A DNA stretch of 64,000 bases from positions 800,001 through 864,000 of the forward strand of contig CAVQBA010000004.1 of NCBI GenBank assembly GCA_963710605.1. The letters are read 5' to 3'. Shown here one piece after another: positions 1-64,000 of the stretch. Numbering within the stretch: the first letter of the stretch is position 1; every line of letters begins with the position of its first letter. The position numbers and the translations under genes were made by a program. The notes beneath the pieces were generated by a model. The model ran no database searches and was not told the DNA's origin. It saw only the letters and a program-made list of their open reading frames with translations. The DNA comes from an uncultured cyanobacterium (GTDB lineage: Bacteria > Cyanobacteriota > Cyanobacteriia > Cyanobacteriales > Cyanobacteriaceae).

Positions 1-161
1 ATCTTTTTACACTAAACTGATATCGATATTACTTATAAAATAATTGTTGGGATTCGCTTTTTTTTAGTTTTGGTTTATAGTTCAGTTTTTTTGAGGCTTA
101 ACCATTCTCTACGAAAGATACAATCAGCCGAAAGCTGGTGTTGTGCGATCGTGCTATTGTA

Positions 162-527
162 TTAATCAATTATTATATTTTCAAGTGATTTTGATTCTAA
201 CTCTCCTTTTTTTGTTGATATGAACCATGCTATATCTCCAATATTTGGTTCACGGTTTAATTGATTCCATTCCTTTTCTATCCTACTTATTATTTCTGTA
301 TTAGACATTTGCCATATTTCAAACTGACTTTTACTATTAAAGGTACCTACTTCAATCAAGTTATCATTCAATAGTTCTCTAATTAATTTCAAGCATTGAT
401 TTTTAATTGAGACAGTATCCAATTTCGGATTGTAATCTTCGATTTCTACTATGACAGACCACAAACCTACATAATCTTCAGCTGCTTCCATCAATAATAA
501 TTTTTTAATTTTTAGTTGATTAGTCAT
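162..527 (-). CDS. Hypothetical protein (121 aa)
   Basis: Clean ORF; no family recognised. Confidence 0.7.
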   Translation of the reverse strand: MTNQLKIKKLLLMEAAEDYVGLWSVIVEIEDYNPKLDTVSIKNQCLKLIRELLNDNLIEVGTFNSKSQFEIWQMSNTEIISRIEKEWNQLNREPNIGDIAWFISTKKGELESKSLENIIID

Positions 528-650
528 TTTTATTAACGTATATTTAAGGGGTAAATTTTATTTTTTTAATATAAATATCAGGAATTTTTACATCTACAGT
601 TACATTTGTTTCAAGATTTTTAGTTGCTTTATCTCTCACACCAACTATAT

Positions 651-1739
651 TTAAAAACTAATCTCTCCTGCACTTAATAATTCCCATAAATCATTTTCCC
701 ATGAATCTTCAACTAGTCTAATTTTCGCAGGTTTAATTATTTTTATATTTGTACCTAAAGTAGCTACAGGAATTTTACTTTCGGTGGTGAATAATTTACT
801 TAAAATTGTTAGCGTTAAAGTTGTTTTGTCAAAAATTTCTAGTGGGTTAGGGAATAAATAATGACAGTCTTCTCCTTTTTTAGCTAAATATTCACCATAT
901 TTATTAGCTTCTAAATAAACTTTAATTGATTTACCTTGTAAAATACTATTTTCTGTATTGTTAGACAATTGTAGTTTATCTGTATCGCTATTTAATTGAG
1001 AAAATTCTTGCGGATTTTGATAATAAAGATTAATTAATTGGCAATAATCTGGTTCAAGTTTTTTAATTCGATCGTCTAAAATTTTGATTTGTTCATTTAA
1101 TTGACTGTTTCTTTGATTAATCTGCTGTAGTATATTTAATAGTTTTTCGATCGATTCTGGTGTTTGTTTTTCTTCATAAATTACCTTTTCTAATTCAGAC
1201 ATTACTTTAACCAAAGGAGAATCTTCTTCTACAGACAATTTCCCCTGTTTATTTACTTGCCACTGTTTTCCACTCGGTAAAATTTCTAACTCAGTTGGAG
1301 TAATTAAATTTAGCTTAGGTGATATCTTATCTCTATTTCCTTGAATAGTAAATAATAATGTCAAACTTTTAAGACGATGAATTTTAAGTTTAGAAGAAAA
1401 ATTAGGTATTAAATAATATTTTTTATTCAGATTATTTTCAATTAAAATAACTAAATATTTTCCTCTTGTTGTTTGTTCAACAATTAAATTATTTTTATCT
1501 GGCGATCGGTAACTTTCGGCTTGTAAAGACACTCGTTTACCATATTCTATTAATAGTTGAGGTATATCATTATAAATATCAATTAGCTTATCTAAAGACA
1601 AGTTTAAAGGTTTTATTTGATTATCAAGAGGATTTGTATTGATAATAATTGCTTCTTTTGATTCTAATTCACTTATTCTCTTTTCTAGCTTCTGTACATA
1701 AGTGAATATTTTTTCTAATTCAGAATTATTACTCATCAA
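651..1739 (-). CDS. Hypothetical protein with two coiled-coil segments and an internally duplicated domain (362 aa)
   Basis: ORF; motifs GKYL..YYLIPN..WQVNKQGKL and GEYL..HYLFPN..WELLSAGEI recur. Confidence 0.75.
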   Translation of the reverse strand: MMSNNSELEKIFTYVQKLEKRISELESKEAIIINTNPLDNQIKPLNLSLDKLIDIYNDIPQLLIEYGKRVSLQAESYRSPDKNNLIVEQTTRGKYLVILIENNLNKKYYLIPNFSSKLKIHRLKSLTLLFTIQGNRDKISPKLNLITPTELEILPSGKQWQVNKQGKLSVEEDSPLVKVMSELEKVIYEEKQTPESIEKLLNILQQINQRNSQLNEQIKILDDRIKKLEPDYCQLINLYYQNPQEFSQLNSDTDKLQLSNNTENSILQGKSIKVYLEANKYGEYLAKKGEDCHYLFPNPLEIFDKTTLTLTILSKLFTTESKIPVATLGTNIKIIKPAKIRLVEDSWENDLWELLSAGEISF

Positions 1740-2368
1740 CTATTTTTTCAAGTTTAATTTTTATTATGCTCAACAATTTAAAATATGTCTAATATATTTT
1801 GGTAAATAAGGAATTATTAAAGTAGTAATCTAACTGATCAAAATTTAATAGATTAATTATTTTTTAATTTAGGCGACTAATTAAATAGATTATTAATCAT
1901 CATATTATTATATTAATAACTTAGGTGAAAATTATGGTTATTTTTAATTAAAACTGAATAGTTACAATTCTAATAACTCTTTGAGTAACAGTTTTAAATC
2001 TTCCAAAATCAATCAAAACTATTTCAACCTGAATTGAAATGGTTGTCTGTTTTACCAGTAAATTAAATAAAGATTATTATCTAATATAATTATATTATCT
2101 GACTACTACCTTTGTTTAAAACAATAGTCATTGATTACTATTAGGCATTACAAATAGTTGTTTACTACCTTAAATATTACTCAATTAGTTTATACTTTTG
2201 TATCTTTTATCTCAACATTAAGCTTCTGTTTTCAGTTTTTGATTTATTTTGATTGATTAAAAGCATATTTTTCTTAACAACTTGTAATAATATTTGTCTA
2301 GTAGTAAAGTGATCTTGTATTGTAAGGCTGTAAGGATCAATCATTGTTACGCTAAAAACAAAAAGTAA

Positions 2369-2499
2369 TAAGTAGCCCCAATTAATTAAACGTCAGAAAG
2401 ATTAAGTTCGTAGTATGGGCTTAAGCCCATATCTTAAAAGCTTTTGAGACCCCTTTAGGGGTAACTACAAACTTTCTTTTATTTAGGTGGAGCTACTTA
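2369..2499. mobile_element. MITE-like element with internal palindrome
   Basis: Imperfect terminal inverted repeats TAAGTAGCCCCAATTAATTAAA / TTTATTTAGGTGGAGCTACTTA; internal ATGGGCTTAAGCCCAT hairpin; no ORF. Confidence 0.55.
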
Positions 2500-3111
2500 G
2501 TAATATTCTTAATATGATGACCAAGCTAATATCCTTTTTAGTGTTATTAAAAAGATAAAATTATAGCGAATGGCGGTTATTGAGCTTGTTCAATTAAGTA
2601 AAATATCGATTTTTTTGAGTTTTGCTATGTTGATTTAGCTTAAAAGAGAAAACTTAGATAATCAAGATAGATAATAAAATTTTATCTGATTGTCTTATTT
2701 ATTCTTTTTATTCTCGTTATTGTGTAGGTTATTGATTCTGATTAAAGAACTTGTATCTATAGCTATATCATTTGTTGCTGATGATTTTAGGCTGAGGATT
2801 TAGCTCATACCATCCGTGACAAATTACTCTGTAAATTATTAATAATGCTGTATTTATTGCTTAGATATTATTAATAAATCAATTAGTAGTATTTGTTCGT
2901 TTAATCGCTAAAAAATATTTGTATAAAATTAAAATATTAAAGACAAATAATTAAAATTAGTATCAATTACTAAAGTAATTTATTGACTTAATTGTAAATA
3001 TTTAAATAGTCAGACATAATGGAGTATTCATACAGTATATTTGGCTAACAACAGATTCTTTCATCGCTAATTATTCACTAATCAACATCACTTTTTTTGG
3101 GGTAGAAAAAG

Positions 3112-3492
3112 ATGTCTAGAAGAAAGAAAAAGTTCACTTGTGGTCATATAGGTTACGGAAAAGTTTGTCATAAATGTGTGCAAAAACAAACTCTTAAACA
3201 GCAGATAAAGAATGAGAAAAATGCGTGGAAAGATAGTTTTGCTAACGATATAATTGATTTAAGGTCTTTACCTAAAAATGTGGTGGTTAAAGCTAGACAA
3301 ATTATACAAGATATCCAAAAAAATACTTGCTATACTTATTTTAGAGGAAAAAGACTCAGACACGATCGATTTATTATTAGTATTCCCGTTACACGGCATT
3401 ATCGCTTAATTTGTCGAGATCATGGTAGTCTAGTTGTTCCTGAAGCTGTTGTCTCTCACGAAGATTATAATGTTTGTAAACCGGGGGGTTAA
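3112..3492 (+). CDS. Small basic protein with N-terminal Cys/His (putative zinc) motif and RelE/ParE-like C-terminal region
   Basis: CGH-x6-CHKC motif; IISIPVTRHYRLICR..VSHEDYN resembles RelE/ParE-fold strands (inference). Confidence 0.55.
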   Translation: MSRRKKKFTCGHIGYGKVCHKCVQKQTLKQQIKNEKNAWKDSFANDIIDLRSLPKNVVVKARQIIQDIQKNTCYTYFRGKRLRHDRFIISIPVTRHYRLICRDHGSLVVPEAVVSHEDYNVCKPGG

Positions 3493-3633
3493 TCGTTATA
3501 GTTACTTGTTTCCAAAATATTGATAGTGACAATTTAATTATTGATAGTTATTTTAGCTTTACTTTTTAGATGGATAATTGAACGCTACTAATTAATTATC
3601 CATCAGTAACTATCAATCATCACAAGAATAAAT

Positions 3634-4410
3634 TTATTTTTCTTCTTTTTTAGTCGGCACTACTTGTGTATTTGGTAGAGTAAATATTTTATCAGCATAA
3701 TCACCTAAACCAACTGAGGTTAATAGTTGTTGCCATTGCTCTGGTTGAGACTCTCGTAAAGTATAAGTTAAAGATAAAGTTTCGCTCCAGATATTTTGAT
3801 TAGCATATAATTGGGCTTGAGCGACAGTATTTTCTTGAGCCAATGTTTCTAACTGTGCTTGAACTTCTGATGGTAAACTCACTCTCTCGATAATTCCTTT
3901 AGTGTAATTACCTGTATTAATAAACATTGGTTGACAAATTAAGGATACTTCCCATTGATATTTTTGGTTTGTTTGTAACTCCATTGTTTGAGGAAGGTTA
4001 ATCGTCATGACGTAATTTCCATCTGTAATCTGAATTTCTTGAAAATTAACGTTTTCTCCATTTTGGTTAGTAATCGCAAATTGCAAAAATTTAGCTTTAG
4101 TTTTGGGTATGTAAACGAATAATTGAGGTTGTCCAGAAACTGTTTTAATGTAATTATTATCACCCGGAGTAAATGCTTTAATTGTTTGATTGCCTGATAT
4201 ACAGCCACCTCTTCTACCTCCTGCGGCGGTACTTTTTGGTGGATTTCTTTCTGGTGCGTCAGGAAATTCGATCGCATTTACCTGAGGAGGAATTATTGTT
4301 AAGCTACACATCAATCCAACTGATAAAGGAATTATTTTTAACCAAGAATGTTGAGGTGGTAATTTTCGACTCATGATCAATTCTCCCGAGATAGATTTGT
4401 GATTAGACAA
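3634..4410 (-). CDS. DUF928 domain exported protein
   Basis: Signal peptide, PxxTxxGGRRGxC, P-LFVYIP, YQWxVSLIC, YAxxxIW, W..LL.SVGL motifs. Confidence 0.85.
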   Translation of the reverse strand: MSNHKSISGELIMSRKLPPQHSWLKIIPLSVGLMCSLTIIPPQVNAIEFPDAPERNPPKSTAAGGRRGGCISGNQTIKAFTPGDNNYIKTVSGQPQLFVYIPKTKAKFLQFAITNQNGENVNFQEIQITDGNYVMTINLPQTMELQTNQKYQWEVSLICQPMFINTGNYTKGIIERVSLPSEVQAQLETLAQENTVAQAQLYANQNIWSETLSLTYTLRESQPEQWQQLLTSVGLGDYADKIFTLPNTQVVPTKKEEK

Positions 4411-4539
4411 ATTATTTACATTATATAAATAGAGCTAAGTGAATAAATTATTAAAAATATTAAAATTTGTTGCCAATGAATAATACTATTAAGACTAAAT
4501 TAATCTATTTATTGTTCCTTAAAAATGATTAATTACTTA

Positions 4540-5220
4540 TTACATAAAAGGTAAAATTATTCCGGGTGGTTGAGCATATAATCCAATTTCAAATAAATCT
4601 CTTGCACCTGTTACTCCTTGCCCTGCAAATAATAATAAGGCTAGACAGTTAAGAATAATATGAACATTACGCCATTTTAAAGATTTATCACGGTAAATAT
4701 TATCAATAATAGCGATCGAAAAAATCATCAATAAACAGACTAAAACTCCATAATAATAGTGAGAGACATACCATTCATTTGTACGACGAAAAATACCATC
4801 TTGACATCCTAATATAACAACGCCCATACCACTTAAAGTTGCAAAAACGCCTCGCCAAAGCTTCTCTCTTGCTGATAATAAAAAATAAAAAGATACAGCG
4901 GTAAGAACAAACAGAAAAACTAAAAAGATAAACTGAAAAGTATTAGTACTCCACAATTCTAGTTTGAGAATATTTTTCACAATAATTGGTCTGGCTAAAC
5001 CGACTAAGGTGACAATAAAAACTGCACCAGATAGTAATTTACCAATTTGAACGTGGGTTTTACCCACCGCAGGAGGTATTTTACTTTTATTTCCGGCTTT
5101 GATACTCAGTCTTCTTTGTCTTGTTTCCCATGCAAAATAAGAAACGATACCGATCAAGGGAAAAACACCGATAACAACTAATATAGGGTGTATTAGTAAT
5201 GTAAATTGCTCTAGAGTCAT
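4540..5220 (-). CDS. DUF4079-like integral membrane protein
   Basis: Multiple TM helices, HP, H..G, WRxxHxxLN, GQGVTGARDL motifs. Confidence 0.75.
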   Translation of the reverse strand: MTLEQFTLLIHPILVVIGVFPLIGIVSYFAWETRQRRLSIKAGNKSKIPPAVGKTHVQIGKLLSGAVFIVTLVGLARPIIVKNILKLELWSTNTFQFIFLVFLFVLTAVSFYFLLSAREKLWRGVFATLSGMGVVILGCQDGIFRRTNEWYVSHYYYGVLVCLLMIFSIAIIDNIYRDKSLKWRNVHIILNCLALLLFAGQGVTGARDLFEIGLYAQPPGIILPFM

Positions 5221-5479
5221 AATAATTACTACATTGAGATTTTTAACTTATCATAGTAATTAATTTAACTAACAAAACTTGAAAAAAACTTAATTTTTAA
5301 TCAATATTTTCTCAGAAAAGAAATATTTTGTTTTTCAAACTTGTACTTTTTCAGACGTACAACGATCGATTTGTTATTAGCTTATATAGTATCTTTGTTT
5401 AGTTAAATCAATATTTATCTACGTCTGTATTTAATTATTTATTATGTTTTAGTTTCAATTTAAAGAGCCAAAATTAGAA

Positions 5480-5830
5480 TTACAAAAAACTGATCGTCAA
5501 AGGATATTTCCATAGTTTACCTTCATTTGCTTTAATACCGCCGATAACAGGAAAAACAAGACTCATACCAATCAAAATAGGGATTAATAATAGTCCAATT
5601 ACGACGATCGAAAGAACACCACAAATAACACTATAGATAACAGAAGTGATTATCCAATTAGTAACCATTCTGCCATGAGCATCGATTTCGGGAAATTCAT
5701 CTTTTTTAATTTGCCAAAGAATAATCGGAGCGGCAAAACCCAAATAAGGTACAACTAAACCGCTCAGTAAAGAAAAATGAATCAACATTGCCCATTTTTG
5801 TATTTCTTTTTGTCTGTCATTACTATTCAT
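5480..5830 (-). CDS. DUF4870 family membrane protein
   Basis: WAMLIH..PIILW..DAHG..NW..GIKANEG..YP motifs. Confidence 0.85.
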   Translation of the reverse strand: MNSNDRQKEIQKWAMLIHFSLLSGLVVPYLGFAAPIILWQIKKDEFPEIDAHGRMVTNWIITSVIYSVICGVLSIVVIGLLLIPILIGMSLVFPVIGGIKANEGKLWKYPLTISFL

Positions 5831-5940
5831 GATTAATATTTTTTATTTCTAAATAAATCTAGATAAATATTAACCTGTGTTGATTAAAAATCAAAAGATA
5901 TTTGTACTATTACTTAAATTAATTAAAACACGATCGAGCT

Positions 5941-5969
5941 ATAGGGAAGTTATATTACAACGTCCCTAC
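5941..5969. repeat. GTAG-type REP-like palindrome
   Basis: ATAGGGAAGTTATATTACAACGTCCCTAC, related to copies at 22762 and 56205. Confidence 0.55.
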
Positions 5970-6106
5970 TATATTAAATTTATGAACTGATAATTTCGCT
6001 ATAGCTATAGTCAAAAAAAAACTAAACTTAGCAAATATAATTTATCTATTTAAGATTAGAAACCAACATTTTATCAATCGTAAAAATAATTCTTCATTCT
6101 CAATTA

Positions 6107-6922
6107 TTATCCAAATCTCCCACTAACATAATCACGAGTTGCTTGTTGAGTCGGATTACTAAATATATTTTCAGTTTGATCAAATTCAACCAAATAACCA
6201 ACTTTGCTACCTTCACCGACTGCTTCGGCATTAAAAAAAGCAGTTAAATCAGCAACTCTAGTCGCTTGCTGCATATTATGAGTTACAATTACGATCGTGT
6301 ATTTTTGCTTTAATTCGTGCATTAATTCTTCGATTTTAAGAGTAGAAATAGGATCTAAAGCAGAACAAGGTTCATCCATTAATACTACCTCAGGTTCGGC
6401 GGCGATCGTACGAGCAATACATAATCTTTGTTGTTGTCCACCAGAAAGAGAAAAACCACTTTCTTGTAACTTATCTTTTACTTCATCCCATAAAACAGCA
6501 CGACGCAAGGAAGTCTCAACTAACTCATCAAGATCACCTTTATATTTATTGACTCTAGCACCATAGGCAACATTATCATAAATAGTTTTAGGGAAAGGAT
6601 TAGGGCGTTGAAATACCATACCGATTTGTTTTCTTACCTCAATCGGATCGATATCTTTAGCATATAAATCTTGTCCATGATAAGTAACTTTTCCTTTTAA
6701 ACTAAATGAACTAATCAAATCATTAAGACGATTAAAACATCTTAGAATTGTACTTTTACCACATCCTGATGGACCAATAAAAGCAGTTACTTTATTTTTC
6801 GGTATCTCTAGATTTACACCTGCTACGGCTTTATACTTGCCATAAAATATATCTACGTTACGAACATCTAAAACTGTTTGTTGAATAGACTTTTCAAAAC
6901 TAACTGGGTTGGTTTGTATCAT
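6107..6922 (-). CDS. pstB: Phosphate ABC transporter ATP-binding protein
   Basis: [38 protein letters not shown]. Confidence 0.97.
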
Positions 6923-6958
6923 TGATTCAAATCCTTACTGAAAAAATAAGCGATAAAT

Positions 6959-7843
6959 TTAATAAACTTGTTTGCGAGTAGCTAATCTGGCAAGTACACT
7001 AGTAATTAATACTAAGAATACCAATATTAAAGAACCTGCCCAAGCTAATTGTTGTTGAGGTTCAAAAGGCAGAATGGCAAAATTATAAACCAAAACTGAT
7101 AAAGTAGCGATCGGCTCTAATAAACCTTCTGCAGATACATTTGGCCAAAAATTAGAATACAAAGCCGTAAAAATCAAAGGTGCTGTTTCACCTGCCGCCC
7201 TTGCTATTGCTAAAGTAACACCAGTGATGATACCCGGTAACGCCGCAGGGAGAACAATTTTAAGGACAGTTTGATAGTTATATGCCCCCACACCCAAAGC
7301 CGCCCAACGAATTTCTTGAGGGACAATTTTAAGTGCTTCATCTGCTGTGCGGATAATTGTTGGTAACATCAACACGGCTAAAGCTACACCCCCTGCTACG
7401 GAGGAAAAGCCAGTTATTTGTGTAGAAACTAACAAACCATAAGCAAAAATTCCCGCAATAATCGAAGGTACACCACTTAATACATTAGTCGCAAAACGAA
7501 TAAAAGTAGCGAATTTATTACCACCACTAAATTCAGAAAGATAAACAGCCGTCATAATCCCGATCGGCACAGCAATTAGAGTCGCAACTCCCACTACAAC
7601 TAATGTTCCTTGAATTGCATTTCCTAAACCTCCTTCTGATAATCCCGGTGGTGGTGGTAACTCAGTCAATAAATTAAAATTCAGACGACTAAAACCTTGA
7701 ACGATAACAAAATAAAGAACCGCACCTAAAGGTATTAAGGTGATAATTAAACATAAAGCACTAATACCCGTCATTACTGAACCAACAATGGCACGAGTAC
7801 TAGTCGGTTTCTTTTTTAAACTGGCTATTGGAGAAACAGTCAT
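6959..7843 (-). CDS. pstA: Phosphate ABC transporter permease
   Basis: LSGVPSII, ARAAGETAPL motifs; operon context. Confidence 0.96.
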   Translation of the reverse strand: MTVSPIASLKKKPTSTRAIVGSVMTGISALCLIITLIPLGAVLYFVIVQGFSRLNFNLLTELPPPPGLSEGGLGNAIQGTLVVVGVATLIAVPIGIMTAVYLSEFSGGNKFATFIRFATNVLSGVPSIIAGIFAYGLLVSTQITGFSSVAGGVALAVLMLPTIIRTADEALKIVPQEIRWAALGVGAYNYQTVLKIVLPAALPGIITGVTLAIARAAGETAPLIFTALYSNFWPNVSAEGLLEPIATLSVLVYNFAILPFEPQQQLAWAGSLILVFLVLITSVLARLATRKQVY

Positions 7844-7848
7844 AATAA

Positions 7849-7932
7849 TTGAGTAATGAGTAAGAAGTAATGAGTAATGAGTAAGAAATCTTAATTGTCA
7901 ATTGTCAATTATCAATTATCAATTATCAATTA
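7849..7932. repeat. Heptamer tandem repeats (TGAGTAA/AAGTAAT then ATTGTCA/ATTATCA)
   Basis: Direct reading between pstC and pstA. Confidence 0.85.
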
Positions 7933-7939
7933 ATACTTG

Positions 7940-8899
7940 TTATTCGTATTTAGCTTTAACTTGGTTGACAATAAATTCGGCTAAGATATTGACAATTAAA
8001 GTTAAAATCATCAATACTAAACCTGCATACATTAAAGCTGAGATTTGTAATCCATCGGCTTCAGCAAACTGGTTAGCAATTAATGAAGCGATCGTATTAG
8101 CAGGATCTAAAATCGAAAGACTCAAACGATTAGAGTTACCGATAATCATTGTTGCCGCCATGGTTTCACCCATCGCTCTACCTAAAGCTAACATCGTTCC
8201 CCCCACAATCCCCGAAACTGCCGCCGGAATTAAAACTCGAAAAATAGTTTCCCATCGACTTGCCCCTAAACCCAAGGATGCTTGACGCAAATCTGAAGGC
8301 AAAGAAGCCAAAGAATCACGAGAAATAGCAATAATAATGGGTAAAATCATAATCGCTAAAACTATCCCCGCAGGTAACATACCAGGCCCTGCCGGTTCGC
8401 TACCAAACAAAGGAAACCAACTAAAATTATCGTGCAACCAAGTACCAAAAACTTTGGTTAAAGGAATTAAAACAAAAATCCCCCATAATCCGTAAACTAC
8501 GCTTGGTATAGCGGCGAGGAGTTCAACTAAAAATACCAGTACAGTACGTACTCCTTCTGGTAAAAAGTCTTCACTTAAAAATACTGCCGCTCCTAATCCT
8601 AAAGGTATAGCAATTATTAAAGCAATCAAAGAACTAACTAAAGTACCATAAATAACCGCTAAAACACCATATTCTTTTGTAACAGGATTCCAATTACTGT
8701 TAGTGAAAAAACGCCAGTTATATTCAACAATAGCTGGCCATCCTCCTTTAGCAACAATGAAAGCGATACTAATTAAAATCAGTGCAATACTAATGGCGAA
8801 AATTAAAGTTAACCAACGAAATCCTTGATCTAATTTTTTTTCTAATGGCGATCGTGTACTAGCAAAACCATTATCATTGCTATAATCTGAACTTGTCAT
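7940..8899 (-). CDS. pstC: Phosphate ABC transporter permease
   Basis: ELLAAIPSVVYGLWG, LGRAMGETMA motifs. Confidence 0.96.
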   Translation of the reverse strand: MTSSDYSNDNGFASTRSPLEKKLDQGFRWLTLIFAISIALILISIAFIVAKGGWPAIVEYNWRFFTNSNWNPVTKEYGVLAVIYGTLVSSLIALIIAIPLGLGAAVFLSEDFLPEGVRTVLVFLVELLAAIPSVVYGLWGIFVLIPLTKVFGTWLHDNFSWFPLFGSEPAGPGMLPAGIVLAIMILPIIIAISRDSLASLPSDLRQASLGLGASRWETIFRVLIPAAVSGIVGGTMLALGRAMGETMAATMIIGNSNRLSLSILDPANTIASLIANQFAEADGLQISALMYAGLVLMILTLIVNILAEFIVNQVKAKYE

Positions 8900-9193
8900 T
8901 ATAAGATATTAAATAATTTGACTCAATAAAAATAAAAGTTATTTATTTGTCGATTGAAACTGATTAGTTTAGATTTTCAGCCCTAAAATAAGTTCTTTGT
9001 TTTTGAATAAAAATACAGATCATTCAAATGAATAATGGGTAAGACTTTCTGGAAATAGAATAATTTTCCCTCAGCTAAAAATTAATTTTGACTGACGTTG
9101 AAATACTCAAAGCGAGGAGTTAAGGGAATTAAAATTATATTCCCCTAACCAACCTAATCTTCTATTTCTACTGTAATTAACAAAAGTTAAATT

Positions 9194-10331
9194 CTAGTTA
9201 ACGTTAATTGTATAATCAGGTGTAATGGCATCAGCTTTTGCCGCTACTTTTTCAATCACATTTTGAGGTAAGGGAATATATCCTAGTTGAGGTGCACTTT
9301 TTTGTCCTTCGGTTAAGCCATATTGAATCATCGCTTCTACTGCGATCGCTGTGTTAGGATCATCATATTGCTCGTAAGCTAAAAGCCATGTATAAGTAAC
9401 GATCGGATAAGAATCAGGCACCTTCTGGATCTAAAATGAAGGCACGTAAGTTATCAGGTAACTCAACATTAGCCAATGTTTTAGAAGCACTTTCATCACT
9501 AGGTACAATAAACTCACCTGAGCTATTTTCTAAAGCCGCCATTGTTAAACCATTGTTTTTAGCATAACCATACTCGACATAACCCATCGAACCTTCATTT
9601 TGCTTTAAGGTTGCGGTAATACCTTCATTACCTTTACCACCGAGGAAGCTACCTTTATTAGTTGGCCATTGTACTGTCTTACCATCACCAATAGTATCTT
9701 TCCATTCAGGACTAATCGCACTAAAATGCTTAGTTAAAACTCCTGTTGTACCACTACCATCAGAGCGATGTACAAAAGTGATCGGTTTGTCTGGTAATTC
9801 TAAATCGGGATTATCAGCAACAATTGCGGGGTCATTCCATTGCGTTATATTACCTAAAGCAATATTGGTGTAAGTTTCCCTACTTAGTTGTAAACCTTCC
9901 ACACCCGGTAAGTTATAAGCAAAAACAATACTTCCTGCTGTCATCGGTAAAAGTAAAACACCTCTGCTAACTTGAGCTATTTCTTCATCTTTCATGGCTA
10001 CATCACTTGCACCAAAATCAACTGTTTCGGAGATAAATTGTTTAACCCCAGCACCACTACCAACAGATTGATAATTAACCTGCAAATCGGGTGCAACACC
10101 AGCTAGTTGTGAAAACCAGTTTTGGTATAAAGGAGAAGGAAAAGATGCACCTGCACCGTTAATTTGAACTGTTTCTTCAAAAGGTAATGATAATTCTGCT
10201 GTTTCTCCTTGAACGGTTTCTCCTGGATCGACTGTAGCCGCATCGTCACCTGTTCCTCCACAAGCGGTAATTCCTAGTGCTAAAGCACCTACGGATAAAT
10301 AAGAGAGTAATTTATGATTATTTTTTAGCAT
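9194..10331 (-). CDS. pstS: Phosphate-binding lipoprotein PstS, split by a +1 frameshift near 9417-9418
   Basis: Lipobox ITAC, GAGASFP, VDFGASD, RSDGSGTT; removing one base joins DPEGA to DSYPIVTYTW giving 378 aa. Confidence 0.93.
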
Positions 10332-10398
10332 GATATTTTAATTTTAAAAAACTTAACAGTATCTTGCCTTTAATAATAATATGAACTGTGCTTTTCTT

Positions 10399-10417
10399 TG
10401 GTAAAGGGAAGGTTAAG
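10399..10417 (-). promoter_or_regulatory. Pho box (SphR/PhoB site) upstream of pstS
   Basis: Minus strand CTTAACCT-tcc-CTTTACCA, matching PyTTAAPyPy(T/A) repeats with 3-bp spacer. Confidence 0.75.
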
Positions 10418-10802
10418 AAGCTAATTATTCTTGATTATCAATGAATTTTATTATTCCTAATATCTAATTAACAATATCAGAAAATCAAATAGAAATTTTA
10501 AAATTCAATAACGATATCTATTTATTTCAATACTAAATGATTAGCTATATTTAAAAAGAAAATCAAATTTTTAATTCTCAATAACTATCAACTACTAATT
10601 ATTGCTATCTTTTCCTTTATGTTTGAGCTAAAAAGTTAGATAAAAAAAGATCATGTCACAGTTAATTAGTGACTAATTAGTAAGATAAACTTATATTCAT
10701 TCATTACTTAGTCTGTTTTTAAACTAATAAAAATTAAATTAACTATATTTCTTTAATTAAGACAAACTATTGACTTTCAAAAGACATTTTCGCCTATTTA
10801 GG

Positions 10803-11318
10803 CTAAAAAAATAACAAGCCAAACAAGGTAAAAAAAGAAAGTAATAAAGTCAACCAAATAAAATTATTATCTTGATTATTAACAGTACTCATATCTACTA
10901 ATTCGATTTGACGTTTAGGTTTTGGTTGCTTATTTTTCTTAGTTATTGGTTGATATTTTTGAGGATTATCATCCGATAATTGCATTTCAGGAATTTGCGT
11001 CATCCATTCTGATGGGCGTTGTAATTTTGGTGCTTGAATAATGTAGAGTAATCTTTGAGCTTGTTGTTTAGTTTTACTACGAGGATGAGTCATTAATTCG
11101 TGGCATAATTCGATCGCTTTTTGGCTATCACCAAGTGCTTGATAAGCATTAATTAACCACATTTTGACTTCTTCTCCTAAACGACTATAAGGAGAAACTA
11201 ACTTTTCAGCTTGATGTAGGTTTTGAATGCTGACACGATACCGCCCTTGCTCAAAAGCTAATTTACCAATTTGATATTTTAGTTCAAATTCTTTTTCAGG
11301 TAGAGAATTTCCAGTCAC
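10803..11318 (-). CDS. TPR-like protein with C-terminal TM helix (start probably GTG at 11318)
   Basis: Helical repeat GKLAFEQGRY..AYQALG; longer ORF start runs into the 6S RNA and a heptamer repeat. Confidence 0.75.
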   Translation of the reverse strand: MTGNSLPEKEFELKYQIGKLAFEQGRYRVSIQNLHQAEKLVSPYSRLGEEVKMWLINAYQALGDSQKAIELCHELMTHPRSKTKQQAQRLLYIIQAPKLQRPSEWMTQIPEMQLSDDNPQKYQPITKKNKQPKPKRQIELVDMSTVNNQDNNFIWLTLLLSFFTLFGLLFF

Positions 11319-11348
11319 GATTGATAGTTGATAGTTATTAATTAATAA

Positions 11349-11510
11349 TGGTAGAAGCGGTGAAAGAGGTCTAACTCCACCCCCAACCAATAATACGGCT
11401 CGCTCAGGTGCTTAAGATACCGAACTTCCACTCTTGATAGTTTGCTTAGATATTACAGAGGCGAAAAAAGGCTGAGTAATACACCGAATGTTCACTCCTG
11501 AGCGTTGAGA
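11349..11510 (-). ncRNA. ssrS: 6S RNA (cyanobacterial SsaA/SsrS); ends approximate
   Basis: Minus strand CGCTCAGG..CCTGAGCG closing stem, GAGTGAACATTCGGTGTATTAC and ATCAAGAGTGGAAGTTCGGTATC segments recognised from cyanobacterial 6S RNA; GC-richer than flanks. Confidence 0.8.
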
Positions 11511-11554
11511 CTTAAGCTTTAAGAGGTAAAAATTATTTTTGATTCACAATTTTT

Positions 11555-11980
11555 TTATGAAGGTAACTCCCCGCTTTTGTATTCGTCAGCTACTGTTGCA
11601 ACTAAAGTTATTGCACGTGAAATTTCACTAGCCGACAAATCATCCACAGTACGTTGAGCAGACACTACCACTTGTTCGTTCATAATAGCAAAAGAAGTTT
11701 CAAATGTACTACTCCAATTTAGTTCTAATAACTGACGCATGGTTTGAGATTCGTTATCTAAAGGTAAAGACAAAACGACAGACCAAACTGTAAACAAGTC
11801 ATCACTATTTTCTCCTGTCAGTTGTACAAAAACTTCAACATCACTATATTGAAACTTCCAAAGATGAGCATTCTCATTCTTTTGCACCATCGCACTGTCA
11901 TTTTCTTCTAAGCTATAAATAACAGTTTCAATTTCTTCTTGATGACTCACTTGAGAAGAGTAGGTTTCGGTAGTATCCAT
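11555..11980 (-). CDS. YbjN domain (T3SS chaperone-fold) protein
   Basis: WKFQYSDVEVFVQLTG, LLELNW..TFE, ISRAITLVATVADEY. Confidence 0.8.
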   Translation of the reverse strand: MDTTETYSSQVSHQEEIETVIYSLEENDSAMVQKNENAHLWKFQYSDVEVFVQLTGENSDDLFTVWSVVLSLPLDNESQTMRQLLELNWSSTFETSFAIMNEQVVVSAQRTVDDLSASEISRAITLVATVADEYKSGELPS

Positions 11981-12099
11981 TATTTAAATCTTCGATATTT
12001 GACGTTAAATTCTCAACACTACTTTAGCATTTTCTGCTTATTTTTGGTCTATGTCTTTTGGATAATCTATAACCATGAATGGGGAATTGAGAATAGTTA

Positions 12100-13053
12100 T
12101 TAATTACTGATTACGGTAAACAAAATTACAACACCAAATACTAAACGATACCAAACAAAAACCCATGTACTTTGACGTTGTAAATAACTTATCAACCAAG
12201 CAATAGAGAGATAAGAGAAAATACCCGAAGAGATTAAACCGATAATCAAAGGAATAATTCCAATACTGCCAGCGTCTCCTGTAAAAACATCTTTAAGTTC
12301 AACTAATCCAGCTAAGGTAATAGCGGGAATACCCAAGAGAAAAGAAAATCGAGCCGCCGTCGCTCTTTCTAGATTTAAAAACAACCCAGCGGTAATAGTT
12401 GAGCCTGAACGAGATACTCCCGGTATCAGTGCTAATGATTGAGCAAAACCAATTATAATTCCATCAAGAGTAGTTAGGTTTTCAAAATTGCGTTGATTGT
12501 TACTAATTTTTTCGGCTAATCCTAATAATAATGCCATAACAATTGAAGCGATCGCAATAGTAGTCATGCTACGAAAAGCGGAATTATCTAAGTCAGGAAC
12601 AAATATCTTTAATGATAAACCTAAAATAACGATCGGAATCGTACCAATCAAGATACCTGTAATAATTTTAAACTCTTGAGCTTGATAATTTTTTGTTTTA
12701 AATGCTTTACTAACTCCCTGTGCTAAGTTGCTTAAATCTTGCCAAAAATACCACAAGACAGCGACTATACTACCTAGTTGAATAATAGCGGTAAAAGTTA
12801 CGCCCGGATCGCCCCAACCTAAAGCCACAGGAATGACTTTGAGGTGAGCTGTACTACTAATGGGGATAAATTCTGTTAATCCCTGTACCATGCCCAAGAC
12901 TAAAGCTTGAAAAATATTAATTTCTGTAGTTGAGTTAGTAACTACTGGAGAAAGCGACTGAGATAGACTAATAGAATGAGTTAAACAAACTAACAATATT
13001 CCCCCAGTGATACCCGAAATCAAGGTAAAAAAATCGGAATTAGATTTAGACAT
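12100..13053 (-). CDS. uppP: Undecaprenyl-diphosphate phosphatase
   Basis: QGLTEFIPISSTAH and PGVSRSGSTI motifs. Confidence 0.96.
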   Translation of the reverse strand: MSKSNSDFFTLISGITGGILLVCLTHSISLSQSLSPVVTNSTTEINIFQALVLGMVQGLTEFIPISSTAHLKVIPVALGWGDPGVTFTAIIQLGSIVAVLWYFWQDLSNLAQGVSKAFKTKNYQAQEFKIITGILIGTIPIVILGLSLKIFVPDLDNSAFRSMTTIAIASIVMALLLGLAEKISNNQRNFENLTTLDGIIIGFAQSLALIPGVSRSGSTITAGLFLNLERATAARFSFLLGIPAITLAGLVELKDVFTGDAGSIGIIPLIIGLISSGIFSYLSIAWLISYLQRQSTWVFVWYRLVFGVVILFTVISN

Positions 13054-13093
13054 TGATCAATAAATAGTCAAAATTATCACAACGAGCTTTAGA

Positions 13094-14209
13094 TTATAAC
13101 GTTTTTTGTATTTCTGCTACTTTTTCTAGATTTCCTTGTTGCTCATAAATTGCTTTAGCACGCATGAATAGAGATTGTGCTTCGGCATTACGCCCTCTTT
13201 GTTTTAGAAGTAATCCTAGACGATGATAACCGTGAGGATTTTGGGGTGCTATTTCCACAAAACGACGATAAGCAACAATGGCTTGAATGTAATTTTCTTG
13301 TTGTTCGTAAATTCTGGCAATTCCACCATAAGCAGGTAAGGATTTGTTATCTAAAGCGGATGCTTTTTCATAAGCATTTAGTGCTTTGTCATAATCATTT
13401 AATTGTTCGTAAATAATACCTGTTTTTAAAATTAGTTGAGAATTATCAGGATTAGAAACTGTGAGCATATTTAATTGCTCTAAACCTTTATTTAATTGGT
13501 TTTCTCTTAAATAGGCGGTAGCTAATTTTAGTCTTAAATCTTGGTTTGCTGGAAATGTGTTTAAAGCTGATTCAATAAAATTAATGGCTTGAGTATTTTT
13601 CTTTTGCTGATAAAGTGAGGTTGCCATCAAATCATATGCTGTTTCATTTTTTGGTTGAAGTGCGACAATACGTTCAAAATAGTTTTCTATTTCTTGATAT
13701 TGTTCATTTCTCAGAAGTAAAACGCCTAAAGCAATTAAAGTATCTACATTATCAGGTTGTAATTTTAAGACTTGGTTATAAGTATTTATCGCTTGAGTAT
13801 CTTGTTTCATCTGAGCCAAGCTATAAGCTAAACCATATAAAAAATCAGCATTTTTTGGAGCTAGGGCAACTGCTTTTTCATATGCACCTGCGGCGGCAGG
13901 ATAGTTTTGTGTGGAGGCGTATAAGTAACCCATTCCTGAAAATATTTTAGCATTACGATCGTCGATCGTTGATGCTTGACGATAAGCATTTAATGCATTA
14001 TCTAAATCGCCTTTTTTGACATATTTTCTACCTTGGTTGAGTAACTTAGATAATTTTTCTTGTTGCTGAGAATTTAATCTAGTCGCTCTAATTGCTTCAT
14101 TGTTTGTTTGTGCCAATGAGGAACTATTTAGGCTGACTACGCTTAAACTGCCTAAAAGTAAAGATATAACTAGTTGAGAAATAATTGTCTTACGCACTCG
14201 CTTTAACAA
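13094..14209 (-). CDS. Exported tetratricopeptide-repeat protein
   Basis: Signal peptide followed by multiple TPR repeats. Confidence 0.88.
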   Translation of the reverse strand: MLKRVRKTIISQLVISLLLGSLSVVSLNSSSLAQTNNEAIRATRLNSQQQEKLSKLLNQGRKYVKKGDLDNALNAYRQASTIDDRNAKIFSGMGYLYASTQNYPAAAGAYEKAVALAPKNADFLYGLAYSLAQMKQDTQAINTYNQVLKLQPDNVDTLIALGVLLLRNEQYQEIENYFERIVALQPKNETAYDLMATSLYQQKKNTQAINFIESALNTFPANQDLRLKLATAYLRENQLNKGLEQLNMLTVSNPDNSQLILKTGIIYEQLNDYDKALNAYEKASALDNKSLPAYGGIARIYEQQENYIQAIVAYRRFVEIAPQNPHGYHRLGLLLKQRGRNAEAQSLFMRAKAIYEQQGNLEKVAEIQKTL

Positions 14210-14473
14210 ACTCCATTTAACTTAAAGATTCTTAATATTAACATACAACTGTCAATTTTACGCATAAAAAAAATCTTAAAAATAACTTTTTTTGAGCCGA
14301 TCGATTAGTCGTATAGCATAATACCTATTAGAGAGTATCTAATACTAGTTAAGTAATTGATCATAAATAATAAAGACATAGTAATACTACGTCTTTATAT
14401 TAAAAAAAAGTTATCGATTTAAGCTGTTTATTTTTTAAGCCTGATTTTAAATCTATTTTTTAAACTCAATAAT

Positions 14474-15130
14474 TTACAAATAATTTTTTGCTTCCTGAGC
14501 GACAAGATTAGATTCATCTTCAGCTAAACTAATTAAAGTTTTTTGAGCTTCATCTCCGCCTAATTTACCTAAAGCTTGAGCTAAACGATGACGTACTTGC
14601 CAATCTGTATTGTCAGCAAACCCAACCAGCAAATCAACTGCTTTATGATTGCCTAACTCACCTAAAGCACTAATAGCTGTAGTTTGTAATAATGCGTTAT
14701 CAGATTCTAGTGCCTCTTTTAACAAATCAAAACCGTCTTCGTGTCCTAATTCTCCTAAGGCGGCTAAAATACTAAATTGAATCAGCCAGTCAGAAGTATC
14801 GTTATAAACTTTTTTTAAATCAGGAAAAGCTTGGGTAAGTTTTAACCCACCAATAGCATCAGCGGCGGCGGCACGGACATCAGATTCAGGATCATTGTAT
14901 AATCTCTCTTTAATTATTTCTAATGATTCTTCCTTATTGACATCACCTAAAGTATCCATTTGAGAAACAGCCGCATATCTTACTCTAACATTGTCATCTT
15001 TAACAAGGGGTTTAATCAATTCGTAAGCTGTTTTTTTGTCAATATTTCTCAATTCATTGATACCCTTGATACGCTCACCAAAATCTTCAGAATAAAGTAG
15101 TTGTTTAATTGATTCAGGAGTAAGACTCAT
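14474..15130 (-). CDS. nblB: Phycobilisome degradation HEAT-repeat protein NblB
   Basis: LLYSEDFGERI, VRYAAVSQ, DVRAAAADAIG, DWQVR HEAT motifs. Confidence 0.85.
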   Translation of the reverse strand: MSLTPESIKQLLYSEDFGERIKGINELRNIDKKTAYELIKPLVKDDNVRVRYAAVSQMDTLGDVNKEESLEIIKERLYNDPESDVRAAAADAIGGLKLTQAFPDLKKVYNDTSDWLIQFSILAALGELGHEDGFDLLKEALESDNALLQTTAISALGELGNHKAVDLLVGFADNTDWQVRHRLAQALGKLGGDEAQKTLISLAEDESNLVAQEAKNYL

Positions 15131-15195
15131 ATTATCTAATTTCTTTATTAAAAATTGTTTATAATTCCATTGTAATACTTATCAACTATTTATAG

Positions 15196-15293
15196 TTTAG
15201 GTGTTAGTTGTTAGGTATTAGGTAGATAATAATTGACAATTGACAATTGATAATTGATAATTAACAGTTTTTACTCATTACTCATTACTCATT
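15196..15293. repeat. Heptamer tandem repeats (TTAGGTR, ATTGACA/ATTGATA, TTACTCA)
   Basis: Direct reading of intergenic region. Confidence 0.8.
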
Positions 15294-15750
15294 ATTCCAG
15301 TGCCATTTCTCTAATAATATCGCCTTGAGTAACAATTCCAATTACCTTACCTTGATTATCGATTACAGGAAGACGACGAATCTCTTTATGATGTAAAATT
15401 TGAGCTGCTTCTTTGACTTTACGGTTACTTTTAATCGTAATTGGTTTTTCACTCATTACATCGCCAACAGTTTGCCCTAATGCTTTATGTATTTGTTTTT
15501 CGTAATGCTTAGGGTTTTGTAGATAGATAATGCTATCAAGTATCATAATGTATGGTGGTGGTTCAACACCGCTTTCTTGCCACATTAAGTCACTTTCTGA
15601 TAGCATTCCGACTAAATTATCATCTTCATCTACCACAGGTAAACCACTAATTTTATGTTTAGCTAGAATTGCGATCGCATCACTCAAGTTAGTTGTTGGC
15701 GTTACAGTAATAGGCGTAGGAGTCATGACATCGAGAATAGTTTTATCCAT
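15292..15750 (-). CDS. CBS-pair protein
   Basis: ISGLPVVD and IRRLPVID CBS motifs. Confidence 0.92.
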   Translation of the reverse strand: MDKTILDVMTPTPITVTPTTNLSDAIAILAKHKISGLPVVDEDDNLVGMLSESDLMWQESGVEPPPYIMILDSIIYLQNPKHYEKQIHKALGQTVGDVMSEKPITIKSNRKVKEAAQILHHKEIRRLPVIDNQGKVIGIVTQGDIIREMALE

Positions 15751-15999
15751 AATGAAATTAGTGTTTGAAGGAGCGATTTGTTAATCATTTTATCAAGAAT
15801 TAACCAGAACACGGCTAAATCGTTTCAATTATTTACCCGCTCAAGATACAATGAGCAATGAATAACAAATGTTTAATCGATCATGCAATCTTTTATTAAT
15901 TATGAATAAAATGCTGTATGATGCGAAAACACTTGAGTTTCAAACCTTTACTGTTTATAAACTTTAACTTGAGTTGATTTTTATTAAAGATAAATTTGA

Positions 16000-17112
16000 A
16001 TGCACATAGCTTGGCTAGGAAAAAAATCCCCTTTTTGTGGCAATGTTACTTACAGCAGAGAGATTACTAATTGTCTGATAACTAGAGGCTATCAGGTAAG
16101 TTTTCTTCATTTTAGCCAAGATGATGATGATTCTTCTACTCAGGAAAATTATGTTGCTGAGGTTAATCTTCCGTTTTTATACAAATCGCAAATTTATACA
16201 ATTCCCGCTCCTAAATCGACTAAAATTTTATTACAAGCACTGAAGAAGTTAAAACCTGATTTAGTTCATGCTTCTTTGACTTTGTCTCCTCTCGATTTTA
16301 CTTTACCTGAAATTTGCCACAAACTAAATATTCCTTTAGTCGCTACTTTTCATCCACCTTTTGATAGTCGTTTACGTAATCTAAAATCTAGTACTCAATA
16401 TCTAACTTATCAGTTATATGCTCCTTGTCTTGCTAAGTATCATAAAACGATCGTTTTTTCACAAATGCAAAAAGATTTATTAGTTAAGTTAGGTGTACCT
16501 CAAAACAAGCTAGAAATTATTCCTAATGGCGTTGATACTCAAAAATATACTACAGGTTATTCTTATTTTAAGCATCAATATCTGCATCAACAATTGTTTG
16601 TTTATCAGGGAAGAATAGCTGTCGAAAAAAACATTGAATCTTTACTCAAAGCATGGAAACAATGTTCAATGGGAGAAAATGCCAAGTTATTAATGATGGG
16701 CGATGGGCATTTAAGTCCTAATCTAAAACCGATTTATAATCAAGATGAGGGGATTATTTGGCTAGGTACGATCGTTGATGAAGAAAAAAGAATTGATATT
16801 TTACGTAGTGCTGATGTATTTATTTTGCCTTCTTTGGTCGAAGGATTATCATTATCATTACTAGAAGCAATGGCTTGTGGCTTAGCTTGTGTTGCGACTG
16901 ACGCAGGTGCTGATGGAGAAGTTTTAGCTAAAGCAGGAATAGTCCTTGATACCCATGATGTCACCAGTCAATTAAAAACCATTTTACCCTTATTTTCTCA
17001 CCATCCTGAAATGAGTATTATGTTAGGTAAAAAAGCTAGACAAAGAGTTTTGGATAAATATACCCTAAGCGGTAATGTAACTAAATTAGAACAACTTTAT
17101 CGACGATTATAA
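16000..17112 (+). CDS. dgdA: GT4 glycosyltransferase, digalactosyldiacylglycerol synthase DgdA-like
   Basis: N-terminus MHIAWLGKKSPFCGNVTY typical of cyanobacterial DgdA; EGLSLSLLEAMACG GT4 motif. Confidence 0.8.
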   Translation: MHIAWLGKKSPFCGNVTYSREITNCLITRGYQVSFLHFSQDDDDSSTQENYVAEVNLPFLYKSQIYTIPAPKSTKILLQALKKLKPDLVHASLTLSPLDFTLPEICHKLNIPLVATFHPPFDSRLRNLKSSTQYLTYQLYAPCLAKYHKTIVFSQMQKDLLVKLGVPQNKLEIIPNGVDTQKYTTGYSYFKHQYLHQQLFVYQGRIAVEKNIESLLKAWKQCSMGENAKLLMMGDGHLSPNLKPIYNQDEGIIWLGTIVDEEKRIDILRSADVFILPSLVEGLSLSLLEAMACGLACVATDAGADGEVLAKAGIVLDTHDVTSQLKTILPLFSHHPEMSIMLGKKARQRVLDKYTLSGNVTKLEQLYRRL

Positions 17113-17135
17113 ATAGTTAATAATTAATAGCTACA

Positions 17136-17170
17136 CAGCATTTGGGCTGATAACAAAACACCAAATGCTG
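17136..17170. terminator. Hairpin between convergent genes
   Basis: CAGCATTTGG..CCAAATGCTG inverted repeat. Confidence 0.6.
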
Positions 17171-17213
17171 ATTCTTATATTCTAACTTCATGATTAATTA
17201 TTAATTCTCTAAA

Positions 17214-20200
17214 CTAGCTAAAAAAGAAACTAGCACTGTTAGCAGAAGCTAAACTACTTCCTTCAACACCTAAGTGGCTAGAATTCAAATCATTAACATC
17301 GACTAAAGTTGCTAACAAACTACCAGTTGCAAAATTATTATCTTCTGCAATACCATTACCGATGAATAGATTAGTATCATCACCAACCACTTGAACATCG
17401 ATAAAAGGTATTCTTTTAAAGTACAACAAATCAATACCTGTTTCAAAATCGAAAATAGTATCTTGACCTTCATCAACTTTGTATTCTACGGTATCAACAA
17501 AACCATCATTTGTTCCTAAAAATAGCTGATCATCACCTTGTCCACCCTTTAAAGTGTCATTTCCTTTGTTACCGATTAATGTATCGTCGCCATTGTTACC
17601 AGATAAATAATTGTTTTTATCGTTACCGATAATTTCTTCATTATAACTACTACCACTACCGTTAATGTTATTATTACCTGTTAAAACTAGTTTTTCTATA
17701 TGATCTCTTAATCGATAAGAAGCAGAACTTATAACAGTATCTGTACCTTGGTCTGATCTTTCTACAACTAGATCATTTGTTTCATCTACATAATATAAGT
17801 CGTCACCTCGTCCACCAATCATTCGATCAACATCAATACCACCGTCTATAGTATCATTACCATCTAAAGTCATTAAAAAATCTTGACCTTCATAAGTACT
17901 AATTAGATTATCAGCTTTGTTACCCTTAATCCTGTTATCAAGAGAATTTCCTAATCCATTTAAATTATCTGTACCCTGTAAGGTTAAATCTTCAAAGTTA
18001 CTAGGTAAAGTATAATCGACCGAACTATTGACTTTATCTAAACCTTCATCTGGTTTTTCAATAATAAGATCATCTTGATTATCTATGTAATAAGTATCAT
18101 TTCCTAATCCGCCACTCATCGTATCACGACCAATATCACCATCTAGAATATCATTTCCTTCATTTCCTTCTAGCCAATCGTTACCTTTTTGCCCGTCTAA
18201 TTTGTTTGTTACATTATTTCCTATTAATGTATTGTTTGCATTATTACCGTAACCGGTAATCTTCTTATTTCCTGTCAAAATCAGTGTTTCTAGGTTGTTG
18301 CGCATACGATAATCAACTGAAGTAAATACTGTATCTAAACCTTGATTAGGTTCTTCTTTAACAAAATCACTTCTACTGGTCAACATAATAAGTATCGTTC
18401 CCGTTTCCACCAATTAATCGATCGACTTGTGTACCACCATCAAGGGTATCATCCCCACCGTTACCAACTAAAGTATCTTTACCTGCTAAACCTTCTATTT
18501 TTTGACTTTCGTCATTACCAGTTAGTGAATCATCTCCACTTGTACCAATAAGTGTATTAGGAGGTAGGGTTGGTTCAGTTGGTTCGGTTGGTGGTTCAGT
18601 TGGTTCGGTTGGTGGTTCAATTGGTGGTTCGGTTGGTGGTTCAATTAGCTCGGTTGGTTCAAAGGTATTATTAATGATATATTGCCCTAAGCTACCATAA
18701 TCACTATAACCACTTGGATTACTTGATAAGGGATTTCCTGTACCAACTCCATCAATTTTTAAATAATAAGTACCTGAATCTAGAGACAAATCAGTAAACT
18801 CAGCCCAAAGATAATCTGTCGGGTTAGATTGAGCAACTAATGAATCTGAATCATCATAAATTCCGGCCCAAATATCCAAGTTAGAACCGTAGCTGGTGAA
18901 ATATTCAGTGTCATAGTTATTACCATTAGTAATGTAAGCACGAGAAGCAGAAGTAATATTTAAAGAAATAACTCCAGCACCAACTGTGAATTTGAAAACA
19001 TCAAGATCATCGTTACGTTCAATAATCCCAAATGTTCGATCGCTATTCAAAACTAAATCGGTAGCTGAATTGTTGGCATCACCATGATCATCCTCACGAT
19101 AACTAAAGCCGTTACCATTAGCAATAACATCTAAGTCATCTTGATTTTCAGTTCCACCGTAATATGAACTACCACGACTCCATTGAGTTACGTTTTCGTC
19201 ATAGCCGATAAAACCTGCACCCATAATTGGAGCCCAGCTTGTTTCACCTCTAGTATGTCCAGCATAATATTGTGAAGAGTTTTGACCATCATGGCGTAAG
19301 TTTAGAGCATGACCTACTTCATGAGAAATAGTTTCTCCTCCTGCATAAGCACTACTGTTAAATACTAAAGCAACTTCATCCGAGCCCCAGTTAAAACTGT
19401 TGTAATAAGCAGTACCACCACCACCTGCGTTTTGAATATTTTGATTAGTATCAAGATTAAGATTTTTAGTGATTGCGACTCGAATACCCCAAGTGGGATC
19501 GTTATAACTGGTTCTTTTTAAATCGTTTAAATCGGTTGGCTCTTCGGTAGTAACGTTGATGTTAAAAGGAGCAAAATCTTCGGCTACTCTTCGCCACATT
19601 TTTTGAATATTATTTAATTCTGAGTCGCTAAAGTTATTTGCATCGCTATCAGTACTATAAGCTCTTAATCTCAAAGAATTATTATCTTCCCAAGTACTAT
19701 TTGGTGAATAATGACCATCAAAATCTAAATAGATTGTATGGTTAGCGGTAGGGTTACTATGCAATTTAAAAATATTGCTATTATCGATTGTTGTTTCCAG
19801 TGTGGGATTATTGCTAGCTACTTCTGCTTGATTTGATTCGTCTTCATCATCAGCTAGAGGATAAAAACAGGCTTCACAATTACAATTATTGTCATGAATA
19901 TGATTATCCAAATGAGATTCAAAACTACCTACATTTAAAGAAATAGGAGTACGGTTTTGAGTATCTGATTCTAGACTAGATTGATTATTGTTTAGTTGTG
20001 TTTCGATCATTGTTATTATTTCTGATAAAGATGTCTTTTGTAAAAGTTGTTCGTTGATGTATAAAGTTTGTGCTTCTAAAGCATAATCTGTGTTGGTATT
20101 ACCAAAAAATTGTTCTGAGACGATTGCTACTTTTGTTGAGGATAGTATTTCGTTTGGTAATTGATTGATTTGTTGTTGCCAATTATTGATGTCTATATTA

Positions 20201-20334
20201 CTGTCTTCTTGAGCAAAACTTTCTAAGTTAAGAAAAAATAAATTTAAATCTTCAAATTCTTGGATTAAATAATTTTCTAAATTTGTTGTCTCAATATTTA
20301 TTTCTTGGCTTTTATCTAGACTTAGATTCTGCAT
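17214..20334 (-). CDS. Secreted zinc metalloprotease with RTX Ca-binding repeats, split by a +1 frameshift near 18378
   Basis: HEVGHALNLRH metzincin motif, IMG Met-turn, PTEP linker, GGxGxD repeats; one-base removal joins DTYYVD to SRSDFVKE giving 1039 aa. Confidence 0.85.
18569..18660 (-). repeat. Coding Pro-Thr-Glu linker repeat (9/12-bp units)
   Basis: GGTTCGGTT/GGTGGTTCA repeats encoding EPPTEP. Confidence 0.85.
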
Positions 20335-20855
20335 ACTAACTAAATATTTATTTTTTGCTGTCTATGTTAGTTTCCCTATTTTGCTAAAAAAATACATCGG
20401 TGCAAATAACTATATTTTGTTGTGATCTTTAACACAATTATTTTGAGTTCACGGATATAACATTGGTAAGCTGTAATCAATATCAACAAATATCTATCCC
20501 TTGAGTACCGAATATCTATCTAAGGGTTTATTTTTTAAAAAATTACTATCTACCTTATTGTGTACGTATTACTACTTACATATTATTACGTAGCTTTATA
20601 TTAAAAGAATAAATTACTGATTAATAAATCAAGATATTTCACTCATAACAACAAAAATAAGTTTCACTACCGACAATAAAATGGTTGTTTTCAAAACAAT
20701 AACAATCTTAAATTTAGGGTAAGAAACGATTTCCCTTTGAGAAAATTGAATTATTACGATCGTAACAATTCAATAATCGGTATTCAAATTAATATTTTTT
20801 GATTTCATCTTCTGAGCAGTATAGTTTAGATCAGATGATCACAACTACTTAAACG

Positions 20856-21851
20856 TTAATCAATAATTTGGGTCAATAAAGATTGAAGAACTTCTGTTTT
20901 TAATCTAGCACCGTAGTTGCCGACTAGAGTTGCCGATGCACTAGAAGCAAGTTTTCCCGCTTGTGTCCAACTCAAACCATTGGTAATACCATAAAGTAAA
21001 CAACCTGCATACATATCTCCTGCCCCAATAGTATCAATGGCAGTAACTTCAAACGCAGGGATTTCAATTAATTCATTCCCATTGTAGATTAGTGAACCGT
21101 TTTTACCCCTAGTAATGGCAAAACAATTAGCGATCGTTTTCAAGTATGCGATCGCATCTTCAATTTTATCACTCTGAGCTATTTTTAAAGCTTCTAATTC
21201 ATTAGCGAATAATAAATCAACTCCATCGCCAATAATCGCCTGTATATTATCCCGAAAAAAATCAACCATATTCGGATCAGATAAAGAAAAAGCAGTTTTA
21301 ATCTTTGCTTGTTGGGCATATTTTTTAGCTGTAAGAGCAGTTTCTAAAGCGGTTGAGGAGGTAACTAAATAGCCCTCTATGTAAATGTATTCTGAGTCAG
21401 TTATAGCTTGTTTATTTAATTGTTCGGGAGCTAATTCGCTGGTAATCCCTAAAAAAGTTCCCATAGTTCGATCGGCATCTGGAGTTATCAAGACAAGACA
21501 TTTACCAGTAATTCCAGTAGGGCGATTATCTTTAGTCAAATTAGTATCTAAACCACAATCAACTAAGTCTTGTAAATAAAACGTTCCCATCTGATCATTA
21601 GCCGCCTTACAACAATAAAAACCTTTTCCTCCCAATTGACTTATGGCTACTAAAGTATTTGCCGCCGAACCGCCACTAGATTTTTTGGTAGCCGCATGAA
21701 GAGTTTCAATTACCTTAAATTGTTGTTGCTCATCCATCAATGTCATTACTCCTTTATCTATACCTAAAGTCGTTAATTGTTGAGGAGTTACGGTATATTC
21801 TAAATCAACTAAAGCATTACCGATACCGTAAACATTATATTTTTTATTCAT
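20856..21851 (-). CDS. PfkB family carbohydrate/adenosine kinase
   Basis: GNALVD, GGSAANT, DTIGAGD motifs. Confidence 0.92.
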   Translation of the reverse strand: MNKKYNVYGIGNALVDLEYTVTPQQLTTLGIDKGVMTLMDEQQQFKVIETLHAATKKSSGGSAANTLVAISQLGGKGFYCCKAANDQMGTFYLQDLVDCGLDTNLTKDNRPTGITGKCLVLITPDADRTMGTFLGITSELAPEQLNKQAITDSEYIYIEGYLVTSSTALETALTAKKYAQQAKIKTAFSLSDPNMVDFFRDNIQAIIGDGVDLLFANELEALKIAQSDKIEDAIAYLKTIANCFAITRGKNGSLIYNGNELIEIPAFEVTAIDTIGAGDMYAGCLLYGITNGLSWTQAGKLASSASATLVGNYGARLKTEVLQSLLTQIID

Positions 21852-22103
21852 CTTATTTATAATTAGCTACCAAAAATTTATCTTATAGTACTGAGTACTG
21901 GTATTGATTATAAATTGATAATCTTTGCTTAAATTATGATTGATTGTATAGTAGGATACACTTATTTATTAAGTTAGTGAGAATATTATCAACATAAATC
22001 GAAAACGATCGTCAATAATTAATAATAAAGACGTTACTTGTAACGTCTTGGTTTAAATATTTAAAAAGAAGAACTATATTTTTGATAACAATCGCTCAAA
22101 TGT

Positions 22104-22514
22104 TTAGCAATCGCTTAAATATTCGGATTTAATATAAACACTTGCTGGTGACTCAATTGGTACCCAACCGTCATATCCTTCATTAGCAATGATTACTTGT
22201 TGACCTTTATTGAAAGTACCCACTACTTCTCCGCCTGTAGGTTCGCTTACTACAGATACATTTTCTGTATTTACTTGACGACAATTACTTCCTTTTACTG
22301 TAACAACGCTTTCTCCTTCTACTGTGGGTTCACTTTCTCCTTCTACTACTGTTGTAACGTTTTCTTCTACTACTGTAGGCTCAGTTTCTTCAGTAATCTC
22401 AGTTTGTGTCTGTGAAGTCTCTGTTTCGCTTGGTGAACAGGCAGTTATTGTTGAAAATAAAATAGTACCTAAGACGATTGTACTAATGAACCTAGCTTTG
22501 CGATAATTATTCAT
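22104..22514 (-). CDS. Lipoprotein with one Cys-bracketed SH3b-like domain
   Basis: Lipobox ITAC; SNCRQV..GQQVIIANEGYDGWVPIESP..YL.DC. Confidence 0.8.
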   Translation of the reverse strand: MNNYRKARFISTIVLGTILFSTITACSPSETETSQTQTEITEETEPTVVEENVTTVVEGESEPTVEGESVVTVKGSNCRQVNTENVSVVSEPTGGEVVGTFNKGQQVIIANEGYDGWVPIESPASVYIKSEYLSDC

Positions 22515-22668
22515 ACCGATTACCTCTATCTAAAAAAATATTTACAAGCAAAAATATACAAGATAAATAAACAAAAAACTAAAGTAAATTTATCTTTATA
22601 ATTAATTTAAAATATACGTTATTTACAATATATATTTGATATTGTAATTAATTCAGCTTTTATAAATA

Positions 22669-22684
22669 TCTTCCCGGAGTTAGA
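22669..22684 (-). promoter_or_regulatory. Unassigned 16-bp quasi-palindrome 22 bp from a TACAAT -10 box
   Basis: TCTTCCCGGAGTTAGA; -10 at 22641-22646 on minus strand. Confidence 0.5.
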
Positions 22685-22761
22685 TTTATCGCTACGAAGT
22701 AACATAAACAGGTTGCAGAGCATTGCCTTTTGACAAATTATGAGTACATAAATTTAAGATA

Positions 22762-22790
22762 GTAGGGAGGTTATAATGTAACGTCCCTAC
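22762..22790. repeat. GTAG-type REP-like palindrome
   Basis: GTAGGGAGGTTATAATGTAACGTCCCTAC. Confidence 0.6.
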
Positions 22791-22918
22791 AGCTAATCTA
22801 ATGAGTAATTATAAAGTAATTTAACTATAAGACAATACTTTTAATTCTAAAATAATAATTTAAAAAGTAAGTGTCATTTTCTTGATTACAATCGATGAGC
22901 ATATACTAACAATTCGAT

Positions 22919-23770
22919 TTAAGGCATACACAAACCTAAATTAGGAGAAGTAACATAACCGCTACTAGGTTGTTCAATTGGTACCCAACCGTTGTAACCT
23001 TCATTTGCAATCATTACTTGTTGCCCTTTTTCTAATTGTCCGATAACCTCACCTTTAGGCTCTTTTCTAACTAAAACGTTTGGTGACAATATTTCACGGC
23101 AATTACTCCCTGGTACAGTAGAGATAACTTCTTTATAAGAAGAGCTGTTTTCAATATCGCATTCAGTCAAGCCTACTGATCTAATAAAACCACTAATCGG
23201 AGTTTCAATCGGTACCCAGCCACTGAATCCTTCATTAGCTATCATCACTTGTTGCCCTTTGGTTAATTCTCCAACAACAGTTTGCATTGGTCTTGTCATA
23301 ACTTGTAATCCATCACTGACTACCTGACGGCAATTACTACCTGGTACAGTAGAAATCTCTTCACCACCTTCATTTAAAGAGACAGAAGATTTATCGGTAA
23401 CGACTTGCGTCTCGCAATCAGTTAGATATTTGGATTCAATATAAGCACTTGCAGGTGATTCGATCGGTACCCAACCATCATTACCTTCATTCGCAATAAT
23501 TACTTGCTCATCTTTACTAATACTACCAATTACTTTTCCCCCTGTTGGATCGCTTACTAGGGTTACATCATCGGCATTCACTTGACGACAGTTGCTTCCT
23601 TCTACTGTATTTATACTTTCTCCTTGTTGTTGAGCAGTATTGGTTTGAGCTCGTAATTGGACTGGTGAAGCTTTTACTTCATTATTGAATGAAAATGTAG
23701 CTATTGTTGAGAATAAAATAGTACTTAAACCAATCGTACTCATTAACTTAGTTTTATCATAATTATTCAT
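22919..23770 (-). CDS. Exported protein with three Cys-bracketed SH3b-like repeats
   Basis: Signal peptide; three SNCR..ANEG..GWVPIE.P..C repeats; paralog of 22104-22514. Confidence 0.82.
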   Translation of the reverse strand: MNNYDKTKLMSTIGLSTILFSTIATFSFNNEVKASPVQLRAQTNTAQQQGESINTVEGSNCRQVNADDVTLVSDPTGGKVIGSISKDEQVIIANEGNDGWVPIESPASAYIESKYLTDCETQVVTDKSSVSLNEGGEEISTVPGSNCRQVVSDGLQVMTRPMQTVVGELTKGQQVMIANEGFSGWVPIETPISGFIRSVGLTECDIENSSSYKEVISTVPGSNCREILSPNVLVRKEPKGEVIGQLEKGQQVMIANEGYNGWVPIEQPSSGYVTSPNLGLCMP

Positions 23771-23921
23771 ATTAATTACCTCTGTTTGAAAGAATATTTT
23801 TTAAATATATATAACAATTAAAAAGAAACGAAAGCTAGTTTTTAGTTGTAATTTATCTAACTTTATCTTCATTTTATATTCGTTACAACTACTATTGTAA
23901 TTAATCAGAGTCAGAAAACTG

Positions 23922-23937
23922 TCTCTCAAAAGTTATA
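23922..23937 (-). promoter_or_regulatory. Unassigned 16-bp motif 22 bp from a TACAAT -10 box
   Basis: TCTCTCAAAAGTTATA; -10 at 23894-23899 on minus strand. Confidence 0.45.
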
Positions 23938-24229
23938 CATATAGAATATAAAGTCAAATATTATTGACAAAAGAATTATCTAATTATTAAATTGTATTTT
24001 TACTTTTTTAGATTTCATCTAACTTTAAAAATACTAAAATTAATCAAAAGCAATCTAGTTTATTTTTAATCTTGTAAAACTAGATTTGTCAATAAAATTT
24101 AAAAAAGGATATTAATATTTGGCAATTTACTTAGTTTTGAATATACTCACTTAGCTCAAGACATGATTAAAGTGAACTACTAACACTGAATTAAAAATTA
24201 GTTGCGATTAATTAATTAATATTTTTATA

Positions 24230-24330
24230 TCTATCTTTGGATATAAATTTAAAGTTAAGTACCTCTATCTAATGGTTCAAAGCTAATCTATCTTTAGGTC
24301 ATGTTGCAAATCTTTAGGATTGCTTAATGT
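24230..24330 (+). promoter_or_regulatory. Three copies of the unassigned 16-bp motif plus TAATGT -10 box
   Basis: TCTATCT-led copies at 24230, 24264, 24287; the last is 22 bp before TAATGT at 24325. Confidence 0.55.
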
Positions 24331-24370
24331 ATGAAGTGTTGACAAATAATTAGTTTAAAGAATAAACATT

Positions 24371-24796
24371 ATGAACATTAATTCAATTTACAAAAAATTA
24401 ACAATAGCTTTAAGTATATTTTGTGGTGTTACCTTAATTTGGATTGGGGTAATTACTGATACTTCTTCTGCACAAGTACAAGCTTATAATAGTTTTGATT
24501 CTCAATCAACGGTATTGTTGGCAATGGATTCAGATGATATGATGAATCCAATAGAACAAGTTTTTGGTGATGGTACAACTGATAAAATTGAAGGTAAAGT
24601 ACAAAAAGACATTGGTGCAACACAAAGAACATTTGGTAACACTCCCGCAACAGTTCAAGGTACTGTAAAACAAGCAAAAGGTAATGCTAAACAGGGTATT
24701 GGCGAAGTTAAAAATAGATTAGATGACGCAGGTGATAGCGTAGAAGATGCAGGTGAAAACTTGTTTGACGCTGCTAAAAACCTATTCAGCAACTAA
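24371..24796 (+). CDS. CsbD-like general stress protein with N-terminal signal/TM segment
   Basis: DKIEGKVQKDIG..QGTVKQAKG.AKQGIG CsbD-like repeat. Confidence 0.7.
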   Translation: MNINSIYKKLTIALSIFCGVTLIWIGVITDTSSAQVQAYNSFDSQSTVLLAMDSDDMMNPIEQVFGDGTTDKIEGKVQKDIGATQRTFGNTPATVQGTVKQAKGNAKQGIGEVKNRLDDAGDSVEDAGENLFDAAKNLFSN

Positions 24797-25091
24797 TTTT
24801 TTTTAGTCAGGACGAAATTTATAACGGATTATTAAATTAATTAATCTCAGCTTAAATCATTACCTAAATAAATAGTTAAATTATGTTTTCCAAATTTGTA
24901 TTTGGAAAATTAAGAATAATTGATAGTGCTGATACACTTATAAGATCTTAATTTAGATTAATGATAGACTTAATTAATTTGATTATTTTAATTTAATTTC
25001 CGTTTCTAAAAATAAGTAGATTATTACTGATTTATTGTTAGTTATTAACTATTTATTATCCTTCTAAAGGAATAGAAAAAATAAGTTGGAT

Positions 25092-25135
25092 TATATCTTA
25101 AGAATGATCAATACACAAGTTATTATTGATATTCT
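25092..25135 (+). promoter_or_regulatory. Unassigned 16-bp motif plus TATTCT -10 box
   Basis: TATATCTTAAGAATGA (25092-25107), 22-bp gap, TATTCT at 25130; second copy at 25059. Confidence 0.5.
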
Positions 25136-25248
25136 GGTAGATAGTTAAATTAAAGCAAAACGATTGCAGAAGATTAACACCCTCTCAACGTCTGTTTAAT
25201 TTATCACTCTTTAAAAAATATAGTTAATATTAATTGAGGTTAATTTTT

Positions 25249-25410
25249 ATGGATATTCTACGTCTTATTTGTGCGATCGTTCTTCCCCCTGTAGGTGTTT
25301 TTCTTCAGGTTGGTTTTACCAAACAGTTTTTCCTTAATATTCTTCTCACCGTTTTAGGTTACATTCCTGGTATCATCCACGCCGTTTACATCATTCTTAA
25401 AGTAAAATAG
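25249..25410 (+). CDS. YqaE/Pmp3 family small membrane protein (53 aa), absent from ORF track
   Basis: MDILRLICAIVLPPVGVFLQVGFTKQFFLNILLTVLGYIPGIIHAVYIILKVK; GAGG RBS upstream. Confidence 0.93.
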   Translation: MDILRLICAIVLPPVGVFLQVGFTKQFFLNILLTVLGYIPGIIHAVYIILKVK

Positions 25411-26157
25411 TCACAGACCACAGATTAAAAGTTATTAGAAATTATAGTCAGTTATTATTTACAAAAACTGTCATGTTGAAGTTAATAATTGACAATCGAA
25501 AATAAACGATGATAAATAGGTAGTTTTCTTAGCCTTAGTTTTATTTTTGAAAGTTTTTATAGTATCTTTATGTATAAGCAAAATAGCATCTTGTTGATAG
25601 TCTCATCATTAAAAACTAGTTGTTGCTTTGCTTTTTTTTGTCTAAAAATTACCCGATTAAATTAAATTAACGATTAAAAATAATGATTATCTCGATTATT
25701 CAAGCAATATTTTTTTGTTTATGTATTCATTTATTCTTCCGTGTCGATCGATAATTAATTAAAATTTGTTTAATCGTAATCAAAATCAATAATTAAATTC
25801 AATTTAACAGATCACGGTTTTTATTAATTAAACTTGAGCGTAATTATTTATGTTGGCTTCTCTTTCTCTACATTGACCAACTAAAAATATATTTGCGTAG
25901 TCATGTCATATTTATTAATAATTAGCAATTGCTATATACTTAAAATTGAAGTATCACAATCGAATAGAATCATTAAATAATACAATCACCGTGTTTTAAT
26001 TAGGTAAAAGATAAAGATAATTGCTAACTTTGAAGATACAAACTAGAGATATCTAATTCTAGTTGTTAAGTAAATAATTTTTATCATCTGATGTGTCAAG
26101 CACAGATTTATCAAGAAGTTTTTCAATTAGCTTCAACTAAAAAAGCTAAAAATAAAT

Positions 26158-28857
26158 ATGGATTTAATACTATGTCATCAAACAGCAGACTTCGATAGTT
26201 TTGCTGGTGCAGTTGGTTTAAGTAAACTTCATCACGGAGCGAAAATTGTTCTTACAGGCGGTGCGCATCCTTCAGTTAAAAGTTTCATCGCTCTTCATCG
26301 AGATGTATTTCCTTTAACAGAATATCGTACCATTGATGAGAAGTTGATTCGTAATTTATTTATTGTTGATAGTCATAAAAGCGATCGTCTTGGTAATGCT
26401 AAAAAATGGTTAAAACTACCACAAATAGAATCAATTACAATTTACGATCATCATCAAGATATTGATAGTGATATTGAAGCTACTTATAAGTATATCGAAC
26501 AAGTTGGTTCTAGTTGCACCATTATTTGTGAATTATTACAAAAAGCATCTATTAGCTTAAATTCAATCGAAGCGACAGTGATGGCATTAGGTATTCACGC
26601 CGATACAGGCTCACTTACTTTCGAGCAAACTACTCCTCGTGATGCTACTGCTTTGGCTTGGTTAATGAGTTTGGGAGTTAATCTACGTTTTATTCAAGAG
26701 TATATTGAACCTAGTTTAGCCCCTAAATTACAAAAAATATTACCACAAATTTTAGACAAAATACAGACTGAGAAAATACATAGCTTTAACCTCAATTGGG
26801 TTTTACTTGAAACCGAAGAATTTATCGGCGGGTTATCTAGTTTAGTTGGTAGAATTAAAGACTTAATTGAAACTGATGTTTTATTACTCGCTCATTATCA
26901 CGGTGTAAAAGAGAAAAAAAAATTAACCGTTATTGGACGTAGTCGGATAGAATCAGTTAACTTAGCCCAAATTTTTAGTCAATTTAAAGGAGGTGGGCAT
27001 AGTAGTGCCGCCGCTTTTACTTTACGTTGCCATAATCCACAAGAAATTATTAGCCAAATACTTAAGCAAATAATTGAATCTATTTCTCCACCGTTGATGG
27101 CTAGAGAAATAATGTCTTCTCCTGTACGCACTATTTTACCAACAACTACAATCGAAGAAACAGGAAGAATTTTGTTACGTTATAAACATTCTGGCTTGTT
27201 AGTTGTTAATCAACAAGGAGATTTATTAGGTATTATCTCTCGTCGTGATATAGATTTAGCCTTACATCACGGTTTTTCTCATGCACCAGTAAAAGGATAC
27301 ATGACTAAAAATATCGAGATAATTAGCCCAGATACTTTTTTACCTGAAATTGAAAATTTAATCATTGAAAAAGATATTGGCAGACTTCCTGTTATTGATG
27401 AAGGAAGACTATTAGGAATAGTCACTCGTACTGATATACTAAGACAAATTCATCAAACTCGCTCTCAAACTCAATCTAATCTGACTCACTCAACTGCGTT
27501 ACTTTCATGTTTATTACCTTCATTTGAGAAGTATTTACATCCTCCTATTTGGCAGTTGTTATTACAAGTTAGTAGTTATGCTCAAAATCAAGGATGGCAT
27601 CTTTATTTAGTAGGTGGTGGTGTCAGAGATTTGTTATTAACTCAAGAAGATGAGACTCTCAATCTACAAGATGTTGATTTGGTGGTGGATGGTTTTCATC
27701 AATCGACAACCACAGAAGCAGGTGTACAACTTGCTCAGACGTTACAAACGCTCTATCCACAGGCTCGTTTAAGTGTTCATGGAGAATTCCAAACGGCGGC
27801 TTTATTGTGGCATAATGACGCTGATTTAGGTTCGTTGTGGGTTGATATTGCCACTGCCCGTACTGAGTTTTATCCTTATCCGGCGGCGAATCCTGAAGTT
27901 GAATCAAGCTCAATTCGTCAAGATTTATATCGTCGTGATTTTACCATTAATGCTTTAGCTGTACGTTTAACTAATCCTCGTGGTGGTGAATTGTTGGATT
28001 ATTTTGGCGGTTGGAAGGATTTGCAGAATAGATTAATACGGGTATTACATCCTAATAGCTTTATTGAAGATCCTACCAGAATTTATCGGGCGGTGCGTTT
28101 TGCGGTGAGGTTAGATTTTCAAATTGAGTCACAAACTAGAGAATATATTCAATATGCGATCGAAAGTGGTATCTATGAAAAGGTATCATTAGAAAAAACT
28201 TCTATCCCGGCTTTGACTACTCGGTTAAAGGCTGAGTTTAAATATATTTTTCAGGCTCAATATTGGCGAACTGCTTTAAAATTATTAAGTGAGCTTTCTG
28301 CTTTACGTTGTTTACATCATAGTTGTCGGTTAACTCCTCAATTGTGGTGGGAAATTCGTTGTCTCGATCGATGGTGGCAATATTATCGTACCACTACGGA
28401 TAAAATTTCGATCGATTCTTGGTTATTACGTTTAGAAATTATTTTAGCTTCTTTTGATGAAGGGGTTAAGGTAGCTCAAAATATGAGTTTACCTCAAGAT
28501 AGTATTAAACGTTTGGAAACAATTTATCATGATTCAGAGTCGGTAAAAAATAAGCTAGTCACTTGCGATAGTATTAGTGAGCGAGTCAACTTTTTATCTC
28601 AATATCATACCTTGACTTTATTAATCATAGCCGTTAAAAATAATAGGCAAACTAGAAGGTGGATATGGCAATATATAATGCACTGGAGTAAAATAAAACC
28701 TATTTTGAATGGTAATGATTTACAAAAGTTAGGTTATAAGCCGGGTAAACAATATAAAGAAATGCTCACGCAAATACAGTGCTTATATTTGGATGGTATA
28801 ATTAGTAATCAAGCTCAAGCAAAGCATTATATTATATCTCACTACCCTGTAAAATAA
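26158..28857 (+). CDS. DHH-CBS tRNA nucleotidyltransferase (probably the A-adding enzyme)
   Basis: DFD, DHH, GGGH, two CBS domains, VGGGVRD, DLYRRDFTINA, EDPTRI. Confidence 0.9.
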   Translation: MDLILCHQTADFDSFAGAVGLSKLHHGAKIVLTGGAHPSVKSFIALHRDVFPLTEYRTIDEKLIRNLFIVDSHKSDRLGNAKKWLKLPQIESITIYDHHQDIDSDIEATYKYIEQVGSSCTIICELLQKASISLNSIEATVMALGIHADTGSLTFEQTTPRDATALAWLMSLGVNLRFIQEYIEPSLAPKLQKILPQILDKIQTEKIHSFNLNWVLLETEEFIGGLSSLVGRIKDLIETDVLLLAHYHGVKEKKKLTVIGRSRIESVNLAQIFSQFKGGGHSSAAAFTLRCHNPQEIISQILKQIIESISPPLMAREIMSSPVRTILPTTTIEETGRILLRYKHSGLLVVNQQGDLLGIISRRDIDLALHHGFSHAPVKGYMTKNIEIISPDTFLPEIENLIIEKDIGRLPVIDEGRLLGIVTRTDILRQIHQTRSQTQSNLTHSTALLSCLLPSFEKYLHPPIWQLLLQVSSYAQNQGWHLYLVGGGVRDLLLTQEDETLNLQDVDLVVDGFHQSTTTEAGVQLAQTLQTLYPQARLSVHGEFQTAALLWHNDADLGSLWVDIATARTEFYPYPAANPEVESSSIRQDLYRRDFTINALAVRLTNPRGGELLDYFGGWKDLQNRLIRVLHPNSFIEDPTRIYRAVRFAVRLDFQIESQTREYIQYAIESGIYEKVSLEKTSIPALTTRLKAEFKYIFQAQYWRTALKLLSELSALRCLHHSCRLTPQLWWEIRCLDRWWQYYRTTTDKISIDSWLLRLEIILASFDEGVKVAQNMSLPQDSIKRLETIYHDSESVKNKLVTCDSISERVNFLSQYHTLTLLIIAVKNNRQTRRWIWQYIMHWSKIKPILNGNDLQKLGYKPGKQYKEMLTQIQCLYLDGIISNQAQAKHYIISHYPVK

Positions 28858-29230
28858 AAAAGTTGTTATAACTCTTAATTTTAAGTACATTTATTGCCTT
28901 TGTGGGTTATTATTTGGCGTTATATAGCAAAAACTAATCTAAACTATAATTGTTCTATTAAATACAATTTGCTGAGTGAATATATTAGTTTAACTAGAAG
29001 GTGAAGAAGAGAAATTAATCTCCAACTGATCATCAAAAAGTTGACGAAAATAATTGCCAAAATAATTAAAAATAGTTTTGGTTACACGGATGCAAAATTA
29101 AGTAAAAATAGAAATTTACTAACTTAGAAAAAGTCACGATTATTTTTTTGTTTAGTATTAGTTTATTTTGCCGTTATTCTGAAAAAAGAAGTGTTATATC
29201 TTTTGTCTTGATTTTTTAATTAGTTTATTA

Positions 29231-29536
29231 GTGAGCCACAATATGAATAAAATATCGAATATTACTCCACAACCAGAATTTAATTATTTAGGTGCGAAAC
29301 TATCTAATCGTTCAGAAAATTTGGCTGTATCTACTAATAAAAAACAGGTAACGAAACTTCAATATAATAGTCGCCGAGAATCAAGACAAGTTCAGAAAAA
29401 GAAATCAAGGGCTATTTTTAAATATTTAATTTTTACAACGATCGTAATCTTCACTTTTGGTGGTTTGGGTTTCGGTTTGGCTTTACGTTACGGTAATAAT
29501 ATACAAGCTTCTTCTACTTCTAATATCAATCGTTAA
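29231..29536 (+). CDS. Hypothetical protein with one TM helix
   Basis: ORF with basic stretch then hydrophobic helix. Confidence 0.55.
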   Translation: MSHNMNKISNITPQPEFNYLGAKLSNRSENLAVSTNKKQVTKLQYNSRRESRQVQKKKSRAIFKYLIFTTIVIFTFGGLGFGLALRYGNNIQASSTSNINR

Positions 29537-29684
29537 AAGTAGTTGATTTGATGATAGTAATTAATTATCGTAGTCAATTGTCATTACCTAATAATAAGAT
29601 AAAAGTAATTTCTAAGATACTCAAGTAACGTTTTTAATTAGAAGTGTTTATCTCTCCATTATTTTGGTTATCGGATACTAAAGA

Positions 29685-29845
29685 TATAGCTAAATGAATT
29701 TATAACTGCACTTTTTGTCTTAGTGAAAGTTTCCTCTTTTCAAGGGGAGGAGTTGTCACCTGAAATGAATTCAGGTGCTTGTAAACTCCGTGAGATTTAG
29801 AGGGGTTGGCGAAAGTATAAGTAATCACAAATTCATTCGACTATA
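29685..29845. mobile_element. MITE-like element (TATAG-ended family)
   Basis: TATAGCTAAATGAATTT / AAATTCATTCGACTATA imperfect TIRs; internal CACCTGAA..TTCAGGTG hairpin and GATTTAGAGGGG core. Confidence 0.6.
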
Positions 29846-30002
29846 CTTGGCATATTTTAGTAATTCTTCTTGCCCAGATATGGCTATTGACGAATATTAA
29901 TTAAAGAACCTTGTTTATTATTAACACAATTGTCAAAATAAATATAAAACCCATCCTGTAATTAATTGACAAGGCACTTTAGATGTCGTTTAACAAATAA
30001 AA

Positions 30003-32630
30003 CTAAGGTAAACGCACGATAATAACAGTACTATCAAGCTTTTGAGCGATTTGCTCGGGTATATTGCCCGATATTGCTTGTTTTAACAAACCATCACGAG
30101 AAGCACCGATAATAACCAATTCTGAATGATGTTTTTGGGCAGTATGAACGATCGCACTGACGATAGAGTCTGAACAAACTGGTAAAAGATTGACCTCAGT
30201 ACGAACTAATTTACCTAATTTTTTAGCCGCTAAATGTAAATCCTTAACATCTAAATTGAGTTTATTTTCTTGCCGATAAACTTTTGTTAGCCATACAGAA
30301 GGTCTTTTTTCGGGTTGATAAACGTTGAAAAACGCAGGTAACAACTTCAAACCTTCTTGAATATTTGGTCCTCCTGAGAAGGGGATAACACAAGTACCCT
30401 CAGCTTCTGTATTATAAGGATAATATTGCTTATTTAGACCTAGCTTGACTAAAATTAATTCGCAAGGTGCTTTATTGATTAAACTATCAATTACATGAGA
30501 GAAAATAAACTCTTGAGAGCGAGATTTTGGCTTCCAACCCACAACTGCTAAATTGATATGATGACTTTTAATTAAATCTAATAATACATCAGTACGCTGG
30601 TGTGCCACAAATATTTTTGTATGGACTGATATTTTCGCCTTTCTACCCATCCTTTCTAAGGTGTGCATGGTATGTCGAGCAGAGCGAGTATCTACTGCTG
30701 TGGTATGAGTATCTTGATACTTAGGAATTTTAATAATACGAACAAATTCGATTTCATATTGATAATGAGAAGCGATCGCTTTAGCTATTTTAAATAAACT
30801 CTGAAAATCATCATCTTCGGCTACTGGTACTAAGATACGACCTTTTCCCGTAGCAGGAGAAGAAGTTTTATAAATTAAATAGGAAGAAATAGAAGCCACG
30901 GAAGTTTCTGCTTTTAATTCATTTACCTCCGCTCGAATAATATCAGTACGAGTGATAATGCCGACTAATCGATTATGACTCATCACAGGTAAACGAGATA
31001 ACTGATAACGATTAAGTAAATACATAACATCACTTAAATTAGCTTCCTCAGAAATAACGATCGGATTTTTAGTCATAATTTGACTAACTTCAATCAGTCT
31101 TTTATCTGTAGGAATTTTAGTTAAATCAGACTGAGTGACAATCCCTACCAAACGCCCTTTTTCCATTACAGGAAATCCACGATGATGAGAATTAGTCATC
31201 ATTTCTAACAAATCAGATGCAGATAGATGAGGGTTAGTTGTTTCTACTTTTGACTGCATCACATTTGACGCTTTTAGATGAGCCAGAAAAGAAGTATTCG
31301 ATTCTTGATTTTCCTCTAAATCAATACCCATATTTGAGAGTAAATATTGATATAAAGAGCCACTTTCTACTGTCTCGGCACTAATATAAGCCACCGCACA
31401 AGTAATCATTAAAGGCAAAACTAAATTAAAATTAGCATTTAACTCAAACACAATCATAATGGCAGTAATTGGCACTCTAACAATTCCTGTAAATAATGCA
31501 CCCATACCGACTAAGGCAAAAGTTGTGGTAGCATCTGTACCAGTAATCATTGCTTCTATGTCACCAACTAAATACCCTAAAGCCGAACCCATAATCAAGG
31601 CAGGTGCAAATAATCCTCCCGGTGCTCTTGTACCTGCGGCTAAAATACTTAAGATATAATGAGCAAATAAAACTAAGGCGGTTTCTTTTGTACTTAATTC
31701 TCCTCTAATTAAAAAATCTTTTAAACCGGCATTATCCCAGAAAAAAGAGGGTAGCGAAGCGATTACTAACCCTGAGATTAATCCTGCTAGTCCAATTCTG
31801 ACACCTAAGGGTAGATTAATTCTTTCGTTTAATTTAATACTCCACAAGACACTACGATTAAAAAAAGCACCTAATACTCCGGCGATGATTCCTAAAATTA
31901 AATAGAAAGGTATATCAGTGAGAATAAACTTTAACCCTTCTATATCGATAATTTGATTCGGTATTTGTAGATTCGTTGACTGCAATAATAAAGAAACAAC
32001 AGCCCCAGTAAAAGATGCTACGATCGCTGTTTCTAAAGTAAGATTAGATATATCTTGCATCAACTCTTCAATCATAAACATAATACCAGCAATCGGAGTA
32101 TTAAACCCTGCGGCTAATCCGGCGGCGGCACCTGCGGCTATCATCTGTCTTTTATGTTCAGGAGATGTGGGGACAAAACGAGTTAATTCCCCTGCAATAG
32201 CCGCCCCGATATGTACTGTGGGGGCTCTTCTACCTAAAGGTAATCCTGCTCCTAAAACCAAAATTGTGCCGATAATTTTGACAATAACTACCCGAAAAGA
32301 TAAAGGTATTTTTAAACGATTCAAAGCCGCTTTTACTTGTGGTATTCCTCCTCCTGCGGCACTTGGCTCAAAATACTCGACAAAAAAACCAGCAATCGTA
32401 CCTAAGACTAAGCCGAATAACGGTAAGACAATTCTGGCATCCCATTGATTAGTTAATTGTAAACGATAGCTTCCGAGAAAACTGATTCCTTCTTTAAGTA
32501 ATAATGCCGCTAAACCTGAAAAGATACCAATCAAACTAGCTTCAATTAAAGCATAACGAGTGGAAATGGAATTTCGGGCAAAATGTCTAGTTTTTAACCA
32601 ATTACGAAAACGACGAATGATGAATAACAA
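30003..32630 (-). CDS. ClC chloride channel/antiporter with CBS and USP-like domains
   Basis: GGGIP, GRRAP, GLFAP, CBS pair, C-terminal USP-like domains. Confidence 0.92.
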   Translation of the reverse strand: MLFIIRRFRNWLKTRHFARNSISTRYALIEASLIGIFSGLAALLLKEGISFLGSYRLQLTNQWDARIVLPLFGLVLGTIAGFFVEYFEPSAAGGGIPQVKAALNRLKIPLSFRVVIVKIIGTILVLGAGLPLGRRAPTVHIGAAIAGELTRFVPTSPEHKRQMIAAGAAAGLAAGFNTPIAGIMFMIEELMQDISNLTLETAIVASFTGAVVSLLLQSTNLQIPNQIIDIEGLKFILTDIPFYLILGIIAGVLGAFFNRSVLWSIKLNERINLPLGVRIGLAGLISGLVIASLPSFFWDNAGLKDFLIRGELSTKETALVLFAHYILSILAAGTRAPGGLFAPALIMGSALGYLVGDIEAMITGTDATTTFALVGMGALFTGIVRVPITAIMIVFELNANFNLVLPLMITCAVAYISAETVESGSLYQYLLSNMGIDLEENQESNTSFLAHLKASNVMQSKVETTNPHLSASDLLEMMTNSHHRGFPVMEKGRLVGIVTQSDLTKIPTDKRLIEVSQIMTKNPIVISEEANLSDVMYLLNRYQLSRLPVMSHNRLVGIITRTDIIRAEVNELKAETSVASISSYLIYKTSSPATGKGRILVPVAEDDDFQSLFKIAKAIASHYQYEIEFVRIIKIPKYQDTHTTAVDTRSARHTMHTLERMGRKAKISVHTKIFVAHQRTDVLLDLIKSHHINLAVVGWKPKSRSQEFIFSHVIDSLINKAPCELILVKLGLNKQYYPYNTEAEGTCVIPFSGGPNIQEGLKLLPAFFNVYQPEKRPSVWLTKVYRQENKLNLDVKDLHLAAKKLGKLVRTEVNLLPVCSDSIVSAIVHTAQKHHSELVIIGASRDGLLKQAISGNIPEQIAQKLDSTVIIVRLP

Positions 32631-32664
32631 TTGATAATTGATAATTGATAATTGACAATTGACA
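32627..32664. repeat. Heptamer tandem repeat ATTGATA/ATTGACA
   Basis: Direct reading. Confidence 0.85.
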
Positions 32665-32753
32665 ACGAGTAAATTATTGAGCTGAGAATCAAGAATTCAC
32701 AGTTTTTACATTTATTCTACATTCTATATTCTACATTCTAAGTTTACTCATTC

Positions 32754-33224
32754 TTACTTTGTTTCTCGGTGATGGGTAAACCACGATCGAATTAAACCAC
32801 GACAAGACTCTTCACAAATCCCGGCAAATACTTGCAAACTATGATTAGAAGCATTACTATCAGGTAGATTGAGTACTGTCCTAATCGCTCCTGTTTTGTA
32901 GTCATCCAGACCATAAATTAGAGTTTTTAATCTTGCTTGAATAATTGCACCTGCACACATCGGACAGGGTTCTAAAGTTACATATAAACTACATTTATTT
33001 AATTGCCAAGTAGCTAATTTTTGACTTGCTTTTTGAATTGCTAAAATTTCAGCGTGGGCGGTAGCGTCTTGATTTTGTTGTTTTTGATTGTAAGCAGTAG
33101 CAACCAAATTATTTTGCTCATCGATTATTACCGCACCGACAGGTATTTCTCCTTCTTTTCCTGCTTGTTGAGCTAAATCAATCGCTTTTTTCATCCAATA
33201 TTGATGACGTAACAACTCTTCCAT
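32754..33224 (-). CDS. tadA: tRNA adenosine(34) deaminase
   Basis: GEIPVGAV, HAE, TLEPCPMCAGA. Confidence 0.95.
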   Translation of the reverse strand: MEELLRHQYWMKKAIDLAQQAGKEGEIPVGAVIIDEQNNLVATAYNQKQQNQDATAHAEILAIQKASQKLATWQLNKCSLYVTLEPCPMCAGAIIQARLKTLIYGLDDYKTGAIRTVLNLPDSNASNHSLQVFAGICEESCRGLIRSWFTHHRETK

Positions 33225-33399
33225 TAATTATCAATTAAGTCGGTAAACAAAATTAATTGTATGTTAGTTTAATCTTTAGCTTGACGACTTTTGAAAACCG
33301 CACCTCCAATGTAATTAATATTGAAGCTCGATCGTTTTTTGTTAAAATAATATTTTGTAATTAAAGAAAAATCAATTAATGAAAAGGAGTGTTTAATTT

Positions 33400-33741
33400 T
33401 TGGCTAAACTATCTCCTCAAGTATTAACTGCCATTTTTAGTTTACAAAGACAGTTAATTGAACTTATTGCTGAAACAAAAGTAACTGAATTTAGTCTTTT
33501 TGAACGTTATGGTGAAACAGAAGAAACATTACCTGAATTGGAGCAAATTCAGAATTGTTTAGAAAGATTAAAAAACCCTTATTCTCGTCTTCATACCTTA
33601 ACCCTTAGAATTTATGAATATTATCTGGTAGCTCCTAGTGCTATTGTAGAATTATTAAATGAAACCATAGAACAAGCTCAAATCTCAGCTAATGTAGTGG
33701 CAGCAAGTCTATCTGAAACCAAAAGAAATTGGAGATTATGA
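33400..33741 (+). CDS. Hypothetical all-helical protein (113 aa)
   Basis: TTG start with AAGGAG RBS; overlaps next gene by ATGA. Confidence 0.8.
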   Translation: MAKLSPQVLTAIFSLQRQLIELIAETKVTEFSLFERYGETEETLPELEQIQNCLERLKNPYSRLHTLTLRIYEYYLVAPSAIVELLNETIEQAQISANVVAASLSETKRNWRL

Positions 33742-33929
33742 TGAACGATCGATTTTCTGATATTCCCGAACAAAAAGTAAGAACAAAAAGCGTGGCTAAA
33801 TGGCGAGAAGCTTGTCGTAAATTAGATTTAGTTACCTTAAAATTTGATGAATTAATTGCCATGATTGAAGTTGATTTACGTCATCAAAGTTTGGAGAGAC
33901 TTCAAAATAAAATTGAATTGAAGGATTAG
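33738..33929 (+). CDS. Hypothetical small helical protein (63 aa)
   Basis: GGAG RBS at 33731, ATG overlapping upstream TGA. Confidence 0.7.
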   Translation: MMNDRFSDIPEQKVRTKSVAKWREACRKLDLVTLKFDELIAMIEVDLRHQSLERLQNKIELKD

Positions 33930-34064
33930 CTCGATCGTCTTTTATTTTAAAGGGAAAAAATGGTAAGATTCAGAAAAAAAGAGTACGATCGCTCGGTGCG
34001 TAGCCAATTATGTTAGCTTCCCAATGATAAACTGATTAATTTATTCTCTGAGGTATCTCGCTCG

Positions 34065-34128
34065 CTGCTTGTTGAGCTAAATCGATCGCTTTTTTCATCC
34101 AATATTGATGACGTAACAACTTTTCCAT
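34065..34128 (-). pseudogene. Duplicated 5' end of tadA (64 bp direct repeat of 33161-33224)
   Basis: 62 of 64 bases identical; encodes MEKLLRHQYWMKKAIDLAQQA then diverges and stops. Confidence 0.92.
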
Positions 34129-34218
34129 ACATTATGCAAAATAAATACTAGAAACCAAGTTATTAATTTTAACGCTATTAAACGATCGTACTATTATTAA
34201 TTTTAACTATTATTATAT

Positions 34219-34497
34219 TTAGAAAATATCGGGAATATAAAATTCTCCTAGTGTAGGATATAATTCAACAAATAAAAGATCTGGATCCATAATAGTACCT
34301 TCTGGTATTCGTAATTTAAAACAAATGAGCCAACCTTCTATTCTTTTAGATAAACATTTTTTGGCTTTACCTTCTAAATATTTAACAAAGTCTAATTTTA
34401 ATGTATCGTCTATATTAGATTTTTTAAGAATCTTTCGAGAAACTATTACTACATCTTCTAAAGAATTAACCTTTCTAATTTCTTCGGCTAAAAGCAT
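34219..34497 (-). CDS. Hypothetical protein (92 aa)
   Basis: ORF only. Confidence 0.55.
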   Translation of the reverse strand: MLLAEEIRKVNSLEDVVIVSRKILKKSNIDDTLKLDFVKYLEGKAKKCLSKRIEGWLICFKLRIPEGTIMDPDLLFVELYPTLGEFYIPDIF

Positions 34498-34630
34498 TAT
34501 ATTCGTTCTTTAATGTCCTAAATTGTTTTGCTGATATTTTTTATTAGTAAGGATAACATACGATCGATATTATTAAGCATTAACCTTCTTTTATTATTTG
34601 ATTAATTGTTGTAAAGAGTAAATAAATATT

Positions 34631-35320
34631 TTAAGGAACAATTTCTACTAATATTCCTGTATCGAGAAAATCATAAATTTCATCTACATCATTATTTTTG
34701 AGAGAGATACATCCTAACGTCCAATTCGATTTTCTTTCAATTAAAGAATCACTTTCATTTGGCACTCCATGAATACCAATTTCACTACCAATAGGAAAAA
34801 CCCATTTAAGATTTCCGTTTGATTTAGCTTGAAAATGTTCTCGCCAAGATTCTGCCCTTGGGTAATCTAACCAGATAAATTTTGACCAACTCTCATGTGG
34901 ATATAAATCTCTGACATAGTAAATTCCTTCAGGAGTTTTTCTATCTCCTTCACGAAGTTTATCTCCTGTAGGATTACCACCAAAGACAACAGGATAAGAT
35001 TTTACGGCTTGAAGATTGTTAAAAATGGTCAGTTTATATTTAGATTTCTCAATCAAAATTGAAATATTTTTGACTTCATCTTCCTGATTTATTAAATTTT
35101 TTAGTGGTTGTTGATAGTTTAATAAATCATCGCTATTACCAGAAAGTGGATGTACCGCTTTTTCAGCTTGACAAAATAGACACAAGAATGCAGGTATTTG
35201 CTTAGGAGACATCAAAAAACCAAGTCTAAATAGCAAAAAATAAACACTGCCACTTGCTCCCAAAATCAATACTGTTAAGGTTAAAACGATCGATTTTTTA
35301 ACAGTAAATTTTAATCTCAT
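34631..35320 (-). CDS. L,D-transpeptidase (YkuD) family protein
   Basis: GDRKTPEG, IGIHG, WTLGCISL catalytic motif. Confidence 0.92.
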   Translation of the reverse strand: MRLKFTVKKSIVLTLTVLILGASGSVYFLLFRLGFLMSPKQIPAFLCLFCQAEKAVHPLSGNSDDLLNYQQPLKNLINQEDEVKNISILIEKSKYKLTIFNNLQAVKSYPVVFGGNPTGDKLREGDRKTPEGIYYVRDLYPHESWSKFIWLDYPRAESWREHFQAKSNGNLKWVFPIGSEIGIHGVPNESDSLIERKSNWTLGCISLKNNDVDEIYDFLDTGILVEIVP

Positions 35321-35434
35321 CTAGATTTTTAAATATAATTTAAATTCAAGGTTATATTTATAATATATTACCAAAGCTAACCAATGAGCTTTATTTCAAT
35401 GAACTACTAAATAGATTTTTAAAATATAATTATA

Positions 35435-35794
35435 TTATTTTTCAATCCGCTTTAATTGAGATATATGTTCGATAATTTTATCATCTGTAATTTCTCCATC
35501 AATATAAGGAGACGAAAGTTGTTGCAATACATACCACATTGATTCATAATTATCGCATTTTTTATCGTCTTCCCAGTCAGGAGAAATATAAATATCGTTA
35601 AAAAGAAGAAAAGAAGACCATTTTGATAATTCTTGAGTAGTGACTTTTTCTTCTAAACATTTTTGAAGCATAGTAATAACGTGTTGAGGACGAACAATAA
35701 TTTCTTCTTTATAAATAATCATTATCACATCTGTTTTTTTTACTTCAGAAATCGAGATAAAACCATTTAAAATTTGTTCGTAAAAATTATTCAT
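35435..35794 (-). CDS. Hypothetical acidic protein (119 aa)
   Basis: ORF only. Confidence 0.65.
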   Translation of the reverse strand: MNNFYEQILNGFISISEVKKTDVIMIIYKEEIIVRPQHVITMLQKCLEEKVTTQELSKWSSFLLFNDIYISPDWEDDKKCDNYESMWYVLQQLSSPYIDGEITDDKIIEHISQLKRIEK

Positions 35795-35854
35795 TTATCA
35801 GATGAATGAGGTTTAGGTAGAATTTAAACTTAATGAAAAAGTATAATTTTACCC

Positions 35855-35880
35855 GTAGGGGTTGAACATTGTTCAACCCT
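35855..35880. repeat. GTAG-type palindrome downstream of uvrB
   Basis: GTAGGGGTTGAACATTGTTCAACCCT. Confidence 0.6.
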
Positions 35881-35927
35881 CTAATTCAATTCAATAAACC
35901 TTTTAACCAAAATAATATTATTCGTAA

Positions 35928-37919
35928 TTAATTAGCAAGTAATTTAGAACGTAATTGTTTAATTTTATCTCGATATTCTGCCGCTTCTTCATATTCTAAA
36001 TTTTTAGCTGATTCTTGCATTCTTGCTTCAAATTGTTTAATTAAACCCGGTAATTTATCAAGAGTAATATTATCAATTTGTTCGACTACTTGTTCTAATT
36101 CTTGTTGATTTAATCTTCGAGAAATATCTAAGAATTCTAAAATTTTATTAGTTGATTTTTTATTAATAGAAGTTGGAGTAATATTATTTTTAATATTATA
36201 TTCTGATTGTATTTGCCGACGACGATTAGTTTCCTCGATCGCTTTTTCCATACTATTAGTAAAATTATCAGCATACAAAATCGCCCTTCCATCTACATGA
36301 CGTGCCGCTCTACCTATAGTTTGAATTAACGATCGCTCAGAACGTAAAAAGCCTTCTTTATCAGCATCAAGGATAACTACCAAAGAAACTTCAGGTAAAT
36401 CTAAACCCTCTCTGAGTAAATTCACCCCAACTAAAACATCAAATTCACCCGCTTGTAAACTTTGTAAAATTTCAATTCTTTCTATTGATTGAATCTCTGA
36501 ATGTAGATATTGAACTTTAATTTCTCTTTCTTGTAAATAGTTAGTTAAATCCTCCGACATTTTTTTAGTTAAAGTAGTAATCAAAACCCTTTCATTTCGT
36601 TTTACTCTAGTTTTAATTTCCCCTAACAAGTCATCAACTTGCCCGTGAGTTGGACGAACATCTATTTCTGGGTCTAAAATACCAGTAGGACGAATAATCT
36701 GTTCATAAACATGACCATCTGATTGCTCTATCTCCCAATTGCTCGGAGTTGCGGAAACAAAAATACATTGATTTACCTTCTGCCAAAATTCATCAGCTTT
36801 TAACGGGCGATTATCAGCCGCACTAGGTAAACGAAAACCATAATCAATCAAAACTTTTTTACGAGCTTGATCACCATTGTACATACCTCTAATCTGCGGT
36901 ACAGTAACATGAGACTCATCTACTACCAATAACCAATCATCAGGAAAATAATCAACTAAACACTCAGGTGGTTGTCCTTTTTTCTTACCCGTCAGATGGC
37001 GAGAATAGTTTTCTACCCCGTTACAATAACCAACTTCAACTAACATTTCTAAATCGTAACGAGTTTTTTGTTTTAGTCTTTGTGCCTCCACTAATTGACC
37101 TTCTTTTTCCAAAAAAGCCAATCTTTGCTCCAATTCGTCTTTAATATTAACTAAAGCAGTTTGTAATCTATCTTCAGGTGTGACAAAGTGTTTAGCAGGA
37201 TAAATGTTAATATACTTTAATTCCTCAATTAATTCGCCTGTAACGGGGTCTAAAAGAGAAATAGACTCGATTTCATCTCCAAAAAATTGGACTCTCACAA
37301 CCCTATCTTCGTAGGCTGGGACGATTTCTAAAACATCTCCTTTAAGCCGAAATGTACCACGAGATAAGGCAACATCGTTGCGAGAATATTGTACATTAAC
37401 TAAGTCACGAATCAACTCACGAGGATCGTACTCTTGTTCTATTTCTAGAGGGATTGATGCTTTAAGGTATTCAATCGGCATCCCTAAGCCATAGATACAA
37501 CTGATAGATGCGACTACGATAACATCATCTCTTTCAAATAACGATCGAGTTGCCGAGTGACGTAACATATCAATTTCGTCGTTAATCGAAGATGTTTTTT
37601 CGATATAAGTATCGGTAACGGGTATATATGCTTCGGGTTGATAATAATCGTAATAACTGACAAAATATTCGACTGCATTATCAGGGAAGAATTGTCTTAA
37701 TTCATTACATAATTGAGCGGCTAAAGTTTTGTTGTGGGCTAAAACAAGAGTTGGTTTTTTGTGTTGAGCAATGGTACAAGCGATCGTATATGTTTTACCT
37801 GTACCTGTAGCACCAAGTAGAGTTTGATAAGGATTATCCTGTTGTAATGATTTTACTATTGAATCGATCGCAGAGGGTTGATCTCCTGTCGGGGAAAATG
37901 GTGCTTGTAGATTAAACAT
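35928..37919 (-). CDS. uvrB: Excinuclease ABC subunit B (start ATG 37919)
   Basis: [28 protein letters not shown]-terminal UVR domain. Confidence 0.98.
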
Positions 37920-38158
37920 AAAATAGGTAATAATTGACAATTGATAATTATTTATAAACCCCAAACTCACTTAAAATACGATCGTTGAGTACGTTTATAT
38001 TCTTACTCCTACTATTTTATCAAGGGTGACATATAGTTGGTATGGTTATATTTAGTGAATCTAAGTTCTATCGATTGCTACTCATCATATAATTAAATTC
38101 GTTTTTCCTGTAGATGATAGAATTTAAAAGAATTATCAGCCCAAATACAAAATAAAAT

Positions 38159-39158
38159 ATGCGTGTAGTTTTTTTCGGTACACCCGAATTTGCTGTCAAT
38201 ACATTAGAAAAATTAATTAGTCATAATCATCACGAAGTTATCGCCGTTGTCACTCAACCCGATAAAATTAGAGGTAGAGGTAGAAAAGTAAGCCCCTCAG
38301 CAGTTAAAGCATTTGCCTTAAAACATAATTTACCTGTATGGCAACCGAATCGAATTAAAAAAGATACGACCACATTAGATTTATTGGTACAAACTGAAGC
38401 AGACGTTTTTGTAGTTGTTGCTTATGGGCAAATTTTATCTCGCCAAATATTAGCAATACCCAAACATGGTTGTATTAATGTTCATGGTTCTATATTACCC
38501 GAATATCGAGGTGCTGCTCCAATTCAATGGAGTATTTATGATGGCAAAGAGGAAACTGGCATCACGACGATGTTAATGGATGAAGGGATGGATACAGGAG
38601 ATATGTTATTGAAAGATTATACCTCGATTCAATCTATTTAGTAACACGGAAACCTTATCAGAAAAACTAGCAACACAAGGGGCAGATTTATTAATCGAAA
38701 CATTAGACAAGTTAGCATCTGAAGAATTACAACCAATTGCTCAAGATGATGATTTAGCTACTTATGCTCGTATGATTAATAAAGATGATTGGTTAATTGA
38801 TTGGCAACAATCAGCTATGCAAATTCATAACCAAATTAGAGCATTTTATCCTAATGTTATTACCAGTTTTCGGGAGCAAAAATTGAAAATAACTAAAACG
38901 TTACCTTTATCAGTTATAAAATCAATCTCTTTACCTGCTGGTTTCCAAAAGCTACCTAATTATCTTAATGACATAGAAGATATATCAGGAGAAGTAGGAG
39001 AAATAGTTAAAACGATTAAAAATTTTGGTTTTGTTATTCAAACAGGAGAAGGTTTGTTATTAATTTTAGAAGTACAATTAGCAGGTAAAAAATTACAATC
39101 AGCTTGGAATTTTATCAACGGTAGTCGTTTGAGTTTAGGTGAAAAACTTGGTGAATAA
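38159..39158 (+). CDS. fmt: Methionyl-tRNA formyltransferase, split by a +1 frameshift near 38630
   Basis: [33 protein letters not shown]; one-base removal continues [22 protein letters not shown] giving 332 aa. Confidence 0.93.
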
Positions 39159-39587
39159 TTAATAATTAAGAATTAATAATTATAGAGATTATTTTATAAT
39201 TGAGCTTAAGATTATTATCAGACAAAAAACAAAATCGTTAAGAAAATACCTCTCTTTCTCTATCCTTTAAATACTCTAACTTATTCATTAGATAAAACTC
39301 TCTGCGTCCTCTGCGTACTCTGCGGTTTATTTTACTCTATTCATAAATATTTTAACCAACTAATTGATTACTGTAGTTGTTTAAATGAAGTTTGAAACAG
39401 TATAAATAATCAACCCGCCTTGCAATAAATTGACAAGGCTAATAAAATTCGTTTAATAAATTAAACTCCAATTTACCAGCACTAAGTTGTTTCATTTTTA
39501 TTCAAAATAACTATACTTCGTATTGTAAAAAACGAGTAGGTTAGGACATCAAGTATTACTTGCATACTTATATTTTAATAATTATAC

Positions 39588-39621
39588 CTTTGCCCTTTGA
39601 CCTTTGCCCCTTGACCTTTGC
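39588..39621. repeat. Heptamer tandem repeat CCTTTGM
   Basis: Direct reading. Confidence 0.75.
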
Positions 39622-39625
39622 TATA

Positions 39626-40279
39626 TCAATTAGCAAAATCAAACCATTGTTGTAAATCTTGCCACCCTAAACCCTCACGTACAATAGCAGGTTGAGTAGT
39701 CGAAAAATCAATAATTGTCGAAACCTCATAACCTGGTTGAGTACCATCATCAATTATAATATCCACTTTTTTGTCAAAAAAATCGAATAGTTTTGCTTTT
39801 TCCCAATCGTGAGAAGGGAATTCGCCATCTTCATCCATAATGTGGGCTGAAGTGGAGACGATCGGATTATTAAGAGAATTTAATAATGCTTGACAAATAT
39901 TCTTTTCTGGTACACGAATCCCTGTTGTTTTCCGTTTAGGAGACATAACTAACTTCGGTACTAGCTTTGTCGTTGGTAATAAGAAAGTATAAGGACCGGG
40001 AATTACTCTTTTCATGATATAGTATGCTTCATCGTGAACGATCGCATATTCAGAAATATCGGATAAGGAAGAACAAAGAAAAGTAAGAGGTTTGTTGTTC
40101 GACAAATTTTTTATTTCTCTAACTTTTTGTACGGCAGATTTGGCATTAATATCGCAACCGATCGCATATACTGTATCTGTAGGGTAAAGCATCACCGCAC
40201 CCTTTTTTAACGCTTTCGTAATTTCGCTGATACTCCTAGATTGAGGATTAGTAGCATTAAGCTCATATAAAGTTGCCAT
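39626..40279 (-). CDS. Sua5/YciO/YrdC family protein (YciO-like threonylcarbamoyl-AMP synthase)
   Basis: YPTDTVYAIGC, PGPYTFLL, GIRVP, STSA. Confidence 0.9.
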   Translation of the reverse strand: MATLYELNATNPQSRSISEITKALKKGAVMLYPTDTVYAIGCDINAKSAVQKVREIKNLSNNKPLTFLCSSLSDISEYAIVHDEAYYIMKRVIPGPYTFLLPTTKLVPKLVMSPKRKTTGIRVPEKNICQALLNSLNNPIVSTSAHIMDEDGEFPSHDWEKAKLFDFFDKKVDIIIDDGTQPGYEVSTIIDFSTTQPAIVREGLGWQDLQQWFDFAN

Positions 40280-40331
40280 AATTATATTAATTGATAATTG
40301 CTAATCGTTATTTGTATTAATTGTAACTAAA

Positions 40332-41579
40332 ATGTCAAAAATAGCTTATTTACAATGCCCGACAGGAATCGCTGGAGATATGTTTCTGGGGGCTTTGGTT
40401 AGTGCTGGTGTACCGTTAGATTTCCTCATTGAAAATTTAAGCCAACTTAATTTAACTGATGAGTATCAATTACGAGAAGAAAAAGTTGTTAAAAATGGTC
40501 AAAGTGCTACCAAAGTTCATGTTGATTTAACTCATCATTCTCATCATCACCATAGTAACGAACATTCTCACCAACATTCTCATCATCATAATCGTCATCT
40601 ACCTGAAATTAAACAATTAATTGAGCAAACTAATTTACCGTTGAAAGTGAAAGAGAATAGTATTGCTATTTTTGAAAAATTAGCGATCGCAGAAGCTTCT
40701 GTTCATGGTACAACTAAAGATCAAGTTCATTTTCATGAAGTTGGGGCAACCGATGCCTTAGTTGATATTGTCGGTACTTGTATTGGTTTAGATTATTTAC
40801 AAGTTGAAAAGTTATATTGCTCGCCCTTACCTACAGGAGGAGGCACAGTCAAAGCAGAACATGGTGTTTTACCTGTACCTGTACCTGCGGTGTTAGAATT
40901 ATGGCAAAGTCGTAATGTACCTGTTTATAGTAATGGTATCGAGAAAGAATTAGTTACGCCTACAGGGGCGGCAATTGTGACGACATTAGCAACAGATTTT
41001 GGGCAACCACCATCAATGTCTTTAAACAAAATTGGTTTGGGTGCGGGTAATCGGAATTTAATTCAACCCAATATTCTTCGTTTATGGTTAGGAGAAGCAC
41101 AAACAGATACAGCTTTAGAAGAAGTTGTGGTATTAGAAACTCAAATTGATGATTGTAATCCTCAGATATATGGTTATCTTTTAGAAGAGTTACTCAAAAT
41201 TGGTGCAAGAGACGTTTTTACTCAACCCGTCGCCATGAAGAAAAATCGCCCTGGTGTCTTACTTACGGTTATTTGCGATTTGAATAATGTCGAGCAATGT
41301 GAAGCTATTATTTTCACTGAAACTACTACTATTGGTATTCGTCGGCAAATACAATCTCGATCGATTCTCAACAGAAAAATTAAGACAATTTCTACCCCAT
41401 ATGGTGATGTCAGAGTAAAGATAGCATCAAAAGCAGGCACTGTAATTAATATTCAACCAGAATATGATGATTGCGTTATTCTCGCTCGTCAATCTAACCT
41501 CCCTTTTAGCACAATTTTTACATCTGCTCAACAAATTGCCCAACAACAAATAATAGTTAACAATGACGTTGTTAGATGA
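40332..41579 (+). CDS. larC: Nickel pincer cofactor biosynthesis protein LarC
   Basis: GIAGDM, His-rich insert, HFHEVGA.D, ELVTPTGAA, MKKNRPG, PEYDD. Confidence 0.93.
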   Translation: MSKIAYLQCPTGIAGDMFLGALVSAGVPLDFLIENLSQLNLTDEYQLREEKVVKNGQSATKVHVDLTHHSHHHHSNEHSHQHSHHHNRHLPEIKQLIEQTNLPLKVKENSIAIFEKLAIAEASVHGTTKDQVHFHEVGATDALVDIVGTCIGLDYLQVEKLYCSPLPTGGGTVKAEHGVLPVPVPAVLELWQSRNVPVYSNGIEKELVTPTGAAIVTTLATDFGQPPSMSLNKIGLGAGNRNLIQPNILRLWLGEAQTDTALEEVVVLETQIDDCNPQIYGYLLEELLKIGARDVFTQPVAMKKNRPGVLLTVICDLNNVEQCEAIIFTETTTIGIRRQIQSRSILNRKIKTISTPYGDVRVKIASKAGTVINIQPEYDDCVILARQSNLPFSTIFTSAQQIAQQQIIVNNDVVR

Positions 41580-41843
41580 ATTGATAGTTAATACTGTTTA
41601 ATAATCAAATAAAATAAATTACATCCTTGATGATAATATCGATCGAGTTTTCATGATTACGATAAGAAATAAGTAAGTACTAAATATTGTAATAATAAGT
41701 AGTAGTCTTGTTTGTAGTTATGAGTTAATTTTGAGCAATATATCGGTACAATCAACAAATTGAATCCGTAGTTAAGTTAAACCTAATTACTAATTAATTT
41801 ACTGAGGTTTATGATTAAATTACAACTCTCTCAAACCAAACCT

Positions 41844-42401
41844 ATGATTACTACAACTAATACTAACTTAACACTAGAAGAATTTTTACAACAAAGCGAA
41901 ACTAAACCAGCATCAGAATTTATTAACGGAAAAATTAAACAAAAACCAATACCACAAGGAGAACATAGTTGTATTCAAATTGAACTTTGTACCGCTATTA
42001 ATCAATTAACACAGTCTCAAAAGATAGCTTATGCTTTACCTGAATTGCGTTGTACTTTTGGTAATCGATCGATTGTACCTGATGTGGTTGTTTTTCAGTG
42101 GGAAAGAATACCCCGTACAGAAAAAGGAAGAATAGCCAATCGCTTTAATACTTATCCTGATTGGAGTATTGAAATTTTATCTCCTCGTCAAAGTTCGATC
42201 GCAGTATTAGATAATTTATTATTTTGTTCTGAATATGGTACTCAATTAGGATGGTTAATTAATCCTGAAGAAGAGGTTATCGTTATTGTTTTTTCTGAGC
42301 AAAAAGTCAAGGTGTTTAAAGCAGAAGATACTTTGCCTGTATTAGAAAATGTTGAACTTAAACTAACTGTTAATGATGTTTTTTATTGGCTTAATTTTTA
42401 A
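41844..42401 (+). CDS. Uma2 family endonuclease
   Basis: LEEFL..ETKPASE, PELRCTF, PDWSIEILSP, GWLINP. Confidence 0.93.
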   Translation: MITTTNTNLTLEEFLQQSETKPASEFINGKIKQKPIPQGEHSCIQIELCTAINQLTQSQKIAYALPELRCTFGNRSIVPDVVVFQWERIPRTEKGRIANRFNTYPDWSIEILSPRQSSIAVLDNLLFCSEYGTQLGWLINPEEEVIVIVFSEQKVKVFKAEDTLPVLENVELKLTVNDVFYWLNF

Positions 42402-42622
42402 ATAGTATTATCCTCAATTTTTTGATTAATATTATGAGATAAAACTAGTTTATTTTTTACTATTTCCTAATATATAATTTTGGATAAATTCAATTTTAAT
42501 CATAATTCGCCTTTGTCGTTTAGGTAATTATTTCTTAACTACTTACTTCGGCAACCAAATGATTTTAATTACTTTATCTAATCGTTACTAAAAAGAAATC
42601 TTTGATTTTTAATAGTCAAAAT

Positions 42623-45163
42623 TTAGTTAATTTGGTCTCCCCACCAGTTTAAAACGATCGATACTTTTTCTTCTTCATTTAACTTGACAATTTGTTTTTC
42701 GTGTGTCGCTAATTTATTCATATTCACAATATGACGTTTGTTACTATCAGCTTCAATGATTAATTTTTTGGTGTTATCAACAACCAAGATTTGCTTTAAC
42801 TTGTCTTGTTTTTCTTTAAATCTAAAAGCTTGATTACCAATTTCGCCAAAACTAATTTTACGAATAGTATTGATAGGTAGCAACTTAGCATAACCCAACT
42901 CTGAGATTAGAAGTAAGACAGTATCGTTGCTGACTGTTTGACAACCAATCAGTTTTTCGTTGTATCTTAATTTAACACCGATATTTCCTTGGGCAGATTT
43001 ACCCATCGTTGTGATTCTGTCTTCGGTTACTTCATATCGTAATATTCTACCGCCATCAGTAGCGATCGCTATTTCTTCTTTTTCATTAATCGGCGTAACA
43101 TAACACAAGCTATCTTTGGGTTTAAGTTTGATTAATTGAAAACCACGATTACCTAAACCATCTAATTCGGTTGTGGCAATCCGTTTTAAATAACCTCCTT
43201 GAGTTAGTAAAATTAAACCAGAAGGTGAATTTGCTTTTTCTAAACTTAAATAATTAATGGCGATAGAAGAGTTTTGAGTCGCACTATTAGAGACTAAATA
43301 ATCGATATTTTCTTTAATTGGATAAGCAGGAATTTTATCAATAGCTAAAGGATACGCCTTACCATTACTGAAAAAGACGGTTATTTGTTTTTCAGAGGCT
43401 TCAATTTTTTCTTGATAAGTAACCAAATCAGTATTAGATTTAATCACGGGCTTATCAGAAATACTATCTTTTGCACGCCAAAAAACTTTATCTTCTTGGG
43501 TAACTTGAACGAGCGCATTTTCTGGTCTTTGTTCGGGTACAATTAATGGTAACTGACCATTACTACTGTTACTCTTGGTTGTAGCTACTTTCTGCGTACT
43601 AGTTTTTTTGCTAGTTGTTTGACTATTTGCTTTACTCTTTTTTTCCGAAGTAGTTTTACTAATATCGATAATTTTAGTCCGACGACAATCGCCAAATCGC
43701 CTTTTAAAGCTACGTAATTCCTTTTTTAAGGCTTTTAACAACTCATTTCGATCGTTTAATAGGTTATCTAATTGGGAGATTCTGGTAGCTAATTCTTCAG
43801 CTTCGGTAACTAATTTTTGTTTTTCTAATCCTGTAATTCTTCTTAAAGGCATCCCTAAAATTGAATTAGCTTGTACTTCTGATATTTTCAACTGATTTTG
43901 TAATGACTCTTTAGCAGTCGTGCCATCAGGGGAGTTTGCTAAGATATTGATTACTTTTTTTATTTTTTCTAAAGCAACTAATAACCCTTCCACTAAATGT
44001 AAACGCTCTTGTTTTTCATTCAATTCGTAGCGATATTGTCGGCTTAAGGTTTCTTCTCTAAATTGCAAAAACTCTTGTAATATATCTTTGAGTGGTAACT
44101 GACAAGGATTGTTGTCAACTAAACTCAACATGATGATGCCAAAATTGCTTTGTAAAGCAGTTTGTTTGTAAAGCTGATTTAAGACAACTCTAGGTTGAGC
44201 GCTTTGTTTTAATTCAATTACAACTCTAATGCCATCTCGATCGCTTTCATCACGAATATCAGCTATATCTGTAATTTTACCAAGATTTACTAAATTAGCT
44301 ACTTTTTCAATCCAACCTGCTTTATTAACTTGAAACGGTAACTCATTAACGATAATGGCTGTTTTTTCTCGACTACGTTTTTTGCTTAAACGAACTTTTT
44401 CGATCGTCGCCACACCCCTAATTTTAACAATTCCTTTCCCCGTTAAATAAGCATCACGAATACCCTGTAACTCAATTATCTCACCACCAGTCGGAAAATC
44501 CGGGCCTGGAATTAATTTGATTAGTTTTTCGGTAGTCAAATCAGGTTTATCAATCAAAGCCACCAAACCATCAACCATTTCACCTAGATTGTGAGGTGGT
44601 ATATTAGTTGCCATACCCACAGCAATACCTGAACAACCATTTATTAAGAGTATTGGTAGCTTCGCAGGTAAGACAACAGGTTCTTGTTGCGAATTATCAA
44701 AATTACTAGTAAAGTCAACAGTAGATTCATTAACCTCATCAAGCATAGTTTCAAAAGAAACCTGAGCTAAACGAGTCTCTGTATAACGCATAGCCGCAGG
44801 AGGATCGTTATCTACACTACCAAAATTACCATGTCCAGACAGTAGTGGGTAACGGCTAGAAAACTCTTGAACAAGCCTCACCATCGCATCATAGACAGCT
44901 TGATCTCCATGAGGATGATATTTACCTAACACATCGCCAACAACTCTAGCACATTTACGAAAAGGACGATCGGGGCTTAAACCCAACTCGTACATAGCGT
45001 ATAGTATTCGTCGGTGAACCGGTTTTAACCCATCTCTAACATCAGGTAACGCCCTACCAACAATTACACTCATAGCATATTCTAGGTACGATCGTTCCAT
45101 CTCTGTATGTAATGCAGTGGGAATGATTTGACCTTGGTTCATTAAATTCAATTGTTTTGCCAT
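42623..45163 (-). CDS. Type II topoisomerase A subunit (GyrA paralog, ParC-like)
   Basis: [30 protein letters not shown]; no canonical GyrA-box QRRGGKG seen. Confidence 0.88.
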
Positions 45164-45293
45164 GAGTATTATTACTGAGAAATTTTTTTGAATGCGGTAA
45201 ACAAAGCTCTATTTTAGAGATTAGCAAATAAACTAGTTTTTATGAACTATTTTTTTATTAAGTTTTTTTACAAACAAAGTAAAAGAAGAAGTA

Positions 45294-47055
<1,762 letters not shown>

Positions 47056-47543
47056 TTAATCAATAGTTAATACTTTCGTGATAGGTGATAGTTGTCATAA
47101 ATAATCATCATATAGAGTAACGACTTGATGATGACATATGGTCGAACCAAAAAATAACCATTTAATTCTCATCATGGTTAACTCTTCAATTCAATAGTTA
47201 TTTGTTTTTATTTTTGCAATTGTGTCTTTAATATTGTCGATTGTCGATCGTCAATTGTCAATTGTCAATTGTTCGCTGACATTTTAATTTTCATTTGTCG
47301 ATCGTCAACTGTCAATAGGTATTATTAGTTTCTTACTCAAAAGTTATATCTTAAACCTTGATTATTGTAAGCTTTCTAAGTTCTATATTTTAAAGCTTAA
47401 TCATCTTTATCCTTAGCTATCGGTGTCAATTACCGACATTTATACTTTTTTTTGTTTCCTCCGCAGAGTTTGACTACAATCATCTCGAAGATTTTCTTCG
47501 ATTTTCAATGTGGTTTTCCGTACCATATTCACTCTAAAGAAAA

Positions 47544-47557
47544 GTAACAAAAGATAC
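47544..47557. promoter_or_regulatory. NtcA binding site upstream of pirA
   Basis: GTAACAAAAGATAC matches GTA-N8-TAC. Confidence 0.8.
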
Positions 47558-47636
47558 CAAAAATAGAAAAAAAAGTTATCATAGAATAACAAGCAATCCA
47601 TAAAATAACATTATTAAAACAACAGGTAACTCAATT

Positions 47637-47792
47637 ATGAAATTTATTCGCAAAAATAATAACGCAGGACAAGCTCATAAAGAAACCTTGAAAAAGAATT
47701 TAGAGCATCGCTTAGAAGTGGCTCGTAGTAAAGGTGATCAAAGTTTAGTTCAACAACTACAAAGAGAAGCCGCTTATTTAGATTTAAAATAA
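47637..47792 (+). CDS. pirA: PII-interacting regulator of arginine synthesis PirA (51 aa), absent from ORF track
   Basis: HKETLKKNLEHRLEVARSKGDQSLVQQLQREAAYL resembles Ssr0692/PirA; NtcA site upstream. Confidence 0.82.
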   Translation: MKFIRKNNNAGQAHKETLKKNLEHRLEVARSKGDQSLVQQLQREAAYLDLK

Positions 47793-47834
47793 ATTTGCCT
47801 TATTTTTGTTTTTTAACAATTTAATTGCAATTTT

Positions 47835-47869
47835 GATGTACACAAAGCAAAAAGTACATCTTTTTTTTT
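47835..47869 (+). terminator. Intrinsic terminator after pirA
   Basis: GATGTAC..GTACATC stem followed by T run. Confidence 0.7.
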
Positions 47870-48085
47870 GTCTAATATTAAGCATAAAGAGTCTCGATCG
47901 TTACAAATATTAATTAATAAGTAGTTCAGTTTAACTATCTATTTTTAGATTTTTTAGTCTCAACGATCGATGACATTAATTAGTTCTAATTTTTCAAAAA
48001 AAGATGGGATTTGATAACCAGCAAAAAATTAGGTGAACATTACTGCTCACCCTACAATTAAATTGTAATGACACTAGTCAAATAA

Positions 48086-49765
48086 CTAAGCCAAATCTGT
48101 TACCGCCCCTAAACTACTAGAAGAAACGAGTTTCGCATATTTACCCAAAATACCTCTACGGTAACGTGGCTCTGGTGCTTGCCATTTTTGACGACGTTGT
48201 TCTAACTCTTCAGTCGATATATTTAACTGTAATAGTTTGTCATTGGCATCGATCGTAATACTATCACCTTCATGAACCAAAGCAATATTACCACCAACTG
48301 CCGCCTCAGGAGCAACGTGTCCCACAACCAGACCGTATGTACCACCAGAGAAACGCCCATCAGTAATCAAGCCGACTTTGTCTCCTAAACCAGCACCGAT
48401 AATGGCACTAGTTGGGGCTAACATTTCTCGCATACCAGGACCACCGACTGGGCCTTCATAACGGACAATTATCACGTCTCCTGCACTGATTTTACCGTCG
48501 AGAATGGCATCTAAACATTCTTCTTCTGATTCAAATACTCTAGCAGGACCGGTAATTTTTGGGGTTTTAACACCTGTAATTTTAGCAACCGAGCCTTCAA
48601 TTGCTAGATTACCTTTAAGGATAGCTAAATGTCCTTTTTTATAAAGAGGATTATCGAGCGTACGAATAACATCTTGTTTTTGCGAAGGTTTTTCAGGAAT
48701 ATCAGCTAACGTTTCGGCGATCGTTTTTCCTGAAATAGTTAAGGCATCTCCATGTAATAAGCCATTAGCCAAAAGAATTTTCATCACTTGAGGAATACCA
48801 CCTGCTTTGTGTAAATCGACGGTGACATAACGTCCTGATGGTTTGAGATCACAAATTACAGGTACTTTCTGACGCATTGCTTCGACATCATCAATGGTTA
48901 AATCAACATCGATCGTATTACTAATAGCTAATAAGTGTAATACCGAATTAGTCGAGCCACCAACCGCCATAATGACAGCAAGAGCATTTTCAAACGCTTT
49001 ACGGGTTAGGATTTGTTTTGGTAATATTTGTTGACGAATAGCTTCAACTAATACCTCAGCCGATTGAGCTGTGCTATCTATTTTTTCTTGATCTTCTGCC
49101 GCCATTGTTGATGAATAAGGTAAACTCATCCCCATAGCTTCAAACGCTGAAGACATAGTATTAGCAGTAAACATACCACCACATGAGCCAGCACCCGGAC
49201 AAGCTTTTTTCTCGATCGCTTCTAATTCCTCGTCATCAATTTTACCTGCACTGTGTTGCCCTACCGCTTCAAAAGCACTAACTACAGTTAAATCTTGACC
49301 ATTATGATGTCCAGGTTTGATTGTACCACCATAGACAAAAATCGCAGGTATATTCATTCTCGCCATGGCAATCATCGCCCCGGGCATATTTTTATCACAA
49401 CCACCAATAGCAATTACACCGTCCATACTTTGAGCAGTACAAGCAGTTTCGATCGCATCTGCAATCACTTCACGAGACACAAGAGAATATTTCATCCCTT
49501 CTGTACCCATGGAAATCCCGTCACTGACAGTAATTGTGCCAAACATTTGAGGCATTGCACCTGCTTCACGAATACTATCATCTGCTTTAAGGGCTAATTC
49601 GTTCAAGCCCATATTGCAAGGAGTTATCGTGCTATATCCATTGGCTACTCCCACGATCGGTTTAGAGAAGTCATTATCACCAAACCCTACCGCTCTAAGC
49701 ATTGCACGGTTAGGAGATCTTTGAACACCTTGGGTAATTGCTTTACTTTTTATATTTTCTGTCAT
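48086..49765 (-). CDS. ilvD: Dihydroxy-acid dehydratase
   Basis: [38 protein letters not shown]. Confidence 0.98.
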
Positions 49766-50028
49766 TATTTTCCATCCTGATCTTAATCTTTATTTTCTCA
49801 TGTCTGGAATGATAATGGATAATCGATCGTTAATAATTAACAATTAGCTTTTAACTCTTAACTGTTAACTCGTTCACTTAACACAAAACGATCGTACCGA
49901 TTTAATCTAATTTTAGTTCAATTTATTGAACGATCTCATCTTAGCCTTGAACTTAAGTTCAAGGCTCATCATCTACGTTAACTAAAGTTAACTAAAAACC
50001 TAAAATCAAAAATGTTAAATATCAATTC

Positions 50029-51024
50029 TCAATTGTTTACTACATTGCTTGGTTTACCTTGCTCAAAATTGGTAACATTTTCTAAAGTAGTTTGAGCAAT
50101 ATTATGTAAAGCATCTTTCGTAAAAAAGGCTTGATGTCCTGTTATTAAAACGTTAGGAAAGGTTAGTAAACGCTCAAATTCATCATCTTGAATCACTTCT
50201 TCTGATAAATTTTCAAAAAATAGGTTTTCTTCTTGTTCGTACACATCTATAGCCAAATAACCAATTTGTTTCGATTTTAAACCTTGAATAATTGCACTCG
50301 TATCAATTAATCCTCCTCTGCTAGTGTTAATTAACATTACTCCTGTTTTCATTTGTTGGATACTCGCTTCATCAATAATATGATAAGTATCAGGAGTTAG
50401 AGGGCAATGAAGAGTAATAATATCCGATCGATTCAATAATTCTTCAAGCTCAACGTATTTCACACCACTATTGGCAAATTCGGTATTAGGATACAAATCA
50501 TAAGCCAAGATATGACAGCCAAAACCTTGAAGTATTTTAGCTGTGATACGACCTATTTTTCCTGTCCCGATAATACCGACTGTACGATCGTGTAAATCAA
50601 ATCCGAGTAAACCATCTAAGGAAAAATTACCTTCTCTAACTCGATTATAGGCTTTGTGTATCTTACGATTCATTGCTAAAATTAAAGCGATCGTATGTTC
50701 GGCAACAGCATAAGGAGAATAGGCACTAACACGCACAACTGTTATTCCTAATTCTTGAGCGGTAGCCAAATCAACATTATTGTAACCTGCACAACGTAAA
50801 GCAATTAAACGTGTACCACCTTCGGCGAGAAAATGAAGTGTTTTTCGATCAAGTTGATCATTAACAAATACACAAACCCCGGCAAAACCAGAGGCTAAAA
50901 TTGCTGTATCTTGGTTTAAACGAGGCTCGAAAAATACTAATTCATGATCGTAATTTCCATTTTCGTTAACAGTATTTAAAAAATGACGATCGTATGGTTT
51001 AGTACCAAAAACAGCTATTTTCAT
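50029..51024 (-). CDS. ldhA: D-lactate dehydrogenase (D-2-hydroxyacid dehydrogenase)
   Basis: LRCAGYNNVD, YSPYAVAEH, GTGKIG, NTSRG, TGHQAFFT. Confidence 0.92.
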   Translation of the reverse strand: MKIAVFGTKPYDRHFLNTVNENGNYDHELVFFEPRLNQDTAILASGFAGVCVFVNDQLDRKTLHFLAEGGTRLIALRCAGYNNVDLATAQELGITVVRVSAYSPYAVAEHTIALILAMNRKIHKAYNRVREGNFSLDGLLGFDLHDRTVGIIGTGKIGRITAKILQGFGCHILAYDLYPNTEFANSGVKYVELEELLNRSDIITLHCPLTPDTYHIIDEASIQQMKTGVMLINTSRGGLIDTSAIIQGLKSKQIGYLAIDVYEQEENLFFENLSEEVIQDDEFERLLTFPNVLITGHQAFFTKDALHNIAQTTLENVTNFEQGKPSNVVNN

Positions 51025-51067
51025 CCAAACTAGATCGAGAAACGATCGATTAATTTTTAGTTCAATT

Positions 51068-52117
51068 TTATAACAAAATTAAAATAGTGATTATAATTCC
51101 TGCACCACTAATCAAACTAGCGATTAAAGTTTTATTCACGGTATTGTCTGCACTACTAGCTAAATCATCATCAGCAGATTGAAAACTCAAACTAGGTAAG
51201 CCTTTAATATCTTCTATTTGTTCTTCTGTCGGTACAAATACTTTCAAACTTTGAGGCACACATTCGATCGTAATTGGTGTTTCAAAATCTACTTCACCAT
51301 CAATCGCTACCTTTTGAGTTGGATTAGCTAAAATCGTTACTTTTTTAGTTCGTATGTGACTAATATCTTGATGCTTAACCGCTTCTTTTTGTAGGGCTTT
51401 TTTGAGTAGATGATAAGAAGCACCGATAGCATTAACTCTAGTTTCGGGAGCAACGACGGTAACATCAAGAAATCCATCATCGGCTATAAGTCGCTCTGCA
51501 CCTTGAGCAAGTAAAGACGAAGGTGGAGCTATATTAGCAACGGTTACAGCAACGGCGTTCACTTGAGTTGTTTCCTCTGGTGTTTCGATGACGACATTAA
51601 ATTTTTTAAATTTGCGTAATTGTTTAATTCCCGAATAAATATAAGCTAAAACACCTAAATTATCTTTCATTTCTCGATCGGCTTCTTCAACAGTATCCGC
51701 TTCAAATCCGATCGCTGTAATTAAAATCATAGCTCGATCGTCACATTTAGCAGTATCAATAACTCTAGTTTTACCTCCCACAATAGTCTTACATTGTTCT
51801 TCAAGAGAATTAGGAAGCTCTAAAGCCGAAGCAAAAGCATTAGCCGTACCACGAGCAACAATACCTAAACTGACACCAGTATTAGTTAAAACTCCTGCCA
51901 CTGAAGATACCGTACCATCACCACCAGAAGCAATTACAATCTCAGCATTTTGCTCTAAAGCTTGACGGGCTAATTCATCTGCACCAACTTCTTTAGTTGT
52001 TTCGTGAATATCCAGATCAAACTCAGGAGTTAAGATAGACTTAATTTTGGCTAAATCTTCGTCGGCATCGCCTTGACCTGAAACAGGGTTGAAAATAAGA
52101 TAAGCTGAACGAGTCAT
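51068..52117 (-). CDS. YegS/BmrU (diacylglycerol kinase family) lipid kinase
   Basis: FNPVSG, GGDGT, GTANAFA, IDGE. Confidence 0.92.
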   Translation of the reverse strand: MTRSAYLIFNPVSGQGDADEDLAKIKSILTPEFDLDIHETTKEVGADELARQALEQNAEIVIASGGDGTVSSVAGVLTNTGVSLGIVARGTANAFASALELPNSLEEQCKTIVGGKTRVIDTAKCDDRAMILITAIGFEADTVEEADREMKDNLGVLAYIYSGIKQLRKFKKFNVVIETPEETTQVNAVAVTVANIAPPSSLLAQGAERLIADDGFLDVTVVAPETRVNAIGASYHLLKKALQKEAVKHQDISHIRTKKVTILANPTQKVAIDGEVDFETPITIECVPQSLKVFVPTEEQIEDIKGLPSLSFQSADDDLASSADNTVNKTLIASLISGAGIIITILILL

Positions 52118-52199
52118 CTATTTTAGGGGTAATATGTTGAGAAATAAAACTTAATCGTTTTTTTAATCATAATCTTACTATGTAAAAAATCTAACTTCC

Positions 52200-52215
52200 T
52201 CCTCCTTTGGGTTTA
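52200..52215 (-). promoter_or_regulatory. Unassigned 16-bp motif 22 bp from a TAAGAT -10 box
   Basis: TCCTCCTTTGGGTTTA; -10 at 52172-52177 on minus strand. Confidence 0.45.
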
Positions 52216-52271
52216 ATTCTATTTTTTAGGTTGTTAATTGTTCGATATTTGTTGTTAATTTGAGATACTCG

Positions 52272-52673
52272 TCAAGGAAGAATAAAAATTACAATCGTCA
52301 ATGCAATCAAAGTATAAAAAACAACAGTACCAATTAAAATTGCCGAAATTAATAAACTTGGTGGGCGATAAAAATAGTCTTCTTGTTGCCAAGATTTTGT
52401 TTTCGATCGATAAACAATAATAATGATACTTAAAAATAGAATACCCGAACCAACGATCGTTAATCCTAGCAATGGAACAATTACATCGATAAATATAGGG
52501 TTTGCATCTTCAATTAATGCTAAATCTAAACGACTAAAAATCGCATAAAAACCAACCCCAAATCCAATCAGCTCAATACAATGTTGAATCCAACTAGCAA
52601 CAGTACGTTCAACCGCTAAGCGATTACGTTGTTTAGCTAACTCAGTAGTTTCATTAGTTTGCATTCTCGACAT
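52272..52673 (-). CDS. YidH/DUF202 membrane protein (divergent paralog)
   Basis: ELAKQRNRLAVERT..SWI..LIGFG. Confidence 0.8.
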   Translation of the reverse strand: MSRMQTNETTELAKQRNRLAVERTVASWIQHCIELIGFGVGFYAIFSRLDLALIEDANPIFIDVIVPLLGLTIVGSGILFLSIIIIVYRSKTKSWQQEDYFYRPPSLLISAILIGTVVFYTLIALTIVIFILP

Positions 52674-52733
52674 AGATAAAGCAGTGAACAGATAACAGAT
52701 GATAGCAGTGAATAACTGTTAGTTATCAATTAT

Positions 52734-53147
52734 TTAGATGACTGTTCTCCATAATATCCCGACAAAAGCAAATATACCAATACTGATTAAACCGATCGCT
52801 ACTGTTAAGCCGAGGGAGCGACGAGGAGTATATATATATTCACTATCTTGTTTGATTTTTTTTAGTTCTTGATTATGTTCTATTGAGGCGATAATTAAAG
52901 AATAAATACCGATCGCTATAAATCCTAAACCTAATAAACGAGAAAGCCTAACTTGATCTATTTTTTGTGCTACATCCAAGCTACTAATTGCACTCACTAC
53001 ACTATCAATCCCGAAACCAAAGCCAATAAGAGAAAGACTAGTCCGAATCCACGCCATTAAAGTCCGTTCAGCCGCCGCACGGGTACGCTCTTTTGCTAGT
53101 TGAGCTTGAATATTTAAAGGTTTACGAGGTGGTATGGATTGATTCAT
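52734..53147 (-). CDS. YidH/DUF202 membrane protein
   Basis: LAKERTRAAAERTLMAWIRTSLSLIGFG. Confidence 0.9.
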   Translation of the reverse strand: MNQSIPPRKPLNIQAQLAKERTRAAAERTLMAWIRTSLSLIGFGFGIDSVVSAISSLDVAQKIDQVRLSRLLGLGFIAIGIYSLIIASIEHNQELKKIKQDSEYIYTPRRSLGLTVAIGLISIGIFAFVGILWRTVI

Positions 53148-53342
53148 AAATTAGATTAGCTCTTTTTGAATTTAATCAAAACAAATTATGTACTTTTATT
53201 CAAAATCATAAAAGATTTTAGTCAATAATTACTAATCTGAATTTCCAATATTTTATCTAAATTAAAGAGATTACTTTAAGTTAATTTTTGCTAATTAAAA
53301 TAGTGGTAGTGATTATAATAAAATACAAGAAAAAACAATTGT

Positions 53343-53489
53343 ATATAGCGTTTCCCATAATTATGAGGTACATTTACTATTCGCACATTCCCCCACTCTC
53401 CCCTTAAAAGGGGAGATGCCGATAGGCAGAGGGGTCAGGGGGATTTAGGGGGCTATTTTTGCACTTCATAATGGCGATAATTGCTATAT
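53343..53489. mobile_element. MITE-like element (TATAG-ended family)
   Basis: ATATAGCG..ATTATGAGGTACA / TGCACTTCATAAT..TGCTATAT imperfect TIRs; GC-rich hairpin core CTCCCCTTAAAAGGGGAG, GGGGATTTAGGGGG. Confidence 0.65.
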
Positions 53490-53523
53490 TGTTTACCTTA
53501 ACTTTATCTAACCAAAAATACTT

Positions 53524-56166
53524 ATGTCAGAATTAAATCTTGTTGGAGCAGTTTCACCGATAGTAGAAACATCTTTAGTGGGTGAAACAAACAATCCAGC
53601 TATTTGGGTTAATCCAAGTAACAGTGAAGAAAGTATTATTATTGGTACTCTCAACGAAGGTGGTTTAGCAGTTTTCGATCTTAATGGAGCTATTTCACAA
53701 ACAATTTTGCCTAGTGAAGTTGGCGATATTACTTACAACAGTGTCGATATTGTCTATGGTTTTAAATTAAATAATCAATCAATTGATTTAGCCGTAGTGA
53801 GCGATCGAGAAAACGATACATTAGCAATTTTCAATATTAATCCTGTTACCCGTAACTTAGAAAATATAACTGCGAATAATGTTTTAGATAGTATTTTTGG
53901 GGTGGATGATGGTTTAGCTACTGCTTACGGTTTAGCAAGTTATACTAGTCCTGTTGAAGAGAAGTCATATATCTTTGTTACTCAAGCTGAGGGGAACAAA
54001 ATCGCTCAACTCGAATTAATCGGTAACGATGATGGTACAGTTAATGCAGAAGTTGTACGTACGATCGAATTACCTGTAGCTGTAGGTGATGATGTAGAAG
54101 ATTACCAAGCAGAAGCGATCGTAGTTGACCAAGAAAAAGCGATCGTTTATGTCGCAGTAGAAGATAGAATTGGGATTGTTAAATTTAATGCCGAGCCTTC
54201 AGGTGATAATCAAATAGAAGTAGTTTATTCACTCCCCTCAACAGATGAACCAGCAGAGTTGAATTTTGATGATATTATTGTTTTTGGTGATAGTATTGCT
54301 GATGTTGGTAACGCTAATCTAGCCACTGGAAATACAGTATTTCCTTCCCCACCATATAATAACGGACGAGCAAGTAACGGTTCAAGTATTGTCGAATTAA
54401 TTGCCGAACAAATTGGTTTAACTGGTTCAGCCTCTATACCTTCGTTAGCAGGAGGCGATAACTATGCTTTTGGTGGTGCTGAATTAGGGGATGGTTTTTC
54501 TACTTTGAATAGCCCTAATATCGGTTTCCAAATAGATTCTTATCTAGCTATCGATACACCTGAAGCTACCGATTTATTTTTAATTAATGCAGTTAGTAAT
54601 AATATTCTGACTAATCCTACAGTTACCGCTCAAACTCTAGTGGATTTTGTTGTTGATCATATTACTACATTAGCTAACGCAGGGGCAAAATCTTTTGCGA
54701 TTACTAATTCTCCTCCTGTAGATGATTCTCCTACAGTTGTAAGTACAGGTCTTAGCGATTTGGCTGAAATTCTCAAAATTCAATACAATCAACTTTTAGA
54801 TACCACATTAGATCAGTTACGTGATGATTTAGAAGTTACCATTTATGAATTAGATAGTACTTCTATTTATAGCGAAATTGAAGCTAATCCAACCGCTTTT
54901 GGTTTTAGTAATATAACCGATTCTGTTTTAGATACAGACACTTTAACCCTTCAAGGTAATCCAGATGAATTCTTCTGGTGGGATGATATTCATCCTACAT
55001 TATCAGCTAATCAATTATTCGCCGATAGTTTTGTCGAACAAATTTTAGAAAGTGACGATGATTCAAATGCTTTACCTTTAACTGGTGATTTAAAAGGGTT
55101 GGGTATTTATTATGGTGCTGATGGTACGGGTTATCTAATTGCTTCGGGGAATGATGACTCTGGTTACGCTGTTTTTCGTCGAGAAGGAAATAATCAATAT
55201 TTAGGTAATTTTCTTATTGATCAGAATCTGGATTTGGGTATTGATGGAGTTAGCCAAACTTCTGCTTTAGATATAACTAATGTTAGTTTAGGTTCTAGTT
55301 TTCCTAATGGATTATTAATAGTTCAAGATGGAGCAAATCTTGACGATTCCCAAAATAATACTACTAATTTTAAATTGATTGATTGGGGAGAAGTTGCTAA
55401 TACTTTTGATCCTTCTAATCCTTCCTTAATCATTGATACCACAAGTTTCGATCCTCGTAATCCTACACCACAACCATTTTTTAATTTAGATGCTTGGTTT
55501 GAATTGAATATCAATAATCTAGCACCAGTTTTTCAAGGTAGTGTTGCCGAAACCGAGTTAGGTCAAATCATCTATAATTTTGAGATTATTACCGATCGAG
55601 AAATTGAAATCAATTTAGCCGACGATGTAGCTGATTTAGGCACTGATGCAGTATTCCAAAACTTAGTTGGTTTATACGAAATTAATGACGAAAATGGCGG
55701 TATTGATATTGATGGTGATGGCATTACCGACTTCTTACCCAGCGATTAAGGTTATGCCCGTGCGGCACTTACGACTAATCGAGTTGATGATTTTTTAATC
55801 CGTGCAGGGGGTAGTGGTGTGTCTGACGCTAATACTACTACCGAACAATTTAACGATAATGATGTGATTGTTTTTGGTGGTAAACGTTATTCTACTTTTG
55901 TGATTGCTAACGGTGGTGTATTAGGTGGGATTGATGATTTTGTCAGTCAAGAAGACAACGAAACTGATGGTATCTTTAATGATATGGCGAAATTTATTGA
56001 CGATCAAGTAGCTTACTTTTCTTTTATTGGTGCGAATCCTGACGGTGTAGAACATTTACAAGCACGAGGTAACAATGTCTTTGGTTTTGAAGATTTACCT
56101 TCTAATTTGGGACAAAGCGATCGAGATTTTAATGATGCGGTATTCCAATTAGAATTTTTAGTTTAA
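53524..56166 (+). CDS. Beta-propeller phytase-like protein with inserted SGNH/GDSL hydrolase and C-terminal DUF4114-like domain, interrupted by in-frame TAA at 55747-55749
   Basis: PAIW, DLAVVSDR, YGL, VQDG, NFKL phytase motifs; FGDSIAD and WDDIHPT; frame continues GYARAAL..FGFEDL..DRDFNDAV (880 codons). Confidence 0.82.
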
Positions 56167-56204
56167 ACATTATGATTAGGGTGGGCGATGCTCACCTTTG
56201 TCTG

Positions 56205-56233
56205 GTAGGGACGTAGCACTGCTACGTCCCTAC
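56205..56233. repeat. GTAG-type REP-like perfect palindrome
   Basis: GTAGGGACGTAGCA-C-TGCTACGTCCCTAC. Confidence 0.8.
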
Positions 56234-56270
56234 AATAATTGATTTTTATTTGAAATGACTATAGTAGTAA

Positions 56271-56455
56271 ATATAGCCATTATTTTCTCTTAGTTAAAAT
56301 TGAACTTGGTCAAATCGATCGAGTAGTAATAGCTTCTAGCTATTTATTTTGAGCTTCTAGCTATTTTCTTCTTTTTGAGAATGAAACAGCCCTACCCAGA
56401 ATTGGGGAATTTAGGGGGCTTTCTTTGTATTTTATAATGGCAATAATTGCTATAT
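56271..56455. mobile_element. MITE-like element (TATAG-ended family)
   Basis: ATATAGCCATTATT / AATAATTGCTATAT TIRs; right ~50 bp similar to 53438-53489. Confidence 0.55.
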
Positions 56456-56701
56456 ATAATCAAGATATTTATTAACCAGTTATTTAGACTACCTTGCCCA
56501 GTAATTTACTATCTGAATAAAAATAGAAATTTGAATTTGGTATAAGTATTAAAATTTTTTATTAATAAACATCAGAGCTTTGATTAAAAATATATCCAAA
56601 CTTTATCTTAGAAGAAATTAGTATTTTTTGGCGAATACTCTACTTTAAGCTTTTACGGGAATAGTTAACAAAAACCAAACTAAATAAACAGTATTAGTAA
56701 A

Positions 56702-57958
56702 ATGAATTGGAAAAAAAGACTCAACAAATATGTCTGGTGGATTATTTATAGCTTTTGTGGATATTTGCTTTTAACGCACTTAATTAATCAGCCTTTTCAT
56801 TTTGTCTATTTGGTATTTTATCCGTTTGTATTTTATCTTATTTGTTTTATAAATGTTCTTATTCACGAATTTGGTCATGCTATTGCAGGTTGGTTAGTCG
56901 GCTTTAAAATCCCCAAAATTATTATTGGCAAAGGAAAGAATATTTATAAGTTTAAAATCAAAAAAACTTCAACACATTTATATATCAATAGTCTTCCATT
57001 CACTGGTTTAACTTATGCAAACGAATTTTCACCTAACAACTTCAGATTAAAGTATTTATTTTTTACATTAGGAGGAGTGATTTCACAAGTTTTTTTTAGT
57101 ATTATTAGTTTTGTCTATTTGTACATTAATTATGATTTAGACATGATCCATACCAATATAACGTTAAAGCACTTTTATTATGCTTCATCATTATTTATTT
57201 TCCTTAATATATTGGATATATTCAATAATTTAATCCCAAAATATTACAAAATAAGTAACGAATATTATCCTAGTGATGGTTTAACTTTTTGGCAAACTAT
57301 TTGGATGAAAAAAAATGATTTAGATGAAACTATATTTGCAGATAGAATCAATAAAGGAATAAAAAAAATACAAGAAGGTAAATATTTAGAAGCAGAAGAA
57401 ATCTATAATAAATGTCTGGAAGAAGTACCCGATTTATCTTTAGCAATAATTAACTTGTCAATAGCATATATTCTTCAAGAAAAAATTGACAAAGCGATTA
57501 ATATATCATCAGAATTAATTAAAAATCTAAATTTAGATAACAGTAAAAAAAAATATATTTGTAATACTTTAGCTCATGGTTATTTATTAAAATTTACTAG
57601 TGATACACAATTTTTAGAAAAAGCTGATTCCGCATCAAGAGAAGCTTATTTTATCGATCCGAACTTTATTTATATTGTTCAAATTAGAGCTTCTATTCTG
57701 ATTGAAATAGGTGAAATAAATGAAGGTGTACAAATATTAGAAAAAATAATTACAAGTAAGGAAGAAAACATAACAGATGAGGAAAAAAATGATGTAATTA
57801 ATTTTCTTTATCTAGCTTATGGTTATTACCTTCAAGAAAAATGGCAGGAATCTCGACAATATTGGTTATTAGTTAAAGATAATGAAAGTTTAAAAACCAC
57901 TGAATATCGAATACTTTTTCAACATATTTTAAAGCAAACAAATAATTTTAATTTTTGA
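56702..57958 (+). CDS. M50 (site-2) membrane metalloprotease with C-terminal TPR region
   Basis: HEFGH in TM context, NLIP..SDG motif, TPR-like helices. Confidence 0.85.
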   Translation: MNWKKRLNKYVWWIIYSFCGYLLLTHLINQPFHFVYLVFYPFVFYLICFINVLIHEFGHAIAGWLVGFKIPKIIIGKGKNIYKFKIKKTSTHLYINSLPFTGLTYANEFSPNNFRLKYLFFTLGGVISQVFFSIISFVYLYINYDLDMIHTNITLKHFYYASSLFIFLNILDIFNNLIPKYYKISNEYYPSDGLTFWQTIWMKKNDLDETIFADRINKGIKKIQEGKYLEAEEIYNKCLEEVPDLSLAIINLSIAYILQEKIDKAINISSELIKNLNLDNSKKKYICNTLAHGYLLKFTSDTQFLEKADSASREAYFIDPNFIYIVQIRASILIEIGEINEGVQILEKIITSKEENITDEEKNDVINFLYLAYGYYLQEKWQESRQYWLLVKDNESLKTTEYRILFQHILKQTNNFNF

Positions 57959-58202
57959 TAAAGCGTTAATTAATCACTTCAATTATTCATCAGTTGTTTT
58001 TTTGAAATTATCGTGTAGGTAGTATTACAGCGATAAATTTGTTTAATATCGAAGCCAGAAAGAAAGAAAGAATATAATAAAGATTATCGACAAGAATCAA
58101 AACCATCGACAAGTAATTCGATCGTCACTAAAAAAGCCTTTAATGAAGATTACAAAATAATTCAACCTTTTTCGAGAATACATTCTAATTAATTTAAAAC
58201 AT

Positions 58203-58532
58203 ATGACACGACAACTAATAGATAGAGAAACTAATCAAGAAGCTTTTCCTAAATTAAGTGAAAATAATCTGCTCGAATTAAGTCAGTTTGGTGAATTACG
58301 TCAACTTGGTGATGATAAAGGTTTTATTAAAGCAGGATTAGAAGTCAAAGATTCACCTTATTGGGATAGTAAAGAAAGACAACCTTTTTTCTTAGAAACA
58401 AGTAGTCGTGGTGTTTTTACCGCAGGAGATGTACGATCGGATTCAATCAAAAGAGTAGCCTCAGCAGTGGGTGAAGGTTCGATGGCTGTCAAATTCGTTC
58501 ATAAAGTGTTGAGCGAATCAATCGCAGAGTAA
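58203..58532 (+). pseudogene. Internally deleted thioredoxin-reductase-like gene (in-frame N- and C-terminal remnants)
   Basis: AFPKLSE N-terminus fused to ETSSRGVFTAGDVRSDSIKRVASAVGEG; GxGxxG and CxxC regions absent. Confidence 0.78.
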
Positions 58533-58658
58533 GTAGTTATTTTAATCAACAAAGGAGACGATCGATAATTTTGTAGTAATTTTGTAGTAGTAAAGGCTTT
58601 AGCCTTTCTCTACATTTATAGATAACTTTCCTCAACAAAATGATATAGTAAAAAAATT

Positions 58659-58671
58659 GATAATTATTATC
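58659..58671. promoter_or_regulatory. Fur-family-like box
   Basis: GATAAT-T-ATTATC perfect inverted repeat 47 bp upstream of the metallophosphoesterase start. Confidence 0.4.
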
Positions 58672-58718
58672 GTTGGTCAAATTTATTATTGCCAGAACGG
58701 TTACTTGGAGGCTCTTAA

Positions 58719-60284
58719 GTGAAGTTAGTTAGCGATCCACCCATCAAGGTCAAGATTGACAAAATGAAGCAACGAGTCCGATGGCAAGACGCACTTATCA
58801 AAGAAAAATCGATCGATCAAACCAGACTTTTTATTGATGATGGTAATAGTGATAATCCTGAATTTTCTTTTTTAACGATCGGTGATAGTGGTTACTCTCA
58901 ACATTATGATCATCATCCCCAACGTCAAATAGCTCAAATGATGTTAGAGCAAGAAGAAACTAACTTTATTCTACATACAGGAGACGTTGTCTATCAAGTT
59001 GGTTCAAAAGAATATTATCATGATAATTTTATCGAGCCATACCGAGAATATTTAGTCGGGGGCAAATATCCTGAACTAATTAACTACGATGATTTAGTTT
59101 TTAATTTACCCTTCTTACCAACACTAGGTAATCACGACTATTATGATTTACCTGTTTTAGCTGGTTTTCTCTCTCAAGCTACTTGGGGGTTAAGACGTTT
59201 GTTGCCTCTTAATTTAGAACTAGATGTTGGTTGGCACGGCTCTTTTCAAGGTGAAGCTTATAGCAAAGCCTTCTTAGATTATTTACTCGAAATTAGATCG
59301 GAAAATGCTTTAGCACAACATTTAGATCAACATTACACTCATCAGATTAATAATACTCGTTGTCTATCTTATCAACCTGAAAAATTTACTCGTTTACCTA
59401 ATCGTTACTATCATTTTACCTATGGCGGAATTGATTTTTTTGCTTTAGATTCTAATACTTTCAATGCACCTTCTCCTCTTCCTGATACCGCTCAAGGAGA
59501 TGAAATGCGTCAGCAATTAGTCATTCGTCAGCAAAAATTAGAACAACGAAAACAAAAACTGTGGGAAGAAATCCAAAAACTAATTTGGAATAACAATACA
59601 GAAAATGAACTAACAGACGACAAAAAAGTAAAAATAGAGCAAATTGAAGAAGAATTACGAGATATAGAAAAAAGATTAGATCAAGATCAAATAACCACAG
59701 ATGTAGAACAATTAGATTGGCTTAAAGACAGACTAATCGCTTCTTGGCAAAATCCTGAAATACGAGGCAGAGTAGTTTATTTCCATCATCCTCCTTATGT
59801 TACCGAACAGAGTAAATGGAAACAAGGTCAAACACTTGCTGTACGCCAACGATTACGTCATGTTTTCGATCGAGTTGCTCAAGTAGTCGGTGAGCAAATT
59901 CCAGCAAAAAAAGGAATTGTTAATTTAGTTTTATCAGGTCATGCTCATTGCCTCGAACATCTTTATACTGAAGATACAGGTCATGCTGATTCGTTTATTA
60001 ATTGGGTTGTTTGTGGTGGTAGTGGGCATAGTTTACGTCGTCAACGAGTAGAAGGTGATATTCTGACAGAAACTGATGAACAAGGTAACGATCGTCAAGT
60101 AGCTAAATCATTAACTTTTATCGGACGTAATGGGCATGGAGCGAGTAAACGTAAGCCCTATTCTTTTTTAAAGGTTGAAGTTCGTTCTGGTAATTCAGTT
60201 GAATTTGTACTACATTACTATATTGCTGAACGTTTTCAAGGCAAATGGCATACTCGTAAATTAGATCCTGTCATCATTAATTAA
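58719..60284 (+). CDS. Calcineurin-like metallophosphoesterase with coiled-coil insert
   Basis: GDSG, GDVVY, GNHD, HHPPY, GHAH motifs. Confidence 0.9.
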   Translation: MKLVSDPPIKVKIDKMKQRVRWQDALIKEKSIDQTRLFIDDGNSDNPEFSFLTIGDSGYSQHYDHHPQRQIAQMMLEQEETNFILHTGDVVYQVGSKEYYHDNFIEPYREYLVGGKYPELINYDDLVFNLPFLPTLGNHDYYDLPVLAGFLSQATWGLRRLLPLNLELDVGWHGSFQGEAYSKAFLDYLLEIRSENALAQHLDQHYTHQINNTRCLSYQPEKFTRLPNRYYHFTYGGIDFFALDSNTFNAPSPLPDTAQGDEMRQQLVIRQQKLEQRKQKLWEEIQKLIWNNNTENELTDDKKVKIEQIEEELRDIEKRLDQDQITTDVEQLDWLKDRLIASWQNPEIRGRVVYFHHPPYVTEQSKWKQGQTLAVRQRLRHVFDRVAQVVGEQIPAKKGIVNLVLSGHAHCLEHLYTEDTGHADSFINWVVCGGSGHSLRRQRVEGDILTETDEQGNDRQVAKSLTFIGRNGHGASKRKPYSFLKVEVRSGNSVEFVLHYYIAERFQGKWHTRKLDPVIIN

Positions 60285-60419
60285 AAGAACTTTTACAAAA
60301 TAGATTAGAAAAAGATCTTGATGAAGAAGTAAAAGAATACGTACACTCAGTTATCAATAAAATTTAAGTTGATCATCAAAAAAGTAATCGATCGTATTTT
60401 TTTCAAATTAATGAATAAT

Positions 60420-60677
60420 TTAGTAATGATAACGACAAGCTAGAATTCTAATTTTGTCATCAAAAATTTGGTAAACTAAACGATGTTCTTTGTCTATTCT
60501 TCTTGACCAACAACCAGACAAATCATGTTTTAATCGCTCTGGTTTACCTGTACCTTCAAAGGGATTTTTTTGTATTTCTTTAATCAGTTTAATAATTTTA
60601 AGTGCTTTTTTACGATCATTTTCTACCCACCATGCTAAATCCTCAAAGCCATCAAGATCAAATTCCAAGTTTTTCAC
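60420..60677 (-). CDS. yoeB: Txe/YoeB family toxin
   Basis: PFEGTGKPERLK..WSRRIDKEHRLVY..CRYHY. Confidence 0.95.
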   Translation of the reverse strand: MKNLEFDLDGFEDLAWWVENDRKKALKIIKLIKEIQKNPFEGTGKPERLKHDLSGCWSRRIDKEHRLVYQIFDDKIRILACRYHY

Positions 60678-60867
60678 AAGCTTCTTCTAAAGATATTCCT
60701 GTTTGACGATTTTTTGCTGATAATAGTCTTTTTTTCATGGTTTCGCTTTTGAGCAAATAACTTGTTTCATCTTCGTCTAGCAATTCTTGCCAAATTTTGA
60801 TGGGTACTATTACAGCAATTTTATTTCCTTGTTCATCAGATATGTATTGAAGATTCGTCACATTCAT
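60658..60867 (-). CDS. Antitoxin of YoeB module (YefM-like C-terminal half)
   Basis: Overlaps toxin; ETSYLLKS..MKKRL resembles YefM neutralising helix. Confidence 0.8.
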   Translation of the reverse strand: MNVTNLQYISDEQGNKIAVIVPIKIWQELLDEDETSYLLKSETMKKRLLSAKNRQTGISLEEACEKLGI

Positions 60868-61096
60868 AAAGAAAAATTTTTTACAGACTTGGTTTGATTT
60901 ATTTTATCAAATAAACAATAGCTTTCATTTCGATCGTTGATTATGTAGAAGCAAGTTAAATCATTTAATGTCTGATAGAAAGTATCTTTGGAAGATCTAA
61001 ATCTTTAAATACAGAAAGCTCGATCGATCATCAGTTCAATTTATTGCACGATAGGTTAATTTATCTGACTATGATATGATGGATTGTCTAATTCAA

Positions 61097-61223
61097 TAAA
61101 TCGGTTCTTAAGTTATAAAGGCTTAAGAGGAAACAGGGAAAGCGTAGTTCAAATCTACCACTGTCCCGCAACTGTGATTGAGGAAAAATAAAAACCTCAT
61201 TAGTCAGGATGCCTGTCGATTTC
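61097..61223 (+). ncRNA. Cobalamin riboswitch
   Basis: AACAGGGAA..CACTGTCCCGCAACTGTGA B12 box..AGTCAGGATGCCTGTC upstream of cbiM. Confidence 0.92.
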
Positions 61224-61256
61224 AATTCACTTTAGTTTTAATCTGCGAGGTACAGT

Positions 61257-62021
61257 TTGAACGCACAATCTAAAAAGATCTGTCTATTATCAATGGCGGG
61301 TTTAAGTTTTTTGCTGGTAATATTTTCGACTCAACCAGCTTATGCAATGCACATAGCCGAGGGTTTTCTTCCCGTTCAGTGGGCTATCTTCTGGTGGTTA
61401 GTCTCTTTACCGTTTATCATAGTTGGTTTTCGATCGCTTAACCGAATTACAAAACAAAATCCCGAATTGAAGTTGTTACTCGCCTTAGCTGGTGCATTTG
61501 GCTTTGTTTTATCAGCTTTAAAACTACCTTCGGTTACAGGTAGTAGCTCACACCCCACAGGCACAGGGTTAGGTGCAATTTTATTTGGTCCTAGCGTGAT
61601 GACAGTATTGGGTAGTCTAATCTTACTTTTTCAAGCAGTTTTACTCGCTCACGGCGGTTTAACTACTCTGGGTGCAAATATCTTTTCGATGGCAATAGTT
61701 GGTCCAATTGTAGCTTATTTCATCTATCGTTTTTTTCTGGCTATTAATCAAGCAAAATTAGGTCTTTTTGCAGGTGCAATGTTAGGTAACTTAGCCACAT
61801 ATTTAGTTACAGCTATGCAACTAGCGATCGCTTTTCCTGCTGATAATGGTGGTATTCTGACTGCATTTAGCAAATTTGCGGTGATTTTTGCTTGGACTCA
61901 AATACCCTTAGCAATTGTTGAAGGTTTACTCACTATCTTAGTTTGGAATTGGCTTCAATCTTACGCTACAGACGAATTAAAAATTATTAATCTACTCAAA
62001 ACTTCAGCCGCAACTAAATAA
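61257..62021 (+). CDS. cbiM: Cobalt ECF transporter S component CbiM
   Basis: Signal peptide then [27 protein letters not shown]. Confidence 0.95.
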
Positions 62022-62025
62022 TAAT

Positions 62026-62388
62026 ATGACTCAACTATCTAATCAAAAACCAAATCCAACTCCTAAAACCCCCCGTCAAGGTAATTGGTGGCTTATCTCT
62101 GGGGTAATTGTCTTAATTGCTTTTCCGTTACTTTTTATCAAAGGTGAATACAATGGTGCTGATGGACAAGCTCATGATGTTGTTTTAGAAATTCAACCAG
62201 ATTACGAACCTTGGTTTAATACTCTTACCGAACCTGCTAGTGGTGAAGTAGAAAGTTTCTTGTTCGCTACTCAAGCGGCTTTGGGTGCGGGTGCGATCGG
62301 TTATATCATTGGTTTGTACAAAGGCAGGAAGGAAGAATTGAGAATTGAGATGAATTCTTGCTTGAAGCAATTATTCGGTGAGAATTGA
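62026..62388 (+). CDS. cbiN: Cobalt transport protein CbiN
   Basis: GADGQA, PDYEPWF, SGEVESFLFATQAALGAG. Confidence 0.93.
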   Translation: MTQLSNQKPNPTPKTPRQGNWWLISGVIVLIAFPLLFIKGEYNGADGQAHDVVLEIQPDYEPWFNTLTEPASGEVESFLFATQAALGAGAIGYIIGLYKGRKEELRIEMNSCLKQLFGEN

Positions 62389-62415
62389 GAATAAATAATT
62401 AATAGTGGATAATAT

Positions 62416-62456
62416 TACTTCTTACTTCTTACTTCTTACTTCTTACTTTTTACTTA
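62416..62456. repeat. Heptamer tandem repeat TACTTCT
   Basis: Direct reading between cbiN and cbiQ. Confidence 0.85.
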
Positions 62457-62463
62457 ATTATTT

Positions 62464-63256
62464 GTGGTTTACCAAATAGATTCTCTAGCGTATTCTAATA
62501 AGCTACGATCGTTAAAAACAGAACATAAATTAGGATTTGCCCTTTCACTTTTTATCCTCAGTTATTTAGCACCTACCCATGTTCAAATTTTAATTACTTT
62601 ATGGCTAATGATTTGGATTGTGGTTTATGCAGGTATTCCTGTGTTAGTTTATCGTCGATTGCTTGTTTTAGCTCTTGATTTTTTGGTGTACGAGTCTTCC
62701 TGCTTTGATTTTAGGTATTACTATTGGTTCGATCGATCGTAGTTTATCGATCGATCTAATCTGGAGTTTACAATTAGATCAAATCGGAATCTACATTAGC
62801 CGTAAAGGTTTAGAACAAGCAATAACTATACTTACAAGGACTGTTTCGCTTACCTCTTGTATGTACTTTATTTTATTGACTATTCCTTGGAGTGAAACAA
62901 TTCGAGTTTTGCAAAAATGTGGCTGTCCTTCTTTATTGTGTGAGTTGTTGTTGTTAATGTATCGTTTTATTTTTGTCCTCACTCAGACAGCTAGCGAATT
63001 ATTAATTGCTCAAAAATCAAGATTAGGTTTTCGTACTTACAAGACTGCGATTAAAAGTATTAGTTTAATTATCGCTCAACTGCTACAACGATCGATCGAA
63101 AATTACCGAGAAATATCTTTAGGTTTGGCAGGAAGAGGATTTACGGGAGAATTAAAAATCTGGCATTCTCGCACTAGTAAACTAAATTGGCGTTATTTAA
63201 TTGAAGCGATCGCTGGATATTGTTTTCTGTTGATACTAACTTTTTCAACTAATTAA
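62464..63256 (+). CDS. cbiQ: Cobalt ECF transporter T component CbiQ, split by a +1 frameshift near 62674
   Basis: IDSLAYSNKLR, LMYRFIF, AQKSRLG, RGFTG; one-base removal gives 263 aa. Confidence 0.88.
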
Positions 63257-63334
63257 CAATTATATAGCGATCGTGTTGTTGATAATTAATAATCAAATTA
63301 ACTATCAACGATGAGTCAGTGAATCGATAAATAC

Positions 63335-64000
63335 TTATCTTTTTGTACTAACTGAGCTTAGTAAAGTCGCAATCGGATTAGTAATCCAATTTAAAGCAAC
63401 TGCTAATTGATGCTCAGGTGTAGGTAAACGATATAGATAAACTAAACGTCTAGCAAAATAAGCCAATCCACCGTCTAACTCCATTCCTAATCCGCTAAGG
63501 GTGGCAGTATCTGCACCTAGAGTTAACATTTCTCCTAAAGGTTGATATTTGAAAGTTAACATTGGCTTGTCTTCAATACTTGCCCAGATATTCCAAGCAC
63601 AATAATCAGATTGTTGGAAGGCAACTTGAGCAGTAGAAGCAATCGAATTTCCATCTTTATCCTGAGAGGCAACTAAATCACCTAAAGCAAATACATCAGG
63701 ATTATCTTCTACTTGCAAATGGGGGTTGATTTTGATTTGACCTTTTTCGTTTTTAGGGAATGGGAAAGTATTTTCGATCGTAATAGGTGTTGTGCCTATT
63801 GTCCAAACAACTATATCTGTCGGAATAACATCTACTTGACCTTTATATTTTAAACTAATTTGATTAGCTTCTACTGACTCAACTTCGGTATCTAAATCCA
63901 ACCAAATTTTGTTATCACTTAAAGCTTTTTTCGCTTTTTCTTGGTTAAAAGTCGGCGAATCGAGTAAGATTTCTGTATTTCGATCGATAATTCGCATTCT
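63335..64000 (-). CDS. Type II NADH dehydrogenase family protein, C-terminal part (truncated by window edge)
   Basis: VVWTIG, VFALGD, TAQVAFQQ, GEMLTLG, RRLVYLYRLP. Confidence 0.88.
   Translation of the reverse strand, partial: RMRIIDRNTEILLDSPTFNQEKAKKALSDNKIWLDLDTEVESVEANQISLKYKGQVDVIPTDIVVWTIGTTPITIENTFPFPKNEKGQIKINPHLQVEDNPDVFALGDLVASQDKDGNSIASTAQVAFQQSDYCAWNIWASIEDKPMLTFKYQPLGEMLTLGADTATLSGLGMELDGGLAYFARRLVYLYRLPTPEHQLAVALNWITNPIATLLSSVSTKR

Follow-up and report, generated by a model that had tools for sequence, protein, structure and literature searches.

A two-gene cassette between duplicated tadA starts in a cyanobacterial genome: toxin–antitoxin-like behavior and a possible integrase-free insertion

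The start of the tRNA adenosine deaminase gene tadA occurs twice in the genome of this uncultured cyanobacterium, and between the two copies lies a horizontally acquired pair of small, uncharacterized genes whose behavior across genomes resembles that of toxin–antitoxin (TA) modules. We tentatively favor, with slightly less than even confidence, a joint reading in which a selfish, TA-like cassette entered the chromosome by integrase-free recombination anchored on tadA homology; the route and the toxicity are the parts of this reading that we infer. The features of the locus are listed below, the window being the whole 64-kb stretch of DNA that was analyzed.

32754..33224, minus strand: intact tadA-type tRNA adenosine deaminase gene (156 aa; MafB19-deam 1.8e-42, dCMP_cyt_deam_1 1.1e-33)
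33161..33231, minus strand: repeat copy A, covering tadA from about -7 to +64 and continuous with the intact gene; E at codon 3
33232..33338, no strand: left flank of the insert, unique, not conserved with other cassette copies; now the upstream region of tadA
33325-33335, no strand: first AGCTCGATCGT, within the left flank
33339..33399, plus strand: cassette leader; homology to three other genomes (G010, G018, and G323) begins here in the alignment
33400..33741, plus strand: ORF1, 113 aa, TTG start
33738..33929, plus strand: ORF2, 63 aa; ATGA shared with ORF1 at 33738-33741
33928..33946, plus strand: second AGCTCGATCGT(C)TTTT(A)TT copy, overlapping the ORF2 stop codon; cassette homology ends here
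33930..34064, no strand: right flank of the insert, unique; no relative found
34065..34135, minus strand: repeat copy B, the ghost: the first 21 codons of tadA, codon 3 being K
34212..34241, minus strand: best promoter-like site of the region, TTTATA-18-TATAAT, 10/12, a consensus match only

The preliminary description of this DNA had reported a 64-bp duplication of the tadA 5' end with two mismatches, and this was found (33161-33224 against 34065-34128, 62/64 identical). Ungapped extension takes the match to 33161-33231 against 34065-34135 (67/71), and with one gap allowed the repeat reaches to approximately -10 of the tadA ATG (75 nt, 93%). Thus 840 bp (833-840 bp, depending on the extent given to the repeat) are enclosed by intact tadA on one side and by a "ghost" of its first 21 codons on the other. 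The ghost encodes MEKLLRHQYWMKKAIDLAQQA and then continues into unrelated sequence. The two copies differ at 4/71 positions (6%), and the E at codon 3 of the intact gene (MEEL) is also found in tadA of 4/9 relatives. The repeat stops abruptly at both ends: local alignment beyond it scores at best 19, compared to 18.0 +/- 2.6 in 300 shuffles, 102 of which reach 19. A 27-nt, 70% inverted match (I1) was what prompted a search for tadA homology in 33930-34064; such homology, direct or inverted, does not run on into that segment any better than in shuffles.

In the whole 3.93-Mb genome the 71-mer repeat occurs in two places only, both at tadA, and the insert and its cassette are each single-copy. 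No inverted repeat was found at the ends of the insert; a transposon, insertion sequence, or MITE was rejected as an identity for it on the grounds of missing terminal inverted repeats, a duplication of 71 nt, and its single copy. A domain search of the insert detected no integrase or transposase family, in agreement with what had first been described; there are eight PF00589 matches in the genome and none in the window, and Rfam gave no match in 31000-36500. No relative of the flanks within the insert (33232-33338 and 33930-34064) turned up in any search, and their interpretation as dispersed repeats was rejected, matches elsewhere in the genome being no longer than 25 nt.

The only full-length tadA in the genome is the one described here, the other match being a 28-aa ghost. 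The insertion gave intact tadA another upstream region, as had been proposed, and the gene now stands head-to-head with the cassette. Essential tadA was presumably cut off from its own promoter by the insert, the old upstream region presumably being the one now attached to the ghost. Promoter-like hexamers are found on the minus strand upstream of tadA (33375->33347 and 33345->33317), in a region where such sites are no more frequent than expected by chance (13, compared to 11.0 +/- 2.7 in shuffles). Judged by its consensus match, the site at 34212-34241 is possibly the original tadA promoter, in which case it would now be directed through the ghost and antisense across the cassette.

An excised circle of about 904 bp had been proposed as a check. 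Genome comparison argues against a repeat-bounded piece of that size as the mobile unit: only 33339-33929 is conserved elsewhere, at other loci that lack tadA. This conserved cargo of approximately 590 bp comprises the leader and the two ORFs (113 and 63 aa), which overlap by 4 nt at 33738-33741, as first described; its nucleotide identity is 88% to G010 and G018 and 80% to G323. Nucleotide matches in other genomes span 115-705 of the query 33225-34064, and metagenome homology is confined to 33343-33916 (24 loci). Features of the leader are a TGTAAT/TATAAT box resembling a -10 element, a near-palindrome rich in A and T (TCAATTAAT), and a GGAG before the TTG start; it may serve as a promoter or operator. 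From the shared ATGA, ORF1 and ORF2 are judged to be translationally coupled. The cassette of G323 lies between repeated intergenic segments of 37-320 nt.

Two copies of AGCTCGATCGT had been said to bracket the pair tightly. Both are present, at 33325 and 33928, with a match that extends to 17/19, but they are less special than supposed: the 11-mer occurs three times on the plus strand and once on the minus strand of the window, and its core, CGATCG, 133 times in the 64 kb. The bracket was rejected as a set of conserved element ends, being built on the over-abundant CGATCG and not conserved in aligned copies. A weaker association of CGATCG with the 3' end of the cassette remains (no more than 30 bp from the ORF2 stop at 11/42 loci, compared to 9/142 control ORFs), in a count whose 5' window was picked post hoc, with the data already seen.

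ORF1 belongs to an unnamed cyanobacterial family of 265 cluster representatives (50% identity) at E<=1e-3, with the motifs GET, RIxExQP, and a C-terminal WxL. Its model is a three-helix bundle (H6-37, H44-74, and H80-111; pLDDT 93.7). ORF2 is modeled as one long helix that packs on ORF1 helices 2 and 3, completing a four-helix bundle; in the model of a natural fusion, the ORF2 part is the helix H124-179. The ORF1 and ORF2 proteins are predicted to form a complex: co-folding, which the preliminary description had suggested along with a Foldseek search, gave an ipSAE of 0.87, compared to 0.01 for the best of three controls, with runs agreeing in at least 72% of contacts and a partner pLDDT of at least 77. 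The same mark is reached by 116/157 solved complexes and by 2/215 mismatched pairs.

Searches for a named relative were negative throughout. Neither protein matched a family at a meaningful score in Pfam, NCBIfam, or PADLOC, or any PDB sequence, and these family and PDB-sequence searches yielded no similarity to a known toxin, antitoxin, or defense protein; Pfam revealed no DNA-binding domain in either (HTH, RHH, AbrB, Phd/YefM). Foldseek with the ORF1 model returned nothing from pdb at E<=1e-3. The fold matches obtained with the ORF1 and natural-fusion models were generic helical bundles only (designed bundles, syntaxin Habc, vinculin/talin) and were not interpreted; the best VIA Z, 12.1, is inside the range expected for helical bundles. 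Such an outcome is compatible with a toxin of a new type. The ESM Atlas offered cyanobacterial clusters without names and no usable named match, phage records contained no ORF1 match, and a limited literature search, by homologue identifiers and by subject, found no description of the family.

The cassette is carried by 23/401 genomes of the order, in 18/142 genera; in none of the other copies checked does it adjoin tadA. Among 25 genome loci, both ORFs are intact and adjacent at 19; at the others they are fused (one locus), ORF1 is frameshifted and ORF2 intact (one), ORF2 stands alone (three), or no protein match was obtained (one). The ORF1 comparison gave dN/dS values of 0.09-0.20, and by this measure the pair are real genes under purifying selection. 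Synonymous divergence of ORF1 is 0.39 to G010 and 0.32 to G018. Since the dS to G010 is much higher for the host genes uvrB (1.28) and tadA (2.46), the cassette is younger than its hosts and was acquired horizontally. In G010 it lies 1.3 Mb from tadA; in G018 the two are on separate contigs.

The population behavior of the pair, patchy, multi-copy, horizontally moved, plasmid-borne, and with TA-rich surroundings and partners predicted to bind, resembles that of TA modules; the two ORFs form a genuine, co-inherited, uncharacterized pair, and to that extent the initial suggestion of a possible TA or defense pair is supported. Relatives have zero to six family members, some with stop codons; this genome has three divergent pairs, two of them between housekeeping genes; and distant homologous pairs are found on Planktothrix and Gloeothece plasmids. 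At 13/25 loci a PIN, MazF, HepT/MNT, ParE-like, XisI, DUF6932, Uma2, XamI, DUF4351, or DDE neighbor is found within 1.5 kb, a raw count without a matched control in genomes where TA genes are abundant. In-frame natural ORF1–ORF2 fusions occur at L033 and L066. The lone ORF2 copies (L017, L018, and L036) lie downstream of an NdhD/F-type gene, and at L047, a metagenome locus, ORF1 is retained with an altered 5' end but ORF2 is missing.

The genomes compared include no close relative, and no empty site, donor site, or circle was found. No island was seen in the 1.5-kb flanks of tadA in nine relatives, a shallow comparison in which ORFs were listed for G001 only. G001, which is of the same genus and 67% complete, was uninformative as an empty-site reference, its tadA being only 75% identical and its neighbors differing on both sides.

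At least four further inserts in the same genome lack an integrase and are flanked by gene-end duplications, here of 113-253 nt. Their duplications are sharply bounded, with copies 90-95% identical; the inserts are 2.1-2.9 kb, and no recombinase family was detected in them. Their contents are as follows.

L070, sister insert: HigB and a partner; RelE/ParE and a RelN-type antitoxin
L072, sister insert: MazF-MazE
L068, sister insert: genes of no known function
L069, sister insert: genes of no known function and a DDE transposase fragment

The event at tadA has parallels in these inserts, two of which contain classical TA genes, and this speaks for a general recombination route over dedicated machinery. 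The "mini-islet" of the preliminary description is supported as an insert without an integrase, and it is not unique in this genome.

Under the reading that we favor, DNA carrying the cassette beside homology to the tadA start would have recombined with the chromosome, most likely with no need of an integrase. Two routes are possible: a circular molecule could have entered by a Campbell-type single crossover, or natural transformation could have been followed by homology-facilitated illegitimate recombination (HFIR). Either would duplicate the anchor and leave tadA whole. The cassette family moves horizontally among cyanobacterial chromosomes, with distant members on plasmids. ORF1 may be the effector and ORF2 its neutralizing partner; ORF1 is the likelier effector because it decays or is lost while ORF2 survives.

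In Campbell-type insertion-duplication and HFIR, as proposed here, one stretch of homology anchors foreign DNA with no integrase, and one crossover leaves the insert with a copy of the anchor at either end. Published outcomes of HFIR are mostly insertion with deletion, not duplication. Illegitimate and insertion-duplication recombination in naturally transformable bacteria was reportedly described by De Vries and Wackernagel in 2002, by Meier and Wackernagel in 2003, and by Prudhomme and colleagues in 2002. The anchor at tadA differs from such cases in being just ~71-75 nt long.

The pair shares with type II TA modules (higBA, mazEF, relBE) two small co-oriented genes, a 4-nt overlap, and a predicted tight complex, together with patchy, multi-copy, plasmid-borne occurrence in TA-rich islands and a partner that has often decayed. 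Unlike them, the pair at the tadA site matches no known toxin fold or family and has no detected DNA-binding antitoxin domain, is purely helical, and has natural fusions. These differences bear on the alternative in which the insertion took place as described and the pair is a harmless accessory heterodimer (a scaffold, regulator, or adaptor, for example) whose spread and decay are those of any dispensable gene. The TA-like reading is weakened by the failure to match any known toxin, antitoxin, or defense protein by family or fold, the generic nature of the fold matches, and the lack of a detected DNA-binding domain; by the fusions, which are unusual for a toxin and an antitoxin; by the retention of ORF1 without ORF2 at L047; and by the two paralogous pairs that sit among housekeeping genes in this genome. 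The lone ORF2 behind an NdhD/F-type gene likewise suggests a host role. A harmless heterodimer sits less well with the coupled two-gene layout, the range of zero to six copies in relatives, the pseudogenes, the plasmid copies, and the TA-rich neighborhoods, or with the bona fide TA genes of the sister inserts, and on balance we regard it as somewhat unlikely.

A different origin for the insert, which we consider unlikely, is that it is the remnant of a site-specific integrative element. The e14 element and phage 21 in icd are integrative elements that restore their target gene with a surrogate end, and CIMEs are integrase-less. A CIME-like element using a tyrosine or serine recombinase, since lost or acting in trans, and an attB in the tadA start would have brought a surrogate tadA 5' end and later shrunk by deletion to 0.8 kb. 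Such elements classically leave direct repeats of a gene end around the foreign DNA and restore the gene: here, as there, the repeats are slightly diverged and tens to hundreds of nucleotides long, and the gene is left intact. The 4/71 differences would be expected if one copy arrived with the element, and the genome encodes eight PF00589 recombinases elsewhere. However, no recombinase is found in the insert or its sisters, no PF00589 match lies in the 64-kb window, and the insert measures only 0.8 kb. Its cargo, moreover, is found at many other loci, where neither tadA nor such repeats accompany it; analogous inserts at four or more other genes have repeat lengths that range from 113 to 253 nt; and no island flanks tadA in the nine relatives, within the limits of that comparison.

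The insert might also have arisen from a local event with no external anchor, a ~75-nt staggered break in the tadA start that captured a DNA fragment and whose fill-in produced a long duplication like a target-site duplication. The duplicated segment is sharp at both ends, and sister repeat lengths vary as they would with random staggers, but divergence between the copies is 6% at tadA and 5-10% in the sister events, which this model can accommodate only if the copies diverged for a long time afterwards or came from different sources. As we also know of no bacterial process that makes target duplications of 70-250 nt, we consider it very improbable. An assembly misjoin has next to no credibility: the genome falls short of completion (84.9%, in 7 contigs), but the repeat is just 71 nt, its copies differ at four positions, the flanks are all unique and inside a 1.42-Mb contig, and the cassette is a genuine conserved unit.

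Two bodies of published work invite comparison with this locus. Small variable segments in the genomes of bacteria have direct repeats on their flanks in 10-18% of cases, according to the available part of one survey (Touzain et al. 2010, PMC2884548). Those segments resemble the present insert in being variable and below island size, but they are not from cyanobacteria, the repeats are read as deletion substrates, and that part of the survey does not describe gene-end restoration. HIP1/CGATCG sites are reported to make natural transformation and homologous recombination more efficient in cyanobacteria (bioRxiv 10.1101/2024.09.10.611283; PMC13756078). CGATCG-core sites lie on both sides of the cassette, and a role for them in its insertion is conjecture only. 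In its widest form, which we think quite improbable, our proposal would be that the pair founds an all-helical, cyanobacteria-wide TA or defense family, in which a one-helix partner caps a three-helix effector, and that the tadA insert is one product of a general integrase-free, gene-end-anchored entry of transformed DNA, perhaps aided by CGATCG/HIP1, that leaves a gene-end ghost in its wake.

TA and defense systems are abundant in cyanobacteria and poorly charted, and ORF1 and ORF2 form a sizeable family there (265 cluster representatives) for which Pfam, NCBIfam, and PADLOC have no model. Because the family lacks a model, is predicted with confidence to form a heterodimer, and behaves in populations like a selfish module, the pair is a concrete candidate for a new cyanobacterial type of TA or defense system. 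At the tadA locus, a naturally occurring example, an accessory element has presumably rewired how a core gene is expressed. Together with the four sister inserts, it bears on how small cassettes spread without a recombinase of their own, and sharply bounded duplications of gene ends could act as a searchable footprint of cassette insertion. If integrase-free entry of this kind proves general, ghost gene ends would provide a genome-wide marker of recent cassette gain.

The insertion beside tadA lies in the AT-rich chromosome of this cyanobacterium (G+C content 32.7%) and consists of 840 bp between two copies of the start of tadA, the second of which is truncated and is here called the ghost. 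Its main features are as follows.

32754..33224, minus strand: tadA, 156 amino acids (MafB19-deam, 1.8e-42; dCMP_cyt_deam_1, 1.1e-33)
33400..33741, plus strand: ORF1, 113 amino acids, TTG start
33738..33929, plus strand: ORF2, 63 amino acids, with an ATGA common to the end of ORF1 and its own start

The duplication claimed in the preliminary description was confirmed: the first 64 nt of tadA (33161-33224) recur at 34065-34128 with two mismatches, and the repeat is sharply bounded. Without gaps, 33161-33231 and 34065-34135 are identical at 67 of 71 positions, and a one-gap alignment extends the repeat to about -10 of the tadA ATG (75 nt, 93%). Its ends are abrupt, the best alignment outside it scoring 19 versus 18.0 +/- 2.6 for shuffles, of which 102 of 300 equal or exceed that score. 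The ghost encodes MEKLLRHQYWMKKAIDLAQQA and then departs from the tadA frame; apart from it, the genome has a single, full-length tadA. The repeat-flanked insertion at tadA is a real feature. At one of the two mismatched positions of the 64-nt repeat, 33180 against 34084, the intact tadA has AATCAATCG and the ghost has AATCGATCG, which introduces a CGATCG site. This hexamer forms the core of the HIP1 palindrome of cyanobacteria and is present 133 times in the 64-kb window.

The two ATGA-overlapping ORFs were found in the insert as first described, and so was the lack of an integrase: a family search of the insert found no integrase or transposase family, and the eight PF00589 matches of the genome all lie outside the window. 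No terminal inverted repeats occur at the ends of the insert, which is single-copy in the genome. The proposed 11-mer bracket, AGCTCGATCGT, is present at 33325 and 33928 (17/19 once extended), but it does not hold as a conserved end; this 11-mer is found four times in the window with both strands counted.

The region upstream of the intact tadA is now 33225-33399, which places the gene head-to-head with the inserted pair. The top promoter-like site of the region (34241 to 34212, 10/12) lies upstream of the ghost and, if active, would drive transcription of the ghost and, antisense through the inserted genes, towards tadA; we only infer such an effect, because promoter-like sites in the region are no commoner than in shuffles. 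Also upstream of the ghost is a 92-amino-acid ORF (34219-34497, minus strand) for which no family was found and of which G001, a genome of the same genus, carries two copies on other contigs, approximately 70% identical in nucleotide sequence. Between a ClC-type channel gene and tadA lie 7- and 14-nt tandem units (TGATAAT/TGACAAT; TATTCTACATTCTA twice) at 32613-32680 and 32713-32740; the first block has dozens of matches of 85-100% identity in many related genomes and thus belongs to a dispersed short repeat family.

The preliminary description, which is right in part, took the repeat-bounded 904 bp as the mobile unit. Instead, the sole part conserved elsewhere is a cassette of about 590 bp. 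In a DNA search of 40 relatives, 33339-33929 was matched at 88% in two genomes of another genus, G010 and G018, where it is remote from tadA (1.3 Mb away and on a different contig, respectively). Among 401 genomes of the order, 23 carry the cassette, in 18 of 142 genera, with matches confined to positions 115-713 of the query (33225-34064). Homology at 24 metagenome loci, picked up through ORF1, is restricted to 33343-33916, and no tadA occurs within their fetched flanks. The aligned homology opens with a -10-like box, has GGAG preceding the TTG start, and stops at the ORF2 stop codon, so the conserved unit comprises a promoter and two genes; the rest of the insert, 107 and 135 bp, is unique sequence.

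ORF1 shows a dN/dS of 0.09-0.20 versus six copies (a seventh is saturated), indicating purifying selection. Its dS is 0.39 to G010 and 0.32 to G018, whereas uvrB and tadA of the window's genome have dS values of 1.28 and 2.46 versus G010; the cassette is therefore far younger than its host genomes and so was acquired by horizontal transfer. At 11 of 42 loci a CGATCG is present no more than 30 bp from the ORF2 stop (2-13 nt past it), versus 2.4 predicted by local density and 9/142 and 150/2521 control ORFs with the motif at that place; the 11 loci are 33927-33938 in the window and ten others (L005, L006, L016, L023, L026, L029, L030, L056, L059, and L063). The association is only a lead, as the 42 loci are mutually related and the 5' window of one test set was post hoc, and the motif may serve in recombination or uptake or belong to a 3' element.

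That the two genes belong to no described family was borne out in Pfam, NCBIfam, PADLOC, and a PDB sequence search, and the ESM Atlas yielded unnamed cyanobacterial clusters only. A profile search gave 265 cluster representatives of ORF1 at E<=1e-3, almost all of about 113 amino acids; ORF2 has at least 44 relatives, annotated only as hypothetical proteins, in Geminocystis, Microcystis, and Crocosphaera. ORF1 is modeled as a three-helix bundle (pLDDT 93.7), and fold searches returned generic bundles only. ORF1 and ORF2 are predicted to bind each other: the complex, modeled from our own alignments, has an ipSAE of 0.87 versus 0.01 for the best of three controls, its runs share at least 72% of contacts with partner pLDDT of at least 77, and, in benchmarking, 116 of 157 complexes of solved structure attained this mark, as did 2 of 215 mismatched pairs. 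The two are naturally fused in frame at two loci, L033 (180 amino acids) and L066, the former modeled as the bundle followed by a single 56-residue helix (pLDDT 92.6, pTM 0.69).

The pair was proposed as a possible toxin-antitoxin (TA) or defense system, and its behavior resembles that of TA-type selfish modules in locus decay, copy number, plasmid carriage, and neighbors. By approximate counts from tblastn and simple ORF tracing, both genes are intact and adjacent at 19 of 25 genome loci, fused at one, and reduced to ORF2 alone at three; one has a frameshifted ORF1 with ORF2 intact, and one gave no protein hit. The 24 metagenome loci comprise about 15 intact pairs, one cut by a contig end, one fused, and about seven damaged, mainly in ORF1. 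This loss or breakage of ORF1 while ORF2 is kept suggests that ORF1 is the effector. At L017, L018, and L036 (genomes G179 and G063) a lone intact ORF2 homologue directly follows an NdhD/F-type antiporter-like gene, suggesting a retained orphan partner.

With a paralogue query, genomes hold zero to six family members, and 9 of 21 relatives have a match, some with stop codons. This genome has three divergent pairs, each with a 4-nt overlap: that at tadA and two sharing 35-37% identity with ORF1.

L074:2491-3035 (C4:728990-): paralogue pair
L075:2493-3022 (C1:312792-): paralogue pair

Distant pairs (35-37% identity) are borne by Planktothrix agardhii plasmids and a conjugative plasmid of Gloeothece PCC 7822; a search of 50,697 phage records gave no match. 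PIN, MazF, HepT/MNT, ParE-like, XisI, DUF6932, Uma2, XamI, DUF4351, or DDE genes lie within 1.5 kb at 13 of 25 loci, a raw tally from genomes in which TA genes are abundant. At L016 (genome G323), repeated 37-320-nt intergenic segments with a terminator-like hairpin (1048-1368, 2079-2115, and 2809-3252) separate the cassette from a neighboring MazF gene, a layout akin to a cassette array. Against the TA reading stand the absence of toxin and DNA-binding signatures, the natural fusions, metagenome locus L047 (ORF1 altered at its 5' end, ORF2 absent), and the housekeeping neighbors of the two paralogue pairs, one next to an HNH-like gene, the other flanked by era and a cobyrinate-synthase-like gene. 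The pair is a TA-like candidate whose function as such is putative.

Comparison of the genome with itself gave 71 pairs of local direct repeats, the majority of which lie in repeat proteins or tandem paralogues. Several share the anatomy of the tadA insert, including four outside the window.

L070, C6:354292-354455 and 356353-356516: SWIM-finger gene, 5' part; repeat 164 nt, 92.7%; start-to-start 2061 bp; HigB with a partner, RelE/ParE with a RelN-type antitoxin
L072, C2:201575-201827 and 204420-204667: OmpR-type response regulator, 3' end; 253 nt, 90%; 2845 bp; MazF-MazE and a PEP-CTERM protein
L069, C5:300163-300394 and 303053-303284: ABC ATPase gene, 5' part; 232 nt, 95%; 2890 bp; two ORFs of unknown function and a DDE fragment
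L068, C4:1298592-1298704 and 1301235-1301347: 254-amino-acid ORF, first 113 nt; 92.9%; 2643 bp; a 442-amino-acid protein of unknown function

These duplications (113-253 nt, 90-95% identical) are all sharply bounded, and their inserts (2.1-2.9 kb) showed no recombinase family in Pfam or NCBIfam searches; HigB, RelE/ParE, or MazEF modules are present in two of the four.

We know of no transposase that fits a 71-nt duplication. The most economical route, we think, is recombination anchored on gene-end homology, which would insert cassette DNA either by a single crossover with a circular molecule carrying a gene fragment or by homology-facilitated illegitimate recombination of DNA taken up by transformation. 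Each of these processes is known in transformable bacteria. The classical alternative, a decayed integrative element that supplied a surrogate gene end, is possible but would require five independent losses of a recombinase. Consistent with gene-end-anchored recombination are reports that direct repeats flank 10-18% of small variable segments (Touzain et al., PMC2884548) and that in cyanobacteria HIP1 sites make natural transformation, and possibly homologous recombination, more efficient (bioRxiv 10.1101/2024.09.10.611283; PMC13756078).

Given four inserts of like anatomy in the same genome, the tadA insert is one of a class: accessory cassettes, including TA modules, that are inserted at gene ends, each with a ghost copy of that end, with no recombinase and with repeats of variable length. 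We rate the tadA insert as a case of two known kinds, the TA-like cassette and insertion-duplication.
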